64,000 nucleotides of DNA. Origin: an uncultured Methylomirabilota bacterium (GTDB taxonomy: Bacteria > Methylomirabilota > Methylomirabilia > Methylomirabilales > 2-02-FULL-66-22). Location: contig CAWJSJ010000002.1 in assembly GCA_963845565.1 (NCBI GenBank), positions 1,696,001 to 1,760,000 on the forward strand, read 5' to 3'. Under the pieces are notes generated by a model. The model made no database searches, was not told the DNA's origin, and saw only the letters and a list, made by a program, of their open reading frames with translations. Positions 1 through 64,000 of this stretch are shown one piece after another; within the stretch, counting starts at the first letter, position 1; each line of letters begins with the position of its first letter. A program made the position numbers and the translations under genes.

Positions 1-1
1 G

Positions 2-1273
2 GCTGAGGTCGAGGCAGCCGCCCTCGCGCAGCGCGAGGTGCTCCCCTCCGGGATGGTCCTCCTGGTCGCCGAGCGGCCGGCCGTGCCGATCGTGGCGGCC
101 ACGCTGACGCTCCAGGCGGGTGCCGTCTTCGATCCGCCGACCAAGCCGGGGGTGGCAAACCTGACCGCGATCATGCTCAGCCAGGGGACCACGACCCGCA
201 CCGCGCCACAGATCAGCGAGGCGATCGAGTTCGTCGGAGGCTCCTTGGGCGTGGAGTCCGGCACGGATACGGCGCGACTCTCCTTCTTGTTTCTGAGCAA
301 AGATCTGGACCTGGCGTTGGATCTGATGGGCGATCTTCTGACCAATCCCACCTTCCCGCCGGCCGAGCTGGCAAAGAAGATTCCGGAGGTCCTGGCGGGC
401 ATCAAGCGGAATCAGGAGGATCCCGGGACGGTGTCCTATGAAGCGTTCATGGCCCTGGTCTATGGCTCCCACCCGTACGGGCGACCGACCGAGGGCACCG
501 AGGCCAGCGTGCCGACCATCACGCGGGACGACATCCTCGCGTTCTATAAGGAATACTACCGACCCAACCGGGCCGTCCTGACCGTGGTCGGGGACGTGCC
601 GATGGCCGATCTGAAGTCACGCCTCCAGGCGCGACTGGGCGGCTGGACCCCGGGCGGGCAGCCCCTCGTCAAACCCGCCGCGCCCGCCGCGCTGGCGAAG
701 GGCGTGACGAAGGCCATCCAGCGGGAGGTGACCCAGGCCGCCATCAATTTCGGCCACCTCGGGATCACCCGGGACAACCCCGATTACTACCCCGTCTACG
801 TGATGAACTACCTGCTCGGCGGCGGCATGAACTCCCGCCTTCTCCAGAAGATCCGCGAGGAGAAGGGCTGGGCGTACGACGTCGGAAGCTCCTTCGCGCC
901 GGGCAAGTACGCCGGGGACTTCAGCGTGACGATGCAGACCAAGAACGAGGTCGCCCAAGAGGCCATCGACGCCGCGCTGGCGGAGATCCGGCGCATCCGT
1001 GACCAGTCCGTCTCCGCCCAGGAGTTGGCCGACGCCAAGGCCTACCTCACCGGGAGCTTCCCCCTGCGGCTCGACACCTCGGCCAAGGTGGTCGGCATGC
1101 TGGCGTCCATCGAGCAGAACGGTCTCGGCCTGGATTACGTGGAGCGTTATCCGATCCTCATCAATGCCGTGACGGCCGCGGATGTCCAGCGGGTGGCGCA
1201 GAAATATCTCGATCCCGAAACGTATGCGCTGGCGATTGTCGCGGACCTGACCAAGGCCAAGCTCAAGCCATAG
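2..1273 (+). CDS. M16 (pitrilysin-like) peptidase, non-catalytic subunit, 5' truncated by window
   Basis: Frame open from base 2. M16 fold motifs: GVANLTAIML in place of HxxEH, HPYGR, REEKGWAY R/Y pair. Confidence 0.85.
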   Translation, partial: AEVEAAALAQREVLPSGMVLLVAERPAVPIVAATLTLQAGAVFDPPTKPGVANLTAIMLSQGTTTRTAPQISEAIEFVGGSLGVESGTDTARLSFLFLSKDLDLALDLMGDLLTNPTFPPAELAKKIPEVLAGIKRNQEDPGTVSYEAFMALVYGSHPYGRPTEGTEASVPTITRDDILAFYKEYYRPNRAVLTVVGDVPMADLKSRLQARLGGWTPGGQPLVKPAAPAALAKGVTKAIQREVTQAAINFGHLGITRDNPDYYPVYVMNYLLGGGMNSRLLQKIREEKGWAYDVGSSFAPGKYAGDFSVTMQTKNEVAQEAIDAALAEIRRIRDQSVSAQELADAKAYLTGSFPLRLDTSAKVVGMLASIEQNGLGLDYVERYPILINAVTAADVQRVAQKYLDPETYALAIVADLTKAKLKP

Positions 1274-1329
1274 CGCCGGGGCGCCTGCGGGCGGGACCGG
1301 TCCCATGGCACCAGGAGGGAGCCAAGCCC

Positions 1330-1746
1330 ATGAATATTCCCCGGCGGTTCGTAGTCTCCGGAGCGGTCACACTCGGGTTGCTCGGCGCCGGCATATCCGG
1401 GGAGGTGCGCGCGCAGGAAATCCCGTGCACGGAAGAGATCCGGACGCTCTGTGCCGATGTGCAGCCCGGGGGTGGACGGATCCTGCAGTGCCTCAAGAAC
1501 AATGCGTCGAAGCTGTCGCCCGCCTGCACCGGGCGGGTGAACGATCTCCAGGGGACCGTGAGCGGTCCATTGGGTGCGTGTCGGGACGATTGGGCGGCGT
1601 TGTGTTATCATCCGCGCGTCTCGACCGGCCGTCAGGAAATGATTCAGTGCCTGAAGGCGCATCAGGCGAAGGTGTCGGCCGGGTGTCAGAAAGCGCTGCA
1701 AGGGATAAGCGGGAAGCGACAACAGCCGGGCGGGACGACCCCCTGA
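1330..1746 (+). CDS. Secreted cysteine-rich repeat protein
   Basis: AGGAGG RBS, signal peptide, two C-x7-C...C-L-x8-C repeats (CTEEIRTLC...QCLK...PAC; CRDDWAALC...QCLK...AGC). Confidence 0.75.
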   Translation: MNIPRRFVVSGAVTLGLLGAGISGEVRAQEIPCTEEIRTLCADVQPGGGRILQCLKNNASKLSPACTGRVNDLQGTVSGPLGACRDDWAALCYHPRVSTGRQEMIQCLKAHQAKVSAGCQKALQGISGKRQQPGGTTP

Positions 1747-1920
1747 GGCGATAGCGCCCCCCCGGCGCCGCCTTTCGGGTAGGCCTACCCCGTTTGGAGT
1801 ACCCGGCAATCCCCCCGGCGCGAGGGGCATTTGCTGGGGAGCCGCCCGCCCGCCGCGTAACTCCCCGCCAGCACGGCCTCGGGGCAGGTCCCGGGGCCCG
1901 GGCACCCGCCCGGCAGCGCC

Positions 1921-1936
1921 TGGCACAGATCGTGCT
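1921..1936 (+). promoter_or_regulatory. sigma54 -24/-12 promoter
   Basis: TGGCACAGATCGTGCT, GG-N10-GC, ~130 nt upstream of ATG 2068. Confidence 0.65.
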
Positions 1937-2067
1937 CTTGTCTCTGGCTGTTCGCATCAACCGGAACCCCGCAGAGAATCCTGTGGGGTGCAAACCTGGC
2001 AGCGACGGGCTGCCGGCCCCACGACGGACCGTCGGGGGGCACAACAGATCGGATAGGAGGGAGTCCC

Positions 2068-2464
2068 ATGAAGAAGGTGCTGGTCGTGTTCGCCGCCCTG
2101 CTGTTCACGGTGGCCGTCGTCGCACCGGTGTTCGCCCAGGGAACGCCGGCCCCGGCAGGCGCCCCGGCCGTCAAGGGCACCGAGGGCCCGGATGTGCGCA
2201 AGGTCGAGCCCAAGGGCACCGAGGGCCCGGATGTGCGCAAGGCCAAGAAGAAGACCGCCTCGTCGGCCGCCCCGAAGGTGAAGGGCACGGAAGGGCCCGG
2301 ATGTGCGCAAGGTCGAGCCCAAGGGCACCGAGGGCCCGGATGTGAAGAAGGCCAAGAAGAAGACCGCCTCGTCTGCCGCCCCGAAGGTCAAGGGCACCGA
2401 GGGTCCGGATGTGCGCAAGGTCGAGCCCAAGGGCACCGAGGGCCCGGATGTGAAGAAGAAGTAG
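2068..2464 (+). CDS. Secreted repeat protein with six KGTEGPDV(R/K)K motifs (apparent +1 frameshift near 2290)
   Basis: AGGAGG RBS and signal peptide MKKVLVVFAALLFTVAVVAPVFA. Repeats continue in the next frame after an extra base in ACGGAAGGGCCCG and end at TAG 2462-2464. Confidence 0.75.
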
Positions 2465-2489
2465 TCGTCGTCGGGTAAGGCTACACACC

Positions 2490-2529
2490 GCAACGCGCCG
2501 GTCGGTTCGCCGACCGGCGCGTTGCTTTT
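2490..2529 (+). terminator. Intrinsic terminator
   Basis: 16-bp perfect stem GCAACGCGCCGGTCGG/CCGACCGGCGCGTTGC, TTCG loop, then TTTT. Confidence 0.8.
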
Positions 2530-2845
2530 GGGTGCCTTGCTACCTCTGCCGAGGATGATCGCCACGCCCGCGCCGCGTGCCGACGTCGTGACGCGCGTCG
2601 CGATCTTGCCGGCTTCCCCTCCTCAGCCGGTTTACGATCTCCCCTTGGAGTCCGTCCGGAAACCAGTTGCGTCAGGCCGAGAAACGATGGAGAATTCGCC
2701 CAATTGCCGTCCCACGGCCGCCGGGTGGCGACACGGAGGATAAGGGGATGGCAGAGAAACAGCGGGGAAGTTTGGGGAATACGGGAAGACATTTCGGCAC
2801 ATTTCCTCGACGCCCACCGTTCCGCTTCACCCGGCGATCCAGGCC

Positions 2846-3751
2846 ATGCTGGCGGCGGAGGTCCCCGGTCCCCCTCTGGATGCGATGCCGATAAACGAAG
2901 CACGCGTCCTGCGGGAAGGGATGATGCTCCAGCGGCCGAGACGGGACGAGCCGGTGGCCCGCGTCGAGGACTGGATGATCCCCGGGTCCGGTCTCGGCAT
3001 CCCGGCGCGCGTCTATACCCCGTCGGGGAAGGTGGGACCGCATCCGATCCTGGTCTTTTTCCACGGTGGAGGTTGGGTCTTCGGCACGCTGGAGACGCAC
3101 GGCGATATCTGCCGCACGCTGTGCCACCGATCCGGCAGCTTGGTCGTCTCGGTGGACTACCGGCGGGCACCGGAACACCGATTTCCAGCGGCGCTGGAGG
3201 ACTGCTGCGCCGCGGTGCGGTGGTGCGCGGGCCATGCGGCCGAGATCGGCGGCGACCCCACGCGACTGGCAGTCGCCGGCGATAGCGCTGGCGGGAACCT
3301 GGCGGCGGCCGTGGCCCTGCGCGGTCGAGACGATGGCGGCCCGACGCTCGCCTTGCAGGTGCTGATCTATCCCGTCACCAATTGTGCTTTCGACACGGCA
3401 TCCTATCACCAGTATGCCTCGGGGTACGGATTGACGCGGGACATGATGCGGTATTTCTGGAAGAGCTATCTGTCGCGCCCAGCCGACGCCAACCACCCCG
3501 CCGCCTCGCCGCTCCAGGCCGCCGACCTCGCCGGTCTGCCGCCGGCCCTCGTCCTGACCGCTCAGTACGACGTGCTGCGGGACGAGGGGGAAGCCTATGC
3601 CGCCCGCCTGGCGCAGGCCGCGGTTCCTGTTCGCTGCACCCGGTACCTGGAGATGAACCACGGATTCGTGCAGCTCGGTGCGCTTTGCGAGCCGGCCCTG
3701 CAGGGGTTGATGGAGATTGCGGAGAGCGTGCGTACCAGCTTCGCCCGGTAG
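2846..3751 (+). CDS. Alpha/beta hydrolase (HSL/Aes-type esterase/lipase)
   Basis: HGGGW, GDSAGG, YDVLRDEG and HGF motifs. True start is probably upstream (ATG 2748 with RBS is in another frame, possible indel). Confidence 0.9.
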   Translation: MLAAEVPGPPLDAMPINEARVLREGMMLQRPRRDEPVARVEDWMIPGSGLGIPARVYTPSGKVGPHPILVFFHGGGWVFGTLETHGDICRTLCHRSGSLVVSVDYRRAPEHRFPAALEDCCAAVRWCAGHAAEIGGDPTRLAVAGDSAGGNLAAAVALRGRDDGGPTLALQVLIYPVTNCAFDTASYHQYASGYGLTRDMMRYFWKSYLSRPADANHPAASPLQAADLAGLPPALVLTAQYDVLRDEGEAYAARLAQAAVPVRCTRYLEMNHGFVQLGALCEPALQGLMEIAESVRTSFAR

Positions 3752-3765
3752 TCTGAGGAGACCAC

Positions 3766-4473
3766 ATGCGATTGCTGCTCATCAGCAACTCGATGACCGA
3801 GGGGATGGGGTACCTGGAGCACGCCAAGCCGGCGGTTCACGACTTCTTCGATGGGGGCGTCCGGCGCGCCCTCTTCCTGCCCTACGCCCGGGTCATGACG
3901 AGCTATGACGCCTACCTGGAGCAGGTCGCGCCGCCGTTTCGCGATCTGGGCTGCGAGGTCGTCGGCATTCACCGGCTCCCGGACCCGGTGCAGGCCGTGG
4001 ATGCGGCGGAGGCGATCCTGGTGGGCGGGGGCAACACCTGGCACCTGGCGCGGGAGGTCCACCGGCTGATGCTGGCCGACCCGATCCGCCGGAAGGTCCG
4101 GGGCGGAACGCCCTACATCGGCTGGAGCGCCGGGAGCAACCTGGCCTGTCCGACGTTCCAGACCACCAACGACATGCCGATCTGTGAGCCGCTGGGGCTC
4201 GATGGGTTGGGACTGGTCCCCTTCCAGCTCAACCCGCACTACCTGGATGGCAATCCGCCGGGGTTCAAGGGCGAGACGCGGGAGGAGCGGATCCGGGAGT
4301 ATCTGGAGCTGCACCCCGACGTCTGGGTGGTCGGCCTCCGCGAAGGGACGATGCTCCGCGTCGAGGACGGGGAGATCCGGCTGATCGGAGAGCGCCCGTG
4401 CCGGGTGTTCAGGAAAGGCGCGGAGCCCCGGGAGTGTGGTGCGAGCGACTCCCTCACCTACCTGCGAAAATAG
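3766..4473 (+). CDS. pepE: Dipeptidase E (peptidase S51)
   Basis: LLLISNS, GGGNT, GWSAGSN, TTNDMPI, NPHY and GETREERI motifs. Confidence 0.93.
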   Translation: MRLLLISNSMTEGMGYLEHAKPAVHDFFDGGVRRALFLPYARVMTSYDAYLEQVAPPFRDLGCEVVGIHRLPDPVQAVDAAEAILVGGGNTWHLAREVHRLMLADPIRRKVRGGTPYIGWSAGSNLACPTFQTTNDMPICEPLGLDGLGLVPFQLNPHYLDGNPPGFKGETREERIREYLELHPDVWVVGLREGTMLRVEDGEIRLIGERPCRVFRKGAEPRECGASDSLTYLRK

Positions 4474-4533
4474 TCCGACCGTTCCTGGTCACTCCTGCGC
4501 GACGACGCCGACGACAACGAGAGGGATGATGGC

Positions 4534-5991
4534 ATGAGACTCCCAGCCAACAAGACGAAGATCGTCTGTACGATCGGCCCGGCATCGGAGTCCCAGGACA
4601 TGATGGAGCGCATGCTCGACGCGGGGATGAGCGTGGCTCGACTGAATTTCTCGCACGGCGATTTCGCCACCCACGCCAAGGTGATCGAGACCCTCCGCGC
4701 CGCGGCCAAGGCGACCGGCCGGCGAGTTGCGATCATGGGCGATCTTCCCGGCCCGAAGATGCGCATCGGACAGCTGGCCGAAGAGCCGGTCGAGCTCAAG
4801 CCCGGCGACATCTTTACCTTGACGACGCAGGAGGTGCTCGGGGATGCCGGGCGCGCCTCGGTCAGCTTCGACCGCCTCCCGCAGGTTGTGAAGCCGAAGG
4901 ACGCCCTGTTCCTGAATGACGGGATCATTCAGCTCGAGGTGGTGGCGGTCCGAGGTGCGGAGGTCGCCTGCCGAGTGGCGGTGGGCGGCGAGCTCCGCTC
5001 GCGCAAGGGTCTCAATTTGCCGGGGATCGACCTGGGCATCAGCGCGTTCACCGACCACGACGCCGAGTGCCTGCGGTTCGCCGCGGCCCAGGGCCTGGAT
5101 GCCGTCAGCCAGTCCTTCGTGGAGTCCGCGGATGACATCCTGACGCTCCGCAAGGCCGCAGAGGACATCGGGTACCGGCCCTTCGTCATCGCCAAGATCG
5201 AGCGCGCCCGGGCGCGCGACCACATCGAGGCCATCCTGGATGCGGCGGACGGCATCATGGTCGCGCGGGGGGACCTGGGGGTCGAGATTCCCATCCAGAT
5301 GATCCCCATCGTGCAGAAATGGCTCGTGCGCCAGGCGAATCTCCGGGGCAAGCCGGCGATCACGGCCACGCACATGCTGGAGTCCATGACGACCAGTCGC
5401 CGGCCGACCCGCGCCGAGGCCACGGACGTCGCCAACGCCATCCTGGACGGGACCGACTGCGTCATGCTATCCGGCGAATCGGCCATGGGAAAGTACCCCG
5501 TCGAGGCGGTGGCCATGCTGGCCGCCATTGCCGAGGCTATCGAGCCGTGCAGGCCGAGCCAGGCGGTCCGGGAGACGCTGCGGGCGAACGACTCGCGGGC
5601 CGAGGTGACCGTCACGGATCTGATCGCGCGGAGCGTCGAGACGACCCTGGAGCAGATCGCACCCGCCGCGGTGTTCGTTCCCACCCACAGCGGAGTCACG
5701 GCCAGGCGCATCACCCGGTTCCGGCTCCCGGTGTGGATCGTGGCGGTGAGTTCGCAGGAGACGACCTGCCAGCGACTCCAGTTCTCCTACGGAGTGTTCC
5801 CGGCACACGAGCCGGAGCATCCGGAAGATTGGAACGGCTATGTACGGGAGTGGCTTCGGGCGCACGAAGTGGAGGGCGATCTCGTGGTCCTGACGGAAGG
5901 CCCGTCGTCGAAGCGGCCCGAGACCAACAACCGGATGGAGATTATTGGCCTGGGCGGCCGCCCGGACGTCAGGAGACCTCCCGGCGCTTAG
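4534..5991 (+). CDS. pyk: Pyruvate kinase
   Basis: TKIVCTIGPAS, ARLNFSHG, DLPGPK, MVARGDLGVE, PTRAEATDVANA and MLSGESA motifs. Confidence 0.97.
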   Translation: MRLPANKTKIVCTIGPASESQDMMERMLDAGMSVARLNFSHGDFATHAKVIETLRAAAKATGRRVAIMGDLPGPKMRIGQLAEEPVELKPGDIFTLTTQEVLGDAGRASVSFDRLPQVVKPKDALFLNDGIIQLEVVAVRGAEVACRVAVGGELRSRKGLNLPGIDLGISAFTDHDAECLRFAAAQGLDAVSQSFVESADDILTLRKAAEDIGYRPFVIAKIERARARDHIEAILDAADGIMVARGDLGVEIPIQMIPIVQKWLVRQANLRGKPAITATHMLESMTTSRRPTRAEATDVANAILDGTDCVMLSGESAMGKYPVEAVAMLAAIAEAIEPCRPSQAVRETLRANDSRAEVTVTDLIARSVETTLEQIAPAAVFVPTHSGVTARRITRFRLPVWIVAVSSQETTCQRLQFSYGVFPAHEPEHPEDWNGYVREWLRAHEVEGDLVVLTEGPSSKRPETNNRMEIIGLGGRPDVRRPPGA

Positions 5992-6092
5992 GAGCCGTTA
6001 CGAAATAACCTATACATCTCTTTCTATTTCGTTACGGCTCCTTATGCCGTTTGGGAATGTCTCCGCTCAACCAATTCTTTGACAACGGCTTA
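5988..6092 (+). repeat. Repeat family A copy 1 (~105-bp double-hairpin MITE/REP-like element)
   Basis: TTA-GGAGCCGTTACGAAATA...TATTTCGTTACGGCTCC-TTA-TGCCGTT...AACGGC-TTA; five copies in the window. Confidence 0.9.
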
Positions 6093-6340
6093 GCGAGGAG
6101 GCGGTCTCTCGGATCCGATCCGCGGCGTCGCTCTCGTCCCCGTGCGACGCGGTTTCCGAATCCTCCGCAGTCGTCCCACCGGATGTGAGTGTCCGCACGC
6201 CAGGTCATCGCTCGGCGTTCCGCTCCTGCCCGAATATCCTCTGGATGGGGGCGAATCGGTCGTGTATACTCAAAAGTTGTGGAACGATGCACCTCACACG
6301 TGAATCGGACGGTGGTATTTTTCGACGGAGGGAGCACATC

Positions 6341-6799
6341 GTGAAATGGTGGATGGCCGTAGGCTTTTTGGCGTGCTGTACGATCACTCCGCCGGTGACG
6401 TTGGTCTCGGCCGAGGCGCAAGACGCGGTCCGGGCGCCGACCGCCAGAGCACAGGATGGCGGCAAACCCCAAGACGGCGTCAAGCCGCCTGATCGCCAGA
6501 TGCAGGCCGAGGCGTATTACGAGCTCGGCGTGATGTATCACGAGCGAGTGTTCGAGTCGCTGGATCTGGCCATCGCCGAGTACGAGAAGGCCGTGAAGGC
6601 GAAGCCGGACTATGCCGAGGCTCACTACAACCTGGCGCTGTCCTACCACACCAAGGCCAAGCTGGGGACGGACGACAAGGCGCTGTACAGGAAGGCCGTG
6701 GCCGAGTACAAGCTGTATCTGCGGTACAGTCCCCAAGGAGATCTGGCGAACAAGGCCAAGCAGAATATCCGGGTTGTGGAAGCCAAGCTTCGCGAGTGA
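6341..6799 (+). CDS. Secreted TPR-repeat protein
   Basis: GGAGGGAG RBS, GTG start, signal peptide, TPR motifs (AEAYYELG, PDYAEAHYNLA). Confidence 0.8.
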   Translation: MKWWMAVGFLACCTITPPVTLVSAEAQDAVRAPTARAQDGGKPQDGVKPPDRQMQAEAYYELGVMYHERVFESLDLAIAEYEKAVKAKPDYAEAHYNLALSYHTKAKLGTDDKALYRKAVAEYKLYLRYSPQGDLANKAKQNIRVVEAKLRE

Positions 6800-6823
6800 C
6801 GTGTGGATCGGGAGAACGGGTCC

Positions 6824-7900
6824 ATGGGATGGTGTGCGCTGTGTGCGCAGGATGCGGGCGGGTGGAGTCGCCGCCAGTTTCTCCTGGCGGTATCCCAGGC
6901 CTGTGTGGCCATGGGCGCGTTGCCCAGATCGGCTGCCGGTCTTTCCATCTACGATGAATCCGGCGACGTGACCATCGGCCGCGAGGCGGACCCCGAAATC
7001 CTCAAGCGATTCGGCTACTACGAATCCCCGGATTTGCAGAATTACGTCGCCCAGGTCGGCCAGCGCGTGGTGGCGGCGTCGGATACCCGTTTCAACTTCC
7101 AGTTCAAGGTGGTGGACCAACCCTACATCAACGCCATGGCCCTGCCGGGCGGATTCGTCTACGTGACCCGCGGCATCCTGGCCGAGATGAACGACGAGGC
7201 GCAGCTCGCCGGTATCCTGGGGCATGAGGCCACGCACGTCAATTCCCGCCACGGCGCCAAGCTGATGACCAAGGCGATGGCGACACAGATCGCCACACTC
7301 CTCGGGATCGGGGCGGCCGCCGCGGCCGGCAGCGGCGCCACGGCCGGGGCCGTGGCGACGATCGCAAACCACATGACCAATTACATGCTTCTGGGGTATG
7401 GGCGAGAGTACGAATTGGAGGCGGACGAGGTCGGTTTGCGCTATGCCAGGCAGGCCGGATACGATCCCCGCCGGATGGTGTCCATGCTCCGATGGATGCG
7501 CCGGAACGACATGCTTCGCGGGCAGAAACTCTACCACGGCTTCGAGGCGTCCCATCCCGATACCGCCATACGGATTGCCAAGGCCGACACCATGGCGCAC
7601 ATGCTGATTGCCGAAAAGGGGCCCCTGGAGGTCCGGGGGAACGAATTCCGGACCCATCTGGACGGCCTGCGGTATGGTGAGGCCAAGGAGCAGCGGCGCC
7701 TCCGGACTTACGTGGTGAAGCCCGGAGACACGCTGGCCAGCATCGCCCGGAGCGAGCTCAATAACGAAGGGCGCCGCTTCGAACTGGCCAGCCTGAACGA
7801 CCTTCGCGATGACGCAGTGCCGGAACCGGGCACGCGCCTCAAGCTGGTGGTCCCGGCAACCAGCAGCGGTTCTATGGATCTGAAGCTGACCCCCCAGTGA
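6824..7900 (+). CDS. M48 zinc metalloprotease (BepA-like) with Tat signal and C-terminal LysM
   Basis: SRRQFL Tat motif, INAMALPGG, HEATH (HExxH), ELEAD, SHP, and YVVKPGDTLASIA LysM. Confidence 0.9.
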   Translation: MGWCALCAQDAGGWSRRQFLLAVSQACVAMGALPRSAAGLSIYDESGDVTIGREADPEILKRFGYYESPDLQNYVAQVGQRVVAASDTRFNFQFKVVDQPYINAMALPGGFVYVTRGILAEMNDEAQLAGILGHEATHVNSRHGAKLMTKAMATQIATLLGIGAAAAAGSGATAGAVATIANHMTNYMLLGYGREYELEADEVGLRYARQAGYDPRRMVSMLRWMRRNDMLRGQKLYHGFEASHPDTAIRIAKADTMAHMLIAEKGPLEVRGNEFRTHLDGLRYGEAKEQRRLRTYVVKPGDTLASIARSELNNEGRRFELASLNDLRDDAVPEPGTRLKLVVPATSSGSMDLKLTPQ

Positions 7901-7950
7901 CGCGCTGTCGCGCGACGCCGCGTCCGGGATGACGTCCCGTCTGACCGGGC

Positions 7951-8739
7951 TTGGGCCTCCTGCGGCGCGTAGATGTCCGCGCCATTCCCACCCTCCGGAT
8001 CATCGCCGTGCCACACCGCGATTATAACAACAAGACGGAGCAGCGGGCGGCCATCGAGCGGATGTTCTCGGCGATCGCCCCGCGATATGACATGCTCAAT
8101 CGGCTACTCAGCGCCGGGCGCGACCGCGTCTGGCGGCGCGAGGCCGTTCGGGCGGCCCGCCTTCCCCCGGACGGGCGACTGCTCGACGTTTGCACGGGAA
8201 CGGCCGATATGGCCCTGGAGGCCGCCCGACAATATCCCGGCGCCCGCATCGCCGGCGTGGACTTCAGCGGCGCCATGATCGACTTGGGTCGGCGGAAGGT
8301 GTTCGACGCCGGGCGTGCGGATCGGGTGGCGTTGTCGGTGGCGCCCGCCGAGGCGTTGCCGTTTGCCGAGGGAATCTTCGATGCCGCCACGGTGGCTTTC
8401 GGCCTCCGCAATGTTCCGGATCGTCGCCAGGCGCTCGTCGAGATGCACCGCGTCCTCAGACCGGGAGGGCGGGCAGTGGTCCTGGAGTTCACGACGCCGC
8501 CGGGGCGGATGTTCCGCAAGATCTACCTGTGGTATTTCCGTCGGGTCCTCCCCCTTATCGGTGGATGGATCTCGGGGCACCGGACGGCGTACGCCTACCT
8601 GCCGGCATCGGTGGGGGAATTCCCGTCGCCAGACGGAGTGGCCGCCTGGTTGCGGGAGGTGGGATTCCGGGAAGTGTCGTACCGCCTCATGACCTTTGGG
8701 ATCGTGGCTATTCACGTGGGAGTCAAAAAGAGCCTCTAG
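7951..8739 (+). CDS. menG: Demethylmenaquinone methyltransferase (UbiE/MenG); start uncertain (GTG 8008 possible)
   Basis: MFSAIAPRYDMLNRLLS, LDVCTGTAD, AFGLRNV and EMHRVLRPGG motifs. Confidence 0.9.
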   Translation: MGLLRRVDVRAIPTLRIIAVPHRDYNNKTEQRAAIERMFSAIAPRYDMLNRLLSAGRDRVWRREAVRAARLPPDGRLLDVCTGTADMALEAARQYPGARIAGVDFSGAMIDLGRRKVFDAGRADRVALSVAPAEALPFAEGIFDAATVAFGLRNVPDRRQALVEMHRVLRPGGRAVVLEFTTPPGRMFRKIYLWYFRRVLPLIGGWISGHRTAYAYLPASVGEFPSPDGVAAWLREVGFREVSYRLMTFGIVAIHVGVKKSL

Positions 8740-8786
8740 GTTTGAGCGCTCGGCCATCGCCCATGAGTTGAACGGCGCAGCAAGTG

Positions 8787-8815
8787 TTGGCCCCGGGTTG
8801 GTCCGGAGGTATAAT
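8787..8815 (+). promoter_or_regulatory. sigma70-type promoter of toxin-antitoxin pair
   Basis: TTGGCC-N17-TATAAT. Confidence 0.5.
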
Positions 8816-8903
8816 CAGATTATAGATTGTTGGGAGTTAGAGCCGGGCCCAGTCTGAAGTGCGGTCAGGTCTGGTTGGTTCCCGAAAAACCGGGGAGGAT
8901 AAA

Positions 8904-9218
8904 ATGGCGGTTGTAGCGACCCGATACGAACATATCGTGTTAGATGAGAGCGGCGCCCCTGCGATCGGGGGTACGACGATGAAGGTCGTTGAGTTGGTTG
9001 CCGAGAGGCTCGGCTATGGCTGGAGTCCGGAGGAACTGTACTTTCAGCACCCGCACCTGTCCATGGCGAAGATCCACTCTGCGCTCGCGTATTATTTCGA
9101 TCATCAGGAAGAGTTGGACAACGACGTCGAGCGGCGCTTGCTAGAGTCGGAACAGATCCGAAAACAAATCCCTCCGTCGCGTCTTCAGGCGCGTTTGGCC
9201 CGTGTCCGGACACTCTGA
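8904..9218 (+). CDS. DUF433-family antitoxin (VapB45-like)
   Basis: GAPAIGGTTMKVVEL, GWSPEEL and HSALAYYFDH motifs; GGAGG RBS. Confidence 0.85.
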   Translation: MAVVATRYEHIVLDESGAPAIGGTTMKVVELVAERLGYGWSPEELYFQHPHLSMAKIHSALAYYFDHQEELDNDVERRLLESEQIRKQIPPSRLQARLARVRTL

Positions 9219-9565
9219 TGGCATTGCAGTTTTTCTTCGACCAGCATGTCCCGCGCGCCATTGCGCTCGGCTTGCGCTTGAGGGGTGTCGATGTTGTGAC
9301 CGCTGCGGAGGACGGAGCTGCCGAATTGGATGACCCGGCGCTGATGGATCGCGCCTCAGACCTTGGGCGAGTCCTTGTATCCTTTGACAGCGACTTGCTG
9401 GCCGAGGCCAATCGTCGGCAACAAACCAATCGGCATTTCTTTGGATTCGTGTTCGCCCATCCGCTTCGGGTGCCTGTTGGGGTGTGTGTCAACGATCTGG
9501 AGTTGATTGCGAAATTGGGCACACCAGAGGAAATTCGCAACTCCGTCCTGTACCTCCCACTCTGA
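9218..9565 (+). CDS. DUF5615-family PIN-like toxin (VapC45-like)
   Basis: FFFDQHVP, GVDVVT, DDPALM and RVLVSFDSD motifs; start overlaps the upstream stop (TGATG). Confidence 0.85.
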   Translation: MALQFFFDQHVPRAIALGLRLRGVDVVTAAEDGAAELDDPALMDRASDLGRVLVSFDSDLLAEANRRQQTNRHFFGFVFAHPLRVPVGVCVNDLELIAKLGTPEEIRNSVLYLPL

Positions 9566-9638
9566 TTTGCTTCGTTTGGCGCCTACACCAGTACGGTGCT
9601 GCGATCGATTCGCCTATGTGGAGAATGATCCGAGAAAG

Positions 9639-10496
9639 ATGTTTGCGAAAGTCCGCACCTATCTGGAGATGATCCGGTTCTCCCATACCGTCTTCGCGCT
9701 TCCCTTTGCCTTTATGGGAGCGATCCTGGCGGCGGGCGGGATTCCCTCGAGCCGGACGCTCTGGTGGATCCTGGTGGCCATGGTGGGGGCGCGGAGCGGC
9801 GCCATGGGAATGAACCGGATCGCCGACCGGCGCCTGGACGCGCTCAATCCTCGAACGCGCGAACGGGCACTGCCCAGCGGCCAGATCGGCCTCGGCGGAG
9901 CCATCGTCTTCGTCGCGGCGGCGTTCGTCGTCTTCCTGGTGGCGGCGTGGATGTTGAATCCACTCTGTTTCGCGCTGGCGCCGGTCGCGGTCCTGATTGT
10001 CTGTGGGTACTCCTACACGAAACGATTCACCACGGGCTCCCACCTGATACTGGGGCTGTCCCTGGCGCTGGCCCCCATCGGCGCCTGGATCGCGGTCCGG
10101 GGAGAGATCGGCGCACCTGCGCTGGTTCTCGGGCTGGGGGTCCTGTTCTGGGTGGCCGGCTTCGACATCGTGTACGCCTTCCAGGACGTCGACTTCGATC
10201 GCCGAGCCGGCCTCTTCTCGATTCCCGCGTGGCTCGGGACGGCCAAAGGCTTGATGATCGCCGGGATCTTCCACGCCCTGACGGTCTGCTGCCTCGCCCT
10301 GCTGATTCCCCTGCTTCGGCTGGGGCCCATCTACGGGATCGGCCTCCTGTGTGCCGCAGGTCTGCTCCTCTACGAGCACGGCCTCGTGCACCGCCACGGC
10401 CTGGCCAAGCTGGACATGGCTTTCTTCAACGTGAACGGCGTCCTGAGCATCGGGATGTTTCTGGCCACCGCGTTGGATGTTCTTCTCGTCAATTGA
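9639..10496 (+). CDS. UbiA-family polyprenyltransferase (MqnP-like, menaquinone biosynthesis)
   Basis: RFSHTVFALPFA, NRIADRRLDALNPRT, YSYTKRFT, GFDIVYAFQD and AFFNVNG motifs. Confidence 0.9.
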   Translation: MFAKVRTYLEMIRFSHTVFALPFAFMGAILAAGGIPSSRTLWWILVAMVGARSGAMGMNRIADRRLDALNPRTRERALPSGQIGLGGAIVFVAAAFVVFLVAAWMLNPLCFALAPVAVLIVCGYSYTKRFTTGSHLILGLSLALAPIGAWIAVRGEIGAPALVLGLGVLFWVAGFDIVYAFQDVDFDRRAGLFSIPAWLGTAKGLMIAGIFHALTVCCLALLIPLLRLGPIYGIGLLCAAGLLLYEHGLVHRHGLAKLDMAFFNVNGVLSIGMFLATALDVLLVN

Positions 10497-10587
10497 AACG
10501 GCCGATCCTGATGGCTCGGGATCGGCTCGTGCGGCACACCGCTTCTGAGTTGCATTCTAACTGGATGCGGAATAACCCGCTTCTCCC

Positions 10588-10750
10588 CAGGCTGCGCAAA
10601 AAGGTCCAGATGCCAGGCGGCGGGCAAAGAGCGGGGTACCCACCGAAGGTGGGTCAAGGCGTACTCCAGGTACGCCGCAACGAGCGCCCGGGCACGCGGG
10701 GTACCCGTCCGGAGGATGGGTCCCCGCAGGTGGGCCTTTTTCGGCAGCCT
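10588..10750 (-). repeat. Repeat family B copy 1 (MITE-like, longer variant, reversed)
   Basis: Inverted ends CAGGCTGCGCAAAAAGG...CCTTTTTCGGCAGCCT; internal blocks match 30915-31043 and 63301-63426 in reverse. Confidence 0.75.
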
Positions 10751-10751
10751 T

Positions 10752-11264
10752 CTAAAACGGCGCGAAGTTGCCCTGGCTCCAGAAGTCGGCACGGATGGCG
10801 GTGTAGAGGCTGTTGAGGGCGTCGAAATGCTGTTGCTCCCAGTCCGCGAGGAACCGGTAGAACTCCCGCACCTCCGCGCTGTCCGCGCTGTCCGCCGCCC
10901 GGTTGAAGTGGGCCATGGCGTTGGTCTCCAGCGTGAGTCCCACCGAGAGGACGCCCATCTCGAACGCGGCACCCTGGGCCTGCTCCTTGAACCGCGTCGT
11001 GAAGACGTGGTCCGTGAGTCCGCTGAGATTCACGGCCGGCTTGGCCACGGCGAAGGCGGCCGCGCCCTCGGTGCCATACCGCTGGCCGACGCCCTTCAGG
11101 TAGGCTTGGTGTTGCACTTCGTCATGGGCCAACTTCTCGAACAGCTCCTTCACGGCGGGCTTGGTCGCCTGTTTCGCGGTCATGGCGTAGAAGGTGTAAC
11201 CGTCCACCTCGATCTGGTAGGCTTTCCGGAGAATCTCCAGGATCTGCGCGCGCGCCTCTGCCAT
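10752..11264 (-). CDS. Ferritin-like/rubrerythrin-family protein
   Basis: EVDGYTFY, LAHDEVQH, ETNAMAHF and LADWEQQH di-iron motifs. Confidence 0.85.
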   Translation of the reverse strand: MAEARAQILEILRKAYQIEVDGYTFYAMTAKQATKPAVKELFEKLAHDEVQHQAYLKGVGQRYGTEGAAAFAVAKPAVNLSGLTDHVFTTRFKEQAQGAAFEMGVLSVGLTLETNAMAHFNRAADSADSAEVREFYRFLADWEQQHFDALNSLYTAIRADFWSQGNFAPF

Positions 11265-11289
11265 CGTCGTTCTCCCGCGGTGGTTCGCC

Positions 11290-12354
11290 TCAGGCCTCCC
11301 GGCCGACCAACTTGAGCCCTGCAGCCACCAATTCCTCCGGTGCCATGATCATTCCGCCCACCCGGCCATAGAAGGTGACGGATTGTCTATCCGCCACGTG
11401 GTACCGTACGTCCTCCAGCATCTGCCCACAGGACAACTCGGAGACCAGGACGTGCTTGGCTCTTGCCGCGGCTTGTGCGAGCGCGTCGCCCGGATACGGG
11501 AACAGCGAGATAGGGCGGAACAGTCCCGCCTTCACCCCCCGCTCCCTCAGGGCGTCGATGGCGGTCTTGCAGATGCGGGCGACGGTGCCGTAGGCCACGA
11601 AGAGGATATCCACATCGCCGTCCAGGCCCCAGGCCTCGTGGCGGCAGTCGTGCTGCGCCATCGCGTCGTATTTCCGCTGCAGCTTCCAGTTGTGCGCCTC
11701 CAGGGCTTCGGGGGCCAAGTGCAGCGAGTTGATGATGTTGGGTGCGCGCCCCTTGGCGCCGGTCGTGGCCCAGGACTTGGGTGGGAGATCCTCCGGCCGG
11801 ATGGAGCGCTTGAACTCCACGGGCTCCATCATCTGGCCCATGATGCCGTCTCCGAGGATCATGACGGGATTCCGGTATTTGTCTGCCAGATCGAAGGCCT
11901 CCTGGACTAGGTCCGCCGCCTCTTGCACGGTGGACGGGGCCAGGACCAGGCAGCGGTAGTCGCCATGGCCGCCACCCTTGACCGCCTGGAAATAGTCTGA
12001 CTGCGAAGGCAGGATGCCGCCGAGGCCCGGGCCGCCGCGCATGATGTTGACGAAGACGACGGGCAGCTCCGCGCCGGCGATATAGGAGATCCCCTCCTGC
12101 ATCAAGCTGATGCCGGGCCCGGAGGAGGAGGTGAAGCAACGGCATCCTGCCCCGGCGGCGCCATAGAGCATGTTGCTGGCCGCCACCTCGCTTTCCGCCT
12201 GCACGTAGGTCCCACCCACCTGGGGCAAGCGCGCGGCGAGGTATTCCGGGATCTCGTTCTGGGGTGTGATGGGATAGCCGAAGAAAAGCCGGCAGCCCGC
12301 TTGGACCGCGGCCTCTCCGATCGCCTCGCAGCCTTTCATGAGCTTCTTGGCCAT
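11290..12354 (-). CDS. vorB: 2-oxoacid:ferredoxin oxidoreductase alpha subunit (2-ketoisovalerate type)
   Basis: FFGYPITPQNE, QAESEVAA, TSSSGPGISL, RGGPGLG and KGGGHGDY motifs. Confidence 0.9.
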   Translation of the reverse strand: MAKKLMKGCEAIGEAAVQAGCRLFFGYPITPQNEIPEYLAARLPQVGGTYVQAESEVAASNMLYGAAGAGCRCFTSSSGPGISLMQEGISYIAGAELPVVFVNIMRGGPGLGGILPSQSDYFQAVKGGGHGDYRCLVLAPSTVQEAADLVQEAFDLADKYRNPVMILGDGIMGQMMEPVEFKRSIRPEDLPPKSWATTGAKGRAPNIINSLHLAPEALEAHNWKLQRKYDAMAQHDCRHEAWGLDGDVDILFVAYGTVARICKTAIDALRERGVKAGLFRPISLFPYPGDALAQAAARAKHVLVSELSCGQMLEDVRYHVADRQSVTFYGRVGGMIMAPEELVAAGLKLVGREA

Positions 12355-12364
12355 GGAGTGCTCC

Positions 12365-12922
12365 TCAGCGCACGGCGGCGGCCGTCTTGGCTTGCCCGAG
12401 GGCGAAGCCGCGGGACAGGGCCGCGTGGTTAATCTCGATCAGCTTGGGTTTGGCGGCGAACGATTCGGTCACGATGGCCTTGACCTGGTCCAGGTCCACC
12501 ATGCTGCTGGCGCCCAGGTATGCGCCCAGCGTCACCATGTTGGCGGCTTTGGGGCTGCCGCATTCGATGGCCACTTCGTTGGCCGGGACCGCCACGACCG
12601 TCACGTCGGTTCGATGGGGCAGGCGATTGATCAGCGAGGTGTTGACCACGATGACGCCGCCCGGCCGCACCGTGTCCTCGAACTTGTCCAGGGAGGGAAG
12701 GTTCAGGGCGATGAGACCGTGCGGCGACTTGCTGATGGGGGACCCGATGGGCCGGTCGGAGAGCACCACCGTGCAGTTGCAGGTCCCGCCCCGCATCTCT
12801 GGACCGTAGGCGGGCATCCAGGTGACCTCGCGGCCCATCTTCATGCCGGCATACGCGAGCAGCTTGCCGATGAGCAGCACGCCCTGGCCGCCAAAGCCCG
12901 CAAGAATGATCTCGGTATGCAT
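12365..12922 (-). CDS. 2-oxoacid:ferredoxin oxidoreductase gamma subunit
   Basis: AGFGGQGV and YGPEMRGGT motifs. Confidence 0.92.
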   Translation of the reverse strand: MHTEIILAGFGGQGVLLIGKLLAYAGMKMGREVTWMPAYGPEMRGGTCNCTVVLSDRPIGSPISKSPHGLIALNLPSLDKFEDTVRPGGVIVVNTSLINRLPHRTDVTVVAVPANEVAIECGSPKAANMVTLGAYLGASSMVDLDQVKAIVTESFAAKPKLIEINHAALSRGFALGQAKTAAAVR

Positions 12923-12924
12923 GA

Positions 12925-13890
12925 CTATCGCTCCGTTTCCTTGACCACACCCTGCTCAGGGTTCTTGAACTCCCCCAGGGGGTAATACGGGATCATGTGC
13001 TCCGCCAGCCAGCCACAGGCCTCGTGGGGCATGAGGCCCCAGCCGGTGGGGCAGGTGGAGAGGATCTCGATCAACGAGAAACAGGTGCCTTTTACCTGGT
13101 GCTGGAAAGCGGTGCGGATGGCCTTCCGGGCCTGGAGGGTGGCCTTGGCGTCATGGACCGACACGCGCGCCAGATAGGCCGGGGTCTTGAGCTCCTTGAG
13201 GAGTTCCACCACCCGGATGGGATACCCGGCCAGGGCCACGTCCCGGCCGAGCGGGCTGGTGGACGCCACCTGGCCCGGCAGCGTGGTCGGAGCCATCTGC
13301 CCCCCCGTCATGCCGTAGATGGCGTTGTTCACGAAGATGACCGTGACCTTTTCGCCCCGGTTGGCGGTGTGAATCGTCTCGGCCATGCCGATGGACGCCA
13401 GGTCGCCGTCCCCTTGATAGGTGAATACGATCAACTCAGGCCGACCCCGCTTGATGCCGGTGGCCACGGCCATGGCTCGGCCGTGCGCCGCCTCGTGCAT
13501 GTCGCAGTTGAAGTACTCGTAGGCCAGGACGCCGCAACCCACCGGTGCTACGCCCACCGTGCGCTCCCGGACGCCGAGGGCGTCGATCGCCTCGGCCACC
13601 AGCCGGTGGATCACGCCGTGGGTGCAGCCCGGGCAATAGTGCATGGGGAGATCGTTGAGCGCCTCGGGCCGGTCCGTGGTCTTGCCCTTCACCTCCACCT
13701 GGACGGCCACATCCGGGCAAACGAGGGCGCAGTGGAGGCACCCGTTGCAGTCGTCCGGGTGCTCCACCATGGGGTAAAAGTACCCCTTGGCGTTGATCTC
13801 CTGGGTCATGGCCAGCACATGGGAGGGGCAGGCGCTCACGCACAGCCCGCACCCTTTGCACCGGTCCTTCTCCACGAGCACGGTCGGCAT
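12925..13890 (-). CDS. Fusion of 2x[4Fe-4S] delta subunit and TPP-binding beta subunit of 2-oxoacid:ferredoxin oxidoreductase
   Basis: [12 protein letters not shown] and [12 protein letters not shown], then YCPGCTH, HGRA, GDGD and [11 protein letters not shown]. Confidence 0.9.
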
Positions 13891-13915
13891 GCCAGACTCC
13901 TTTCTTGCCCTCGCC

Positions 13916-14020
13916 TTAGGAGCCGTTACGAAATAACCTATACATCTCTTTCTATTTCGTTACGGCTCCTTATGCCGTTTCGGAATGTCTCCGCTCAATA
14001 TATTCTTTGACAACGGCTTA
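13916..14020 (+). repeat. Repeat family A copy 2
   Basis: Near identical to 5988-6092. Its terminal TTA is the TAA stop of the 14018-14797 gene. Confidence 0.9.
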
Positions 14021-14797
14021 TACGACCGTCGAGCTCCGGCGCACCCCGCGTAGCCTGGGCGCGAACGGGGCCACGATGTGTCGCTCCATTACCAGGATCG
14101 GCAGTCGGTCCGCCGTTCCGTCCGGCCCGCCGAACGCCTCGGCCAGGCTGCGCTGCATGGCACAGAACCGGATCGGGATACCGGTGGCCGCCTCCAGGTC
14201 TCGCGCGGACCGGATGCCCGCCCGGACGATCTCGGGTGTGGTTTCGTCCATCAGGTGGGTGTTGGCCACCAAGCCGGTCACCTCCAGGCGCGCCGCGGTC
14301 TCGACTTCTCGGAGCATGGTCCGCATGGCGGACACATCTTCGGCAAACGGCCGGTTGGCGTTCACCACGAACAGCATGTCCGCGGCGTCGCGATCCACCA
14401 GGCCGGACATACTCCCCAGCACCCGGGCCCCCAGATCATCGCCCCCCACATCGAGGATGGTCCGGGTGTCCGAGCCGCCGCCGTTCCGCACGGCCGTCCG
14501 CGCCTCGGGGACCAGGATGGGCAAGTCGGCAAAGAACCGGTCGCCAGCGGGGGCGACCAGCCGAATTCCGCGAGCCTCCAAGTCGTCCTTCGCGAGCCGA
14601 CACCGGAAGTACGGCTTCACGAGGTCGAGGTCGATCACTGTGACCTCGGCCCCATTCTTCCGCAGGCCGAAGGCCAGGTTGATCGCGATCTCGGTCTTGC
14701 CGCTGCCGAAGTGACCGACAAGGATGGTCACCGGGCGCGTCAATGCATCGAGGGCCAGACCCTCCGTCGTCGAGCCGGGCACGCTACGGGTATCCAC
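14018..14797 (-). CDS. P-loop ATPase (MinD/CbiA-like) of the type found upstream of vor operons
   Basis: GHFGSGKTE, DLDLVKPYFR, DVGGDDLGA, NANRP and NTHL motifs. Confidence 0.8.
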   Translation of the reverse strand: MDTRSVPGSTTEGLALDALTRPVTILVGHFGSGKTEIAINLAFGLRKNGAEVTVIDLDLVKPYFRCRLAKDDLEARGIRLVAPAGDRFFADLPILVPEARTAVRNGGGSDTRTILDVGGDDLGARVLGSMSGLVDRDAADMLFVVNANRPFAEDVSAMRTMLREVETAARLEVTGLVANTHLMDETTPEIVRAGIRSARDLEAATGIPIRFCAMQRSLAEAFGGPDGTADRLPILVMERHIVAPFAPRLRGVRRSSTVV

Positions 14798-14886
14798 CGT
14801 CCCCGCACCTCCTGCGCCGCCGTGCGGCCGCGACGGCCATCAGGTTGGGATTGTGGAACTGAGAACCGTTGCGGCTTTCTCGTCCG

Positions 14887-14915
14887 AACATAGGACGGCT
14901 CCCGCGTGAAGTCAA
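14887..14915 (-). promoter_or_regulatory. sigma70-type promoter of ATPase-vor operon
   Basis: TTGACT-N17-TATGTT on the minus strand. Confidence 0.45.
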
Positions 14916-15015
14916 GCGGGGCATAGGGAAACTCAGGCCGACAGGACATCTTATGCGAGGAGCGGAGAGCGCAGGCGTCGCCCGAACGGCGCGCGAGACG
15001 TTGACAGGCACGGGC

Positions 15016-15420
15016 CTACTCCTCGGTCGCGCCGGCGCCGAAGAAATTGGCGTCCCCGTAGATCTCGGCGTGGTCGCCATAGGACCGAACCTTTTCTTTG
15101 GTGACGAAGTAGGTGGCGTGCTCGCCGTATTTGCGGGAGAAGTGGAGGTGACCCCTGGTCCCGTCCTCCAGCCGGAAACCGAGCTCGGCCAAGTGGGTAT
15201 TGACGGCGCTTCGGAGGTTCATCCCACAGGCCGGGCAAAAGAAATCCACCTCGTCGCCGGGTCGGAGCGTCACGTCATCGGGGAGGATGACCCGGTAGTT
15301 GCCGGGCTGCGGGCTGAACAGAATCAGGCTGCGCCGTTTTCCCTTCGCCATGGCGAGGATGAGCTTCACGTTCGGGTTGAGCGTCGCCTGGCAGTCGGGG
15401 CAGAAGTACGTGCGCTTCAT
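15016..15420 (-). CDS. Uncharacterised protein with two CPxC motifs (putative Zn-binding)
   Basis: FCPDCQ and FCPACG; coding-like codon usage. Confidence 0.7.
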   Translation of the reverse strand: MKRTYFCPDCQATLNPNVKLILAMAKGKRRSLILFSPQPGNYRVILPDDVTLRPGDEVDFFCPACGMNLRSAVNTHLAELGFRLEDGTRGHLHFSRKYGEHATYFVTKEKVRSYGDHAEIYGDANFFGAGATEE

Positions 15421-15572
15421 CGCCGGCCTCGCTTTCGCAAACAGGCGGATCCCGTGGGGACATCACGATCTCAAAAAGAGGCGGCGTGTCGAAGAGCCGC
15501 TGTTGCGGAGCGTTCCGCGCAGCCGGTCTCGTTGGGGGAGACCGGCTGCGCGGCGTCCGTCGCACCGAAGGC

Positions 15573-16637
15573 CTACTTCGGATCGAGCTTCTGGATGATT
15601 CGGCGGTAGTTCAGTCGTTCTCGCAGGAGTTCCTGGGCACGGCGAACCTTGGGGGCCTCCCGGATCCGGATCCGGCCCAGAACCGCCTCCAGCTTCTCCA
15701 CCGTTGCCAAGGTGTCATGGGACACCACGACGATCGGGACGCCTGCCTCGCGCGCGCGGGCAATGATGATCTGGTTGGGCATCTGGTCGCCCGTCAGCAC
15801 CAGGCATCGGGTGGAGGTCTCCAGGGCGGCGAGTTGAATGTCGACGCGGTTCCCGCCGGTGATGACCGCCTTGTTGGGGAGCCGCTGGAAATATCCCAGC
15901 GCCGCGCCGGTGTCCATGGCGCCGACGCTGAACCGCTCCACGAACTCGTCCAGGGCCTTTTCGCCGCAGATCACCCTCCCGTCAAGAATCTCGACCATTT
16001 GCCGGACGGTGACGGCGTCCAGCAGGCGATCCAGGGGGATCACGCCCAGGACTTCGATCCCCTTGGACGCCAGGAAGGGGACGATAACCTGTTCCGCCTC
16101 CGGCAGGCCCTGGGGCGTCACCCGGTTCAGGACGACCCCCATGAGCATGTCGCCGAGAATCTCCCGGGCCATCAGGATGTCGTCGACGCAGGTCTCGTTC
16201 TGGTGCGGGTCCACCAGGAGGACCGGGGCCTTGAATTCCTTGATCAGTCCGACGGTCGGAACACCCAGGAATCCGCCATCGGCAAGGGTGCCCGCCCCGC
16301 CCATCAGGAGCACGTCTTTGCCGGCCGAGACGGCCTCGAAGGCCTTCTGAATACGCGACCGGGTATCGGTGACCTCGCCTCGGAGCGCTCGAAAAAAGAG
16401 GTCCTGCGTCACCACCACGGGGCAGATCTGCTCGAGCGGCTCGGCGAGGTGGAGTGCCTCTTTCAAGAACTGGGCGTCGGCGTCGACCACCTTGCCGCCG
16501 ACCGTGGTCGGTTGCTTCCCCAGCGGTTTGAAGAAGCCCACCTTGTAGCCGTTGTCCTGCAACGCCGGCGCGAGTCCGATGGTGATCATCGTCTTGCCCG
16601 AGTTTCCAACCGTCGATCCGATGAACAGGGTCCGCAT
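15573..16637 (-). CDS. Phosphotransacetylase N-terminal-like (AAA_26 + DRTGG) protein
   Basis: GNSGKT, GFFKPLG, VGAM, AVITGGNRVDIQLAALE and LVLTG motifs. Confidence 0.88.
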   Translation of the reverse strand: MRTLFIGSTVGNSGKTMITIGLAPALQDNGYKVGFFKPLGKQPTTVGGKVVDADAQFLKEALHLAEPLEQICPVVVTQDLFFRALRGEVTDTRSRIQKAFEAVSAGKDVLLMGGAGTLADGGFLGVPTVGLIKEFKAPVLLVDPHQNETCVDDILMAREILGDMLMGVVLNRVTPQGLPEAEQVIVPFLASKGIEVLGVIPLDRLLDAVTVRQMVEILDGRVICGEKALDEFVERFSVGAMDTGAALGYFQRLPNKAVITGGNRVDIQLAALETSTRCLVLTGDQMPNQIIIARAREAGVPIVVVSHDTLATVEKLEAVLGRIRIREAPKVRRAQELLRERLNYRRIIQKLDPK

Positions 16638-16699
16638 GGTGTCCCTCCCTTCGTGTGGTCGCACGATGCCGCCACTCGGAGTCGAGTGCTGCTGCTCGA

Positions 16700-18793
16700 T
16701 TAGGTGGCCAAAGCCAGCCGGGCGTCGATCGCCACGGCGCCTCCTCCTTCCGGCTTCACCAGCAGCGGGTTGACATCCAGTTCGAGGATCTCCGGGAAAT
16801 CGACACAGAGCTGGGAGAGTCGCCCCAGCGCATCCACCATGGCGGGCATGTCCGACGGCTTCTCGCCCCGGACGCCACGCAGCAGGGGGAACGACTGGAT
16901 CTCGCGGATCATGGCCTCGGCCTCGTCCGGGCCGATCGGGGCCACCCGGAACGCCACATCCTTGAGCACCTCGACATAGATGCCGCCCAGACCGAACATG
17001 AGGAGCGGCCCGAACGACGGATCGCGGGTCATCCCCAGGATGACTTCCTTGCCGCCGGCCACCATCTCCTGCACGGCGATTCCCTGGATGACCGCCGCAG
17101 GGAAGAAGCGGCGCACGCTGGCGTCGATCCCCTGAAACCCCTGGGCTACCGCATCCGCGTCCTGAAGGTTTAGCCGGACGCCACCCACGTCGGTCTTGTG
17201 CAGGATGTCCGGCGAGACGATCTTGAGGGCGACCGGGAATCCGATGCGTGCGGCCGTGGCAACCGCCTCGTCCACGGTGCGGGTCAGGACGTTCTGGGGG
17301 AGGCGAAAGCCGTAGGCCGAGATCACCTCGCGCGCCTCGCGCTCCCCGAGTTGATTCCGCCCCTGACGGCGGACCGCCTCGAAGAGCTGCGCCACCCGGG
17401 CCCGGTCCACGGAGAAGTGCTGCGGCGCCGCGGGTGCGGAGTTGAGCCAGGTCCGGTACTTGACCATGGCTTCGAAGGTCTTGACGGCCGGCTCGGGATA
17501 CGGGTACTGGGGGACGCTGTACTGCCGGAGGATGGCGCGTGCCTTGGTGAGGCTGGCCTCGCCCATGAAGGCCGTGAAGAGCGGTTTTTTTCCGGCTGCG
17601 GCAGCCTGACCGGCCGCCTCGGCGAACTTGTCGTAGTCGGTCATGGCCTGGGGTGTGCACAGGGCCAGGACGCCGTCCACGCCGGGGTCGGCCGCCACGG
17701 CGTCCAGCGCGGCCTTGTAGCGATCCTCCTTGGCGTCGCCGATGACGTCCACCGGATTATAGAGGGCCGCCGTCGGCGGCAGGGCCACCCGCAGCCGCTC
17801 CACCGTCGCCGGGCTCAGGCTGGCCATCTTCACCAGCGAGCGCTCCACGGCGTCCGCGGCGATGATCCCCGGACCGCCGGCGTTGGTCACGATGCAGAGG
17901 TTCGGCCCTTCGGGGAGGGGCTGGTAGGCGAAAGCCCGGGCGAAGTCGAACAACTCTTCGATACTGTCGGCGCGCAGCACCCCCGCCTGGCGGAAGGCCG
18001 CAGTGAAGGCCCGGTCGGACCCGGCCAGCGTGCCGGTGTGGGAAGAGGCGGCGCGCGCCCCGGCCGTGGTCCGGCCAGATTTCACGATGATCAGCGGTTT
18101 CTTCCGGCTGGCGGCTTTGGCGACTTCCATGAAGCGCTGGCCGTTCTCCACCCCCTCGACGTACCCGATCACCACCCGGGTCTCTGGGTCGGCAGCCAGG
18201 GCCTCGATGAAATCGACCTCGGAGGAGTCGGCCTTGTTTCCCAGGCTGATGAATTTGGAGAAGCCGACCTCGTTGCCGATGGCCCAGTCCAGGATGGCTG
18301 TGCAAAGGGCGCCGGACTGGGAGAAGAACCCGATCTCGCCCACCGGAGGCATCCCGGCGGCAAAGGTGGCGTTCAGGCAGCTCTTCGTGTCGATCACGCC
18401 CAGACAGTTCGGGCCGATGACCCGGATTCCCAGCTCTCGAACACGGGTGCGCAGGGCCTTCTCCAACTCGGCCCCCTCGCCGCCCACCTCTTTGAAGCCG
18501 GCCGAGATCACGATGGCGTACCGGATGCCCCTGGCGGCGCACGCCTCCAGCGCGGGGAGGCATGCCTTGGGCGGGATCACCAGGACGGCCAGGTCCGCGT
18601 CCGGCGGAAGGTCCTTGACGTCGGGATAGGAGGCGAGGCCCAGAATCTCGCTAGCCTTGGGGTTGACGGGGTAGATGGGGCCGGGGAATCCCCCCCGGAT
18701 AAGGTTCATGGTGATGCTGAAGCCGACCTTGCCCTCTTCCCGGGATGCGCCGACGACGGCAACCGCCTTGGGTTTGAAGAATCCATCCAGCAT
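16700..18793 (-). CDS. Acetate/acyl-CoA ligase (ADP-forming), alpha-beta fusion
   Basis: VAVVGAS, GPNCLG, SQSGA, SHTG catalytic His, NPVDVIG, HKTDVGGV and ELDVNP motifs. Confidence 0.93.
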   Translation of the reverse strand: MLDGFFKPKAVAVVGASREEGKVGFSITMNLIRGGFPGPIYPVNPKASEILGLASYPDVKDLPPDADLAVLVIPPKACLPALEACAARGIRYAIVISAGFKEVGGEGAELEKALRTRVRELGIRVIGPNCLGVIDTKSCLNATFAAGMPPVGEIGFFSQSGALCTAILDWAIGNEVGFSKFISLGNKADSSEVDFIEALAADPETRVVIGYVEGVENGQRFMEVAKAASRKKPLIIVKSGRTTAGARAASSHTGTLAGSDRAFTAAFRQAGVLRADSIEELFDFARAFAYQPLPEGPNLCIVTNAGGPGIIAADAVERSLVKMASLSPATVERLRVALPPTAALYNPVDVIGDAKEDRYKAALDAVAADPGVDGVLALCTPQAMTDYDKFAEAAGQAAAAGKKPLFTAFMGEASLTKARAILRQYSVPQYPYPEPAVKTFEAMVKYRTWLNSAPAAPQHFSVDRARVAQLFEAVRRQGRNQLGEREAREVISAYGFRLPQNVLTRTVDEAVATAARIGFPVALKIVSPDILHKTDVGGVRLNLQDADAVAQGFQGIDASVRRFFPAAVIQGIAVQEMVAGGKEVILGMTRDPSFGPLLMFGLGGIYVEVLKDVAFRVAPIGPDEAEAMIREIQSFPLLRGVRGEKPSDMPAMVDALGRLSQLCVDFPEILELDVNPLLVKPEGGGAVAIDARLALAT

Positions 18794-18927
18794 AGTGTCC
18801 CCTCCGTCCTCCGATGATGGAGACGCAAAGTCCAGGGGTCTCCCGCGGAGTCCCCTGGACTTTTCTGCGGAGCGCCGGAGCCCCCCTCCGTTGTTCGATG
18901 CGTCCCGTGCGCGCGGAATCTTCCGAC

Positions 18928-19572
18928 CTACGCGATGGCCGAGAGCACCGTGTGGCCGCTCGCCTCGAGTCGCTTGACAAGCGGATCCAGCGCCACGCCT
19001 TCCAGACGGAAGAGCATGACCTTCTTTGGCTCCCCACGGTGCGAAGCCGTGGCTGTGACGACGCTGACGATGTCCCCGCCCTGGTCCTGAACGATCCGGC
19101 AGGCATCCAGGAAGGCCCCGGCGCGTTCTTCCAGGACCAGTTCCAGCCGCGTCTGCTCGGCCTGGATGCCCATCACCTCCACGAAGGCACTCAGGATGTC
19201 GGTCTCGGTGATGATCCCGACGAGCGCCATTCCCCGGAGGACCGGCAGGCTGCCGATGCGATGCGTGAGCATCAGGCGGGCGGCCGCCTCGATGGGCATC
19301 TCGGGCATCGCAGTCACGACCTCGGATGTCATGATATCACGGATCTTGATCTTCTCCAGCAGGTAGTGCAGTTCGTGGACCTCGAGGCTGGTGGCGGCAG
19401 ACGGAGAGGCCTGGCGTACGTCGCGGTCGGTGACGATCCCGACCAATCGCCCCCCCTCCACCACGGGCAAATGACGAATCCCGCGCTGGCGGATGAGGTT
19501 CATGGCGTGCCGGAACGAATCCTGGGGCCCGACCGTAATCGGGTTGGCTTTCATCCACCTCTCGACAAGCAT
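18928..19572 (-). CDS. CBS-pair + ACT domain protein (AcuB-like)
   Basis: IRHLPVV, GIVTDRDVRQASPS, SLEVHELHYLL, GIITETD, and a C-terminal ACT-like segment. Confidence 0.88.
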   Translation of the reverse strand: MLVERWMKANPITVGPQDSFRHAMNLIRQRGIRHLPVVEGGRLVGIVTDRDVRQASPSAATSLEVHELHYLLEKIKIRDIMTSEVVTAMPEMPIEAAARLMLTHRIGSLPVLRGMALVGIITETDILSAFVEVMGIQAEQTRLELVLEERAGAFLDACRIVQDQGGDIVSVVTATASHRGEPKKVMLFRLEGVALDPLVKRLEASGHTVLSAIA

Positions 19573-19634
19573 GGCCCCCTCCGAGGTAGCGGTCCCGCGC
19601 GCCGCCGGGTCAGGGCTCTGCGACTGGGGAGGAA

Positions 19635-20570
19635 TCAGGCGGCCGCATGAATGCTAAGGACCGGACAAGGGGCGGTGCGGACGACCTGCTCCGCGGTGCT
19701 CCCCATGAGGAAATGGTCCAGCCCCGTCAGGCCCTTGGTGCCCATGACGATCAGGTCGACCGCGTGCGCCCTCGCAAAGCGGTTGATCTGGTGGAACGGC
19801 GGGCCGGCGACCACGACCACGGCGGTCCGCGGGGTCCCGTGGAGCACTCGCCGCACCTCGCGCTGCACGGTGTCCTCGGCGAACCGGATCATCTCGCCCC
19901 GCAGTTGTTCCAGTGGGGCGTGGGGGATATGGGAGCAGGCGACATCCCACGGATCGTAGACGGCATGCAGGACCGTCAGGTCGGCGTCGAATCTCTGCGC
20001 CATGGCGCCGGCGCTTTGCAGAACGTCCCGGTCCAAGGGGGAGAGGTCCACCGGACACAGGATGTGTCGGATGCGGACGGGCGCTGCGGCGTCCAGGCGC
20101 GGAGCCTGCCGCGGCTCGTGGGCGCGGACCTCTTCGGGGGAGGCGGTGAGGCTCCTGGCGCGCAGAAGCAGGACCGGGACCGGCGCGTGACGGGCCACGG
20201 TTTCCGCCACGCTGCCCAAGACCCAGCGCCGGAATCCGCTCCGGCCATGGGTGGACATGGCGATCAGGTCTATCCCGTTGGTGCGGGTGTGATCCAGGAT
20301 CTCCTCGGCGGCGTGGCCGTAGCGGACGACACCCTGGACCGTGAGTCCCTGAGCGGCGAGGCCCGCCTCGATCTTGGTCAGGTACCCCTGTGCGCTCTCG
20401 ACGGCGCGAACCTGAGCGTCCGCCGGGTTCGCGCCGGGGAGGTTGTGGGCCAGGACCACGCGCACGAGCACGACCTCGGCCTTCCGCAGGTTGGCCAACT
20501 CGACGACTTGGGGCAGGACCGACTCGGCCAGGGGCGATCCGTCCAGCGGAACCAGGATGCGCGACAACAT
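19635..20570 (-). CDS. Tandem universal stress protein
   Basis: Two USP domains (ILVPLDGS...MSTHGRSG...LGSVAE; ILCPVD...MGTKG...MGSTAEQVV). Confidence 0.92.
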   Translation of the reverse strand: MLSRILVPLDGSPLAESVLPQVVELANLRKAEVVLVRVVLAHNLPGANPADAQVRAVESAQGYLTKIEAGLAAQGLTVQGVVRYGHAAEEILDHTRTNGIDLIAMSTHGRSGFRRWVLGSVAETVARHAPVPVLLLRARSLTASPEEVRAHEPRQAPRLDAAAPVRIRHILCPVDLSPLDRDVLQSAGAMAQRFDADLTVLHAVYDPWDVACSHIPHAPLEQLRGEMIRFAEDTVQREVRRVLHGTPRTAVVVVAGPPFHQINRFARAHAVDLIVMGTKGLTGLDHFLMGSTAEQVVRTAPCPVLSIHAAA

Positions 20571-20592
20571 GGCATCCCCTCCTGCACCCCGT

Positions 20593-21057
20593 CTAGGGCA
20601 TCTCGAACCTCATGGCGGGATGCTTGACGGTCAGAACCGGGCAGGAGGCTTTGCGCACGACCTTCTCGGCCACGCTGCCGACGAGGGCGTGGGCCAAGCC
20701 GGTCCGCCCGTGGGTCGCCATGACGATCAGGTCGATCTCGTGTTTTCGAGCGTAATCTATGATCTCGTGAAAGTCCACCCCGATGCGCACCTCCCGATGG
20801 AATGTGAGGTGGCGGTCCTTGGCCCCTTCGACCAAGCGATCCAGGAACGTCTCGGCCTCGGCGGTGACCACCGCGGAGAATTTCGCGGGGTCGAAGTTCA
20901 TCGAGTACGCCTCGGTGAGCCGCGGCGGCGGAGCCACCACGTGGAGGACGTGCACGTCCGCGCCGAAGTCTTGCGCAAACTGCAGTGCGAACATCCAGGC
21001 GTGATCTGCGGATTCGGAAAAGTCAGTGGGGAACAGGATCCGTCGGATCGGCATCAT
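20593..21057 (-). CDS. Universal stress protein
   Basis: ILFPTDFS, MATHGRTG and GSVAEKVVRKASCPVL motifs. Confidence 0.93.
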   Translation of the reverse strand: MMPIRRILFPTDFSESADHAWMFALQFAQDFGADVHVLHVVAPPPRLTEAYSMNFDPAKFSAVVTAEAETFLDRLVEGAKDRHLTFHREVRIGVDFHEIIDYARKHEIDLIVMATHGRTGLAHALVGSVAEKVVRKASCPVLTVKHPAMRFEMP

Positions 21058-21090
21058 GGCGCCCTCCTTCCTCGGTGCGGCGCCCGCCGG

Positions 21091-21483
21091 TCAGAGCGAC
21101 ACGATAGCGCCCCGCCCGGCTAGCGCGGCGTGCACGGCGGCGATCAGCTCGGCCATTCGCAATGGCTTGCTGATGAACGCCGCCGCCCCCAGTTCCAGGG
21201 CTCGACTGTAACTGTGCCAGTCTCCGAAGGCGGTCACGATGATGACGGGGAGGGACGGATGAGTGCGGTGGACGGCCTCGAGCAGTTCCAGCCCCCCGTC
21301 GCAGGGCATGAGCATGTCCGTCACGACGAGGTCGAAGGTCTCGCGGTCGAATGCGATCAACGCCTGGTGCCCATCGCCGGAGACGGACACCCGGTAGCCC
21401 TCTTTTTCGAGGACTTTCCGTAGGAGGTCGCGCATCTCCGGATCATCTTCGACGATCAAGAGATGCTCGCCAGAACCTTTCAT
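21091..21483 (-). CDS. Single-domain response regulator
   Basis: IVEDD, VTDMLMP, TAFG and SKP motifs. Confidence 0.9.
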   Translation of the reverse strand: MKGSGEHLLIVEDDPEMRDLLRKVLEKEGYRVSVSGDGHQALIAFDRETFDLVVTDMLMPCDGGLELLEAVHRTHPSLPVIIVTAFGDWHSYSRALELGAAAFISKPLRMAELIAAVHAALAGRGAIVSL

Positions 21484-21527
21484 GGCCAGTATACCGTATT
21501 GGGTGTGACCCCCTCACGGATCGAGTT

Positions 21528-21543
21528 TGCATACCAGGTGCCA
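21528..21543 (-). promoter_or_regulatory. sigma54 -24/-12 promoter
   Basis: TGGCACCTGGTATGCA, GG-N10-GC, 45 nt upstream of ATG 21483. Confidence 0.7.
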
Positions 21544-21830
21544 TGCGGGGAGGGGGCCTTCTGATGGCCGGGCGAGACGGCCAAAACGCGACCGGCAACT
21601 CAACGCGAACAGAGACATGGGGTTCGGCGGCAAGAGGCCGGACGATCGGTGGAAGGGCAACCCCCGAGGATGGGGCGCCCTGCGCTTGGACGTCGGAGTG
21701 TCGCACTTCTGTGGGAGGCTGAGACCCTTTGTCTCAGGTCACGGACGTCACCGCCCGCCACCCGAGCGGACTCTGGACTCCGGGGGGACATCTCGAATGC
21801 CGCAGGCAGCCAACAGAGGAAGCGGGCAGC

Positions 21831-22373
21831 CTAGGAGGAGCCCACCAGGGCGAAACCCGCTTCCAGGGCGCGGCGATTCAGCTCCTCGGTGCCTTTCGGG
21901 ACGCGGGCCATGATGGCCCGCTCGATGGATTGGCGGGAGACGACCTTGGAAAGACCGACAATGGCGCCCAGCGATACGATGTTCGCCACCATGGCCTTTC
22001 CGACGGCTTCCTTCGCGGTCTCGATGATGGGAAGGAGATGCACGGCGAACGACCCGCGCGGTGGGGTCACGACCTTCGATGAATCCAGGATGACGATCCC
22101 GGACGAGCGCACCTCGCGGCCGTACTTGTCGGCGGCCGCTTGGGTCAACGCCAGGAGGAGGTCCACCGTCATGGCCTTGGGGTAGTCGATCTCTTCGTCG
22201 CTGATGATCACCTCGGCCTTGCTGGCGCCGCCCCGCGATTCCGGCCCGTACACCTGGGTCTGCGTCGCGTTCTTCCCGTCGTAGATGGCGGCGGCCTCGG
22301 CCAGAATCACGCCCGCCAGGACGATGCCCTGGCCGCCTTCCCCGGACAGCCGGATTTCGTAACGATAGCTCAT
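21831..22373 (-). CDS. korC: 2-oxoacid:ferredoxin oxidoreductase gamma subunit (Kor type)
   Basis: SGEGGQG, YGPESRGGAS and EIDYP motifs. Confidence 0.88.
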   Translation of the reverse strand: MSYRYEIRLSGEGGQGIVLAGVILAEAAAIYDGKNATQTQVYGPESRGGASKAEVIISDEEIDYPKAMTVDLLLALTQAAADKYGREVRSSGIVILDSSKVVTPPRGSFAVHLLPIIETAKEAVGKAMVANIVSLGAIVGLSKVVSRQSIERAIMARVPKGTEELNRRALEAGFALVGSS

Positions 22374-22455
22374 GAGGTCCCACTCCGATGTGCGGCGGGG
22401 CGTCCGGCGCTTCGAAACGGCCGGGTTGCCGCCGGTTCTCGCTCTGCACCCACGA

Positions 22456-23280
22456 TCAGGCGGTTGCCCCGGCTTTGGCTCGGGCGCGGGTGATGAGGGT
22501 CTCGTACTGGGCCACGTACTCCTGCCGGTCGGATTCGTGGAGCAGGCCGGTCAGGATCTTTCCTTCCAGTTGTTCCGCGGTCATGCGTTCCGCCGCCTTG
22601 GTGTTCACCGTGTTGCTCTTCTCCCACTGGAGCAGGTCGAGCAAGCCGATCTTGTTGGGGCGGCCGTAATAGGTGTTGCAATTCTCCAGGATCTCGACCA
22701 GGGCAAAGCCCTTGTGCTTGATGCCCGCCTCGATCAGGCGATCGAGCTGTTGCGTGTGATAGGAGGTACCGCGGGCGACATAGGTGGCGCCGGCGGCGAT
22801 GGCGAGCCGGCAGGCGTCGAACGGCGGATCGATGCTCCCCTGCCGGGCCGTGCTGGCCACCTTGCCGGTCGGCGTGGTGGGGGCGAGCTGTCCGCCCGTC
22901 ATGCCGTACGTCGCGTTATTGAACAGCAGGATGGTCAGATCCATGTTGCGCCGGGCGGCGTGGATGAAGTGATTGCCGCCGATCGCCAGCGCGTCGCCAT
23001 CGCCCGTCACCACGATCACCGAAAGCGACGGCTTGGCCAGCTTCACCCCTGTGGCAAACGCGATGGGGCGGCCGTGGGTCGTGTGCAGGGTGTTGAAGTC
23101 CACGTACCCCGTCAGCCGGCTGGAGCAGCCGATCCCCGAGACCATGCAGACGTCATCCTTCTGCAGGCCCAGCCGGTCGATGGCCCGGATCAGGCTCTTC
23201 ATCACGATCCCGCATCCGCAACCAGGGCACCAGATGTGGGGAAACATCTCCAGCCGAAGGTATTTGTCGTAGTCGAACAC
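22456..23280 (-). CDS. korB: 2-oxoacid:ferredoxin oxidoreductase beta subunit (Kor type)
   Basis: WCPGCG, SGIGCS, HTTHGR, GDGD, GGNHFIHAARRN and YGMTGGQ motifs. Confidence 0.92.
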   Translation of the reverse strand: MFDYDKYLRLEMFPHIWCPGCGCGIVMKSLIRAIDRLGLQKDDVCMVSGIGCSSRLTGYVDFNTLHTTHGRPIAFATGVKLAKPSLSVIVVTGDGDALAIGGNHFIHAARRNMDLTILLFNNATYGMTGGQLAPTTPTGKVASTARQGSIDPPFDACRLAIAAGATYVARGTSYHTQQLDRLIEAGIKHKGFALVEILENCNTYYGRPNKIGLLDLLQWEKSNTVNTKAAERMTAEQLEGKILTGLLHESDRQEYVAQYETLITRARAKAGATA

Positions 23281-23304
23281 GCGGGTCCTCCTGCCCGGGC
23301 GGGT

Positions 23305-24465
23305 TCAGCTCCGGGCCAGTTCCTCGATCTTCTCCAGGATCTGCTCGGGCGGAATGGGCTCCCCGGTCACCCGGTTCACGCGGTGGACCGGACAGAGTCC
23401 GTGCGCCACCCGCTCGACCTCTTGCGCGATCTGGCCCAGGTTCATCTCGACCACCAAGATGTGTCGCATGCGCTTGGCGAGGTCCTCCACGGGGCCCTCG
23501 GGGAAGGGCCAGATGGTCACGGGTCGGAGAAGCCCGACCGGGATCCCTTTGGCGCGCGCCAGGCGGACGGCCGCCTTGGCGGACCGGGCAGACGATCCGT
23601 ACGCCACGATGCCCAGACGGGCGTCCTTCAGGGCCAGGGAGAGTTGCTCGTATTTCTGGATCTCGTGGAGTCCCATCTCGATCTTTCGCATCAAGCGCCG
23701 CTGCAGGCCATCCACGATATCCGGGCTATCCTTGGGCAAGCCCCGCGCGTCGTGGTAGAGCCCGGTCACGTGGTACCGATACCCGGTGCCGAAGTCCGCC
23801 ATGGGCGGCACACCGGAGGGGGTCTCGCCGTAGGGCAGATACTGGTCCGGTGGGACAGTCGGGCGCGGTCGCTCCCAGAGTGTGATCTCGCTCGGGTCCG
23901 GGATGACGATCCGCTCCCGCATGTGGGCGATGATCTCGTCCACCAAGAGCGTCACGGGGATCCGGTAGCGCTCGGAGATGTTGAAGGCGCGGACGGTCTC
24001 GTCGTAGACCTCGCGCACCGAAGCGGGGACCAGGGCCACCGCGGGATGGTCGCCGTGGGTTCCCCAGCGCGCCTGCATGACGTCTGCCTGGGCCGGCATG
24101 GTGGGCAGGCCCGTGCTGGGCCCCCCGCGCATGACGTTCACGATCACGCAGGGGATCTCGGCCATGATGGCGTAGCCGATGTTCTCCTGCTTGAGCGAGT
24201 AGCCGGGGCCGCTGGTTGCGGTCATCGCCTTGGCCCCCGTCATGGCTGCGCCCAGGATACAGCCCATGGCGGCGATCTCGTCCTCCATCTGGATGAATCG
24301 ACCGCCGACCTGCGGCATCCGGACCGACATGTGCTCGGCGATTTCGGACGAGGGGGAGATGGGGTAGCCGCCAAAAAACCGGCACCCGGCGGCGATGGCC
24401 GCCTCGGCGCAGGCCTCGTTTCCCTGGAGCAACTTGACGACGGGAGACTTCGGTTGGGTGCTCAC
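23305..24465 (-). CDS. korA: 2-oxoacid:ferredoxin oxidoreductase alpha subunit (Kor type)
   Basis: GYPISPSSE, QMEDEIA, TATSGPG, RGGPSTG and RWGTHGDH motifs. Confidence 0.92.
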   Translation of the reverse strand: MSTQPKSPVVKLLQGNEACAEAAIAAGCRFFGGYPISPSSEIAEHMSVRMPQVGGRFIQMEDEIAAMGCILGAAMTGAKAMTATSGPGYSLKQENIGYAIMAEIPCVIVNVMRGGPSTGLPTMPAQADVMQARWGTHGDHPAVALVPASVREVYDETVRAFNISERYRIPVTLLVDEIIAHMRERIVIPDPSEITLWERPRPTVPPDQYLPYGETPSGVPPMADFGTGYRYHVTGLYHDARGLPKDSPDIVDGLQRRLMRKIEMGLHEIQKYEQLSLALKDARLGIVAYGSSARSAKAAVRLARAKGIPVGLLRPVTIWPFPEGPVEDLAKRMRHILVVEMNLGQIAQEVERVAHGLCPVHRVNRVTGEPIPPEQILEKIEELARS

Positions 24466-24552
24466 GCTGTCTCACCTCGGGTGGCGGGCCGTCACAGCGC
24501 GCCGACAGCGCGCAAGTCGACGGGCGATCCGGCCGCCCAGTTTGCGAAAGGG

Positions 24553-24655
24553 TTAGGAGCCGTTACGAAATAACTTGTCCATTTCTTGATTTCGTTACGG
24601 CTCCTTACGCCGTTTCCGAAATTTCTCCCGTCAATTAATTCTTTGACAACGCTTA
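24553..24655 (+). repeat. Repeat family A copy 3 (loop variant)
   Basis: Same stems, different loops. Terminal TTA is the TAA stop of the ferredoxin gene; sits inside the kor operon. Confidence 0.88.
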
Positions 24656-24946
24656 GCTGTCGGACTTCCCGGGTTCCCCGTGCACCACGATGGCGAAATC
24701 GGGGCACAGTTGTTCGCAGCGAAGGCACTTGGTGCACGCCTCGAGTGCCTTGACCTCCACCTTGTCCAGCGGGGTCATCTGCAGCACGTCCTTGGGGCAG
24801 AACTCGACGCAGATCGCACAGCCCTTGCACCAGTTGTCGTTGATCTCGATGGTGACGCCCGCGCTGACGTAGCTCTTGGTGGCTTGCCGGGCAGCCTCCA
24901 GTACGTCCTCGCGGCTGCGAAGCTTGGTGATCGTGGCCATCGTCAC
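24653..24946 (-). CDS. korD: 2x[4Fe-4S] ferredoxin-like delta subunit
   Basis: CKGCAICVEFCP and CTKCLRCEQLCPDFAI motifs. Confidence 0.88.
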   Translation of the reverse strand: MTMATITKLRSREDVLEAARQATKSYVSAGVTIEINDNWCKGCAICVEFCPKDVLQMTPLDKVEVKALEACTKCLRCEQLCPDFAIVVHGEPGKSDS

Positions 24947-25026
24947 GGGCCTTTCTCGTGAATTGAGCCGACCGAGTCATCATCGAGCCGGCGGATAGAG
25001 GTTGCAGGATCAGCTTTGAAGAACAG

Positions 25027-25042
25027 AGCAATGAGTGTGCCA
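25027..25042 (-). promoter_or_regulatory. sigma54 -24/-12 promoter of kor operon
   Basis: TGGCACACTCATTGCT, a consensus match. Confidence 0.8.
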
Positions 25043-25345
25043 CGAGAAGAGCCACGCAAGAGAAATAGCCATTCGTCGTTGACCTGTTATCCCATTGAAT
25101 TCATGGGGGATTGCTGTTAAGACAGAAATAGTCTCGATCGGTCGGCAGCGCTTCCCCCGGTTTTCCTTCTTGTCTCGGTAGGATTCCGGACCCATCTCTG
25201 TGGCATATGGCGCAGGGATCTCAGGAAGAGTAAAACAGGAGTGCGCGGGAGGTATTTTGTGGCGGGCCGGGAGCCACGCGTGTGAGGACGGATGGGAAAT
25301 CGCCTGTTCGCCCGGCACGCCTTTGCTGGGAGGGAGCGCATAACG

Positions 25346-25377
25346 AAAAGCGGGGACCCGCAACGCGGGCCCCCGCT
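25346..25377 (-). terminator. Intrinsic terminator after rhodanese
   Basis: Minus strand AGCGGGGGCCCGC-GTT-GCGGGTCCCCGCT followed by TTT. Confidence 0.65.
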
Positions 25378-25404
25378 CGAGCGGCAGGCGGCGAGATGTC
25401 GTCG

Positions 25405-25860
25405 CTACTTCTGGACCGGATACCCGGCCTTTTCCCAGCCGGCAACGTAGCCCGCAGCCAGATGCTTCACGTTGGTGTAGCCCTTGAAGCTCAAGGCCTC
25501 GGCAACGTAGCCCGACCGAACGGCCGACGCACAGACGACCACGATCTGCGCGTTCTTGTCCTGGGGGAGCTTGGCCAGGCTCTTGGGCACCTCGCGCACC
25601 GGAACGTTGAGGGCTCCTTCGATCCGGCCCCCCGCGAACTCGTTCGGCTCGCGCACGTCGAGCAGGAAGACCTGCTCGCCGGAGTCCAGCTTGGCCTTCA
25701 GGGCATCGCCCCGGATCCCGTTGAATCCTTGCGGAAGAGTCTCAAGGTACTTGGCGGCCTCCTCCCAGGCGGCGCCGTTTTCGGTGGCGCCGGAGGTGGT
25801 GACCCCCGCGGCCACGACCAGGATCGCGGCCAAAAGGACGAAAGACAGTTTCCGAATCAT
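25405..25860 (-). CDS. Secreted single-domain rhodanese (sulfurtransferase)
   Basis: Signal peptide MIRKLSFVLLAAILVVAAG, LLDVREPNEF, active-site loop CASAVRS, GWEKAGYPV; AAGGAG RBS. Confidence 0.88.
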   Translation of the reverse strand: MIRKLSFVLLAAILVVAAGVTTSGATENGAAWEEAAKYLETLPQGFNGIRGDALKAKLDSGEQVFLLDVREPNEFAGGRIEGALNVPVREVPKSLAKLPQDKNAQIVVVCASAVRSGYVAEALSFKGYTNVKHLAAGYVAGWEKAGYPVQK

Positions 25861-26014
25861 CAGGCGTCTCTCCTTTCTTGATACATGTTCATGCCGCACA
25901 GCGCGTCCCATCCGGAACACCCTCCTCTGCGCGAAAGCGCCGGTCTCTTGCCGGCGCGGTTACAAGGTAAAGTCCGTAGCCGATACCTTCAAGCGAATTC
26001 TTCACCACGGCCCG

Positions 26015-27304
26015 CTACCGACGGGGCGGGATGGTCGGAACGGCGACCTTGCTGTTGGCCGCGGCCTCCGTCGGGTTGAGATCGCCCGGCTTCAGGAAGA
26101 TCCGCGCATTCCCATGACAATTGTTGCAACTCGCCGTGCGCGGCGTCTTCCGCTGGATGTTGTGAGGGACGGTGTCCTTCCAGGTCGGGACCGCGTCGTA
26201 GTTCGGCAATGCGTCCTTCACCTTTGCGTCCAGCATCGTCCGGACGGTCGGCGTGTGCCGGAGCAGGGTGTACTGATAGGGGGAGCCAGGGTGAGCGGTC
26301 TTGCCGATCTTGAACTGGAGCGAGGATTTCGCCCCCGTACCCAAGTGGCAATTTTCGCAGCCCCGATACACGGTCGAATGGCATACCACGCAGTTGATCT
26401 TGTCGCCGTGGACCGCGTGCTGCTCGATGGACGATCCGGCCGCCTTGGCGTTGGGGTGGCAACCCAGACAGGACGGCTTGCTCTTGACTGCATGCCGGTT
26501 CGGATAGGCGGTGCCATCCCCGTGGAGCTGGGTGGCCGGATGGCAGGCCACGCAATCCATCTTGGCTTTCTGCCAGTGGATGTCCGGCGGGAAGCCTTCG
26601 TTCTTCCCGGTGTATTCGGGGAATACTCGGCCGCCGTGGCAGGTCCCGCAGGCGTCCTCCATCGGGGGTCGCTTCGCAAAGAGGTGCCCATCCATCAGGC
26701 CGCCGCGCGCCGACTTCGCCTTGCTGACGTGGCAGTCGCCGCAGCTCGCATGGCAACCCTGACAGGCCTGCTTGAACACGGGTTGGACGTCCGGCCAGCG
26801 GTGGGCCGAGACCAGCTTGAGGAAATTCTCGTCACCACGCACGGTGAAGTGCAGGCTGGTCTTGACGTTCGCCACCTCCTTCTCGTGGCAGGCGGCGCAG
26901 GCGGAATCCGGGTCTCGCGAGGGGCGCGCCACCAGGCCCTTGTGCGCGGCCTCCTTGCCCCCGGCCTTGGGATCGCCCTTGTGGCACGTCTCGCAGCCAT
27001 CCATGGCATGCGTGCTGGTCAGGAACGCCGGCTTCACCAGGTAGCGCTGGTACGGTTCCCCCGACGGGGGCGGAGGCCCGCTTCACCCTTCGCCTTCTTC
27101 GGTGGACGGGGGATCGGGCGGGGTGAGCGGTTTCAGTTTGGCCGCGTCGGTGTGGCAGGCGACGCATTGCGAGGGGGCCGAATCGGCCGCGTCGATCGAA
27201 CCGATCCCGCCCAGGACAAGTAGGCCGGCGAAGAGGAGGATGAGAATGATGACGGCACGCTGCCGCCCCAGGGGAGGGCACGCATCGATTCCGTGTGGGT
27301 TCAT
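26015..27304 (-). CDS. Periplasmic multiheme cytochrome c (11 CxxCH), probable selenoprotein (Sec74 at TGA 27083-27085)
   Basis: ORFs 27083-27304 and 26015-27037 are in the same frame, joined by EEGEG-TGA-SGPPPPSGEPYQRYLV. Signal peptide is only in the upstream part. Hairpin lies 12 nt after the TGA. Confidence 0.8.
27058..27082 (-). promoter_or_regulatory. Candidate bacterial SECIS for cytochrome Sec codon
   Basis: UGA-AGCGGGCCUCCG-CCCCC-GUC-GGGGG; loop starts with GU, 17 nt after UGA. Confidence 0.6.
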
Positions 27305-27391
27305 GAAGATGACTCCACGTTTGAGGACGCCTCGGACCCGGCCGCGAGACCCCGCCGAGGGTGCAGTCTCATTTGAACTGTTGTGGAATAC

Positions 27392-27407
27392 AGCAAAACA
27401 TGTTCCA
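27392..27407 (-). promoter_or_regulatory. sigma54 -24/-12 promoter of cytochrome-rhodanese operon
   Basis: TGGAACATGTTTTGCT, GG-N10-GC, ~90 nt upstream of ATG 27304. Confidence 0.7.
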
Positions 27408-27495
27408 TCACCGTTCGAATGCGCACGCGTTTCCGTAACCTCTTGTCAATGCAAGGTTAATCGTTACTCAGCGGCCGATGCCAGGCAAACCATCG

Positions 27496-27602
27496 GTGTT
27501 GCATGCAACACGAATACGGACACAAATTATCGACAGATAGTCTGAAGCACTCTCAAAATCAGTTAAATAGATCCACTCGATAAGGTGCAACAGGCGTTGC
27601 AC
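27496..27602. promoter_or_regulatory. Candidate enhancer (UAS) palindromes
   Basis: Perfect GTGTTGCATGCAACAC (27496-27511) and GTGCAAC-AGGC-GTTGCAC (27585-27602). Confidence 0.55.
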
Positions 27603-27672
27603 GGGAACATTGATCAGACCGGAGAGCAGATGGTGAGAGACGGGGATGACGCTCTGGCGTGATCCATCGCGA

Positions 27673-27699
27673 GGGGCCGACCGACCCCGGACGTCAGTG
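27673..27699 (-). promoter_or_regulatory. Candidate bacterial SECIS for small zinc-ribbon protein
   Basis: UGA-CACUGACGUCC (11 nt)-GGGGUC-GGUC-GGCCCC. Confidence 0.6.
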
Positions 27700-27897
27700 T
27701 CACCCGCAGTCCGACCACGAAGGATCCCAAGGGATGATCTCGTCGGGGGGGTGGGTCGCTTGCCCTTCTCCTCGAGGGTCCGGGTAGATCAGCGTCAGGC
27801 CGCAGAGCGGGCACCGGACGTCGAGTTGGTTCGGGTTCTCGGCCGATATCAGGAATGCGCGCTGGCAGGCGCGACACGTCACGGTGGTTTGCAGCAT
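27694..27897 (-). CDS. Small zinc-ribbon protein, probable C-terminal C-G-U-H selenoprotein (65 aa if TGA 27700-27702 is stop, 67 aa if Sec)
   Basis: GGGAG RBS; CRAC...CPLC; ends WSDCG-TGA-CAC-TGA; starts 21 nt after the activator stop. Confidence 0.65.
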
Positions 27898-27918
27898 GCA
27901 AGTTCTCCCGGAATCCGC

Positions 27919-29661
27919 TCAGGAGCCGACTGGACCGGATGGGACCGCGATGCCCCAGCGCCGCATCTTTCGCCAGAGCGTCGTGCGATCCATTCCGAGC
28001 CGAGCCGCCGCGAGGCCGCGATTCCACCGGGTGGACTCCAGCGCGCGGAGCAGATGCGCCTTTTCATCCGCCGCGGGGACCGGAGTCCTGGATGGGTCCG
28101 GGCGCTGTGGGTCGCTCTTTGGGCTCGCCAGGATCGAGCGAGGCAGGGTGTCCGGCTCGATCATGCCACCCCGGGAGCAAACCATAGCATGCTCCAGGGC
28201 GTTCTCCAATTCACGGATGTTTCCCGGCCAGTCATGGTCTAGGAGAACGGACATGGTGTGCGGCGAGACGGCCAGGGCCCTCCCCTTGGCTTTGGCGGCG
28301 AAGCGATCCAGCAGGGATTCGACCAGCGCCGGGATGTCGGCCTTGCGTTCCCGTAAAGCGGGGATGTGGATCGGGATCACGTTGAGACGATAGTACAGGT
28401 CCTCGCGAAACCTCCGTTCGCGCATCAGTTGGGGCAGGTCGCGATGCGTGGCGGCAATCACCCGGACGTCCACCTGGATGGTCTCGTTGCCTCCGAGCCG
28501 TTCGAATTGCTGCTCCTGGAGCACGCGCAGCAGCTTGACCTGGACGGTCGGGCTCAGATCACCGATCTCGTCGAGAAAGATGGTGCCTTTGTCCGCCAAC
28601 TCGAAACGCCCCTTCCGCTCCTTGATGGCGCCCGTGAAGGCGCCCTTTTCATGGCCGAACAGCTCGCTTTCCAGGAGCGTTTCGGGAAGCGCGGCGCAGC
28701 TCACTTTGACGAACGGGTGGCGCTCCCGTGGGCTGAGGTAGTGCAGGGCGTGGGCGAAGAGGTCCTTGCCTGTTCCGCTCTCTCCCTGGAGCAGGACCGT
28801 GGAGTCGCTGTCCTTGATCATCTCCACCAGATCGAAGATCTCGCGCATTCGGGGGTGCGCCCCGATGATTTGCAGGAAGGGGGTTCGCCGTCGGCGCTCG
28901 TCCACGATCTGCTCGATCTCCCGAAGATCGCGGAAGGTGCAGACGGCGCCGAGCGTAGACCCAGCCTCGTCGCGGAACGGGCCGGTGCAGACGCTGAGCG
29001 GGATCGTCCTTCCGCTCGGTCCAACGATGGCGAGCTCCCGATTGCGGACGACCCGGCCTGTCCGCAGCGTCTCCTGGAGGGGCGAGGCCGCGCCGCAGAT
29101 CTCGGCCGGGAGGAGGTCTGCGCAGGGCTTGCCCAGGACCGTGCCGGCCCGGCGATCCAGGACGCGCTCGGCGGTGCGATTCAAGCTGGTGATCCCACCG
29201 TCTCGATCCACGGTGAAGACGCCCTCGGCGATGGAGTCGAGGACCGCTTGCACCTTGTTGCGCTGCTCGCGCAGCTCGTCGATCAGGCGATTGATGTGCG
29301 TGACCACGCGGATGGTCTCCACCACGCCGACCACATCCCCCTTGGCGTTCTTGAGGGGGGAGGTGTTGATGCAGATGGGGGTGTCCGTTCCGGAGGCGTC
29401 CTTGGCCAGGACGTTGAACGTGGTCACGGTCTCGCCGCCCCGGAATGAGCGCTCGAAGGGGCAGCGCGCCGTGGCGCAGATTTCGCTCTGGAGGATCTGG
29501 CCGCACGACCGGCCGACGGCTGAGGTCTCGGGATGCCCCGTGAGGGTCTCGGCCGGTGCGTTCAGGGTGATGAGTCGCTGCTCGGCGTCAATGGTCAGGA
29601 CGGAGTCAGGGATGCTCCGCAGGATGTCCAAGACGTTGAGGGGTTCGATCGAAATGGGCAT
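27919..29661 (-). CDS. sigma54-dependent activator (PAS-PAS-AAA+-Fis HTH)
   Basis: Two PAS domains, GESGTGKD, ESELFGHEKGAFTGA, FLDEIGD, WPGNIRELEN and AAARLGMDRTTLWRK motifs. Confidence 0.95.
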   Translation of the reverse strand: MPISIEPLNVLDILRSIPDSVLTIDAEQRLITLNAPAETLTGHPETSAVGRSCGQILQSEICATARCPFERSFRGGETVTTFNVLAKDASGTDTPICINTSPLKNAKGDVVGVVETIRVVTHINRLIDELREQRNKVQAVLDSIAEGVFTVDRDGGITSLNRTAERVLDRRAGTVLGKPCADLLPAEICGAASPLQETLRTGRVVRNRELAIVGPSGRTIPLSVCTGPFRDEAGSTLGAVCTFRDLREIEQIVDERRRRTPFLQIIGAHPRMREIFDLVEMIKDSDSTVLLQGESGTGKDLFAHALHYLSPRERHPFVKVSCAALPETLLESELFGHEKGAFTGAIKERKGRFELADKGTIFLDEIGDLSPTVQVKLLRVLQEQQFERLGGNETIQVDVRVIAATHRDLPQLMRERRFREDLYYRLNVIPIHIPALRERKADIPALVESLLDRFAAKAKGRALAVSPHTMSVLLDHDWPGNIRELENALEHAMVCSRGGMIEPDTLPRSILASPKSDPQRPDPSRTPVPAADEKAHLLRALESTRWNRGLAAARLGMDRTTLWRKMRRWGIAVPSGPVGS

Positions 29662-29889
29662 CGCGCACCTCGGGGTTCGCGCCCCGGCTCGGACGATCCA
29701 GGACGGGCCTCGCAGATCGTCGCGGGGCTGATGGGGCGTATCGAAGGGAGTGTAGCATGCTACCGCAAGATGGCAATCGGTCCGGAAGGTGTCGTTCGGG
29801 TCGGCGGACAGGCGGCGGTTCGGAGTCGGTTGCGACATCGGCACCAGGCTCCGGGCGGCTGCCGGGGCCTGGTGCCGCGAATGCGTCGC

Positions 29890-30870
29890 TCAGTCCACCT
29901 TGATCCCGAACTTCTTGAACTTCTCGGTCTTGCTCTTGTCGAAGGCGAGAGCGTTCTCCTTGGTGATCACGGTGGCCATGCCCGAGCCGACCAGCGTGTC
30001 TTTGGGCGGTTTCTGATCCTTCAGCAGGTACTTGGCCGTCAGATCCACGGCCACGAAGCCCTGGTCGAAGCCGTTGCTGTCCACGGTGCCGGCCATCTCA
30101 CCCTTCTGAATGGCCTCCAGGGTCTCAGGGATGGCATCGATGCCCACCACCATCATCTTGCGTCGGGCATCCTTGATGGCCTCCTTGGCACCGAGCGCCA
30201 TGGCGTCGTTGGCGCAGAGGACCATATCGATCTCCGGGAAGCGGGTCAGGAGATCCTCCATGACCTTCATGGCCTGCTGGCGATTGTACTTGGCCGTGGT
30301 CGAGGCCAGGACCTTTATCCCCGAGGCCTTCTTGAGCGTCTCCGTCACCCCCTGCTGGCGCTCGATGGCGGAGGAGGCACCCGTCGTTCCTTCCAGGATC
30401 ACCACGTTGCCTTTGCCTTTCAGGGTGTCCACAGCCCACTGACCCTGGATGCGGCCGAGCTGCACATGGTCGATGCCGGCGAAACCGATCACCTCGCCGC
30501 CGGTCGCCAGGGTGTTCAGGTTGAAGACGGGGATGCGAGCCTTGTTGGCCCGCTCGATACCCGAGACGATACCCGCGCCGTCGATGGGCACGATGACGAT
30601 GGCGTCCACCTTCTTTTGAATCAGGTCTTCCATGATTCGGATCTGGTTGTCCACGGCGTACTTCTCCGGGGCCAGGACGGTGACCCGGATGCCATGCTGC
30701 TTCCCCGCGGACTCGCCGCCCCACTTCATCTCCACGAAGAAGCGGTTGGTGAGGTCTTTGACCACCAGGGCCACGTGGACATCCTTGGGATCCTTGGCCG
30801 CCAGCGCGACCCCGGCAAGGGCCACGACGCCGACCAGCGCCAGACATGCGAACCGCACAAACCGTTTCAT
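29890..30870 (-). CDS. Monosaccharide ABC transporter substrate-binding protein (RbsB-like)
   Basis: Signal peptide, NRFFVEM, VDAIVIVP, CANDAMALGA and VVGID motifs. Confidence 0.9.
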   Translation of the reverse strand: MKRFVRFACLALVGVVALAGVALAAKDPKDVHVALVVKDLTNRFFVEMKWGGESAGKQHGIRVTVLAPEKYAVDNQIRIMEDLIQKKVDAIVIVPIDGAGIVSGIERANKARIPVFNLNTLATGGEVIGFAGIDHVQLGRIQGQWAVDTLKGKGNVVILEGTTGASSAIERQQGVTETLKKASGIKVLASTTAKYNRQQAMKVMEDLLTRFPEIDMVLCANDAMALGAKEAIKDARRKMMVVGIDAIPETLEAIQKGEMAGTVDSNGFDQGFVAVDLTAKYLLKDQKPPKDTLVGSGMATVITKENALAFDKSKTEKFKKFGIKVD

Positions 30871-30914
30871 GATGCGTCCTCCTCTCCTCTCCGACAGGTT
30901 GTGAGTGCACTGCC

Positions 30915-31043
30915 AGCAGGCTGCTGAAAAAGGCCCATCTGCCGCGTTGGCGCGCTCGCGCGGCGCTGCCGCGTACCGCTTCAGTACGCCTCGCACCTCG
31001 CATCACGCGCCGCCTTGCATCTGGACCTTTTTGAGCAGCCCTG
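30915..31043 (+). repeat. Repeat family B copy 2 (MITE-like)
   Basis: AGCAGGCTGCTGAAAAAGG...CCTTTTTGAGCAGCCCTG inverted ends; homologous to 63301-63426. Confidence 0.8.
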
Positions 31044-31066
31044 TTGGTTCCGATTCACCACACGAG

Positions 31067-32002
31067 TCACCTCGCAACCTTCCCGCGCTTCTGAGTGAGG
31101 TGGTCGATGAGGACCGCCAGGATGATGACAAAGCCAATAAAAAAGTCCTGGAACCGAGCCGGCAAGCCCAGGAGGTTCACGCAGTTCCCCACGACGGCCA
31201 TGACGATCCCGCCCAGGACGAGACCCAGGATGTTCCCCTCGCCGCCGGAGAAGGCGATGCCGCCGATGACGGCCACCGCGATCCCCTCCAGCGGCCACAT
31301 CATTCCCAGGTCGGCGTCGGCGGCGTTCAGCCGGGCGATGTAGATCAGCCCGGACAGGCTCGCCAGGAGGCCCGAGAGCGCATAGACGTGAATGATGTTC
31401 CGATCGGCGGCCAGGCCCGAGAAGCGGGCGGCTTCCGCGTTGGCCCCCACGGCATACGTGATCCGCCCGAAGGTGGTCTTGGTCAGGACCAGGTGCAGCA
31501 AACCCAGGACGGCGGCGCCGACCACCACCGGCATGGGGATGGGGCCGACGAAGCTCTTGCCGAGCCACGTGAAGCTTGCGGGGAAGCCATGGATGGAGGT
31601 GCCTTGCGTATAGGTCAAGGCCAGGCCGCGGACGATGAACATCATACTGAAGGTCATGATGAAGAAGGGGAGCTTCAGCTTGGCGATCATTATCCCGTTC
31701 ATCAGTCCGCCCAGGGCGCCAACCGCGAGGCCCGCCATAATGCCCAGGGCCACGTGGCCGTGAACGATCAACGTCGCCGCCAGGCAAGAGGAGAGGGCGG
31801 CCACGGCGCCGATGGACAAGTCCAGCCCAGCCACCAGCATACTCAGGGAGACGCCCGTGGCGACCAGGGCCAGGAGAAATGCTTGTCGCAGGAGGTTGAT
31901 CAGGTTGGACTCCGTCCCGAAACGCGGCACGAGAATCCACGCGGCGGCCAGAATCACGGCCACGGCACCCAAGCGGTAGAGACCCCGAGTCGAGAGCTTC
32001 AC
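31067..32002 (-). CDS. Monosaccharide ABC transporter permease (RbsC-like)
   Basis: GLDLSIG, FGRITYAVGANAEAARFSG and IAVAVIGG motifs. Confidence 0.92.
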   Translation of the reverse strand: MKLSTRGLYRLGAVAVILAAAWILVPRFGTESNLINLLRQAFLLALVATGVSLSMLVAGLDLSIGAVAALSSCLAATLIVHGHVALGIMAGLAVGALGGLMNGIMIAKLKLPFFIMTFSMMFIVRGLALTYTQGTSIHGFPASFTWLGKSFVGPIPMPVVVGAAVLGLLHLVLTKTTFGRITYAVGANAEAARFSGLAADRNIIHVYALSGLLASLSGLIYIARLNAADADLGMMWPLEGIAVAVIGGIAFSGGEGNILGLVLGGIVMAVVGNCVNLLGLPARFQDFFIGFVIILAVLIDHLTQKRGKVAR

Positions 32003-33001
32003 TCAGGCCTCCTCGGTGGAGGCGGGCGCTCCGAAGAGGCGCCGCTTCAGATCACGGAGGAACTCAACCAGATTCTGGTTCTCCGTGACGTAGGCCAGGA
32101 TCAGGACCACGCCGATGAACACGAGCTGCAGATAGAGATTGACCCCGACCATGTTAAGACCGTTGCGGAGCATCGCGATCAGCGTCACGCCGACGAGGGT
32201 CTGGGCCACGCCTCCCTTGCCGCCCATCAGCGATGTCCCGCCCACGACCACGGCCGCGATGGAATCGAACTCATAGCCGATGGTGTCGATGGCCTGGGCG
32301 GCATTGGAGCGGGCCAAGAAGAGCACGCCCGCCAGCCCGGCCATGAACCCAGAGAACGCGTAGATCAGGCTCTTGTGGAGTCGGACCCGGATGCCCGAGA
32401 GGTGTGCCGCCCCCTCGTTGCCGCCGATGGCGTAGGTGGCGATGCCCTGGGGGGTGGCCTTGAGGAACGTGTGAAGGACCAGGAGAACGGCGGCCACCAA
32501 GAGGAGCGGCGCTGGCAGCCCCAGGAATTCCCCGTCATGGAGAACCCGCAGGGTGGCAGGGAACCCGGTCAGGACCCGTTCCTCGGTGATGATCAGGGCG
32601 GCACCCAGCGCCATGCCCCACATGCCGAAGGTGGGCACGAAGGGGTTGAGCCCCAGGAAGCTGTGCACGAGGCCGTTCACCAGCCCGCAGAGGGCCGCCA
32701 CCCCGACACCGACGGCGGCGGCCAGGACGGGTGCCAGGTGGGCCTTGAGCATTAACGTGGCGGTGACGCACGAGGTGAGGCCCATGACCGCGCCCACCGA
32801 GAGATCGATGCCGGCAAGCAGGATGACGAACGTCTGGCCAAAAGCCACCAGGGCCAGGACGCTGGCCTGGCGGATGATGTTGACCGCGTTGGAGAGCGAG
32901 AAGAAGTTTTCGGAAAGCAGCGAGAACACCCCAATCATCCCCAGGCATATGATGATCGGCCCGGAGACGACCGACGCGAGCCTCGCGGCCAGGCGTGGCA
33001 T
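32003..33001 (-). CDS. Monosaccharide ABC transporter permease (RbsC-like)
   Basis: GIDLSVG, YAIGGNEGAAHLSG and IAAVVVGGTSLMGGKG motifs. Confidence 0.92.
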   Translation of the reverse strand: MPRLAARLASVVSGPIIICLGMIGVFSLLSENFFSLSNAVNIIRQASVLALVAFGQTFVILLAGIDLSVGAVMGLTSCVTATLMLKAHLAPVLAAAVGVGVAALCGLVNGLVHSFLGLNPFVPTFGMWGMALGAALIITEERVLTGFPATLRVLHDGEFLGLPAPLLLVAAVLLVLHTFLKATPQGIATYAIGGNEGAAHLSGIRVRLHKSLIYAFSGFMAGLAGVLFLARSNAAQAIDTIGYEFDSIAAVVVGGTSLMGGKGGVAQTLVGVTLIAMLRNGLNMVGVNLYLQLVFIGVVLILAYVTENQNLVEFLRDLKRRLFGAPASTEEA

Positions 33002-33006
33002 GCGGT

Positions 33007-34497
33007 TTACCCTCCCACCGCGCATTTGAGGATGCGCTCCTGACTGGCCTCGTGGTGGGTGAACTCGCCGCCGATCCGGCCGTCCCTCATGACGTAGATA
33101 CGATCGCTCATGCCCAGGATCTCCGGCATCTCCGAGGAGATCATGACGATAGGCGTGCCCTGGGCCACCAACTCGTCCATGAGACGGTGGATTTCCAGCT
33201 TGGCCCCCACGTCGATGCCCCGGGTGGGCTCGTCCAGGATGAAGAGCTTGGCGTGCGTGGCGAGCCACTTGGCCAGGACCACCTTCTGCTGGTTTCCGCC
33301 GGACAGGTTCTGGACAAGCTGGCTCAGGCTGGGGGTCTGGATCCGGAGGCGCGTGACGAACTCCTGCGCCACGGCCCGCTCGCGGCCCGCATCGATCCAG
33401 AGGCGTGGAAAGAGGCGTTGGATGGCCGCCAGGATGATGTTGTCCGAGACCGACCGAATCTGGAACAGGCCGAGGGCCTTGCGGTCCTCGGTCAGGAACG
33501 CCAACCCGAGTTTGGTGGCCGTGAGAGGTGAGTCCATGCGTACGGGCTTCCCGAACACGCGGATTTCCCCCGAATCGGGCCGGTCGATGCCGAAGATGAC
33601 CCGGGCCAGGGCGGTCCGGCCGGACCCGACCAGCCCGGAGAGGCCGACGATCTCGCCCCGATGGACCGTGAGGCTGACGTCATGAAGGGCGCCCTGCAGG
33701 GAGAGGTTCCGGATCTCCAGCGCCACCTCGCCCGGGGGACGGCGGTGGCGGGGGAACTGATCCTTGAGCTCGCGCCCGACCATCATCTGGATCAGGTCGT
33801 CCACGGTGACCTCGGCCACCGCCCGCGTGCCGATCAGGTGACCGTCCCGCAGGACGGTGACCCGGTCGCCGATCTCCCGGATCTCTTCCAGGCGATGCGA
33901 GATGTAGATGATGCCCATGCCCTGCTGCTTGAGCAGGCGGATCGTCGCGAAAAGCGCCGCGGTTTCCTTCTCGGCCAACGTACCGGTGGGCTCGTCGAAG
34001 ATGACGATGCGGGCCTCCATGGAGAGCGCCTTCGCCACCTCGACCATCTGCTGCTGTGGCACCGAGAGGGTCTTGACCTGGGCGTCGGGGTCGAGGTGCT
34101 GGCCCAGGGAGGCGAGGAGCGTCGCACTGCGGCGGCGGGCCGCCTCGGTGTCCACCAACAGCCCGCCGACCCGTCGGGGCTCGCGCCCCAGCAGGATGTT
34201 CTGGGCCACGGTCAGTTCGGGGATGAGGTTCATCTCCTGGTAAATCGTGGCCACGCCTAGATCCTGAGCGGCGCGGACGGACGCAATGGAAACGTCCTGA
34301 CCGTCCAGAAGGAAACGGCCCCCGTCTTTCGGATAGACGCCGGAGAGGAGTTTGATCAGGGTGGATTTGCCGGCCCCGTTTTCCCCGATGAGGACGTGGA
34401 CCTCGCCGGCACGGAGATCGAAGTCCACCTGGTGGAGGGCCGTCACACCGGGGAACGACTTGGAGACACCTTCGACTCGGAGGAGCGGCTCGGCCAT
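33007..34497 (-). CDS. Monosaccharide ABC transporter ATP-binding protein (RbsA-like)
   Basis: GENGAGKST, DEPT, LSGGNQQKV and DEPTRGIDVGAK motifs. Confidence 0.95.
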   Translation of the reverse strand: MAEPLLRVEGVSKSFPGVTALHQVDFDLRAGEVHVLIGENGAGKSTLIKLLSGVYPKDGGRFLLDGQDVSIASVRAAQDLGVATIYQEMNLIPELTVAQNILLGREPRRVGGLLVDTEAARRRSATLLASLGQHLDPDAQVKTLSVPQQQMVEVAKALSMEARIVIFDEPTGTLAEKETAALFATIRLLKQQGMGIIYISHRLEEIREIGDRVTVLRDGHLIGTRAVAEVTVDDLIQMMVGRELKDQFPRHRRPPGEVALEIRNLSLQGALHDVSLTVHRGEIVGLSGLVGSGRTALARVIFGIDRPDSGEIRVFGKPVRMDSPLTATKLGLAFLTEDRKALGLFQIRSVSDNIILAAIQRLFPRLWIDAGRERAVAQEFVTRLRIQTPSLSQLVQNLSGGNQQKVVLAKWLATHAKLFILDEPTRGIDVGAKLEIHRLMDELVAQGTPIVMISSEMPEILGMSDRIYVMRDGRIGGEFTHHEASQERILKCAVGG

Positions 34498-34587
34498 GTT
34501 CCCTCGCGGGGACCCGAATGGCGTGCTGCACTACACCGCGCCAGGATGGCGCTGGGGAACGCAACGCAGCACGCCGGAATGTGGCGG

Positions 34588-34616
34588 AGCATGCCCAAGG
34601 CATCGCCCCGTGTCAA
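34588..34616 (-). promoter_or_regulatory. sigma70-type promoter of sugar ABC operon
   Basis: TTGACA-N17-CATGCT. Confidence 0.5.
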
Positions 34617-34852
34617 GCGGACAAGCCAGCTTTGTACAGCGAAGCCGACCTCCGACCTCGACGCTGCCCCCAGGCCGGTGTTTTCTCCCGGGAGTGGACG
34701 GGCAGGGCGATAGCACAGTCGACAGATCCAGGAGGCAGCGGTGGGAACGAAAGGGAAAAAGAAACGCCGTCGGGGGGGTTGCATCCCGACGGCATGGGAG
34801 GCTTCGACTTTACGGATGGAGACGAGCCCTTGCGGCCCTCACGACCCTTCGT

Positions 34853-35350
34853 TCAATCGATCGCGGCCGGTTCCTCCAATCCTTTCTCCGCTTCCTTGAG
34901 GAGGAGGACTCGGTCGGCGGCCTCCTCGAGATATGTGATCCCGAGGCGTTCTTCCGCCAGCATGAAACCCACCTCTTCTTCCAGGAACATGTGGTGGAGG
35001 AATTCCTTCACGAGGCCCACGCCTTTCTCGCGCACCAGCGGGGCGAGCTCGGCGCCGATCGGGTTTCTGGTCAGTGCCTTGAACTCGTTCAGGCGAGCGT
35101 CCAGGTCCCGGTGTTCCTGCTCCATCTGGGCGACCACGCCCGCCGCATCGGGGCCGGTCTTCGCCAGCGGCGCGAAGATCCAGCGTTCCTCGGAGCCCCA
35201 GTATTCCCGGAGCTCGATCTCCAGGTAATTGGCGAGGTTCTTGGCGACGATGCCCCAGTTCGGGGTCTCCATGAGAAGGGCCCGGTCCAGCGACACCAGG
35301 GCCTTGCGGATGGTGCGATGATTTCGCCGGAAGATCTCGGTGGCGGTCAT
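34853..35350 (-). CDS. Hemerythrin/HHE-domain protein
   Basis: NHRTI, EERWIF, EHRDL and HMFLEEEVGF motifs; AGGAG RBS. Confidence 0.75.
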   Translation of the reverse strand: MTATEIFRRNHRTIRKALVSLDRALLMETPNWGIVAKNLANYLEIELREYWGSEERWIFAPLAKTGPDAAGVVAQMEQEHRDLDARLNEFKALTRNPIGAELAPLVREKGVGLVKEFLHHMFLEEEVGFMLAEERLGITYLEEAADRVLLLKEAEKGLEEPAAID

Positions 35351-35373
35351 GTGAGACTCCTGTTTGCGACGGC

Positions 35374-35427
35374 GAGCCACGAGCCACGAGCCGAGAGCCG
35401 AGAGCCGAGAGCCGAGAGCCGAGCCGA
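35374..35427. repeat. Heptamer tandem repeat (GAGCCAC)2(GAGCCGA)5 + partial
   Basis: Direct reading of 35374-35427. Confidence 0.85.
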
Positions 35428-35492
35428 GAACTTACGGAAGAGTCTATCACCAAATTGAGGGGCGTGCACCTGGAACGATGTGCGGCGGGCGA

Positions 35493-36857
35493 TCAGTCCC
35501 CGTTGAGTCTTAGGCCGTACCGCCGGATCTTCCGATAGAGCGTCCGGCGATCGATCCCCAGGATGGTGGCCGCACGGATCTGGTGGCCCTTGGTGCGCTG
35601 CAGGATCATGGCGATGTAGTCTCGCTCCAGATCTTCCAGTGTGGCCTCCCTGGTCAGCGCCCGCTCCAGGGGGTTGGCCCCGCCCGCCAGGTGCGTCGGC
35701 AGGTCAGTGGACAACACGGCCGGGCCATGTCCCAGCGTGACGGCGCGCTCGATCACGTTTTCCAGTTCGCGCACGTTGCCGGGCCAGGCGTGGCTCATCA
35801 GGACGGCCATGGCCTCCTTCGAGATCTCTCGGATGGCCGGGTTGGACTCCTGGGCGAACTTCTGGACGAAGTGGTTGGCCAGGAGGGGGATATCCTCCTG
35901 GCGGTCCTTGAGGTCGGGGAGCGTGATCGGCACCACGTTCAGCCGGTAGTACAGATCCTCGCGGAAGGTCCCCTCCTCGACGGCTTTCTTCAGGTCCCGG
36001 TTGGTGGCGGCGATGACCCGGACGTCGATCTTGATGGTCCGGGTGCCGCCGACCCGCTCCACCTCGCGCTCCTGAAGGGCCCGGAGGATCTTCGCCTGCA
36101 GGTCCAGGCGCATGGAGCCTACCTCGTCCAGGAAGAGGCTCCCCCCGGTGGCGAGCTCGAACTTTCCCACCTTGGTGGCGATGGCCCCGGTGAAGGACCC
36201 CTTCTCGTGACCGAAGAGCTCCGACTCCAGGAGCTCCGCCGGGATGGCGGCGCAGTTGACGGCGACGAAGGCCCGGGTGGAGCGCGGGCTGTTATAGTGA
36301 ATGGCCTTGGCGACCAGCTCCTTGCCTGTCCCGCTCTTGCCATAGACCATCACCGTGCTGCGGCTCCCCGCTACCTGTTCGATGAGGCCAAAGATCTCCT
36401 GCATGGCCCGGCTCTTTCCGATCAAGTTCTCGAAGTGATACCGGGTGCGCAGCTCCTGCCGAAGGCTGCTGACCTCGTGGCGCAGACGCCGCTCGTCCAG
36501 CGCCTTCTCGATGGTGAGGAGCATCTCGTCGATCTTGAAGGGTTTGTTGATGTAATCGTAGGCCCCCTCCTTGACCGCCTGAACCGCCTGATCGATGGAG
36601 CCGAACGCGGTCATGATGATGACCACGATATCGGGGTTCAGCTCTTTGATCGCCCGCAAGGCCTCCATGCCGCTCAGGCCTGGCATCCGGACATCGGTGA
36701 CGACGAGATCCGCCGGCTCCCGTTCCAGGAAGGCGAGGGCGTCCACGCCGTTTCCGCAGACGGACACCTGGTAGCCTTTGCGCTCCAGGACCTTGACCAA
36801 CAGGTCTCGCATCTGTTCTTCGTCGTCCACCACCAGGATACGCTCGTGCGGTGTCAT
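35493..36857 (-). CDS. sigma54-dependent response regulator (NtrC/AtoC-like)
   Basis: Receiver VVDDE/DVRMP, GKSGTGKE, GSFTGA, WPGNVRELEN and HTH motifs. Confidence 0.95.
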   Translation of the reverse strand: MTPHERILVVDDEEQMRDLLVKVLERKGYQVSVCGNGVDALAFLEREPADLVVTDVRMPGLSGMEALRAIKELNPDIVVIIMTAFGSIDQAVQAVKEGAYDYINKPFKIDEMLLTIEKALDERRLRHEVSSLRQELRTRYHFENLIGKSRAMQEIFGLIEQVAGSRSTVMVYGKSGTGKELVAKAIHYNSPRSTRAFVAVNCAAIPAELLESELFGHEKGSFTGAIATKVGKFELATGGSLFLDEVGSMRLDLQAKILRALQEREVERVGGTRTIKIDVRVIAATNRDLKKAVEEGTFREDLYYRLNVVPITLPDLKDRQEDIPLLANHFVQKFAQESNPAIREISKEAMAVLMSHAWPGNVRELENVIERAVTLGHGPAVLSTDLPTHLAGGANPLERALTREATLEDLERDYIAMILQRTKGHQIRAATILGIDRRTLYRKIRRYGLRLNGD

Positions 36858-38683
36858 GCGGTTGCTCTCCCTGCCGGAAGCCAAATGGTGAAGGTGGTGC
36901 CGCGCCCCACCGCGCTGTCCACCTCGACGATCCCGTGATGATCCTCGACGATCCGACGGCTGATGGCCAAGCCCAGCCCGGTGCCCTTGCCGACACCCTT
37001 GGTACTGAAGAAGGGATCGAAGATCCGGGGCATGTGCTCGGGCGCGATGCCCGTTCCGGTGTCGGCGATGATGACGTCCACGCCGGCCTGCGCGGGTCGT
37101 CCGACGCGGCGGGGGCGGTCGGACGCGGGGATGGCCCGCGTGCGCAGGGTGAGGCGGCCCCCCTCGGGCATGGCGTGCCAGGCGTTGATGACGATGTTGA
37201 GGAAGGCTTGCTCCAGCTGGTTGGCATCCCCCCGGATGCGGGGCAGGCCGTCCTGATAGTCGGTCTCGACGCTGATTCGCTCCTTGGCGATCTGGTGCTC
37301 GGTCAGCGAGAGGATCCCTCGCAGCAACTCGTTCAGGTCGAGCGCCGCCAGTTCCATGCGGGCCGGGCGCGCGAAGTTCAGCAATTGTTGAATGAGCTTC
37401 GTGATGCGGTCGGTCTGGGCGATGATGATCTCCAACTCCTGGGGGCGTGGCTTCTCGTCGCCCCATTCCATTAACAGGTACTCGGCGGAACCGGAGATGA
37501 CGTTGAGCGGGGTGCCGATCTGGTGGGCGATTCCCGCGGCAAGCTGCCCCACCACGGCCAGCTTCTCGGCCTGTTGGACTTCCTGGGTCAGCGTCACCCG
37601 GTCGGTGACATCCTCGATCGCGAGGACGGCCCCCGCGATGTCTCCGGTCGCCCGTCGGAGCGAGCTCCCGCGGACGTTCAGGACCACGTGGCCGCGGTGC
37701 CGTGTCTCGTGTTCGAATCGCTGTAGGAGGACCGTGGGTGCGGCGCCGGAGAGCAGGCCTTCCACCGAAGGCCGCAGACCCTCCCATTCGAGGGGCGGGA
37801 AGGCATCGAAGAGATTCCGGCCCAGGACCTCGGCGTCGGTAATGCCGTACCGCTCCGTCAGGGCACGATTCCAGGTGCGGATCCGACAATCGGCGTCGAT
37901 CCCGATGATCCCGTCGGTGATGCTCTGGATGACGTTCCGGGCGTGCTCGCCTTCCTCGACGATCCGGCGACGGGCTTCCGCCAGGTTCCGTCCCAACGCA
38001 TTGAACGCTCCCGAAAGTTGCGCCACCTCGTCCCGGCCGGACACTGCCACCTCCTCGAAGGGTTGCCCGCTGGAGAGGTCCGCGATGCGTTCTGTGAGTC
38101 GTGCCAGCGGCTGGCTGACGGTCCGGTGAATCAGGGCGGAGACCAGTACGATGAGGATCAGGGTGATGGCGGCCAGCGTTGCCAGGAAGGCGTTCCGCTC
38201 GCGAGTCAAGACGGATTGGATCTCCTGCAGGCCCATGGTGATCTTGAGGCCGCCCACGACCGTTTCGCCCGCACGCAACAGGGTGAGATGGGTCTGGACC
38301 GTGACGCCGCCGATCTCCTCACGCTTGCCCACGCCGCGCGGGAACGCCAGGACGGGTGCGAGATCCTCGCGCCGAAGGGATCGGTTGTCGGAGAACAGCC
38401 CCCAGGTGAAGAAGGGATGCCCGGCGTCGTCATAGACCGCCACCCCGAATCGGCCTGCCTCCAGGGTGGATCGCCGGACGATCTCGGACACGTCCGCCGG
38501 GAGGTTCCGCCGAAGCGCGTCGGCCATCGGGATCGACAGGGTGTTGACGATCCGTTCTGCCTCGTCCGCGACCTGCCGATAATGGGTGTCCCGCTCGCGT
38601 CGCAGTGTGATCCCGGCCAGGGCGATCAGGACCGCGAGGAGCGGGACCAGAAGCCAGAGGGTGAGCTTGCTCCCCAAACTCAT
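36854..38683 (-). CDS. Membrane sensor histidine kinase (HAMP, PAS)
   Basis: Two TM segments, HAMP, PAS, AHQIGTPL, NIVINA and GTGLGL motifs. Confidence 0.93.
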   Translation of the reverse strand: MSLGSKLTLWLLVPLLAVLIALAGITLRRERDTHYRQVADEAERIVNTLSIPMADALRRNLPADVSEIVRRSTLEAGRFGVAVYDDAGHPFFTWGLFSDNRSLRREDLAPVLAFPRGVGKREEIGGVTVQTHLTLLRAGETVVGGLKITMGLQEIQSVLTRERNAFLATLAAITLILIVLVSALIHRTVSQPLARLTERIADLSSGQPFEEVAVSGRDEVAQLSGAFNALGRNLAEARRRIVEEGEHARNVIQSITDGIIGIDADCRIRTWNRALTERYGITDAEVLGRNLFDAFPPLEWEGLRPSVEGLLSGAAPTVLLQRFEHETRHRGHVVLNVRGSSLRRATGDIAGAVLAIEDVTDRVTLTQEVQQAEKLAVVGQLAAGIAHQIGTPLNVISGSAEYLLMEWGDEKPRPQELEIIIAQTDRITKLIQQLLNFARPARMELAALDLNELLRGILSLTEHQIAKERISVETDYQDGLPRIRGDANQLEQAFLNIVINAWHAMPEGGRLTLRTRAIPASDRPRRVGRPAQAGVDVIIADTGTGIAPEHMPRIFDPFFSTKGVGKGTGLGLAISRRIVEDHHGIVEVDSAVGRGTTFTIWLPAGRATA

Positions 38684-39465
38684 GCCGCCCCTCCCACGCC
38701 AGGAAGCGCCAGCGCCCGGAGGGTGTTACGCGCCGTCAACTCGCCGACCGCCGCGGGCGAGGCGTTCCAGACCGCGGCCAACTGCTCGGCAACCAGCGGG
38801 AGATACGCGGGCTCGTTCCGCGTCCCGCGATGCGGCGTGGGGGGAAGGTAGGGCGCGTCGGTCTCCAGCAGGATGCGATCGCGTGGGGCGTCCGTGAGCA
38901 GGGCGCGTAAGTCGCGGGCGTTCGGATAGGTAACGGGACCGGCCACGGCGGTATAGTACCCGCGCATCCACGCCTGGGCGGCCATCGCGCGATCGCCGCT
39001 GAAACAATGGAGGATGACGGCGGGGAGGCCTTCCGCCCCGTCGGACAGGATCCGCATGGTGTCCGCGTGGGCGTCCCGGTCATGAATGCTCACCGGCAGC
39101 CGGAGGCGCTGTGCCATCTCGAGTTGAGCCCGGAAGGCGGCCTCCTGAATTTCGCGGGGGGCCCGGTTCCGATAGAAATCGAGGCCGATCTCTCCAATGC
39201 CGACGACTCGAGGGTGGGCGGTCAACGTCGCCAATTCGTCGAGGGCGGCGGCCGTGGTGTCGGCGGCGTGGTGCGGATGGATGGCGACGCACGCATACAC
39301 ATCCGGCTCTCGGTCCGCCAAGGCAACGGCTTGCCGGCTGGAGTCCAGATCATACCCGATGCCGATGAAAGCGGTCACGCCCGCCGTCCGGGCGCGCGCC
39401 AGGGTTTCGTCTCGGTCATCGTTAAATTCGGGCATATACAGATGGCAGTGGGAGTCAATGAGCAC
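38680..39465 (-). CDS. tatD: TatD-family hydrolase
   Basis: DSHCH, IHPH, GEIGLD, IHDRDA, HCFSG, ETDAPYL and RNEP motifs. Confidence 0.93.
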   Translation of the reverse strand: MLIDSHCHLYMPEFNDDRDETLARARTAGVTAFIGIGYDLDSSRQAVALADREPDVYACVAIHPHHAADTTAAALDELATLTAHPRVVGIGEIGLDFYRNRAPREIQEAAFRAQLEMAQRLRLPVSIHDRDAHADTMRILSDGAEGLPAVILHCFSGDRAMAAQAWMRGYYTAVAGPVTYPNARDLRALLTDAPRDRILLETDAPYLPPTPHRGTRNEPAYLPLVAEQLAAVWNASPAAVGELTARNTLRALALPGVGGAA

Positions 39466-39486
39466 CGGCGTGCACCCCTTTTGTGC

Positions 39487-39515
39487 ATTCTAGCCGATGT
39501 GTCGCGCTCTGGCAA
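39487..39515 (-). promoter_or_regulatory. sigma70-type promoter of tatD-HK-RR
   Basis: TTGCCA-N17-TAGAAT. Confidence 0.55.
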
Positions 39516-39718
39516 ACCAGGAGCAGAGGTGTCCCATCCTGGTCACAATGTCCCGTTCAAGACGGAATTCCGCGGTATGGATCTGGTAGTCCTGCCGCCT
39601 CATCTCGGCGCGGCCGCGGAGGTGCGATGGGTGGCCTGTTTGGCTGCCTAAACGAAGACGCAGCGGTTGGCGGGGGGGACCGGGCGACCGGCTCGTCAGA
39701 CAGCGATCGCCCGGTGAA

Positions 39719-40450
39719 TCACTTTCCGCCGGCGGCCTTGGTCACAGCGTCGATCAAGCCGGCGGCGTGCGGGTTCGACACGTCCCGCGAGATGAGAATC
39801 GACGCGGGACTGACGTCCTTGTTGTAATACGCCTGATTCAACGACCCCCGCACCGCCACCACCGCGCCATTGACCGAGATTCCGGCGAACAGGCCCCTGG
39901 TCCGCGAGAAGCTCAGGATATCCACGCTGAGGTTGGCGGTGGCGGCTTCGGCCCCGGCGCCGACCGGTCCCGCCGTCACGCTCGCATCGGCACCCAGCTT
40001 GCTGCTGGTGGATAGAAAAGCGGAAAGCCCGCGCTCGGTCAACGCGACGAGAACCACCTCGGCGGCGTCTCCGCCCCACTGCAGGCCGAAGCTGAACTGT
40101 CCGATGGTGTAAAAGGCCGGCCCGCTCCAGGTGTTGGTCTTCTCGTCGCGGGCCAGCAGGACTCCGCTTCCGCCCGAGCCGCCGAAGAAGAAGGCACCCC
40201 GCAGGATCTGCGGATAGATCATGACGGCCCTGGCGCGCGTCACGATGGAGCGCAGGCTGCCGCCCATCTGGGGGTCGGCGAGGAAGCCCTCGAACGCGAT
40301 CCGTGCTCTCTCGACCAGTTGCTGGGCGGCCAGGGTGTCGTCCGCGAATGCCGGCGCCACGGTGCCGGGCAGCGGGGCGACCAAGACGCCTCCGACGAGG
40401 AGACTCACGGCGATTAGGGTAGTGACAAACCGTCCTCGCTGTCCGCTCAT
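39719..40450 (-). CDS. Secreted SYLF/Ysc84-like lipid-binding protein
   Basis: Signal peptide, GGSGGSGVLL, WSGPAF, SFGLQWG, AGPVG and GLFAGIS motifs. Confidence 0.88.
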   Translation of the reverse strand: MSGQRGRFVTTLIAVSLLVGGVLVAPLPGTVAPAFADDTLAAQQLVERARIAFEGFLADPQMGGSLRSIVTRARAVMIYPQILRGAFFFGGSGGSGVLLARDEKTNTWSGPAFYTIGQFSFGLQWGGDAAEVVLVALTERGLSAFLSTSSKLGADASVTAGPVGAGAEAATANLSVDILSFSRTRGLFAGISVNGAVVAVRGSLNQAYYNKDVSPASILISRDVSNPHAAGLIDAVTKAAGGK

Positions 40451-40552
40451 CGCGCACTCCTTTCGTGGGCGGGTCGGGCCAGGATGAAGCCGCGCCGCCG
40501 CTCGGGGTCTTCGAGAAAAAATCCGATTGTCGCTCGACACACTCGTTACACG

Positions 40553-40656
40553 TTAGGAGCCGTTACGAAATAACCTATACATCTCTTTCTATTTCGTTAC
40601 GGCTCCTTATGCCGTTTCGAAATGTCTCCGCTCAACTATTCTTCGACAACGGCTTA
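40553..40656 (+). repeat. Repeat family A copy 4
   Basis: Near identical to copies 1 and 2; lies in a divergent intergenic region. Confidence 0.9.
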
Positions 40657-40838
40657 GTGTACTCGGAGAATCGGGTAACGTCCAGCGGGCCGTCGTGCAG
40701 CGGACCGCCGCCGGCCGTCCCCGCGTATGACTGGACGGTGATGCCTCTTTGCCTGATCGGCCCGCCGTGGTACACTCCTCTCCGTTTCGCACGGCGCCTT
40801 GCCGTCTTCTCCCTCATCGAACTGGAGGATCACTCGTT

Positions 40839-42239
40839 ATGGACACGCAGGCTCTCGCAGAGATCGTGGCCGATCTTCGGACTCTGGGGCTGTCGGCCGG
40901 CCCTGCCCCGCGGCTTCCGGCCGGCGCGCGACCGTCGGGTGAACTGCTAGACCGCTGGGCCCGCGCCGCGGCCCTGGCCGAGCCGGATGTGCGCCAGGCG
41001 GCCATCTGGGCGATCCGGGAGGCGGCGCACGCCTCCGGGGTCATCCCGGCCTCGATCCAGGGGCTCTACGTGGCACGGGGCAAGGACCAGTGGAGTGACC
41101 GAACGGTTCCGGCCCTCAACCTGCGTGGCTGGACGTACCAGACCTGTCGGGCGGCTTTCCGCGCGGCGCGGAAGATGGGATCGTCCCTATTGATCTTCGA
41201 GCAGGCCCTGGCGGAGGCGGTGTACGCCGCGCAGCCGGCGGTGGAGTATACCGCCGGGGTCTTGGCTGCCGCGATGCGCGAAGGGCACCGTGGGCCGGTG
41301 TTCCTCCAGGCGGATCACGACCAAGTCAATGCGGTCAACTACGCCAAGGATCCGGCGAAGGAGACAGAGCGGCTGTCGAACGTCATCCGCGAGCAGATCG
41401 CCGCCAGCTTCTTCAACATCGACGTGGACGCCTCGACGGTGGTGGATCTGGCGCCGCCGACGCTGGTCGAGCAGCAGCGGGTGAACGCCGAGCTCACGGC
41501 GAAGTTCACCCGGCTGGTGCGGACCCTGCAACCGGCGGGTGTCACCATCTCGGTCGGCGCCGAGATCGGCGAGGTGGGCGCCCACAACACCACGCCGGAC
41601 GAACTCCGCGCCTTCATGGCCACGTACCCGGCAGCCCTGGCCGCGGCCGGCGGCGGCGCGGGGATCACCAAGGTCAGCGTGAACTCCGGTACCTATCATG
41701 GGGGCAAGGTGCTGCCGGACGGCACGCTCGCCAAGGTTCCGGTGGCCTTCGACACCCTCGCCGACATCTCCCGCGTCTGCCGCGCGGAGTTCGGCTTGGC
41801 GGGCGCCGTGCAGCACGGGGCCTCGACGCTCCCCATGGACTTCTTCGGTAAGTTCCCCGAAAGCGGTACCGTGGAGATCCACCTGGCGCTCGGGTTCAAC
41901 AACCTCATCTTCGACCACCCGCGGCTGCCGCAGGCTGTCAAGGACGAGATCCGGGCCTACTGTTTCACACATCACGGCAGCGAACGGAAGCCCGACCAGA
42001 CCGAGGCTCAGTTCATTTACACCACGCGCAAGAAGGCCTGGGCGGGGATGAAGCGGCGGTTCTGGGATCTGCCGGCCGACATCCAGGCCGATCTCATGGC
42101 GTCCCTGGAAGAGATGTTCCGCGACATGTTCACGCGGATGAAGGTCGGCGGGACCGACGAACTGGTGGCCCGGTTCACGGAGGCGCCGGTGGTCCCGGTC
42201 CCCGTGCCCGCCGCGCTGGCAAAGGCGCTTGCTCGATAA
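40839..42239 (+). CDS. Class II fructose-bisphosphate aldolase-like protein (atypical long type)
   Basis: TVPALNLR, FLQADH, DVDAS, AEIGEVG, GTYHGG, VQHGASTLP and EIHLA motifs. Confidence 0.8.
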   Translation: MDTQALAEIVADLRTLGLSAGPAPRLPAGARPSGELLDRWARAAALAEPDVRQAAIWAIREAAHASGVIPASIQGLYVARGKDQWSDRTVPALNLRGWTYQTCRAAFRAARKMGSSLLIFEQALAEAVYAAQPAVEYTAGVLAAAMREGHRGPVFLQADHDQVNAVNYAKDPAKETERLSNVIREQIAASFFNIDVDASTVVDLAPPTLVEQQRVNAELTAKFTRLVRTLQPAGVTISVGAEIGEVGAHNTTPDELRAFMATYPAALAAAGGGAGITKVSVNSGTYHGGKVLPDGTLAKVPVAFDTLADISRVCRAEFGLAGAVQHGASTLPMDFFGKFPESGTVEIHLALGFNNLIFDHPRLPQAVKDEIRAYCFTHHGSERKPDQTEAQFIYTTRKKAWAGMKRRFWDLPADIQADLMASLEEMFRDMFTRMKVGGTDELVARFTEAPVVPVPVPAALAKALAR

Positions 42240-42254
42240 CGTGCCGTCGCCGGC

Positions 42255-42284
42255 TTGACACCGGCGGCGGGTTGCGCGGATAAT
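42255..42284 (+). promoter_or_regulatory. sigma70-type promoter of sugar ABC operon
   Basis: TTGACA-N18-GATAAT. Confidence 0.45.
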
Positions 42285-42361
42285 CCCCCACGAACCGGAT
42301 CCGAACCGAGGATCGGATTGTGCAACGACGAGACGCAACACCAGTAGAAAGGAGTCGGTCC

Positions 42362-43639
42362 ATGTCACGTGTCACGCGGATCCTGACCGTTCTTGCCCTG
42401 GCCGTGGCGGTGGTCGTCGCGTTTACACCGGCGAGCCAGGCCGGCCAGAAGGCCGAGGTGCGATGGTTCCAGTGGAAGACCACGGAGGTGGGCGAGAAGC
42501 TCATGAACGAGCTGAAAGCCGCCTTCGAGAAGGAGCACCCGGACATCACGCTCACCCTGGTGGACAACCCGTTCCAGGGGTTCCACGACAAGGCGCTCAC
42601 GCTGTTCCAGGCGCAGAAGCTGGCGGATGTCCTGATGGTCCAGGTGGACTGGGTGGCGGAGTTCGCGGATCTGGGGATGCTGGAGCCTCTGGACGCCTGG
42701 CTCGCCAAGGAGCCCAAGGAGTTCATGGACAACATCCCGGAGGCCTTCCAGCAGAAGTGGAGGGGGAAGCAGTACTACCTGCCGCTCCACTCGGGCTGCG
42801 TGGCGCTCTACTGGAACACCGAGATCTTCAAGAACGCCGGGATCGCCGGACCGCCCAAGACCTGGGACGAGTACGTCGCAGATTGCCAAGAAGGTGACGA
42901 ACCCGGAGAAGAAGATCTTCGCGACCACGGCCACGCTGCAGATCGAGCCGCCCACCAACATGACCTATGACATCTACCCGCTGATCCTGCAGGCGGGCGG
43001 CGACATCCTCGACAGCGAAGGCCAACAAGGCCGCCTTCAACAGCCCGGCGGGCGTGAAGGCCATCGAGTGGTACGTGGACCTGGTCAACAAGCACAAGGT
43101 GGCGGTGCCCGGCGTGCTGTCGAACGGCGAGAAGGAGAAGCGGGCCAACTTCGCGCACGGGCAACATCGCCATGATGTTCGAGGGACCCTGGGGTGTCGC
43201 CATCCAGAAGAATTTGAACCAGAACCTGAAGTACGACACCGCGCCCCTGCCCAAGGGGATGACCAGCGGGACGGTGGTCCGCGGCGTCGCTCAATACGGT
43301 GACCACCCAGGCCCAGAACAAGGAGGCGGCTTGGAAGTTCGTGCGCTGGATCTCGGGCCCGGTGGGCAACGAGATGTGGGCCAAGGGGACGCGGCGATTT
43401 CCCGGCTCGGAAGGACGTGGCGGAGAAGCCGTTCTTCAAGGAGAACAAGCTCGCTCCAGGCCTTCGTGCAGCAGATGCAGCAGCCGAACGCCAAGTCGCC
43501 GTTCCTCGGGATGCCGAACGCGGTGCAGATGAACAAGATCATGACCACCGAGGTGCAGAACGTGGTCCAGGGCAAGAAGAACGCCAAGCAGGCGCTGGAC
43601 GACGCGGCGGCGGAGTGGAACAAGATCCTGGCCAAGTAG
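42362..43639 (+). pseudogene. Carbohydrate (CUT1) ABC substrate-binding protein with multiple frameshifts (likely sequencing indels)
   Basis: Signal peptide, FEKEHPDI, LYWN, PPKTWDE, MMFEGPW, KEAAWKFV and KQALDDAA spread across frames; shifts near 42880, 43015, 43155, 43290, 43400 and 43455. Confidence 0.8.
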
Positions 43640-43723
43640 CCAGCGTTCTCGTCAATTGACCAGCTGACATTGAGCCGCTCCGGTTCGCCCCTGACGTGCC
43701 GGAGCGGCTCGGTCTTCGCGCCC

Positions 43724-44611
43724 ATGACCCTGCGCCACCGCTTTCGCCACGAAATCCAGGCCTACGGTTTCCTGGGGCCGGCCCTCCTGCTCCTCGGCTT
43801 GCTCATGGTCTATCCGCTGCTCCAGGTCCTCCGGATGAGTCTGTACGAGGCCAACCTCCGGAAGGAGGTCTGGGTCGGGCTGGGAAACTACACCGCGTTG
43901 CTCCAGACCGCGCTCTTCTGGCAGGTTCTCTGGCAGACCACCCTCTTCACGGTGGGCAGCGTGGTGATGCATCTCGTGATCGGGATGGGGCTCGCGCTCC
44001 TGCTCCACACCAAGATCAACGTCCGGATCCGGAACTTCCTGCGGGGCCTGCTGATCATCCCGTGGCTGTTCGCCCCGACCGTGGCCGGCATGATCTGGGT
44101 CCTGATGCTCGCCCCCTTCGGCGTCCTGAACGGCCTGCTCACCACCCTGGGCCTCCTCGATCCGAACGCCACCATCAACTGGCTGGGGAGCCCGCAGACG
44201 TCGCTCCTCTCGGTGACGGCGATGAACATCTGGCGCGCCTTCCCGTTCTTCATGGTCATGCTCCTGGCGGGGCTCCAGGCGATCCCCGAGGACGTCTACG
44301 AGGCCGCGGATATTGACGGCACCACGGCGCGCCAGAAGTTCTGGTACATCACCCTGCCGGCGCTTCGCGGTATCATTCTGACGGTGATCCTCCTGGACTC
44401 CATCTGGACCTTCCGGGCCTTCGACCCGGTGTACGTCATGACCGGCGGGGGCCCGATCAACTCGTCCCAGGTGCTCGCGACGGTGATTTACTTTGACGCC
44501 TTCCAAAAGCTGCAGTTCGGCTACGCGTCGGCCGAGGCGGTGATCATGTTCCTGATCCTCTTTGCCTTCAGCGTGGTGTACGTGCGCCGCGCCGTGCGGG
44601 AGATCGCGTAA
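43724..44611 (+). CDS. Carbohydrate ABC permease (MalF-like)
   Basis: WVGLGNY, LAGLQAIPEDVYEAADIDG, MTGGGP and GYASA motifs. Confidence 0.93.
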   Translation: MTLRHRFRHEIQAYGFLGPALLLLGLLMVYPLLQVLRMSLYEANLRKEVWVGLGNYTALLQTALFWQVLWQTTLFTVGSVVMHLVIGMGLALLLHTKINVRIRNFLRGLLIIPWLFAPTVAGMIWVLMLAPFGVLNGLLTTLGLLDPNATINWLGSPQTSLLSVTAMNIWRAFPFFMVMLLAGLQAIPEDVYEAADIDGTTARQKFWYITLPALRGIILTVILLDSIWTFRAFDPVYVMTGGGPINSSQVLATVIYFDAFQKLQFGYASAEAVIMFLILFAFSVVYVRRAVREIA

Positions 44612-44612
44612 C

Positions 44613-45467
44613 ATGGCGCGCGAGAGTTGGGGCATGCGGACCCGCCGGCAGGTCGCCCACGCGGCCATCTATAGCCTCCTGGCGGCGGTGACGGTGATCA
44701 TGCTCTTCCCGGTGGCCTGGATGCTCACGGTGTCGGTCCGGCCGAACGTGGAGGTCATGAAGATCCCGCCCCAGTGGATCCCGACCGTCTTCACGCTGGA
44801 GCCCTATCTGAAGGTGCTCAGCAGCCCCCGCTATATGTGGACGTTTGTGAACAGCTATTTCATCGCGGGGGTGGTGACCGCCTTCTCGCTCTTCGTGGGG
44901 GCGCTGGCGGCCTACGCCCTGGCCCGCTTCCGCTTCAAGGGGCAGCGGGCGGTGATCATGTTCCTGATCATCACGCAGATGTTCCCGCTGGTGCTCCTCT
45001 GTATCCCGTATTTCCGGGTGGTGGTCCGACTCGGCCTCTACGACACGCTCACCGCCCTGATCGTCGTGTACACCACGTTCACGCTGCCCTTCTGCATCCT
45101 GATGCTCCGGAGCTACTTCGCCCAGATCCCCAAGGACATGGAAGAGGCGGCCATGGTGGACGGGTGCACGCGGCTGGGGGCGATCGCCCGCACGCTCGTG
45201 CCGATGTCCTTTCCGGCGCTGGTGGGGGCGGGGCTCTACACGTTCCTGCTGGCCTGGAACGAATTCCTTTTCGCCGTGGTGCTGATCGAATCCTGGGGCA
45301 AGCGGGTCCTCACCATCGCCATCTACAGCCTGCTGGCCGAGTTCGTCACCGAGTGGAGCATGATGATGGCGTTCTCGGTCCTGGCCAGCGCCCCGCTGGT
45401 GATCGCCTTCATCTTCCTGCAGCGCTATGTGGTCCAGGGCATGACGGCGGGGGCGATCAAATCATGA
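44613..45467 (+). CDS. Carbohydrate ABC permease (MalG-like)
   Basis: AAYALARF, IPKDMEEAAMVDG, WNEFLFA and GMTAGAIK motifs. Confidence 0.93.
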   Translation: MARESWGMRTRRQVAHAAIYSLLAAVTVIMLFPVAWMLTVSVRPNVEVMKIPPQWIPTVFTLEPYLKVLSSPRYMWTFVNSYFIAGVVTAFSLFVGALAAYALARFRFKGQRAVIMFLIITQMFPLVLLCIPYFRVVVRLGLYDTLTALIVVYTTFTLPFCILMLRSYFAQIPKDMEEAAMVDGCTRLGAIARTLVPMSFPALVGAGLYTFLLAWNEFLFAVVLIESWGKRVLTIAIYSLLAEFVTEWSMMMAFSVLASAPLVIAFIFLQRYVVQGMTAGAIKS

Positions 45468-46417
45468 GCGAAGGCGCCCCGGCCAGCCAATCCTGGGACG
45501 TCGTGGGGTTCGGCGTCAACGCGCTGGATCTGATCGCCATCATCGACGGCTACCCGGAGCCCGACACCAAGGCGCAGTTCCAGACCTTCGACGTGCAGGG
45601 GGGCGGGGTGACGGCCACGGCGATGGCGGCTGCAGCCCGACTGGGGTTGCGGGCCCGGTACATCGGCAAGGTGGGGGGCGATTTCTGGTCGCGCCTGTCG
45701 CTCAAGACGCTGTCCCGGGAAGGGGTGGACGTCCGGCACGTCATCCGCGTCAAGGACAGCCCGGGTCATGTGAGTCTGGTGCTGGCCGATCGCGCCACCG
45801 GGCAGCGGACGCTGTTCTTCCGCCGCCCGCCGGCCTACGCCATCCGCCCGGACGAGTTGGATCGGGCGGCGATCACCTCGGGGCGGCTCCTGCACGTGGA
45901 TGGCATCGACTCGGACGCCGCGGTTCGGGCCATCGAGTGGGCCCGCCACGCCGGCATGCGGGTGACCATGGACGGGGAACGGATCGTGCCCGGGATCGAG
46001 CGGGTCTGGCCGCAGGTGGATCTCTTGGTGTGTAACCCCCGCTTCATCCGTGGGACGACGGGCCACGCCGCGGTCGCGGACGGCCTCCGCGAGTTGGCGG
46101 AACGCGGGCCGGCCCGCGTTGCGGTGACGCTGGCCGAGGAGGGGGTCCTGGGGTACGAACGCGGCCAGTGGGTCCGCGTGCCCGGCTTCCGGATCGAGCC
46201 CGTGGACACGAACGGGGCCGGCGATGTGTTCCATGGGGCCTGCACCGTGGGTGAGCTCCGCGGCTGGCCCCTCGCGTGGACGCTCACCTTCGCCAACGCC
46301 GTGGCCGCCATGAAGTGCCGGTTCCTGGGCGGCCGGCGCGGCATTCCCCGCCTGCCCGAGGTGGCCGAGTTCCTCGCGGCCCACGGGCACCGGGAGATCG
46401 CCGCAGCGATCAGTTAG
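45464..46417 (+). CDS. PfkB-family carbohydrate kinase (YihV/sulfofructose-kinase-like subgroup)
   Basis: GGGVTATAMAAAARLG, DTNGAGDVFHGA and AAMKCRFLGGRRGIP motifs. Confidence 0.88.
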   Translation: MSEGAPASQSWDVVGFGVNALDLIAIIDGYPEPDTKAQFQTFDVQGGGVTATAMAAAARLGLRARYIGKVGGDFWSRLSLKTLSREGVDVRHVIRVKDSPGHVSLVLADRATGQRTLFFRRPPAYAIRPDELDRAAITSGRLLHVDGIDSDAAVRAIEWARHAGMRVTMDGERIVPGIERVWPQVDLLVCNPRFIRGTTGHAAVADGLRELAERGPARVAVTLAEEGVLGYERGQWVRVPGFRIEPVDTNGAGDVFHGACTVGELRGWPLAWTLTFANAVAAMKCRFLGGRRGIPRLPEVAEFLAAHGHREIAAAIS

Positions 46418-46516
46418 GAGCCGTTACGAAATAACTTGGCCATTTTTTGGTTTCGTTACGGCTCCTTATGCCGTTTACGGAATTTCTCCGGTCAAGTTAT
46501 TCTTTGACAACGGCTT
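46414..46516 (+). repeat. Repeat family A copy 5 (loop variant)
   Basis: Same stems. Forms the kinase TAG stop and contains the convergent hemW stop. Confidence 0.88.
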
Positions 46517-47749
46517 GACCCGGCCGTCGTGGTCTTCGACGGAAAGCCAGTCGGTACAGGCCCGCACGTCTTCCAGCACACGCCCGCAGATCTCGTCGCA
46601 CACCAGGTAGCCCTTCGCGGTCAATCGGAGTATGCCGCCCTCCGCACAGGCGAGGTCCGCTTCGGTCATCCCTCTCAACATCTCGCGTTGCCGGGTTGCG
46701 AGATCGTACCCCAGGTCCGCGGTGAGGCCCACCAGGTCGAGGCCGCTGCTCCTGAGCCCCAGGAAGATCCGCTCGCTGACCATCTCGCGGATCCCGATCC
46801 GTTCCCTGCCGGCGACGGGCAGCGAGCCTTCCTGTAGCCGCTCCCGATAGCGGGACAGATCGGCGACGTTCCAGCAGCGCTCGCCGACCCTTCCCCCGGC
46901 CTCCGTCCGGAACGAATGCGCCGAGGGGCCCAGCCCGAGGTAGTCCTGATGACCCCAATAGGCGGCGTTGTGCCGGCAGCGGAAGCCCGGGAGGGCGTAG
47001 TTCGACACCTCGTAGTGCTCATATCCGTGCGCGGCGAACGCCTCCATGGTCCGTTCGTACATTCGCGCGTCGTCATCGGTGGAATGGGTGTGTACCGTGC
47101 CGGCATGCACCATGTGGGCGAGGGGGGTGTGTTCCTCGACGATCAGGTTGTAGGCGGCAAGATGCTGGGGCGCGAGGTCCGCGGCGGTGCGGAGGTTCTC
47201 CTCCCAGTGTTCCAGCGTTTGGCCCGGGATCGAGTAGATCAGGTCAATGCCGAGATTGTCGAAGCCGGCGGTGCGGCTGAGGTCAATACACCGGAACGCG
47301 TCGGCCGCGTTGTGGACGCGACCGAGAACATCGAGATCTTCGCCGCGAAACGACTGAATCCCGATGCTCAGCCGGTTGACGCCGAGGGACCGGAAGGTTC
47401 GCAGAGACTCCTTGTGCACCGTGCCGGGGTTTGCCTCCAGGGTAATCTCGGCGTCTGTCGCGATCTGAAACGCGGCGCGCAGGCGGGAGAGAATCCATTC
47501 AAGCTGTCGGGGGGTCAGCAACGACGGGGTGCCGCCGCCGAAGAAGACGGTCCGGAAGGCGGTTCCATCCTGCTCAGGGGCCCGGAGCGCGATCTCGCGC
47601 GCCAGCGCCGCCAGGAAGTCCTCGATCAGGTCGGGGCGCTCGACCGAATAGAAGTCGCAATAGAGGCACTTCCGCTCACAGAAGGGGATATGGATATAGA
47701 GAGATGGCAGCGGGCACCTCCCACCTCGTCGTTGGACTCGGCCTACCAT
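46475..47749 (-). CDS. hemW: Radical SAM heme chaperone HemW (HemN-like); start uncertain
   Basis: LYIHIPFCERKCLYCDF, FFGGGTPS, EANP, YEVSNY, HNAAYW and GLGPSAHS motifs. Confidence 0.9.
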   Translation of the reverse strand: MVGRVQRRGGRCPLPSLYIHIPFCERKCLYCDFYSVERPDLIEDFLAALAREIALRAPEQDGTAFRTVFFGGGTPSLLTPRQLEWILSRLRAAFQIATDAEITLEANPGTVHKESLRTFRSLGVNRLSIGIQSFRGEDLDVLGRVHNAADAFRCIDLSRTAGFDNLGIDLIYSIPGQTLEHWEENLRTAADLAPQHLAAYNLIVEEHTPLAHMVHAGTVHTHSTDDDARMYERTMEAFAAHGYEHYEVSNYALPGFRCRHNAAYWGHQDYLGLGPSAHSFRTEAGGRVGERCWNVADLSRYRERLQEGSLPVAGRERIGIREMVSERIFLGLRSSGLDLVGLTADLGYDLATRQREMLRGMTEADLACAEGGILRLTAKGYLVCDEICGRVLEDVRACTDWLSVEDHDGRVKPLSKNNLTGEIP

Positions 47750-47764
47750 CTGCGGACCGCGATT

Positions 47765-48466
47765 CTACGCCCACGGGCGTTCCAGCATCTCCCGGGTTTC
47801 CTCCACGGCCACCGTCCAGATGGCGTCCATCTCGGCGTCCGGGCGCTGGTGGTAGCCGCCGTAGTTCCCGTCGCCGAGCAGGGCGCGCAGCGCCGGCGGG
47901 TCCGAGAGGCGCACACGGTCCAGGTCCACCATGGGCTTTCGGTCGCCGGGCAGGGCGACGCCGGCGAGGCGCGTCCAGGGGAAATTCTCCATCCACGAGC
48001 CGTGCGAGGCGACCGGATCTATCTCCAGGACCTTCGCCCAGGTGCGCGGGGCTCTCCACCAGTCGTGGAAACGCACCCGCACGCCCGGGTGGTCCGCCAT
48101 CCACTCACCGGCCAGCGCCTGCGCGGGGGCGTTTCCGCCGTGTCCGTTCACCAGCAGGATCCGCCGGAAGCCGCTGTGTGCCAGGCTGTCGAGGAGGTCG
48201 CGGACGATCGCGAGATAGGTCTCGACCCGCAGGGACACCGAGCCCGGGTAGGCCCGGAAATACGGGCTGATCCCGTAGGGAAGGGCCGGAAACACCGGCA
48301 CGCCGAGCGGTTCCGCCGCCTCGACCGCCACCCGCTCGGCCAGGATGGCGTCGGTCCCCAGGCTGAGATGGGCGTGCTGCTCCGTGCTGCCCAGCGGGAG
48401 CACGGCCCGGTCCTCATGCCGCAGGTTCGCTTCGACCTGCATCCAGTTCCGTTGATAGATTCGCAT
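47765..48466 (-). CDS. Creatininase/amidohydrolase family protein
   Basis: LPLGSTEQHAHL, YPGSVSL, NGHGGN and HGSWME motifs. Confidence 0.9.
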   Translation of the reverse strand: MRIYQRNWMQVEANLRHEDRAVLPLGSTEQHAHLSLGTDAILAERVAVEAAEPLGVPVFPALPYGISPYFRAYPGSVSLRVETYLAIVRDLLDSLAHSGFRRILLVNGHGGNAPAQALAGEWMADHPGVRVRFHDWWRAPRTWAKVLEIDPVASHGSWMENFPWTRLAGVALPGDRKPMVDLDRVRLSDPPALRALLGDGNYGGYHQRPDAEMDAIWTVAVEETREMLERPWA

Positions 48467-48550
48467 CCGGCCTCCCGTTGATCTCGTTGCGTCAATCATG
48501 GGCAGAGACCGCCACGCCAAGCCGCGCTCGGCCACGGTCCGTGGGGGATG

Positions 48551-48579
48551 AGAATGGCCCGGGGGCGTGGTATTGTCAA
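48551..48579 (-). promoter_or_regulatory. sigma70-type promoter
   Basis: TTGACA-N17-CATTCT. Confidence 0.5.
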
Positions 48580-48728
48580 GGGCCGAGACGACTTCGATTT
48601 CGAGTTTGCCCTTGACAGTCCGGTTCCTGAGCGGGCATCCTGCCCCGGTCCCGAGGGAGCAAACGCCGGTCGCGAACTCGGCGCGAGATGTTCTGCGGCG
48701 TTCGACCACATCACAAATGGAGCCCGAC

Positions 48729-49496
48729 ATGGGAAACGGCAGCGCACCCGCGCGACTGTCCTACGAGGCGCTACTCGAACTGAAGCGCTGGAACACCCCG
48801 AGTGTGTACAACGGCTGGGAAGCCATCACCAGCAAGAATCGCGCGAAGGGCCACTTCAACCTGGAAGAGACGCGAGACTACATGCCGCAGATGGGGCCGA
48901 TGGTCGGCTATGCGATGACCGTGGTCATCGAGCCGAGCAACCCCGACCACCCGAAGACCAACCCGAATGTGTGGAGCGAGTACCGACGCTATGTCGCCGG
49001 TGCGCCCGGACCGAAGATCGTCGTCGTCCAGGATCTGGACAAACCGCAATTTGTCGGCGCGTATTGGGGCGAGGTCAACAGCAATACCCACCGGGCGCTG
49101 GGGTGCGTGGGGACGATCGTCGATGGGACCATCCGCGACGTGGACGAGATGTGCAACGCCGGGTTCAAGGCCCTCGCCAAGCGCACCAGCGTCGGCCACG
49201 CGTATTCCGTGCCGGTCCGATGGAACTGCGACGTAGAGGTGTTCGGGTGCCCGGTGCGGCCGGGCCAGCTGATTCACGCCGATAAACATGGATTCCTGGT
49301 CGTGCCGGAAGAAGACGAGGCCGCGCTGCTCGACGCCTGCCGCTTCATGGACGCCAACGAGTGCCGCACGCTGATCCCGGCGGCCCGGGCCACGGCAGGC
49401 AAGACCATGGACGAGATCCTCCGCGGTATGGACGAGGCCGGGCGGCAGTTCGACAAGGCGGCGCGCGCCCGGTTCGGCGCCAAGGGGGAGTGGTAA
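48729..49496 (+). CDS. RraA/HMG-CHA aldolase family protein
   Basis: NTPSVYN, MVGYAMT, AYWGEVN, DGTIRDVDE and PGQLIHADKHG motifs. Confidence 0.85.
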   Translation: MGNGSAPARLSYEALLELKRWNTPSVYNGWEAITSKNRAKGHFNLEETRDYMPQMGPMVGYAMTVVIEPSNPDHPKTNPNVWSEYRRYVAGAPGPKIVVVQDLDKPQFVGAYWGEVNSNTHRALGCVGTIVDGTIRDVDEMCNAGFKALAKRTSVGHAYSVPVRWNCDVEVFGCPVRPGQLIHADKHGFLVVPEEDEAALLDACRFMDANECRTLIPAARATAGKTMDEILRGMDEAGRQFDKAARARFGAKGEW

Positions 49497-49571
49497 ACGC
49501 CGACGCCGAACCTTTTTTTGACGAAGCGGATGAGCTTGCCGAGACGCACGACAGCAAGGGGAGGGGGGGCG

Positions 49572-50348
49572 ATGCGACAAACACGGATGACCGGAGTGCT
49601 GGCCGGACTGTTCTTCGCTGTAGCGGCAGGCAATGCCGTTCCGGCGGGCGCGGCCGAGATCCGGGTCCTGAGCGCAGGCGCGGTGAAGGCGGCGGTCGTG
49701 GACCTGGCGAAAGACTTCGAGCGCGACACCGGCCACACGGTCCGGTTCACCTTTGCCACCGTGGGCGTCCTGCAGAAGAAGATCGCCGAGGGGGAGACCG
49801 CCGACCTCTTCATCATGACCGACGTGGCACTTGAGGAGCAGATGCGCAACGGCACGGTCGCGGTCGGAAGTCGCACCGACATCGCACGGGTGGGGGTTGG
49901 GGTCGCGGTGCGGGCGGGGTCGCGCCTGCCGGACATCTCTACCACGGAGGCGTTCAGGCAGACGGTGCTGGCGGCGACGTCGATTGTCTACATGGATCCG
50001 ACCAAGGGGGGCACCAGCGGAATCCATTTCGCGGCCGTGCTGCAGCGGCTGGGGATTGCCGATCAGGTGCGGGAGAAGACGACGCTCTGGCCCGAGGGCT
50101 ACGCCGCCGAGGCGGTGGCCAAGGGCGACGTCGAGCTCTGCATCCACCAGATCAGCGAGATCCTGGCCGTCAAGGGGGTCACGCTCGCGGGCCCGCTCCC
50201 ACGGGAACTGCAAAAAGTGAGCGTCTATTCCGCAGGCGTGGCTGCGCGGGCGAGCGCGCCGGAGGCGGCGACCATGTTCCTCGCCTTCCTCCAGACCCCA
50301 TCGTCGCGGGCCAAGTTCAAGCAGGTCGGTCTCGACTACACGGAATGA
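49572..50348 (+). CDS. ModA-like periplasmic binding-fold protein (orphan)
   Basis: Signal peptide, VLSAGAV, GVGVAVRAG, GTSGIHF, QISEI and GPLPRELQ motifs; no permease adjacent. Confidence 0.85.
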   Translation: MRQTRMTGVLAGLFFAVAAGNAVPAGAAEIRVLSAGAVKAAVVDLAKDFERDTGHTVRFTFATVGVLQKKIAEGETADLFIMTDVALEEQMRNGTVAVGSRTDIARVGVGVAVRAGSRLPDISTTEAFRQTVLAATSIVYMDPTKGGTSGIHFAAVLQRLGIADQVREKTTLWPEGYAAEAVAKGDVELCIHQISEILAVKGVTLAGPLPRELQKVSVYSAGVAARASAPEAATMFLAFLQTPSSRAKFKQVGLDYTE

Positions 50349-50368
50349 TCCCGGCCGGCGGCGGCCCC

Positions 50369-51055
50369 CTAGCGCCGAGGTGGCCCCGGCGGTGGGGTAC
50401 GGCTCGCCACGATCTTGGTCAGAACTTCTCTGGCGTGGCTCTCCAGTGCCAGCCATCGGATGCTGTGGCGGTATCCGCTTTCGTCCGCCGGCCGCCCGTG
50501 TCCGATATCGGCCGCCACGACCTCCGCGCGTCCACGAAAGACCAGCCCGTCCACCACCATGAAGACCTCCACCTGGGCGAAGCGCGGGAGACGCTTGGCG
50601 ACGCACACCTGCGCACCGCCCAGACTCACATCGATGATCTCGCCGCTCACGGGCGGGCTCGGCCAGAAATCCTTGGCATCCAGGAGGCGGCACTCCACCC
50701 GAACATTGAGGGTCACCCGCGGGTGTTGGCGAGCGGGCTGCGCTCCTCCCCGTCCCTCCGTACCGACGGTGAGGCTGCTGCCCTGCTCCATGTGGGTGAT
50801 CTTAGAAGAGGGCGGCACGTAGATCACGCCCCGGCCGATCAGCGTCTTCTCCACGTGGGAGAGTGCCCGGACGAGGCTCGGCAGCAGGCTGGCCGGTATG
50901 GCGACGGCTTCCGCGGCGCGCACCGGTTCCGCGCCGGCGGCGCCGGTACGCCCGTACATCCGCAATTCCACCTGCGGGTCACCCTCCTCGGTCCGGAGCG
51001 AGATCCACATCTCCTCCGTCTGGTTGTACAGCAGTCGCTCGAGTCTCTCAGCCAT
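50369..51055 (-). CDS. PC4/YdbC-like domain fused to PilZ domain
   Basis: N-terminal EEMWISL...VELRMY...IPASLLPSLVRAL; C-terminal RQHPR and DVSLGG. Confidence 0.7.
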   Translation of the reverse strand: MAERLERLLYNQTEEMWISLRTEEGDPQVELRMYGRTGAAGAEPVRAAEAVAIPASLLPSLVRALSHVEKTLIGRGVIYVPPSSKITHMEQGSSLTVGTEGRGGAQPARQHPRVTLNVRVECRLLDAKDFWPSPPVSGEIIDVSLGGAQVCVAKRLPRFAQVEVFMVVDGLVFRGRAEVVAADIGHGRPADESGYRHSIRWLALESHAREVLTKIVASRTPPPGPPRR

Positions 51056-51311
51056 GATCAGATCTCCAGCACGTTGGGGACGGGCCGTCGAGGCCTACGA
51101 CCCCGTCCAGTGCGCATCCCGAGCCCCCGACGGTTCAAGACGAATACGCCCCAGTGACGGCGATGACCGGAATCGCCCGGTGAATGACCCGGTCCATGTG
51201 GAACCTACCGAACGGATGACCGAATGTCAATCCAGAGAGCGGTCTACCGAGGCGGCCCTTTCGGCACACCTTCCCGCGCGACGTCAGCCGCGCCGCCGCC
51301 GTGTTTCCCGG

Positions 51312-52434
51312 CTAGCGGGCCAGCAGGGCCAGGATCGCGCCGCCGGCCATCACCGAGCCGATCTGGCCGGCCGTGTTCGATCCCATGGCGTGCATGAGGA
51401 GGAAGTTGTTCGGGTTGGCCTCCAGGCCGACCCGGTTGACGACCCGGGCCGACATGGGGAAGGCGGAGATGCCCGAGGCGCCGATCAGCGGGTTCACCTT
51501 GCCGCGGGAGACGAGGCAGAGCAGCTTGCCGAAGCCGAGTCCCGCCACGGTGTCCAGGGCGAACGCGACCAGACCCATGCCGAGGATGAACAGCGTCTGG
51601 GCCGTGAGGAACTTGTCGGCGGACATGGTGGAGCCGATGGTCAGGCCCAGGAAGATGGTGACCACGTTGATCAGCTCGTTCTGGGCGGCATTGGACAGGC
51701 GCTCCACGACCCCGGCCTCACGCAGCAGATTGCCGAACATCAGCATGCCGATCAGGGGGGTCGACATCGGGGCGATCAGGCCGCAGACCAGGGTGGTCAC
51801 GATGGGAAAGAGGACCCGAGTGGCCTTCGAGACCGGCCTCGTCGGTGTAGGGCATCACGATGGCCCGCTCTGCCGGCGTGGTGAGCGCCCGCATGATGGG
51901 CGGCTGGATGATCGGGACCAGGGACATGTACGAATACGCCGCCACGGCGATGGGTGCCAGCAGGTCGGGCGCCAGGATGGAGGCCACGTAGATGGAGGTC
52001 GGTCCGTCGGCGGAGCCGATGATGCCGATGGAGGCCGCCTGGTTGATGTCGAACCCGAGGAGGGTCGCCATGAGCAGGGTGCCGAAGATCCCGAACTGGG
52101 CCGCGGCGCCGAGGATCACCGTATAGGGCCGCTCCAGCAGGGGGCCGAAATCGGTCATGGCCCCGACACCGATGAAGATCAGCAGCGGGAACAGCTCGTT
52201 CTTGATGCCCATGGCGTAGAGGACGCCGAAGAGACCCTCGACCTCCGTCATCCCGGTGACGGGGATGTTGGTCAGGATGCAGCCGATTCCGATCGGGAGC
52301 AGCAGGACCGGCTCGTATTCCTTGACGATGGCCAGGTAGATCAGGATCCCGCCGACCAGGATCATGACCAGGTGGCCCCATCCGAAATTTGCGAAACCCT
52401 CAACCAGCTTGGCGGTGACCTTCGGATCAATCAT
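51312..52434 (-). CDS. oadB: Na+-translocating decarboxylase beta subunit (one frameshift near 51840)
   Basis: [56 protein letters not shown] and HAMGSNTAG motifs. Confidence 0.9.
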
Positions 52435-52508
52435 GCCCGTTCACCTGTTGGCGGAAGAGTTGGCGACACATCCGACCGCAGTCGACGGCGGCCGGCGTGG
52501 TAACCGGT

Positions 52509-53799
52509 TTACTCGAGCACCAGCAGCGGCGCCCCGAAGGCCACGGCTCTGGCCCGGCGCGACCAGGACCTCCCGGACCGTGCCCTCCCGCTGCGCCTTG
52601 ACGCTGTTCCCCATCTTCATGGCTTCGATGACGCAGAGCTCGTCCCCCTGCTGCACGCGGTCGCCCGCCTTCACCGCGACCGACAAGATCTTGCCGGGGA
52701 GCGGGGCGGTGACCGGTTGCCCGGCGCCGGCCGCGGGGGCGGTCGGAGCGGGCGCGGGGGCGACGGCTGCGGCGGGGGCCATAGGTTTCGCCGTCTCGCG
52801 GACGATCTCCACGCGCTCGGTCCGCCCGTCGATCACGACGGTGGCCGTGCTCCCGGCGGTGTCTTTCACCTCGACCGTGTGGGCCTGGCCGTTCACGAGA
52901 ATCCGGGCGGCGTCCGACTTGTCCCGCTCCACCCGGTAGCTCGTTCCGTCGAGGGACACCGTGGCGGCACCGTCACTGCCGGCCACCTCGACCTTGTGAA
53001 GCGTCCCGCCGGAGGTGAGGGTGAACGCCCGCGGCGTCGAGGGCGCTTGCCGCCCCACGTCCACCTTCTGCGTCACGCCGTCGATCACGACGGTGGCCGT
53101 GCTTCCGGCGACCTCCTTCACCTCGATGGTGTGCACCTGGCCGTTCACCAGCAGCTTGGTGCGGTCGCCGGCATCACGCCGCACCTCGTAGCGCGTGCCG
53201 TCGAACATCACCGCAAGCGCCCCGGCGCCCATGGGCACCAGCTCCACCGCATGCGCCTTCCCCGCGATCCCGAGGGTGAAGACTGATGGCTCCGCTATCT
53301 CGATAGAAGCCGGCGCCGCAGGCGCGGCGACCGGTGCGGTCGGCCGGGAGGCCGCCGCCGCGGTGGAGGCAAGCAACACGAGGGGCGCGCCAAAGGCCAC
53401 GGTGTTTCCCTGGGCGACGCACACCTCGGCGACGAAGGCCTCCCGCGGGGCCTTGACGCTGTTCCCCATCTTCATGGCTTCGATGACACAGAGCTCGTCC
53501 CCCTTCTGCACGCGGTCGCCCGCCTTCACCGCAACGGACAGGACCTTGCCGGGGAGCGGGGCGTTGACGGCTTCGGTCGCTGCTACGGCGACCGGCGGCG
53601 GCGCGGTGACCGTCATGCCGGCCGGCACGGCCACGGTTGAGCTCGGCGCCGGGTCCGGCGCCGCCGACAGGATATCTTTGCCGGTGGCCACGGCGAAGAC
53701 CTTGGTGAGGAGCATGATCGCCACCATGAGCACGAGCAGGGCGAGGAACACGATGCCCAACCCGTATATCGTGACATTCAAAGCTAGCATGAAGTCCAT
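52509..53799 (-). CDS. OadG-type membrane anchor fused to two biotinyl domains (frameshift near 52547; corrected end ...VAFGAPLLVLE-TAA)
   Basis: N-terminal TM GLGIVFLALLVL; two PLPGK...EAMKM domains; repeated VNG/IDG beta segments. Confidence 0.82.
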
Positions 53800-53840
53800 G
53801 CCGTCATTCCTCCCTCGTGCGCTGTGGAATGTCGTTCAGG

Positions 53841-55250
53841 TTACTTCGCGCCCACGGCGACGGCGATCGCGGCCAATTGGTCCCCGCTGAGGCCGGCCGG
53901 CGGCTTGCCGCGGCCGGCGAGGAACTCCTTGGCCACCTGCGGGAACAGGACGTAGGAAAGCACGTCCTCCTCGTTCTTGGCCAGCGCGCCGATCTCGGCC
54001 TTGGCCTTCTCCATCTCCGGCTCCAGCAGGTCGGCAGGGCGGCAGGTGATGGGGGCCTCGTCGCCCAGGATCTGCTTCTGGAAAGCCGCACCGATGGGGG
54101 CGGGGGTGCGACCGTACATCCCCTTCACGATGTTCCGAACTTCTTTCGGCACCATCTTGTAGCGCTCGCCCGTGAGCACGTTCAGGACCGCCTGCGATCC
54201 GCAGATCTGGCTGGAAGGTGTGACCAGCGGTGGAAACCCCAGATCCGCCCGCACGCGAGGGATCTCCTTCAGCACCTCGGGAAGCTTGTCCTCCTGGTTT
54301 TGTTCCCGCAGTTGATTCACGAGATTGGAGATCATCCCGCCGGGAACCTGGAACTGGAGGACGTTGGTATCCACCCCGTAGGTCCTCATTTCCAGATGGG
54401 CGTATCCTTTGCGCACCGACGCGAAGTGCTTCCCGATGGCCGACAGCTTGGCGAGGTCCAATCCCGTGGCCCGCGGGGTGCCCGCCATCGCCGCCACCAC
54501 GCTCTCCGTCGGGGGTTGAGATGTCCCCAAGGACATGCTGGAGATGGCGCAGTCCACGATGTCCACGCCGGCTTCCGCCGCCTGGAAGTACGCCATGGAC
54601 GCCATGCCGCTGGTGTAGTGGGAGTGCAGCGAGATGGGCACGGCGGTGACGGCCTTGAGCCGACCGACCAGGTCGGCGGCGTCGGTGGGGGAGATCAGGC
54701 CCCCCATGTCCTTGATGCAGAGCGAGTCCGCGCCGTACTGGAGGAGCTCCGTAAAGGTCTTCACGAAGCCTTCGTTGCTGTGCACGGGACTCAGGGTGTA
54801 GCACACCGAGGCCTGCAGATGCCCGCCGTACTTCTTGACCGCGCGCATGGCGGCTTCCATGTTGCGGATGTCGTTGAAGGCATCGAAGATGCGGAAGACT
54901 TGCATGCCGTTCTCGACCGCGCGGGCGACGAAACGCTCCACCACGTCGTCGGCATAGTGGCGGTACCCCACGACGTTCTGGCCGCGCAGCAGCATCTGGA
55001 GGCGCGTCTTGGGCATCCGCTTTCGCATGATCCGCAACCGCTCCCAGGGGTCCTCGTTCAGGAAGCGCATACAGGCATCGAAGGTGGCGCCACCCCAGAC
55101 TTCCAGCGACCAGTAGCCGACGTCGTCGAGCAGTTCCATGGCCGGGATCATGTCCTCGGTCCGCATCCGGGTGGCCAGGAGCGATTGGTGGCTGTCGCGC
55201 AGGACGGTGTCGCAGATACCAAGCGGCGTCTTCGTCTGACTCTGGGTCAC
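53841..55250 (-). CDS. oadA: Oxaloacetate decarboxylase alpha-type carboxyltransferase lacking a biotinyl domain
   Basis: DTVLRDSHQSLLATR, WGGATFD, LLRGQN, CIKDMGG, HSHYTSG, QVPGGM and LVTPSSQI motifs; GGAGG RBS before GTG. Confidence 0.88.
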   Translation of the reverse strand: MTQSQTKTPLGICDTVLRDSHQSLLATRMRTEDMIPAMELLDDVGYWSLEVWGGATFDACMRFLNEDPWERLRIMRKRMPKTRLQMLLRGQNVVGYRHYADDVVERFVARAVENGMQVFRIFDAFNDIRNMEAAMRAVKKYGGHLQASVCYTLSPVHSNEGFVKTFTELLQYGADSLCIKDMGGLISPTDAADLVGRLKAVTAVPISLHSHYTSGMASMAYFQAAEAGVDIVDCAISSMSLGTSQPPTESVVAAMAGTPRATGLDLAKLSAIGKHFASVRKGYAHLEMRTYGVDTNVLQFQVPGGMISNLVNQLREQNQEDKLPEVLKEIPRVRADLGFPPLVTPSSQICGSQAVLNVLTGERYKMVPKEVRNIVKGMYGRTPAPIGAAFQKQILGDEAPITCRPADLLEPEMEKAKAEIGALAKNEEDVLSYVLFPQVAKEFLAGRGKPPAGLSGDQLAAIAVAVGAK

Positions 55251-55337
55251 GGTCCCACCTCCATGTTCGCGACGGACTCTCGGCCGTCGCGTCGAACGCC
55301 CGGGCGCCCTTCGCCCGCGTGGCGGGCACAGTTGCAT

Positions 55338-55500
55338 ACGTACCAAAGGGGAAACGGGCTAGCGGGTGGTGATGGGTCGCGTTGCCCGACACCTTCGGCT
55401 CGACGCATGCCTGCGCCGAGAGTGGCGATCAGCCCCGCAGAACGGACTCCGCATCAGCGAGCCCTGTATACGAAACACCACCCACGCCCGCATGATACGC
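55338..55500 (-). ncRNA. Candidate structured RNA in oad leader
   Basis: Nested long-range stems (GGGTGGTG/CACCACCC, CGGGC/GCCCG, GGCTCG/CGAGCC, CTGCG/CGCAG); G-U pairs favour the minus strand. Confidence 0.35.
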
Positions 55501-55543
55501 ATTTGCCATCAACGCGGCAGGGAAACCTCCGCCGACGCCCCTG

Positions 55544-55573
55544 AACATGGCCCCGAGCCGCGGGGGATGTCAA
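55544..55573 (-). promoter_or_regulatory. sigma70-type promoter upstream of oad leader
   Basis: TTGACA-N18-CATGTT. Confidence 0.35.
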
Positions 55574-55844
55574 GTGCAAATCGCGCAGAGGCTCGGTCGA
55601 GTGCACATCTAGGCCCCTCGACGGGTGCTCCCGACCAACTGGCAGCGGTCAACGGACCACAGGTCGGACCGCCTGCGAATGGGATCGAGATCCACCGCCA
55701 GGAGGGGGCAGCCACGGAGAGAAGGTCTTGGGATACGCGAATGAGGGGGGCGGGCGTCTGGTTTCGAAAACAGGCACCCGCCGCCTCTTGATTTCGCACC
55801 ATTTCTTAGCAATAATCACCCCATACTTTCCACCTGGAGGACTT

Positions 55845-56318
55845 ATGAACGCGTGGTCTGGTCGCTTCGTGGTCGCGTGGGTGGCATTCGGTGTCCTGTC
55901 CGGGGGCTGGCTGGCGGTGACATGGGCCGGCGAAGGCCATCGCTCTGGCATGGCACACGGGGGAACCGCGATGCAGCACGGCAGGATGGAGGTCGGCGAC
56001 GCGGCGGCGCCTCCTGCGGTGACGCTGGTGGTTCACAAGGATCTCAAAGCGGGGTGGAATCTGCAGGTGCGGGCGGAGAACTTTCGATTCGCGCCGGAAC
56101 ATGCCAGCACCGCGCACGTGGCCGGCGAGGGGCATGCGCACTCGTTCATCGACGGGAAGAAGATCACCCGTCTGTACGGGGAGTGGTACCACGTGCCCGC
56201 GCTGACACCGGGGGTCCACAAGATCACCGTGACGCTCAACGCCAATTCGCACGAGGATCTCACGGTCAGGGGTAAGGTGGTGTCCGATACCAAGGAGGTC
56301 CACGTTCCGTCCAAGTGA
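55845..56318 (+). CDS. Secreted His/Met-rich protein (putative metal binding)
   Basis: GGAGG RBS, signal peptide, HRSGMAHGGTAMQH, GEGHAH and NANSH motifs. Confidence 0.75.
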   Translation: MNAWSGRFVVAWVAFGVLSGGWLAVTWAGEGHRSGMAHGGTAMQHGRMEVGDAAAPPAVTLVVHKDLKAGWNLQVRAENFRFAPEHASTAHVAGEGHAHSFIDGKKITRLYGEWYHVPALTPGVHKITVTLNANSHEDLTVRGKVVSDTKEVHVPSK

Positions 56319-56525
56319 GACGGTTCGGCTCGGACGGCTTCTGCCGTTCCGCGTTCTGTGCGGGGCAGCCGAGGCGGCGTCGGGCTGTCGCTGTGCCAGG
56401 CCGAGAGGATCGGCACCGAACGCGGGTCCGCGGTACCGCAGCGCGTGGTGGTGCGGCGGCACGGGCGGCTCGATCCGCTGGCATCGAACCGGTGGGATTC
56501 TCCGGTCGGTCGAGGAGGAGGGGCC

Positions 56526-56745
56526 ATGGAGCGCAGGTACTGGGTCTCGTTCATCGTGATCGCTTTCGTGATCGGACTCGTGATCGGCTTCGGCTCGGCC
56601 TTTCAAGGCATCCCGGGTTGTCGAACTGGAGAAGCAAGTACAACAACTGACCCAGGACAACGCCGACCTCCGGGGAAAGCTCGCGACGACCGCCGTGCCA
56701 ACGACCCCAGCGCCGGGAGCGGCGGGCCCGCCTGCGAAACCGTAA
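56526..56745 (+). CDS. Small membrane-anchored coiled-coil protein (frameshift near 56600)
   Basis: GGAGG RBS, MERRYWVSFIVIAFVIGLVIGFG, then in another frame ASRVVELEKQVQQLTQDNADLRGKL...PAKP-TAA. Confidence 0.55.
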
Positions 56746-57062
56746 CGTTCCGGCTTGCCGTGGCCACTCGTTTCGGGTGGGACCCGCCGCCTTGGTTTTG
56801 GCCTTTCGGGCATTGACAAGATTTCTCCGATGAAAGTCTGGGTTTATCGTGTATGATATAGGGCCACCAAGAAATACGGGCCGTCGGCGACGGTTTCGGC
56901 TGAGCCACGTCGGCCTGTAATGCTCGGCAAGCCACACCGGTACGGGTTGAGCCCGACGAAACAGGTCAGGGAATCGTGAACCGAGGCGGGGTCGCGGTGA
57001 CCGTGCCTCAACGTGCATGGAGGAGACTGGTGATGATCGGATGTCGTGAAGGAAGGCATGTG

Positions 57063-58271
57063 ATGCGACGAGCCGGATTCCTGATGGGGATCCTGGCAAC
57101 GCTGCTGGTCGTTGCCGGGCCCGTCGTGGTGGGGGCTGCCGACGAGCAGGCCAAGCGGGATAACCGGCCCGATCGTGGCATCGGGGTCTACACCGAGTAT
57201 TCCGGCGTGGTGGTCCCGATCGGCGAGAGCGTCCGGATGGATCTGACGGTGGAGAACAAGGGGAAACAGGATGAAGTGGTGTCCCTGAAACTTGCCACCG
57301 TCCCGAAGGGGTGGAAAGCCTCGCTCAAGGGCGGAAGTTTCACCGTGACCGGCGTGGCGATTCCGGACGGGAAGACCCGGAACCTGGCGTTTACCGCCGA
57401 GCCTGACAAGGGACTGGCGGCCGGGACCTACGAGTTTCTGATCGAAGCCGTCACGTTGGACGGCAAGCTGACGGCGACCCACGCCATCGCCGTCACGACC
57501 CGCGACCGGAGCCGGATGGGGGCCGAGGAGATCCAGATCACGACCTCCTACCCCGTCCTGCGCGGCCAGACGGACGCCACCTTCGAGTTCTCGCTGGATG
57601 TGGCCAACAAGAGCGAGGCCGATCGCACGGTCAATCTCGCCGCCCAGGCCCCCGAGAAGTGGGAGGTCAATTTCAAACCCGGGTACGAGCAGAAGCAGAT
57701 CTCCAGCCTGCGGATCCGTGGAAGCGGCAACCAGACCGTGGCGGTCTCGGTGACGCCTCCCAAGGACACCGCCGCGGGAGAGTACCCGGTCCTGGTGCGG
57801 ATCACCTCGGGCGAGTCGAAGGCCGAAGCGAAGCTGATGGTCGTGCTGACGGGTATCTACAAGCTGGACGCGGCGACGCCGAGCGGGATCCTGTCCGTGG
57901 AAGCCGTGACCGGGAAGCCCACCACGGTCTCGCTCTTGGTCAAGAACACCGGCTCCGCGGTGAACCGCAACGTCAACCTCTCCTCGTTCAAGCCCGAGAA
58001 CTGGAAGGTCGAGTTCAAGCCGGAGAAGATCGAGGCGCTGGAGCCGGGGCAACTGAAGCAGATCGAGGCGACCATCACGCCCGCCGCGACGGCGCTGGTG
58101 GGAGACTACTCGGTGGGTCTGATGGTCGACGGCGAGAAGTCCTCCAGCAAGACGGTCGAGATGCGGGTGACGGTGAAGGCGCCCACTGCCTGGGGCTGGA
58201 TCGGCGTGGGATTGATTGCCCTGGTGATCGGCGGCATGGGCGGCCTGTTTGCCTGGCTGGGGCGGCGGTGA
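57063..58271 (+). CDS. NEW3/Ig-like repeat membrane-anchored secreted protein
   Basis: Signal peptide, three Ig-like repeats (PKGW/PEKW/PENW...AGTY/GEY/GDY), C-terminal TM ending GRR. Confidence 0.85.
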   Translation: MRRAGFLMGILATLLVVAGPVVVGAADEQAKRDNRPDRGIGVYTEYSGVVVPIGESVRMDLTVENKGKQDEVVSLKLATVPKGWKASLKGGSFTVTGVAIPDGKTRNLAFTAEPDKGLAAGTYEFLIEAVTLDGKLTATHAIAVTTRDRSRMGAEEIQITTSYPVLRGQTDATFEFSLDVANKSEADRTVNLAAQAPEKWEVNFKPGYEQKQISSLRIRGSGNQTVAVSVTPPKDTAAGEYPVLVRITSGESKAEAKLMVVLTGIYKLDAATPSGILSVEAVTGKPTTVSLLVKNTGSAVNRNVNLSSFKPENWKVEFKPEKIEALEPGQLKQIEATITPAATALVGDYSVGLMVDGEKSSSKTVEMRVTVKAPTAWGWIGVGLIALVIGGMGGLFAWLGRR

Positions 58272-58278
58272 GGCGGCC

Positions 58279-59040
58279 ATGGCACTTGCGATCGAGACAC
58301 ACGAACTGACAAAGCGGTACGGCACCCAGGTGGCGGTCAACGCCCTGACCCTTCAGGTCCCGCAGGGAGAAATCTTCGGTTTCCTGGGGCCGAACGGGGC
58401 GGGCAAGACCACCACGCTCCTGATGCTTTTGGGCCTGAGCGAGCCCACCTCCGGTACGGCACGGGTCTGCGGCCACGACCCCACCCGCGATCCGCTGCAA
58501 GTCAAGCGGCTGGTCGGCTACCTGCCGGAAAGCGTTGGGTTCTACGAGGACATGACCGCCGTCCAGAATCTGGCCTACGTGGCGCGGCTGAACGGGATCC
58601 AGAACGACGGCCTGCCCCGAAAGATCGAGGGGCTGCTGGAACAGGTGGGGCTGCTCGGCGAGGCGCGGAAGCGCGTCGGCGCGTACTCCCGCGGCATGCG
58701 ACAGCGGCTCGGCATCGCGGAGGTGCTTTTGAAGGATCCGCAGGTCGTGTTCCTGGACGAGCCCACGCTGGGCCTGGATCCCGACGGCACGCAGAAGATG
58801 CTGGACTTCATCGTGGGCCTGGGTCGGGAGAAGGGTATCACGGTCTTCTTCTCCTCCCACCTGCTGGATCAGGTGCAGCGGGTGAGCGACCGGGTGGGTA
58901 TCATGCTGAAAGGCAACCTGGTCGCGGCCGGACCTATCCAGGAGTTGGCGAAGCAGAAACTCGGGGTGGACCAGGAGCGGTACACCCTGGAAGAGATCTA
59001 CATGCGGTATTTCCGGGAGGGCGTACCGGCGCAGTCGTGA
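58279..59040 (+). CDS. ABC transporter ATP-binding protein
   Basis: GPNGAGKTT, YSRGMRQR and LDEPTLGLD motifs. Confidence 0.93.
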   Translation: MALAIETHELTKRYGTQVAVNALTLQVPQGEIFGFLGPNGAGKTTTLLMLLGLSEPTSGTARVCGHDPTRDPLQVKRLVGYLPESVGFYEDMTAVQNLAYVARLNGIQNDGLPRKIEGLLEQVGLLGEARKRVGAYSRGMRQRLGIAEVLLKDPQVVFLDEPTLGLDPDGTQKMLDFIVGLGREKGITVFFSSHLLDQVQRVSDRVGIMLKGNLVAAGPIQELAKQKLGVDQERYTLEEIYMRYFREGVPAQS

Positions 59041-59070
59041 GGCCGGGCCGCCGCCCTGTGAGGGATTTCC

Positions 59071-60033
59071 GTGCACGGACTATGGGCGGTCTATCGCAAG
59101 GAACTCGAGGATCACTTCAGCAGCACGCGCTCCATCCTGCTTCTCACCGTGATCATGATGGTTGGTCTGGTCACGGCTTACATGGTGGGGAGCGGCCTCC
59201 GGAAGGAGCTGGAGGGGATGGCCAAGCCGTCGCTGGTCTTCCTGCTGCTCTTCACCTCCACCGGGGCGCTCTTCTCCCTGGCGCAGTTCATCGCCTTCTT
59301 CGGTCCGCTGATCGGGATGGTGCTGGGCTTCGACGCCATCAACCGGGAGCGGGCGGCGCGGACCCTGAGCAAACTCTTGTCCCAGCCGATCTATCGCGAT
59401 GCGGTCATCAACGGGAAGTTTCTGGCGGGCCTGACCACCATCGCGATCATGCTGCTGGCCATCGTGGTGCTGATCTCGGGGATCGGCCTGCTCGTGCTGG
59501 GCGTCGTGCCGGGCTGGGAAGAGATCGGGCGGATGGCCGTGTACCTCCTGGTGAGCGTCGTCTACATCGGCTTCTGGCTGGCGCTGTCCATTCTCTGCTC
59601 GGTGGTGTTTCGAGGGATGGCTACCTCGGCCCTGGCGACCCTTGCTCTCTGGATCTTCTTCGCCTTCTTCATGGCGCTCGGGGCCCGGTTGGCGGCGGAC
59701 GTGATCGCACCCCTGCCGTCGGGCTCGTCCATGAACGCCGAGGCGGTGCTGCAAAACGACAAGGTCCGGTCCATCGTCGCGACCCTCTCGCCCATCACGC
59801 TCTACAGCGAGGCGACGGGGATCGTCCTGGATCCGCTGCGCAAGACCACGCGGTCGCTGGTCCTGATGGGACCCATGGAGCAGCTCTCCATCAGTCGGTT
59901 CCAAAGCCCGCTGCCGCTGTTTCAGAGTGCGCTCATCGTGGCGCCGCACCTGGTGTCCCTGGTGGCGATCACGGTGGTTTGCTTCGGGATTTGCTATGCC
60001 TGCTTCATGCGACAGGAGGTCCGATCCACCTAG
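59071..60033 (+). CDS. ABC-2 type permease
   Basis: GFDAINRE, TLSKLLSQPIYRD, GKF and FMRQEVR motifs; multiple TMs. Confidence 0.9.
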   Translation: MHGLWAVYRKELEDHFSSTRSILLLTVIMMVGLVTAYMVGSGLRKELEGMAKPSLVFLLLFTSTGALFSLAQFIAFFGPLIGMVLGFDAINRERAARTLSKLLSQPIYRDAVINGKFLAGLTTIAIMLLAIVVLISGIGLLVLGVVPGWEEIGRMAVYLLVSVVYIGFWLALSILCSVVFRGMATSALATLALWIFFAFFMALGARLAADVIAPLPSGSSMNAEAVLQNDKVRSIVATLSPITLYSEATGIVLDPLRKTTRSLVLMGPMEQLSISRFQSPLPLFQSALIVAPHLVSLVAITVVCFGICYACFMRQEVRST

Positions 60034-60116
60034 GATGGACCAACAGGCGTACGACACTATGCCAGGCGGCGGTCGGCGGTTTGGTCCGCGGCATCCGCCG
60101 ACCGTGCCAGTTCTCA

Positions 60117-60148
60117 AGGGCCCCGCGAGTCGCGGGGCCCTCTTTTTT
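60117..60148 (+). terminator. Intrinsic terminator
   Basis: AGGGCCCCGCG-AGT-CGCGGGGCCCT then CTTTTTT. Confidence 0.85.
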
Positions 60149-60366
60149 CGCGGGACGGGCGTGGAGAGGCCGAACGTAAAGGTCCCCTTGACAGAGAGGG
60201 GACGCTCAGTCTATGAGAGTATCGGCGTCGGTCGGAACGGTACCGGCCGAAGCTACCCCGGCGCCCCGGGCAGGCAGGAACGCGCCTCCTGACGGCGCCC
60301 GAGAAGCGGAGAACGGACGGCTCGAGAAGCGCGCGCGGCACGCGGCCGTGCGGTAGGCGGACCCAC

Positions 60367-61599
60367 ATGGCGGGCGAGACGATTCTGCTGGTGGATGACG
60401 ATCCGCTGATCTTGCAGATGTGCCGGCATATCCTGGAGACGGCCGGATACCACGCGGTTTGCCTGGAAGAGGGCAGCGCCCTGCACGCCACGGTCGCCTC
60501 GGTTGAGCCGTCGCTGATCCTCCTCGACATCATGCTGCCCGGCACCGACGGTCTGACCCTGTGCCGCCAACTCCGCTCCGGCCGCACCCCCTTCCTCGGC
60601 CCGATCATCGTGTTCTCGGCCAAGCACTACGATGCCGACAAGCAACTGGCCGGCGAGGTGGGGGCCAACGCGTATCTCGAGAAGCCGTTTTCGCCCGAGC
60701 GGCTCGTCACGATGGTGCGCGAATTCCTCGCCCGCCGGATCACCATCCGATTCTGGGGCGTGCGCGGGTCGATCCCCACGGCGTCCCGCGAAACGGTGCG
60801 GTACGGGGGAAACACCCCCTGCATCGAGGTGCGGGTGTCGGGTGTCGAGGACGCCTTCATCTGGGACGGGGGGACCGGGCTCCGGGAGTTGGGGCGATCG
60901 CTCCGGGTGCCGGGCGGTCCGACCCGGGGATATCTGTGTTTTTCCCATTTTCACTGGGATCACATCCAGGGGCTTCCGTTTTTCGGGCCGGCCTACATGG
61001 CGGGCAACACCTTCAGCCTGGTGGGACCGGCCCAGCCGACGGCGGACCTCCTCCAGATCCTGTCAGGCCAGATGGCATCGGTTTATTTCCCGGTCGGGCT
61101 GGAGCAATTTGGCGCCAAGCTCACGTTCCAGGAGATCGACGAAGGGACCTTCACGCTGGGTGGCGTCCAGTTCGACACGCTCTCCGCGCTGCACCCCGGC
61201 CGGGCGTTGATCTACCGGCTTTCGCATGGCGGGAAGCGCGTGGTCTATGCCACCGACAACGAGCTGCCGGTCGGCTGGAAGACGGTCGGAGGCTCCGCGG
61301 CGCACGAGGTGGAGCGGTTCCTCCGATTTTTCGAGGGGGCGGACCTGCTGATCCACGACGCCCAGTACACACCGGAGGAGCTGGAGCGGCGGCGCGGGTG
61401 GGGGCACTCGGCGTGGCCGGACGTCCTGGATATCGCGGTCGAGGCCGGGGTGAAGAGTCTGCTCTTGTTCCACCACGACCCGGACCACTCCGACCAGTTC
61501 CTGGACGAGATCCACACGGCGGTCCAGCAGCGTGTCGCGCTGATCGGGGCCCCTATTGAATGCGGGTTGGCGCGGGAGGGGGACCAGCGGGTCCTTTAA
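60367..61599 (+). CDS. Response regulator receiver fused to metallo-beta-lactamase-fold hydrolase
   Basis: VDDD, LDIMLP, KP; FWGVRGSIP, YGGNTPC, SHFHWDH, TDNE, HDAQY, GWGHS and FHHDP motifs. Confidence 0.9.
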   Translation: MAGETILLVDDDPLILQMCRHILETAGYHAVCLEEGSALHATVASVEPSLILLDIMLPGTDGLTLCRQLRSGRTPFLGPIIVFSAKHYDADKQLAGEVGANAYLEKPFSPERLVTMVREFLARRITIRFWGVRGSIPTASRETVRYGGNTPCIEVRVSGVEDAFIWDGGTGLRELGRSLRVPGGPTRGYLCFSHFHWDHIQGLPFFGPAYMAGNTFSLVGPAQPTADLLQILSGQMASVYFPVGLEQFGAKLTFQEIDEGTFTLGGVQFDTLSALHPGRALIYRLSHGGKRVVYATDNELPVGWKTVGGSAAHEVERFLRFFEGADLLIHDAQYTPEELERRRGWGHSAWPDVLDIAVEAGVKSLLLFHHDPDHSDQFLDEIHTAVQQRVALIGAPIECGLAREGDQRVL

Positions 61600-61616
61600 C
61601 GCAAGGGGAGTAATCG

Positions 61617-61934
61617 ATGGGTCGTCCGGTTCCGATCGCGCCGACTCTGGCGGTTGCCGGCGGTAAGGCCGCCCCGCAGGAGACGGAGGACCGCACGGTC
61701 GGAGGCGGCGAGGGGAGCAAGGTCTTCCTCTTCAACTGCGAGTGTCACACCTTCGACCAGGTCATCACGCAGCTTCTGAAGGCCGTTCCCGGGATGACGC
61801 ACACCCTGGCGGAAGAGTTGGCCTGGCGCGTTCACACCTCAGGCCTGGCAGAGGTATACCGGGGCGGCGGGTCGGATTGCGACCGCGTGGCGAGGATACT
61901 GGGCGAGACGGGGTTGGTCGTCCAGGTGATGTGA
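61617..61934 (+). CDS. clpS: ClpS-like adaptor protein
   Basis: KVFLFNCECHTFDQV...AEELAWRVHTSGLAEV follows the ClpS core pattern. Confidence 0.7.
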   Translation: MGRPVPIAPTLAVAGGKAAPQETEDRTVGGGEGSKVFLFNCECHTFDQVITQLLKAVPGMTHTLAEELAWRVHTSGLAEVYRGGGSDCDRVARILGETGLVVQVM

Positions 61935-61944
61935 CTGTTTTCCC

Positions 61945-62244
61945 TCAGCGGAACGCTCCGGACTTGACGATCCTTTTCTGCAGTTCGAGGAAGGCCTCCT
62001 TGATCGCCTCCTTCCCGGCCAGCGAGCGATCACGGTGTACATCCGGTAATCGCATGTGCGCCTCGGCCTTGAGGCTGGTCTCCCAGATCACCTTCCCCGT
62101 GCCGTCGGTCGCTCGGCAATCGAGGGAGACCGTGAAGTCGTTGCGGAAACAGATCCAGGCTTGGCGGGATGAGGGGCCCGCGTCTCCGCTGTCACCCGTT
62201 GGCCCGACCTCCTCTGGATTGGCGTGATCATTTGGCTTGGTCAT
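61945..62244 (-). CDS. Hypothetical protein or gene fragment
   Basis: Open frame with a plausible C-terminal part (VIWETSLKAEA...KEAFLELQKRIV); weak support. Confidence 0.3.
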   Translation of the reverse strand: MTKPNDHANPEEVGPTGDSGDAGPSSRQAWICFRNDFTVSLDCRATDGTGKVIWETSLKAEAHMRLPDVHRDRSLAGKEAIKEAFLELQKRIVKSGAFR

Positions 62245-62246
62245 CC

Positions 62247-62275
62247 TTGACACCGTGGGGCTATCTCCGGATAAT
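62247..62275 (+). promoter_or_regulatory. sigma70-type promoter, likely leaderless transcript
   Basis: TTGACA-N17-GATAAT, 8 nt before ATG 62284; no SD sequence. Confidence 0.55.
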
Positions 62276-62283
62276 ACGCCGCC

Positions 62284-63302
62284 ATGCACATCACCGTCTG
62301 GGGTGCCGGAGCCATCGGCGGGATCACCGGGGGAGCGTTGACCCGCGCCGGACATGACGTCCTGCTGGTGGACGCTCACGAGGCGCACGTCGCTGCGCTG
62401 AAGCGGGACGGCCTGACGGTGGAAGATGCCCGGGGCAACTGGCACGTGTCCGTCAAGGCGGCGACCCCGGCCGAGGTGCGGGGACCGCTCGGGCTGATCC
62501 TCCTGGCCGTCAAGGCGCAGTCCACGCCCGATGCCATCGGACCAGAGTCGTCCCTCACCTGACGGACGCCTCGGTCGTCGTCTCGGTCCAGAACGGGTTG
62601 AACGAGGAGCTGATCGCGGAGCGGATCGGCGCGGCGCGCACCGTCGGATGCCTGGTCAACTGGGCGGCGGACTGGATCGCGCCCGGGCGGATCCAGTTCG
62701 GGGGCCCGGGGAGCTTCCTGGTCGGGGAGCTGGACGGCGCCATGACCCCCCGTGTGCGCGACCTGGCCGACCTGCTGTCGGTCGTCATGCCCAGTGGGAC
62801 GACCGACAATATCTGGGGCTGTCTCTGGGCGAAGACCTGTTACGCAGCACTGCTGTTCGGCACGGCCCTCACCGACGAGACGATCTACGACGTGGTGGAG
62901 CGGCCGTTCCCCACCCAGCGGATGCTAGTGCTGCTGGTGGCCGAGGCGATGGCGGTGGCCGAGGCGTCCGGCGTGCGCCTGGTGGCCTTCGACGAATATG
63001 ACCCCGCCCTGTACCGGAAAGGCATGGCAGGGGATGCGGCGGCGGTGAGCGAGGCCATGGCGGCGGTCTCCCGGTTTTACCGGAGACACACCAAGGTGAA
63101 GACCGGCATCTGGCGTGATCTGGTGGTCCGCAAGCGCAAGACCGAGGTGGACTCGCAGATCGGGGCGGTGGCGGCCAGGGGTCGGCGTCTCGGTGTGCCC
63201 ACGCCGCTCCTGGACCGGGTGGTCACGATGATTCACGAACTGGAGGACGGCCGGCGCGGCATGAGTTGGGCCAACCTGGACGAGCTGGTGGCCCTGACTT
63301 AG
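62284..63302 (+). CDS. panE: Ketopantoate reductase family protein (one frameshift near 62545)
   Basis: VWGAGAIGG, LAVKAQ, then SVQNGLNE, WAK and RKTEVD in the second frame. Confidence 0.8.
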
Positions 63303-63426
63303 CAGGCTGCTGAAAGAAATCCATCTGCCGCGTTGGCTTGCTCGGGCACTCGCTGCGGCGTACCGCAGTACGCCTCGCTCGGCCCATCCCGCGCCGCCTT
63401 GCATCTGGACTTTTTTGAGCAGCCTG
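63301..63426 (+). repeat. Repeat family B copy 3
   Basis: AGCAGGCTGCTGAAAGAA...TTTTTTGAGCAGCCTG; overlaps the panE TAG. Confidence 0.8.
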
Positions 63427-63510
63427 GGCGAAATCTGTTTTTTTGGAACCCTGCGAGACGGCAGGGTGGGCTCGTCGGGGGCGACCCCGGCTTTGCGGAA
63501 GGAGAGGTCC

Positions 63511-64000
63511 ATGAGGAAGATGAAGCAAGCCGCGCGGATGCTGCTGGTCGCGGCGCTCCTGCTGGCGACACTCGGCTGGGTGTCGGATGCCCTGGCGGGT
63601 GAGAAGCGGGGCGGGACGCTGACGATCGTCCGGCCGACGGATCCCGTGTCCCTGGATTCCAATCTGGAGACCACCGGGCCCGGCGCCTGGGTGTACTACA
63701 ACATCACCGAGCCGCTCCTCGTCCTGGACGAAGCGGGGAAGCTCCAGCCCCGGCTGGCTACGAGCTGGCAGCAGCTCTCCCCGACCAAGGTCCGGTTCAA
63801 GCTGCGCCCAAACGTCAAGTTCCACGACGGGACGCCGTTCAACGCTGCGGCGGTGAAGTTCACGATCGATCGGGCCTTCAACGAGAAGCCGGGGGCGCGC
63901 TGGGCTAGCCTGGCCGGGCCGTTTGCGGGCGCCGAGGTCGTGGATGACCTGACCGTGGATATCATGACGAAAGAGGCGTACGGACCGACCCTGCGTTCCC
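63511..64000 (+). CDS. Peptide/nickel ABC substrate-binding protein (family 5), 3' truncated
   Basis: AAGGAG RBS, signal peptide, KRGGTLTI, LQPRLATSW and KLRPNVKFHDGTPFNAAAVKF motifs. Confidence 0.9.
   Translation, partial: MRKMKQAARMLLVAALLLATLGWVSDALAGEKRGGTLTIVRPTDPVSLDSNLETTGPGAWVYYNITEPLLVLDEAGKLQPRLATSWQQLSPTKVRFKLRPNVKFHDGTPFNAAAVKFTIDRAFNEKPGARWASLAGPFAGAEVVDDLTVDIMTKEAYGPTLRS

Follow-up and report, generated by a model that had tools for sequence, protein, structure and literature searches.

What does a locus do that joins a sigma54-type activator, two genes with in-frame TGA codons, a multiheme cytochrome and an exported rhodanese? Such a locus lies on the minus strand of the window, the whole 64,000-nucleotide stretch of Methylomirabilota DNA analysed here. 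A first-pass annotation described it as a self-contained, sigma54-controlled double-selenoprotein module for periplasmic sulfur or selenium redox chemistry. Our own reading, to which we give a probability of about one half, is that the cytochrome and the rhodanese form a periplasmic polysulfide (sulfane-sulfur) reductase with a sulfur carrier, that the cytochrome TGA very likely encodes selenocysteine (Sec), and that the activator and a -24/-12 promoter belong to the same system.

Locus organisation

All parts named by the first-pass annotation were located, on the minus strand and in the order it gave. The activator gene (27919..29661) encodes a sigma54 enhancer-binding protein of 580 amino acids with the Pfam domains PAS-PAS-AAA+-HTH and a GAFTGA motif. 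A weak sigma70-like promoter (29749..29776, minus strand) was assigned upstream of it by consensus only, with 9 of 12 matches and an extended -10. Behind the activator follow the gene of a predicted zinc-ribbon-like selenoprotein of 67 amino acids (27694..27897; CxxC...CxxC) and its SECIS-type hairpin (27673..27688; 6-bp stem, 4-nt loop with G first). Two palindromes, which are unstranded candidate activator sites, come next: a distal GCAAC/GTTGC (27585..27602) and a proximal GTTGCA-TGCAAC (27496..27511), the latter some 90 nt ahead of the -24 box of a sigma54 -24/-12 site found by pattern match (27392..27407). The predicted exported 11-heme cytochrome c selenoprotein of 429 amino acids (26015..27304) contains one TGA (27085-27083, Sec74) and a SECIS-type hairpin with a 5-bp stem (27058..27070). 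A predicted exported single-domain rhodanese of 151 amino acids (25405..25860) and an intrinsic terminator-like hairpin (25348..25378; 14 pairs, folding z -2.64) complete the locus.

The TGAs of the two genes are 617 nt apart, close to the 620 bp noted before, and a short-read contig of independent origin (run X4; 26838-28278) spans both with no difference listed at either. The cassette has no gene for a membrane electron donor such as a quinol oxidase or a cytochrome b, and an activator lies close by in only 4 of the 36 wider-family cytochrome loci with enough upstream DNA. The locus can therefore not be called self-contained.

Selenocysteine machinery and SECIS-type hairpins

The genome encodes selA, a Sec-type selD, tRNA-Sec (selC) and rpoN. 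The selB gene is present but frameshifted by three 1-nt insertions relative to the related genome G016, and these are likely assembly errors; selB scores above the cut-off in 11 of 13 relatives and was not found in relative G019.

In the bacterial SECIS model the loop G stands 16-37 nt after the UGA (PMC13188914). A stem of at least 5 bp whose loop has a G at nt 21 past the TGA was found in the zinc-ribbon gene, the cytochrome gene and the genome's own selD, and behind 17 of 3,705 TGAs closing long open frames. By folding energy neither SECIS region stands out (z 0.51, 0.87, -0.29, 0.69), and Rfam gave no SECIS match at the locus, so that the support for these elements is positional and comparative. 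Judged from the sequences, both in-frame TGAs are very likely read as selenocysteine.

Probable selenocysteine in the cytochrome

Sec74 is predicted in the context G-E-G-U-S-G, between hemes 1 and 2. A TGA stands at the same site in all 12 other genomes of the phylum that carry the gene (context shown for 11) and in 80 of 80 metagenome loci, which are biased towards Sec types because they are the best 80 of at least 578 matches. These loci fall into 66 clusters at 90% identity and range in GC from 39 to 74%. Among the same best-matching homologues, the loop G at nt 21 occurs in 78 of 80 and the hairpin in 76 of 80, compared with 26% and 15%, respectively, of 9,221 control TGAs. Of 40 full-length relatives, 14 have Cys in place of Sec. 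The other 26 show neither Cys nor a Sec that could be read, and Trp, Tyr, His, Leu or Met replaces it in many relatives; the residue is therefore dispensable in part of the family, although in five of the 26 the Trp may stem from a TGA decoded differently. Altogether, the proposed Sec reading of the cytochrome TGA is very strongly supported by this comparison.

The zinc-ribbon-like protein

The reading frame runs for 65 codons from 27897 and is followed by TGA (27702-27700), CAC and a second TGA (27696-27694). If the first TGA is read as Sec, the 67-residue protein ends in Asp-Cys-Gly-Sec-His. The ending Cys-Gly-TGA-His/Arg-TGA is kept in all six genomic copies, which belong to one genus. Across these copies the hairpin is paired in 36 of 36 cells with compensatory changes in two of its six pairs, a covariation score reached in 2 of 500 shuffles, and the G that opens its loop is nt 21 counted from the first TGA. 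Within this genus the Sec reading that had been suggested is well supported. The small protein is probably the other selenoprotein of the locus, located in the cytoplasm and bearing a Cys-x-Sec redox pair at its C-terminus.

No curated NCBIfam or Pfam family matched above cut-off, and the protein is missing from the selenoprotein catalogue that was checked. It shares with the small star and dual-CXXC selenoproteins (NF041197, FmdB family, KCU-star, UXX-star; PMC13188914 Table 1) a small size, a CxxC, or a near-terminal Sec with the SECIS past the stop, and differs from them in its Cys-Gly-Sec-His/Arg ending and its restriction to one genus. Membership in NF041197 was rejected, with no match at the gene and a best score of 14.4 bits elsewhere in the genome against a cut-off of 40.

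Regulation

The first PAS domain (PAS-A) of the activator carries Cys53-x8-Cys62-x4-Cys67 plus Cys97, and none of the four varies among the 7 orthologues aligned. The sigma54 activator OrpR of Desulfovibrio vulgaris uses PAS cysteines C52/C61/C65 (PMC8359166). OrpR is similar in that its cysteine cluster lies at nearly the same positions, as compared by reported positions, and in that its gene sits beside the target promoter. It differs in spacing (x8-x3 against x8-x4), in the palindrome, and in that the activator described here has a fourth invariant cysteine and two PAS domains. By this analogy the cluster is a candidate Fe-S redox sensor.

Four palindrome hexamers fall within 110 nt, where the genome frequency predicts 0.07 per 300 nt. 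With 21 genomic occurrences, the -24/-12 pattern is expected 0.0008 times per 400 nt. TGGAA-N7-TTG is present in 10 of 10 aligned promoters, which were chosen because the site was seen. In the same 10 promoters, of both cytochrome and Psr types, the GCAAC of the proximal palindrome is invariant, and the distal palindrome is conserved less regularly. The sigma54 control predicted from these sites is supported in the lineage of the window and is lineage-specific. In G014 the activator orthologue directly precedes a 2-oxoacid:ferredoxin oxidoreductase operon, with no cargo, which weighs against our reading.

Rhodanese coupling and exchange with a polysulfide reductase

The rhodanese has a single cysteine, Cys110, in the loop CASAVR. 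Its predicted export from a hydrophobic N-terminus, single PF00581 domain and one active-site cysteine are the features of a Sud-like protein. Of 54 loci, 44 have it downstream of or fused to the cytochrome and 51 have it somewhere in the locus, with fusions in P0030, P0061 and P0207; on the other side, in G001 and G002 the Sec cytochrome is present with no rhodanese within 11-16 kb. The zinc ribbon and the activator occur without each other.

Two relatives (loci G016:C15 and G010:C205) have a molybdoenzyme-FeS-cytochrome b trio in place of the cytochrome. Ahead of it stand an orthologue of the activator with 71-74% identity, the same GCAAC and -24/-12 sites as here, and a rhodanese predicted to be exported. 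The catalytic subunit of the trio matches PDB 2VPW (E 1e-302), which was deposited as thiosulfate reductase and which we take to be Thermus PsrA. In these two copies from one genus, activator orthologues with the same -24/-12 site would drive a rhodanese and a PsrABC-type polysulfide reductase. Both catalytic subunits have an in-frame TGA at residue 396, in alignment with a Cys whose loop is likewise rich in Gly. The genome of the window has no close homologue of PsrABC.

PsrABC with Sud (2VPW-2VPZ) shares with the locus the regulated slot beside an exported single-Cys rhodanese, and with the cytochrome a Sec/Cys in a Gly-rich loop, distant from the N-terminal FeS motif of PsrA. Otherwise it differs: it is a molybdoenzyme that brings FeS and membrane subunits of its own, and its fold is unrelated to that of the cytochrome. 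The loop resemblance between the two Sec sites is short and Gly-rich. Together, the rhodanese coupling and the PsrABC exchange independently support the periplasmic sulfur redox role suggested earlier. Polysulfide reduction by the cytochrome and rhodanese is likely because, in relatives, their slot is taken by an enzyme of an established polysulfide reductase type.

Fold and hemes of the cytochrome

The frame 27304-26015 contains 11 CxxCH motifs. The structure model has an overall pLDDT of 90.9, a low-confidence Sec loop (pLDDT 61) and little regular structure with few short strands. Its nearest solved chain is 1SP3, the octaheme tetrathionate reductase (OTR) of Shewanella oneidensis (Z 9.7, rmsd 4.5, 270 aligned; next Z 4.8), with a Foldseek E of 0.017 and TM of 0.36; a profile match to OTR gave E 9.6e-10. 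By its modelled fold the cytochrome is a distant relative of OTR. Its hemes 3 and 4 align to the first two OTR CxxCH motifs, identity is 17%, and the N-terminal heme and Sec arm have no counterpart in 1SP3. The catalytic heme II of OTR is Lys-ligated, and no invariant Lys is seen before the heme 4 motif, which aligns to the second OTR motif. TIGR04315 (OTR), of which a 2026 review lists a GenBank-annotated Sec form, was rejected as the family of the cytochrome (12.8 bits against a cut-off of 375; 11 hemes and not 8).

Only nine near-invariant non-motif His are available for the 11 hemes, plus His350 in 68 of 79 aligned sequences, and one or two hemes have no conserved distal His. Among non-ligand residues Arg349 is invariant and Arg226 and Trp375 near-invariant; as a point against our reading, the cytochrome of the window has Val165 where 69 of 79 homologues carry Arg.

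Homology to the Geobacter sulfurreducens ext cluster, which the first-pass annotation had raised, was not borne out. The MccSep/ExtKL model NF040886 (cut-off 250 bits) had no match at the gene (E<=1) or in the genome search. MccSep, which reduces polysulfide with Sec and heme (PMC13510729), is not among the listed structural matches of the model, from libraries that may not hold it. MccSep/ExtKL (GSU2937-2936) is nevertheless similar as a periplasmic multiheme cytochrome c with one UGA-encoded Sec, an in-gene SECIS and both Sec and Cys forms, and the ext cluster has a rhodanese-like gene, extH (PMC5877670). MccSep has five hemes, and its Sec325 sits on an Ig-like domain at the C-terminus by a His/Cys heme, whereas the cytochrome here has 11 hemes, Sec74 in an N-terminal linker and no extra conserved non-motif Cys; its locus is without the ext porin, Rieske or cytochrome b genes.

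Alternative readings

Two alternatives concern the small protein and the TGAs. In a variant of the tuning proposed before, the zinc ribbon might bind the activator and tune it to redox or selenium status. Its gene starts 21 nt past the activator stop, with its own ribosome-binding site, and stands behind the activator in four of six copies. We consider such tuning rather improbable: seven genomes have an activator orthologue with no zinc-ribbon match (G004, G005, G010, G012, G014, G192, G221), two have the zinc ribbon with no activator orthologue (G008 and G019, the latter also without the cytochrome), G009 keeps it intact beside a broken activator, a thioredoxin-like gene fills its slot in G004, G006, G010 and G012, and the activator has candidate sensor cysteines of its own. 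More likely it is an accessory thiol/Fe-S redox protein and not a required partner. It is very improbable that the zinc-ribbon TGA is an ordinary stop ending a 65-residue protein at Cys-Gly, with a hairpin that is terminator-like or due to chance. In its favour, long open frames end in TGA more often than in any other stop (3,705 of 6,330), no Cys-for-Sec homologue was found, none of 17 related protein clusters (candidates of 34-130 amino acids searched) passes the Gly, the six copies share one genus, G019 yielded no selB, and no RNA contig covers the gene. Against this, the hairpin shares spacing and loop G with selD and the cytochrome and shows compensatory changes, no T-run follows it, the His/Arg codon and second TGA persist in every copy, and 15 of the 17 clusters end exactly at Asp-Cys-Gly. 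In its extreme form, with the cytochrome TGA also a stop, ten hemes would be parted from the signal peptide, and Cys homologues of the cytochrome are continuous.

The other two alternatives accept the cytochrome and question its role. It might act on other chalcogens, reducing tetrathionate, thiosulfate or selenite, or oxidising sulfide or polysulfide. Its nearest fold is OTR, the best NCBIfam match of the exchanged molybdoenzyme is the thiosulfate reductase PhsA (below cut-off), selenite is also reduced by MccSep (PMC13510729), and some homologues are preceded by the gene of a LysR regulator that scores slightly under the cut-off of the selenium-metabolism family (241.8 bits against 250). We find this doubtful, as 2VPW is the closest solved relative of the exchanged enzyme, a single-Cys exported rhodanese fits a Sud-like polysulfide carrier (PMC6378623), and MccSep does not turn over thiosulfate or tetrathionate (PMC13510729). 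A role as electron wire or store, feeding the rhodanese or another enzyme, with Sec74 as a heme axial ligand or redox switch and not a nucleophile, is unlikely. At 3.8 kDa per heme the mature cytochrome falls among those below 5 kDa that a review groups with electron-transfer proteins (PMC7096707), which argues for a wire, as do its scant regular structure, the possibility that Sec ligates a heme with no conserved distal His, and the many relatives with other residues at the Sec column. The conserved non-ligand Arg349, Arg226 and Trp375, similarity over the whole chain to a catalytic octaheme enzyme, exchange of the cassette with a complete terminal reductase and the predicted flexibility of the Sec loop speak against it.

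Proposed mechanism

For the polysulfide reductase reading we propose the following course. The PAS-A cysteines of the activator would hold an Fe-S cluster that senses low redox potential; the activator would then bind the GCAAC sites and switch on the cytochrome-rhodanese transcript, both products of which would be exported. The rhodanese would pick up polysulfide sulfur as a persulfide on Cys110, like Sud of Wolinella. The flexible Gly-rich Sec74 arm would attack the S-S bond and carry the selenosulfide to a heme without distal His; a plausible candidate is heme 4, which corresponds to the second OTR heme. Electrons supplied by a donor whose gene lies outside the cassette would pass along the chain of hemes, and HS- would be released.

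Organisation of the locus and selenocysteine machinery

The candidate two-selenoprotein locus described in the first-pass annotation is real, with its parts in the order proposed. On the minus strand, a PAS-PAS-AAA+-HTH activator of 580 amino acids, assigned with Pfam (29661-27919), is followed by a zinc-ribbon CxxC/CxxC reading frame of 65 codons (from 27897) ending in Asp-Cys-Gly-TGA-His-TGA, two GCAAC/GTTGC palindromes (27602-27585 and 27511-27496), a sigma54 -24/-12 site (27407-27392), a cytochrome gene (27304-26015), a Pfam-assigned rhodanese with a single Cys (25860-25405) and a terminator (25378-25348). The cytochrome has 429 amino acids and 11 CxxCH motifs if one TGA, at residue 74, is passed. 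Standard translation breaks it into 73 and 340 amino acids, the kind of splitting that had been foreseen for standard gene callers. An activator start at an upstream GTG (29844) was rejected, as the orthologues start at the ATG at 29661.

A short-read contig of another sequencing run spans both TGAs, with no difference listed there. RNA contigs from two runs of one study (X15 and X16) cover the rhodanese and some stretches of the cytochrome gene that lie past the TGA; contigs of this kind give neither level nor strand, and DNA carry-over is possible. Among the contigs examined, no RNA contig lies over the zinc-ribbon gene or the promoter.

The closest relatives of the window genome carry the labels Ca. 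Methylomirabilota or Rokubacteria. The window genome has tRNA-Sec, rpoN, the cytochrome c assembly genes, selA (578 bits in a profile search) and a selD that itself contains an in-frame TGA. The suggested check for selenocysteine (Sec) machinery was therefore positive for selA, selD and tRNA-Sec, but selB (contig C4, 5502-7391) is broken by three single-base insertions compared with the related genome G016. The breaks are likely an assembly error, because genes near selB on the same contig also bear small indels. Among 13 relatives tested, selB scored above cut-off in 11, two of these partial; G006 (76% complete) and G019 gave none. A selA gene was found in four of five relatives tested, G019 included.

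A scan of the genome for in-frame TGA plus hairpin gave 39 candidates, many of them noise and several with catalogue motifs (TxxU, UxxC) and a hairpin at nt 21-22. Outside the locus, eight in-frame TGAs of the window genome have a hairpin at nt 21-22 (contig positions C2:743181, C2:1467704, C2:2522158, C2:2494387, C2:1995324, C4:236797, C5:201280 and C1:369680) and redox-like motifs, presumably of thioredoxin-, peroxiredoxin-, YeeE- and reductase-like kinds. From its sequence the organism looks selenoprotein-rich. PMC13188914 cites Deng et al. 2026 for a genome of Methylomirabilota in which 63 selenoproteins are predicted.

The in-frame TGA of the cytochrome

Of 251 phylum genomes, 13 have the cytochrome gene; each of the 12 besides the window genome also has one in-frame TGA (context shown for 11). 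A metagenome scan returned at least 578 cytochrome relatives among 599 candidates, across a wide GC range. Among the best 80 of these, a set biased towards Sec types and carrying the motif G-E-G-U-G-G, all keep the TGA, 78 have a G at nt 21 and 76 form a hairpin; in 9,221 control TGAs the corresponding values are 26% for the G and 15% for the hairpin. This conservation supports the proposal that the TGA encodes Sec. What the TGAs of the cytochrome, the zinc ribbon and selD have in common is a stem of no fewer than 5 bp and a loop G at nt 21, an arrangement that follows only 17 of 3,705 TGAs closing long open frames. The folding z-scores of the SECIS regions were not significant, and Rfam gave no SECIS family match, all seven hits being far under the gathering scores.

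Forty full-length relatives, drawn from the top 150 among 608 representatives, have Cys in the Sec column in 14 cases and other residues or gaps in 26. Many further hits start just past the Sec site, which fits truncation at the TGA, as predicted. A truncated homologue, WP_126378598.1, is found in the cultured Desulfovibrio ferrophilus. From these comparisons we infer that the TGA is read as Sec. Five full-length homologues (P0022, P0032, P0046, P0088, P0147) have Trp at or beside the Sec column, where a gene caller may have read TGA as Trp under another code.

The zinc-ribbon selenoprotein candidate

Strong zinc-ribbon hits were obtained in 5 of the 251 genomes, with six copies in one genus. 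All six end in Asp-Cys-Gly-TGA-His/Arg-TGA; three weak hits examined in other genera have no such ending. All 36 cells of the hairpin pair, with compensatory changes in two of six pairs, and both the kept ending and the hairpin strengthen the case for a Sec signal. In the covariation control 2 of 500 shuffles scored as high, and related sequences can exceed shuffles. The Sec/Cys test failed for this protein, since none of 17 related protein clusters has Cys next after the Gly; 15 of them stop at Asp-Cys-Gly. Taking these comparisons together, the first TGA is very probably read as Sec. The second TGA was rejected as a further Sec codon, having no hairpin at the right spacing and no conserved frame beyond. 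The dual CXXC small selenoprotein model NF041197 does not match the zinc ribbon, and the ESM Atlas returned just unnamed clusters (0.91-0.92), which are uninformative.

The suggestion that the zinc ribbon tunes the activator finds no backing in gene occurrence: the two are not tied, the activator occurring without the zinc ribbon in seven genomes and the converse in two. Four relatives have a thioredoxin-like gene in the zinc-ribbon slot. Such a gene, with CxxC and an extra Cys, lies between activator and cargo at L011:1810-2145, L008:49-384, L010 and L151 (about 9980-10320), the last with its own sigma54 site. In G008, G009 and G019 the zinc ribbon or activator has a hemerythrin-domain gene (PF01814) as its immediate upstream neighbour; in the window this gene lies at 34853-35380 (-) and a sugar ABC transporter operon intervenes.

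Regulation and exchange of cargo

Activator orthologues were found in eight other genomes (63-76% over PAS-PAS). Cytochrome and rhodanese stand behind the activator in G016 (contig C31), G012, G192 and G221. Behind the activator of G010 and of a second G016 contig (C15) there are instead a rhodanese, a molybdoenzyme, an FeS protein and a cytochrome b; G014 has only a 2-oxoacid oxidoreductase operon there, and in G004 and G005 the contig ends. In an alignment of 10 promoters from both cargo types, selected for having a visible site, the -24/-12 site and a GCAAC upstream of it do not vary. G016, where both cassette types occur and the flanks are duplicated, is possibly a mixed bin.

The exchanged molybdoenzyme matches PDB 2VPW (E 1e-302), deposited as a thiosulfate reductase, which we take to be Thermus PsrA (polysulfide reductase). 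Both copies (L151:7045-9321 (-) in G010, contig C205; L120:4137-6415 (-) in G016, contig C15) have an in-frame TGA at residue 396, in a Gly-Gly-X loop and aligned to a Cys of 2VPW. This TGA is a candidate Sec codon outside the cofactor-ligand region; its hairpin is farther out than nt 21. A genome search found no close PsrA in the window genome. Based on two copies, the exchange of cargo is the strongest functional clue in this analysis.

All seven aligned orthologues keep Cys53, 62, 67 and 97 of the activator. OrpR, a sigma54 activator of Desulfovibrio vulgaris, coordinates [4Fe-4S] with C52, C61 and C65 in its PAS domain and works when the potential is low (PMC8359166). The likeness of the PAS Cys cluster to these published positions suggests that the activator may be an Fe-S sensor. 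Our literature search found no description of a sigma54 PAS regulator of sulfane sulfur.

Sigma54 control, as first proposed, stands for the window's lineage but was rejected for the family as a whole: the activator is nearby in 4 of 36 loci having 3.5 kb upstream, the site pattern occurs in 4 of 72 loci, and no site precedes the cytochrome in G001, G002, G135 or G008. CsoR/RcnR-family repressors lie close to five homologous loci (L047, L079, L091, L118, L043), and a LysR resembling the selenium-metabolism type, with formate dehydrogenase genes, lies upstream of L048, L049, L053 and L103. With few activators and these regulators elsewhere, sigma54 control is lineage-specific, and the other loci suggest different regulators and possibly a formate-linked donor.

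L007 (G009) has a truncated, frameshifted activator (1442-2075) together with an intact zinc ribbon, promoter, cytochrome and rhodanese. A second sigma54 -24/-12 site in the window (25027-25042, -) precedes a 2-oxoacid:ferredoxin oxidoreductase delta-alpha-beta-gamma operon (24940-21831, -); several relatives carry the cassette as an insertion between this operon and the upstream genes.

Nature and role of the cytochrome

No NCBIfam model scored above its cut-off. The model for octaheme tetrathionate reductase (OTR) gave 12.8 bits against a cut-off of 375, and the ExtKL and GSU2204 models had no match at E<=1. The earlier comparison with the Geobacter ext cluster is thus not upheld; an ExtM hit (37 bits, cut-off 800) was rejected as generic CxxCH. 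A structure model from 79 sequences (pLDDT 90.9; 61 in the Sec block) had the OTR chain 1SP3 as nearest solved chain (Z 9.7, rmsd 4.5, 270 aligned; next Z 4.8). Foldseek listed 1SP3 at E 0.017 and nothing at E<=0.001, and a single-sequence PDB search had no match. MccSep, the Geobacter Sec cytochrome, is absent from both fold-search listings, which says nothing on its fold.

Profile alignment places hemes 3 and 4 onto the first two OTR motifs, and the second OTR heme is the catalytic, Lys-ligated one. There are nine near-invariant non-motif His, with His350 in 68 of 79 sequences, so one or two of the 11 hemes are likely to be without a distal His; Arg349 is invariant. Against catalysis, the mature protein has 3.8 kDa per heme, within the range given to electron-transfer proteins in PMC7096707, and the cytochrome might be an electron wire, which we consider improbable.

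The rhodanese, verified with Pfam, is downstream of or fused to the cytochrome in 44 of the 54 metagenome loci with at least 800 nt downstream and anywhere in the locus in 51 (26 short loci were set aside); G001 and G002 have none near the cytochrome. With the exchange for a PsrA-type enzyme, we put reduction of polysulfide by the cytochrome at a probability of about 0.5. Another chalcogen substrate or the opposite direction is a rather unlikely reading, if slightly less so than the wire. For polysulfide, Sec would be inserted at the TGA and the proteins exported, the activator would sense via Fe-S, the rhodanese, like the Wolinella sulfur carrier Sud, would hand over persulfide (PMC6378623), and a mobile Sec arm would attack the sulfur, with reduction along the heme chain.

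We also advance, tentatively and as doubtful in its entirety, a wider proposal. The cytochrome would be a widespread, uncatalogued 11-heme OTR-fold selenoenzyme and a third kind of polysulfide reductase. It and the unrelated PsrA would be able to replace each other as cargo of a single Fe-S-sensing sigma54 activator and a single rhodanese, owing to a shared Gly-rich swinging arm with Sec or Cys that takes sulfane sulfur from rhodanese to metal centre; the 67-residue zinc ribbon (end Cys-Gly-Sec-His) would be a new selenoprotein family serving the system from the cytoplasm.

Novelty and significance

Neither protein is in the 119-family table of PMC13188914, as far as the available part goes, where the cytochromes listed are ExtKL, GSU2204 and a Sec-OTR, nor among the new families in the accessible portions of the deep-Sep and GOS surveys. 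Literature searches gave no description of this cytochrome and, at the level of titles, none of Sec in PsrA. The cytochrome would work like MccSep or Psr as a member of neither.

Elemental-sulfur reduction by anaerobes is only partly explained. A role of MccSep in sulfur reduction was reported in 2026 for Geobacter (PMC13510729). With the exchange of cargo, both the substrate and a role for the non-ligand Cys/Sec loop in PsrA become testable, and Cys-type homologues could be expressed without Sec machinery. Since databases store the cytochrome family as a truncated hypothetical protein, a likely sulfur-respiration enzyme is being overlooked in genome surveys, those of Methylomirabilota included.

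Follow-up and report, generated by a model that had tools for sequence, protein, structure and literature searches.

The closest functional precedent for the gene described here is MccSep, or ExtKL (GSU2937-2936 of Geobacter sulfurreducens; profile NF040886), which the available text of PMC13510729 presents as a Sec/heme polysulfide reductase. According to that text, MccSep is a periplasmic multiheme cytochrome c with one UGA-encoded selenocysteine (Sec), annotated as two genes; it exists in Sec and Cys forms, has a short SECIS right after the UGA and a Gly before the Sec, and likely carries out sulfur chemistry. It has five hemes, its Sec lies in a C-terminal Ig-like domain, and a separate Cys ligates a heme. 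MccSep (2026) was the only multiheme selenoenzyme with a measured activity that our literature search found. The table of a 2026 catalogue of 119 selenoprotein families (PMC13188914) contains three cytochrome-type entries (ExtKL, GSU2204, and OTR) and lists a GenBank-annotated Sec form of TIGR04315.

OTR of Shewanella (SO4144; PDB 1SP3) carries eight hemes, and the ligand of its heme II is Lys56 according to the accessible text of PMC3769277. The two-heme enzymes TsdA and SoxA, which have a His/Cys heme, offer by analogy a possible chalcogen-ligated heme and covalent sulfur intermediates (PMC13510729 and PMC4423706, in their available parts). In the Psr systems, as described in the available part of PMC12142623, secreted single- or multidomain rhodaneses, often lipoproteins, stand beside a terminal redox protein; 4Fe-4S/NrfD-type modules are present, and the cofactor is molybdenum.

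In the window, by which we mean the whole 64-kb stretch of DNA analysed, two apparently broken genes very probably constitute one exported 11-heme protein with an internal UGA read as Sec, as judged by sequence comparison. The protein shares the features of MccSep listed above, from the periplasmic multiheme c architecture to the likely sulfur chemistry, but it has 11 hemes instead of five, its Sec would lie near the N-terminus, in the loop that connects heme 1 to heme 2, and it is without a separate heme-ligating Cys.

Reading frame and export signal of the 11-heme cytochrome

The gene occupies positions 26015..27304 of the minus strand. Read from 27304 to 26015, it consists of 73 codons, a TGA at 27085-27083, 355 further codons, and a terminal TAG, and it would encode an exported multiheme cytochrome c of 429 aa with Sec at residue 74. 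The TGA (27083..27085, minus strand; codon 74) is the sole internal stop in this frame and stands in the context GAA GGC GAA GGG TGA AGC GGG CCT CCG, which gives the motif E-G-E-G-U-S-G. One CxxCH motif precedes it and ten follow (residues 47, 104, 136, 181, 188, 219, 251, 279, 305, 316, and 393). Our retranslation reproduced the joined 429-codon, 11-CxxCH frame proposed in the initial annotation, as well as the 15 open codons past the TGA, which reach a GTG at 27037. Gene callers begin an ORF of 340 aa at this GTG (26015..27037, minus strand), with ten hemes and no signal peptide; by fold and profile matches, its OTR-like fold starts at approximately residue 96. A GGAG is located 8 nt upstream of the leader ATG, whereas no such motif precedes the GTG, in agreement with the earlier remark that this codon has no obvious ribosome-binding site.

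The signal peptide spans approximately residues 1-39 (27188..27304, minus strand; cleavage site estimated), as located by a hydrophobicity scan and a modelled helix at residues 13-29. On a crude Kyte-Doolittle scale, the best 12-residue mean was 3.41 in the leader versus 0.61 in the first 60 residues past the TGA; at a threshold of 2.0, 70 of 78 complete genes had a signal-like stretch ahead of heme 1, and none of 76 had one after the TGA. The claim that only the upstream part has a signal peptide is supported for this gene and for most of the homologs scanned. Attachment of c-type heme requires export, so that the ten-heme part cannot work alone. The heme-1 motif, CVACH, lies upstream of the TGA (27152..27166, minus strand), and its C47, C50, and H51 are invariant in all 75 Sec-type sequences. 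The product is probably periplasmic and, in many homologs, lipid-anchored.

A base-call error at the TGA was checked against public data. A contig from a public DNA run, which may come from the source sample, covers 26838-27750 with two differences, both outside the gene, and has the TGA codon unchanged. Contigs from RNA, which may include DNA, cover the downstream rhodanese gene and parts of the ten-heme region and do not cover the TGA. Of 68 ORFs called crudely in the window, 33 end in TGA, which makes it the most frequent stop there.

Conservation of the UGA among relatives

A scan of genome contigs recovered eight loci from Methylomirabilota and Rokubacteria (71-84% identity), and each of them has TGA at this position. 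The gene was present in 13 of 251 genomes of the phylum (these carriers overlap with the eight loci), each with exactly one internal TGA, in frame and at the same site, down to 44% identity; the 251 genomes, here and in the selA tally given below, include G033 and G075, which are unpublished and do not carry the gene. From a metagenome scan with alignment, the best 80 of 589 relatives were kept, 78 of which span the junction. TGA stands at the junction in 76 of these 78, down to approximately 35% identity; the two exceptions have a Trp and a shortened loop, respectively, and TAA, TAG, or a frameshift was found at none of the 78 junctions. The family motif around the Sec in these metagenome and genome loci is G-x-G-U-(G/A/S)-G. 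The outcomes that the initial annotation had named as fatal to its proposal, namely other stop codons, out-of-frame genes, or a separate signal peptide on the ten-heme part, were thus absent from the 78 junctions and the 76 sequences scanned for signals.

The terminal stops of the 80 metagenome homologs were TAG in 33, TAA in 26, and TGA in 21. Since TGA ends 21 of the 80 genes in the normal way, general recoding is excluded; recoding of TGA to Trp or Gly was rejected as a candidate, TGA being a normal gene end both in the homologs and in the window.

Individual loci deviated in other respects. In genome G016 (L016/L028, on G016:C31; 96% identical) the TGA is kept and the leader is frameshifted, and in L098 the gene is interrupted past heme 9; an assembly error may account for each. 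L048 has a Cys immediately before the TGA (CU), which matches the Cys-Cys of several Cys-type homologs.

SECIS element and Sec machinery

The initial annotation also relied on a hairpin, CCCCC-GUC-GGGGG, as a match to the bacterial SECIS pattern. The hairpin is present (27070-27058), follows the TGA after a 12-nt spacer, and has a G-first loop, but as evidence from a single sequence it was overrated: its stability was no better than that of shuffled sequences (z from -0.59 to +1.32 in four folds). Because TGA is in addition the commonest stop, one sequence proves little, and the case rests on comparison. We compared 85 distinct sequences, which are related to one another, so the following figures are not probabilities. 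Shuffling of synonymous codons gave a modest shift, with a mean z of -0.74 (n=85; kin not independent) versus -0.21 in 255 control windows.

Covariation defined a SECIS core (27058..27070, minus strand) with a 5-bp stem (+13..17 with +21..25) and a 3-nt loop that begins with G at +18. This G was found in 84 of the 85 sequences, together with all five pairs in 69, and stem cells were paired in 89% in register versus 43-55% when slid. The pairs change in a compensatory manner (pair 15-23: UA 44, CG 30, GC 9; pair 13-25: CG 43, GC 36). Codon choice in the region is equally constrained: Pro at +6 is CCG in 76 of 76 (background elsewhere in these genes, 42%), Leu at +7 is TTG in 45 of 48 (background 13%), and Glu is GAG in 44 of 45 (background 56%). 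Two loci without TGA had three of the five stem pairs in register, the register being uncertain in the one with the codon deleted.

Throughout the genome, the same register (G+18 plus five pairs) occurred at 327 of 125603 TGA triplets, and the genome's selD shares it with the 11-heme gene. Two other in-frame TGA candidates with this register encode a Grx-like protein with TPTUPHC (G000:C2:743181, plus strand) and a Prx-like protein with SSGUPHC (G000:C4:236797, plus strand); they resemble catalogued UxxC families, named here by a review-table description.

The genome has selA and selD over cut-off and tRNA-Sec. selB is present in pieces, frameshifted near the 5' end of the gene and adjoining a G run (G000:C4:5502-7391); since selB scored over cut-off in four of five same-genus carriers, with full length in two, the frameshift is probably an assembly error. 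selA was found in 11 of the 13 carriers, the two without it being 70-76% complete, and in 215 of the 251 genomes of the phylum, so that its co-occurrence with the gene does not discriminate.

We consider it almost certain that the UGA of the 11-heme cytochrome gene encodes Sec. The proposed readthrough gains support from the conservation of the TGA, the Cys-type and single-chain homologs, SECIS covariation, the Sec machinery, and the signal peptide on the upstream part only. That the UGA instead ends translation, the locus being two genes or a pseudogene, or that it reflects an assembly error or recoding to Trp or Gly, is highly improbable: the prevalence of TGA stops in the window, the indel-type breaks of the assembly (as in selB), the starts that gene callers find past the TGA in most homologs, and the ordinary hairpin energy would fit it, but the TGA stays in frame at 35-96% identity with no TAA or TAG, no signal-like stretch follows it in 76 of 76, single-chain homologs exist, TGA is a normal terminator of these genes, the two TGA-less loci retain just three of five stem pairs, and the public contig confirms the codon.

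Homologs without UGA and annotation of the family

We sorted 268 database proteins by a pattern test on the site, heme 1, and length: 137 begin past the site, 10 are full-length with Cys, 26 are full-length without Cys, 6 are without heme 1, 35 are short, and 54 are without the anchor. The full-length proteins of this test, 14 hand-picked full-length rows of a profile search, and locus L088 made up a set of 51 non-UGA homologs. The initial annotation had suggested that homologs be checked for TGA or Cys at residue 74; besides TGA in the 13 genomes and 76 loci above, we found Cys in the loop of 17 of these 51, including 12 with Cys in the aligned column and several with Cys-Cys. In the other 34, the position is taken by Trp, Leu, Tyr, Met, His, or another residue or is deleted; these homologs, devoid of both Sec and Cys, keep their hemes, which indicates that the scaffold can serve without Sec or Cys chemistry and counts against the sulfur mechanism proposed below. 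In a midpoint-rooted tree without support values, the non-UGA homologs are scattered among the Sec forms, which suggests repeated loss of Sec. In one homolog, P0080, the heme 4 motif is CxxCY.

Only six of the best 120 protein database matches extend to the part before query residue 79; the other 114 align from residue 79 or beyond, so the databases split the family. In most homologs, gene callers found a start codon 4-16 codons past the TGA. A profile search yielded 218 clusters (50% identity) at E<=1e-30. Source names and Atlas clusters, which give taxa for few records, point to Anaerolineae, Dehalococcoidales, Desulfobacterales, Nitrospinota, Spirochaetota, and Fidelibacterota.

Relation to known families

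None of the NCBIfam models reached its cut-off on the 11-heme protein. The MccSep profile NF040886 gave no match on it at E<=0.01, and the only genome-wide match was a 20.9-bit fragment on another contig; NF041027, for the GSU2204-family CXXCH selenoprotein, likewise gave no match at E<=0.01. MccSep was not among the matches of either wide fold search, an absence that is not evidence, since the library may not hold it. The 11-heme protein may work like MccSep in principle, but by profile, heme count, and Sec location it does not belong to that family. Nothing like it appears in the table of the 2026 catalogue (PMC13188914), and our search found no published description; supplementary selenoprotein lists could hold members and would then weaken the novelty of the family.

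Two AlphaFold models (pLDDT 76.5 and 80.9), built without hemes, had high confidence in the heme-1 helix and over most of the core. OTR was the only match with Z>=8 in the wide structural search with either model (Z 10.1, rmsd 4.1, 254 aligned; Z 9.1, rmsd 4.3, 261 aligned; next row Z 5.0 and 4.3, respectively), and Foldseek against the PDB gave no match at E<=0.001. Z scores in this middling range are common, yet sequence profiles agree with the fold match: HHalign to OTR gave 97.7% and E 1.5e-12 over 193 columns. In the profile alignment, hemes 3-9 map onto OTR hemes I-VII and heme 11 probably, though weakly, onto VIII, which leaves hemes 1, 2, and 10 and the Sec loop as extra to the eight-heme OTR. 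The OTR segment with the Lys ligand of heme II lies opposite a gap in this alignment, and residues 152-181 of the 11-heme family contain no conserved Lys. TIGR04315 had no match at E<=0.01 on the 11-heme protein or at 1e-5 on four of four distant homologs; as a positive control, the genome's own OTR scored 608.7 on this profile (cut-off 375). TsdA and SoxA, which have two hemes versus 11 here, had no match in sequence or fold searches of the 11-heme protein.

Rhodanese linkage and gene neighbourhood

Downstream of the cytochrome gene, 25405..25860 on the minus strand encodes a secreted single-domain rhodanese of 151 aa (Pfam PF00581, E 8.8e-19) with the intact active-site loop CASAVR and Cys110 (codon 25533-25531), which is likely the co-transcribed partner. 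An intrinsic-terminator-like hairpin of 14 pairs (25348..25378, minus strand) marks the end of the two-gene unit by consensus match; three such matches were found versus 2.6 in shuffles. A sigma-54-type -24/-12 site, TGGAAC-N5-TTGC, lies at 27393..27407 on the minus strand (two matches in the window versus 0.65 expected, weak alone), and 11 of 77 loci, close relatives without exception, have a matching site at a distance of 168-241 nt ahead of heme 1. A scan for sigma-70 promoters found no site on the right strand. Directly upstream of the gene, 27919..29844 (minus strand) encodes, by domain profile matches, a PAS-PAS sigma-54 enhancer-binding activator, whose true start, judging from relatives, is probably the ATG at 29661 and which is likely the regulator of the unit. 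The cytochrome and rhodanese genes thus appear to form a sigma-54 operon here.

Among 41 loci with at least 1.5 kb of flank on both sides, a same-strand rhodanese was found within 1.5 kb in 36 and, as two rhodanese domains joined to the cytochrome, in fused form in one (raw counts). Of the remaining four, two carry a rhodanese on the opposite strand at a distance of approximately 2.5 kb, and L088, which has no Sec, is another. The rhodanese profile derives from the neighbouring rhodaneses themselves, and Pfam confirmed the neighbours scanned (74 of 113 candidates). Fusions occur in six proteins, five with a C-terminal rhodanese (L071, L104, P0143, P0167, and P0259) and one with an N-terminal rhodanese (P0147). 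These were found via loci and profiles; when the window protein was the query, fused forms of 752-2145 aa gave nine weak matches (24-28% identity), none a clear family member. In one clade (L074, L078, L079, L090, L092, L094, and L027), the linker from Sec to heme 2 is longer (32-33 residues) and the rhodaneses are tandem two-domain proteins. Sud of Wolinella is a secreted rhodanese-type sulfur transferase linked to Psr. Like the Psr systems in the available part of PMC12142623, the loci described here place a secreted rhodanese beside a redox protein, some with 4Fe-4S/NrfD-type modules nearby; the candidate catalyst here is Sec with c-type hemes instead of molybdenum.

Recurring neighbours in 57 long loci were LysR (14), a sigma-54 activator (11), HybA-like 4Fe-4S (9), CcsB (6), NrfD-like (4), and TusA-like (3) genes; no membrane partner adjoins the 11-heme gene in this genome. 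The LysR regulator, the commonest of these, scores best to a selenium-metabolism LysR family, below cut-off, and bears on the possibility that the cytochrome/rhodanese pair handles Se, Te, or As species (selenite reduction, Se capture, or detoxification) and not respiratory sulfur. MccSep reduces selenite too (PMC13510729, available text), and ExtM and ExtH gave weak matches, far below cut-off. We regard this possibility as very unlikely, given that no Se or As resistance or transport genes recur among the neighbour clusters present in at least three of the 57 loci, and that sigma-54 control of an 11-heme chain points to a respiratory role.

Elsewhere in the window, a second sigma-54-type site (TGGCAC-N5-TTGC; 25028-25042, minus strand) precedes a 2-oxoacid:ferredoxin oxidoreductase-like operon (24946-21831; named from translations). 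Two ORF pairs in the crude ORF list look like single frameshift-split genes, one decarboxylase beta-like (51312-52434, minus strand) and one sugar-binding-like (42320-43639, plus strand).

A possible sulfane-sulfur oxidoreductase

We propose, at a probability of roughly 0.5, that the co-transcribed rhodanese and Sec cytochrome form a sulfane-sulfur oxidoreductase, most likely a reductase. Sequence comparison underlies the single chain, the Sec codon, the SECIS, the export signal, the rhodanese linkage, the OTR-like fold, and the His count; we infer the substrate, the direction, and all four steps of the cycle. The protein would consist of heme 1, an acidic Gly-rich loop with the Sec, and a ten-heme OTR-like domain. 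In a first step, the rhodanese Cys would be converted to a persulfide with sulfane sulfur from polysulfide or thiosulfate; the Sec selenolate on its mobile loop would then attack the persulfide to form an Se-S intermediate. The loop would next dock at the heme without a distal His, near the invariant Arg226, where two electrons from the heme chain would cleave the Se-S bond, releasing HS- and restoring the selenolate. Finally, the chain would be refilled from the quinone pool via a 4Fe-4S/NrfD-type module, for which the HybA-like cluster (9 of 57 long loci) and the NrfD-like cluster (4 of 57) are possible candidates. The protein has 3.8 kDa of polypeptide per heme, and the cytochrome class at such values is described in the available part of PMC7096707 as consisting entirely of electron-transfer proteins, which counts against a catalytic sulfur mechanism.

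A true OTR gene of the same genome (TIGR04315 over cut-off; L111, G000:C2:2524471-2534196) lies near HmcB/HybA-like 4Fe-4S genes, NrfD-like genes, and another PAS sigma-54 activator; this neighbourhood is a possible electron-donor module.

The His count leaves one heme site open. Ten non-motif His are conserved (in 67-75 of 74-75 Sec forms) for 11 hemes, which means that bis-His ligation is missing from one heme or more, and the Sec may ligate the heme without a distal His. Arg226, Glu230, and Arg349 are invariant in Sec forms. Arg226 is present in all 75 Sec homologs, in 13 of the 17 with Cys, and in 13 of the 34 with neither; at >=40% identity the counts are 12 of 16 Cys versus 12 of 24 others, its loss being confounded with divergence. 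The active heme of TsdA and SoxA has a nearby Arg. Seven of 74 Sec forms lack His350, among them those members of the long-linker clade whose sequences were inspected.

The same count raises the alternative that the Sec is the resting distal axial ligand of the His-less heme (a His/Sec heme c), with TsdA/SoxA-like catalysis in which thiosulfate or polysulfide binds the ligating chalcogen, so that thiosulfate and tetrathionate would be interconverted or sulfur would pass to the rhodanese. As regards substrate, this alternative agrees with the proposed oxidoreductase; it differs in that the Sec would be a resting ligand, not a free arm. With at most ten distal His for 11 hemes, residue 74 as the sole free Cys/Sec position in the mature protein, an OTR-like fold, and His/Cys catalysis in TsdA (as cited in the available text of PMC13510729), such a heme is conceivable; the replacements His (P0142) and Met (P0140 and P0229) at the site are heme ligands more than one change away from TGA, but Trp, Leu, Pro, Phe, Arg, and deletions cannot ligate, and the vicinal CC or CU in several homologs fits redox or sulfur handling. 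Model confidence is moreover below 50 around residue 74 in both models, and we regard a resting His/Sec heme as doubtful. The literature search found no natural Sec-ligated heme c; a natural Sec-ligated P450 is described in the available part of PMC11703216. The initial annotation had placed the Sec on a swinging redox or sulfur-carrier arm: the low model confidence and the rhodanese linkage fit a flexible loop, and an arm function is plausible next to the heme-ligand alternative.

The gene context shows a link to sulfur and cannot give the direction of the reaction that we propose. Sulfide or polysulfide might instead be oxidised at the Sec, with sulfane sulfur passed to the rhodanese and electrons to nitrate, O2, or metal reductases. 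Rhodanese linkage and fusions indicate sulfur and not direction, the HybA-like/NrfD-like modules fit either, and no dsrA match was found in the genome, which also has ORFs that we take to be alternative complex III and a heme-copper oxidase. We nevertheless consider oxidation unlikely: MccSep, the closest functional precedent, is a reductase (PMC13510729, available text), and secreted rhodaneses occur in polysulfide reductase operons (PMC12142623, available part).

Implications

The 11-heme cytochrome probably cooperates with the adjoining rhodanese sulfur carrier in extracytoplasmic sulfur turnover. We put forward only tentatively a broader view, in which the Sec serves a c-type heme as axial ligand or binds that heme only at intervals as it swings, the protein represents a large uncatalogued family independent of MccSep, and with the rhodanese it forms a Mo-free two-protein module for sulfur respiration in sediment Chloroflexota, Desulfobacterota, and Methylomirabilota.

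Next to MccSep, the 11-heme protein would be a second and structurally different design of multiheme selenoenzyme, on an OTR-like scaffold. With 218 clusters, the family is common in uncultured sediment and wetland bacteria and is mis-annotated as a signal-less ten-heme fragment in 114 of the best 120 database matches. It also offers a directly testable candidate for a heme c with His/Sec ligation, for which the natural variants with Cys, His, Met, or Trp would serve as controls. If sulfane sulfur is indeed turned over, these genes would reveal a sulfur metabolism in lineages without the usual marker genes and would bear on the periplasmic use of S0 and polysulfide.
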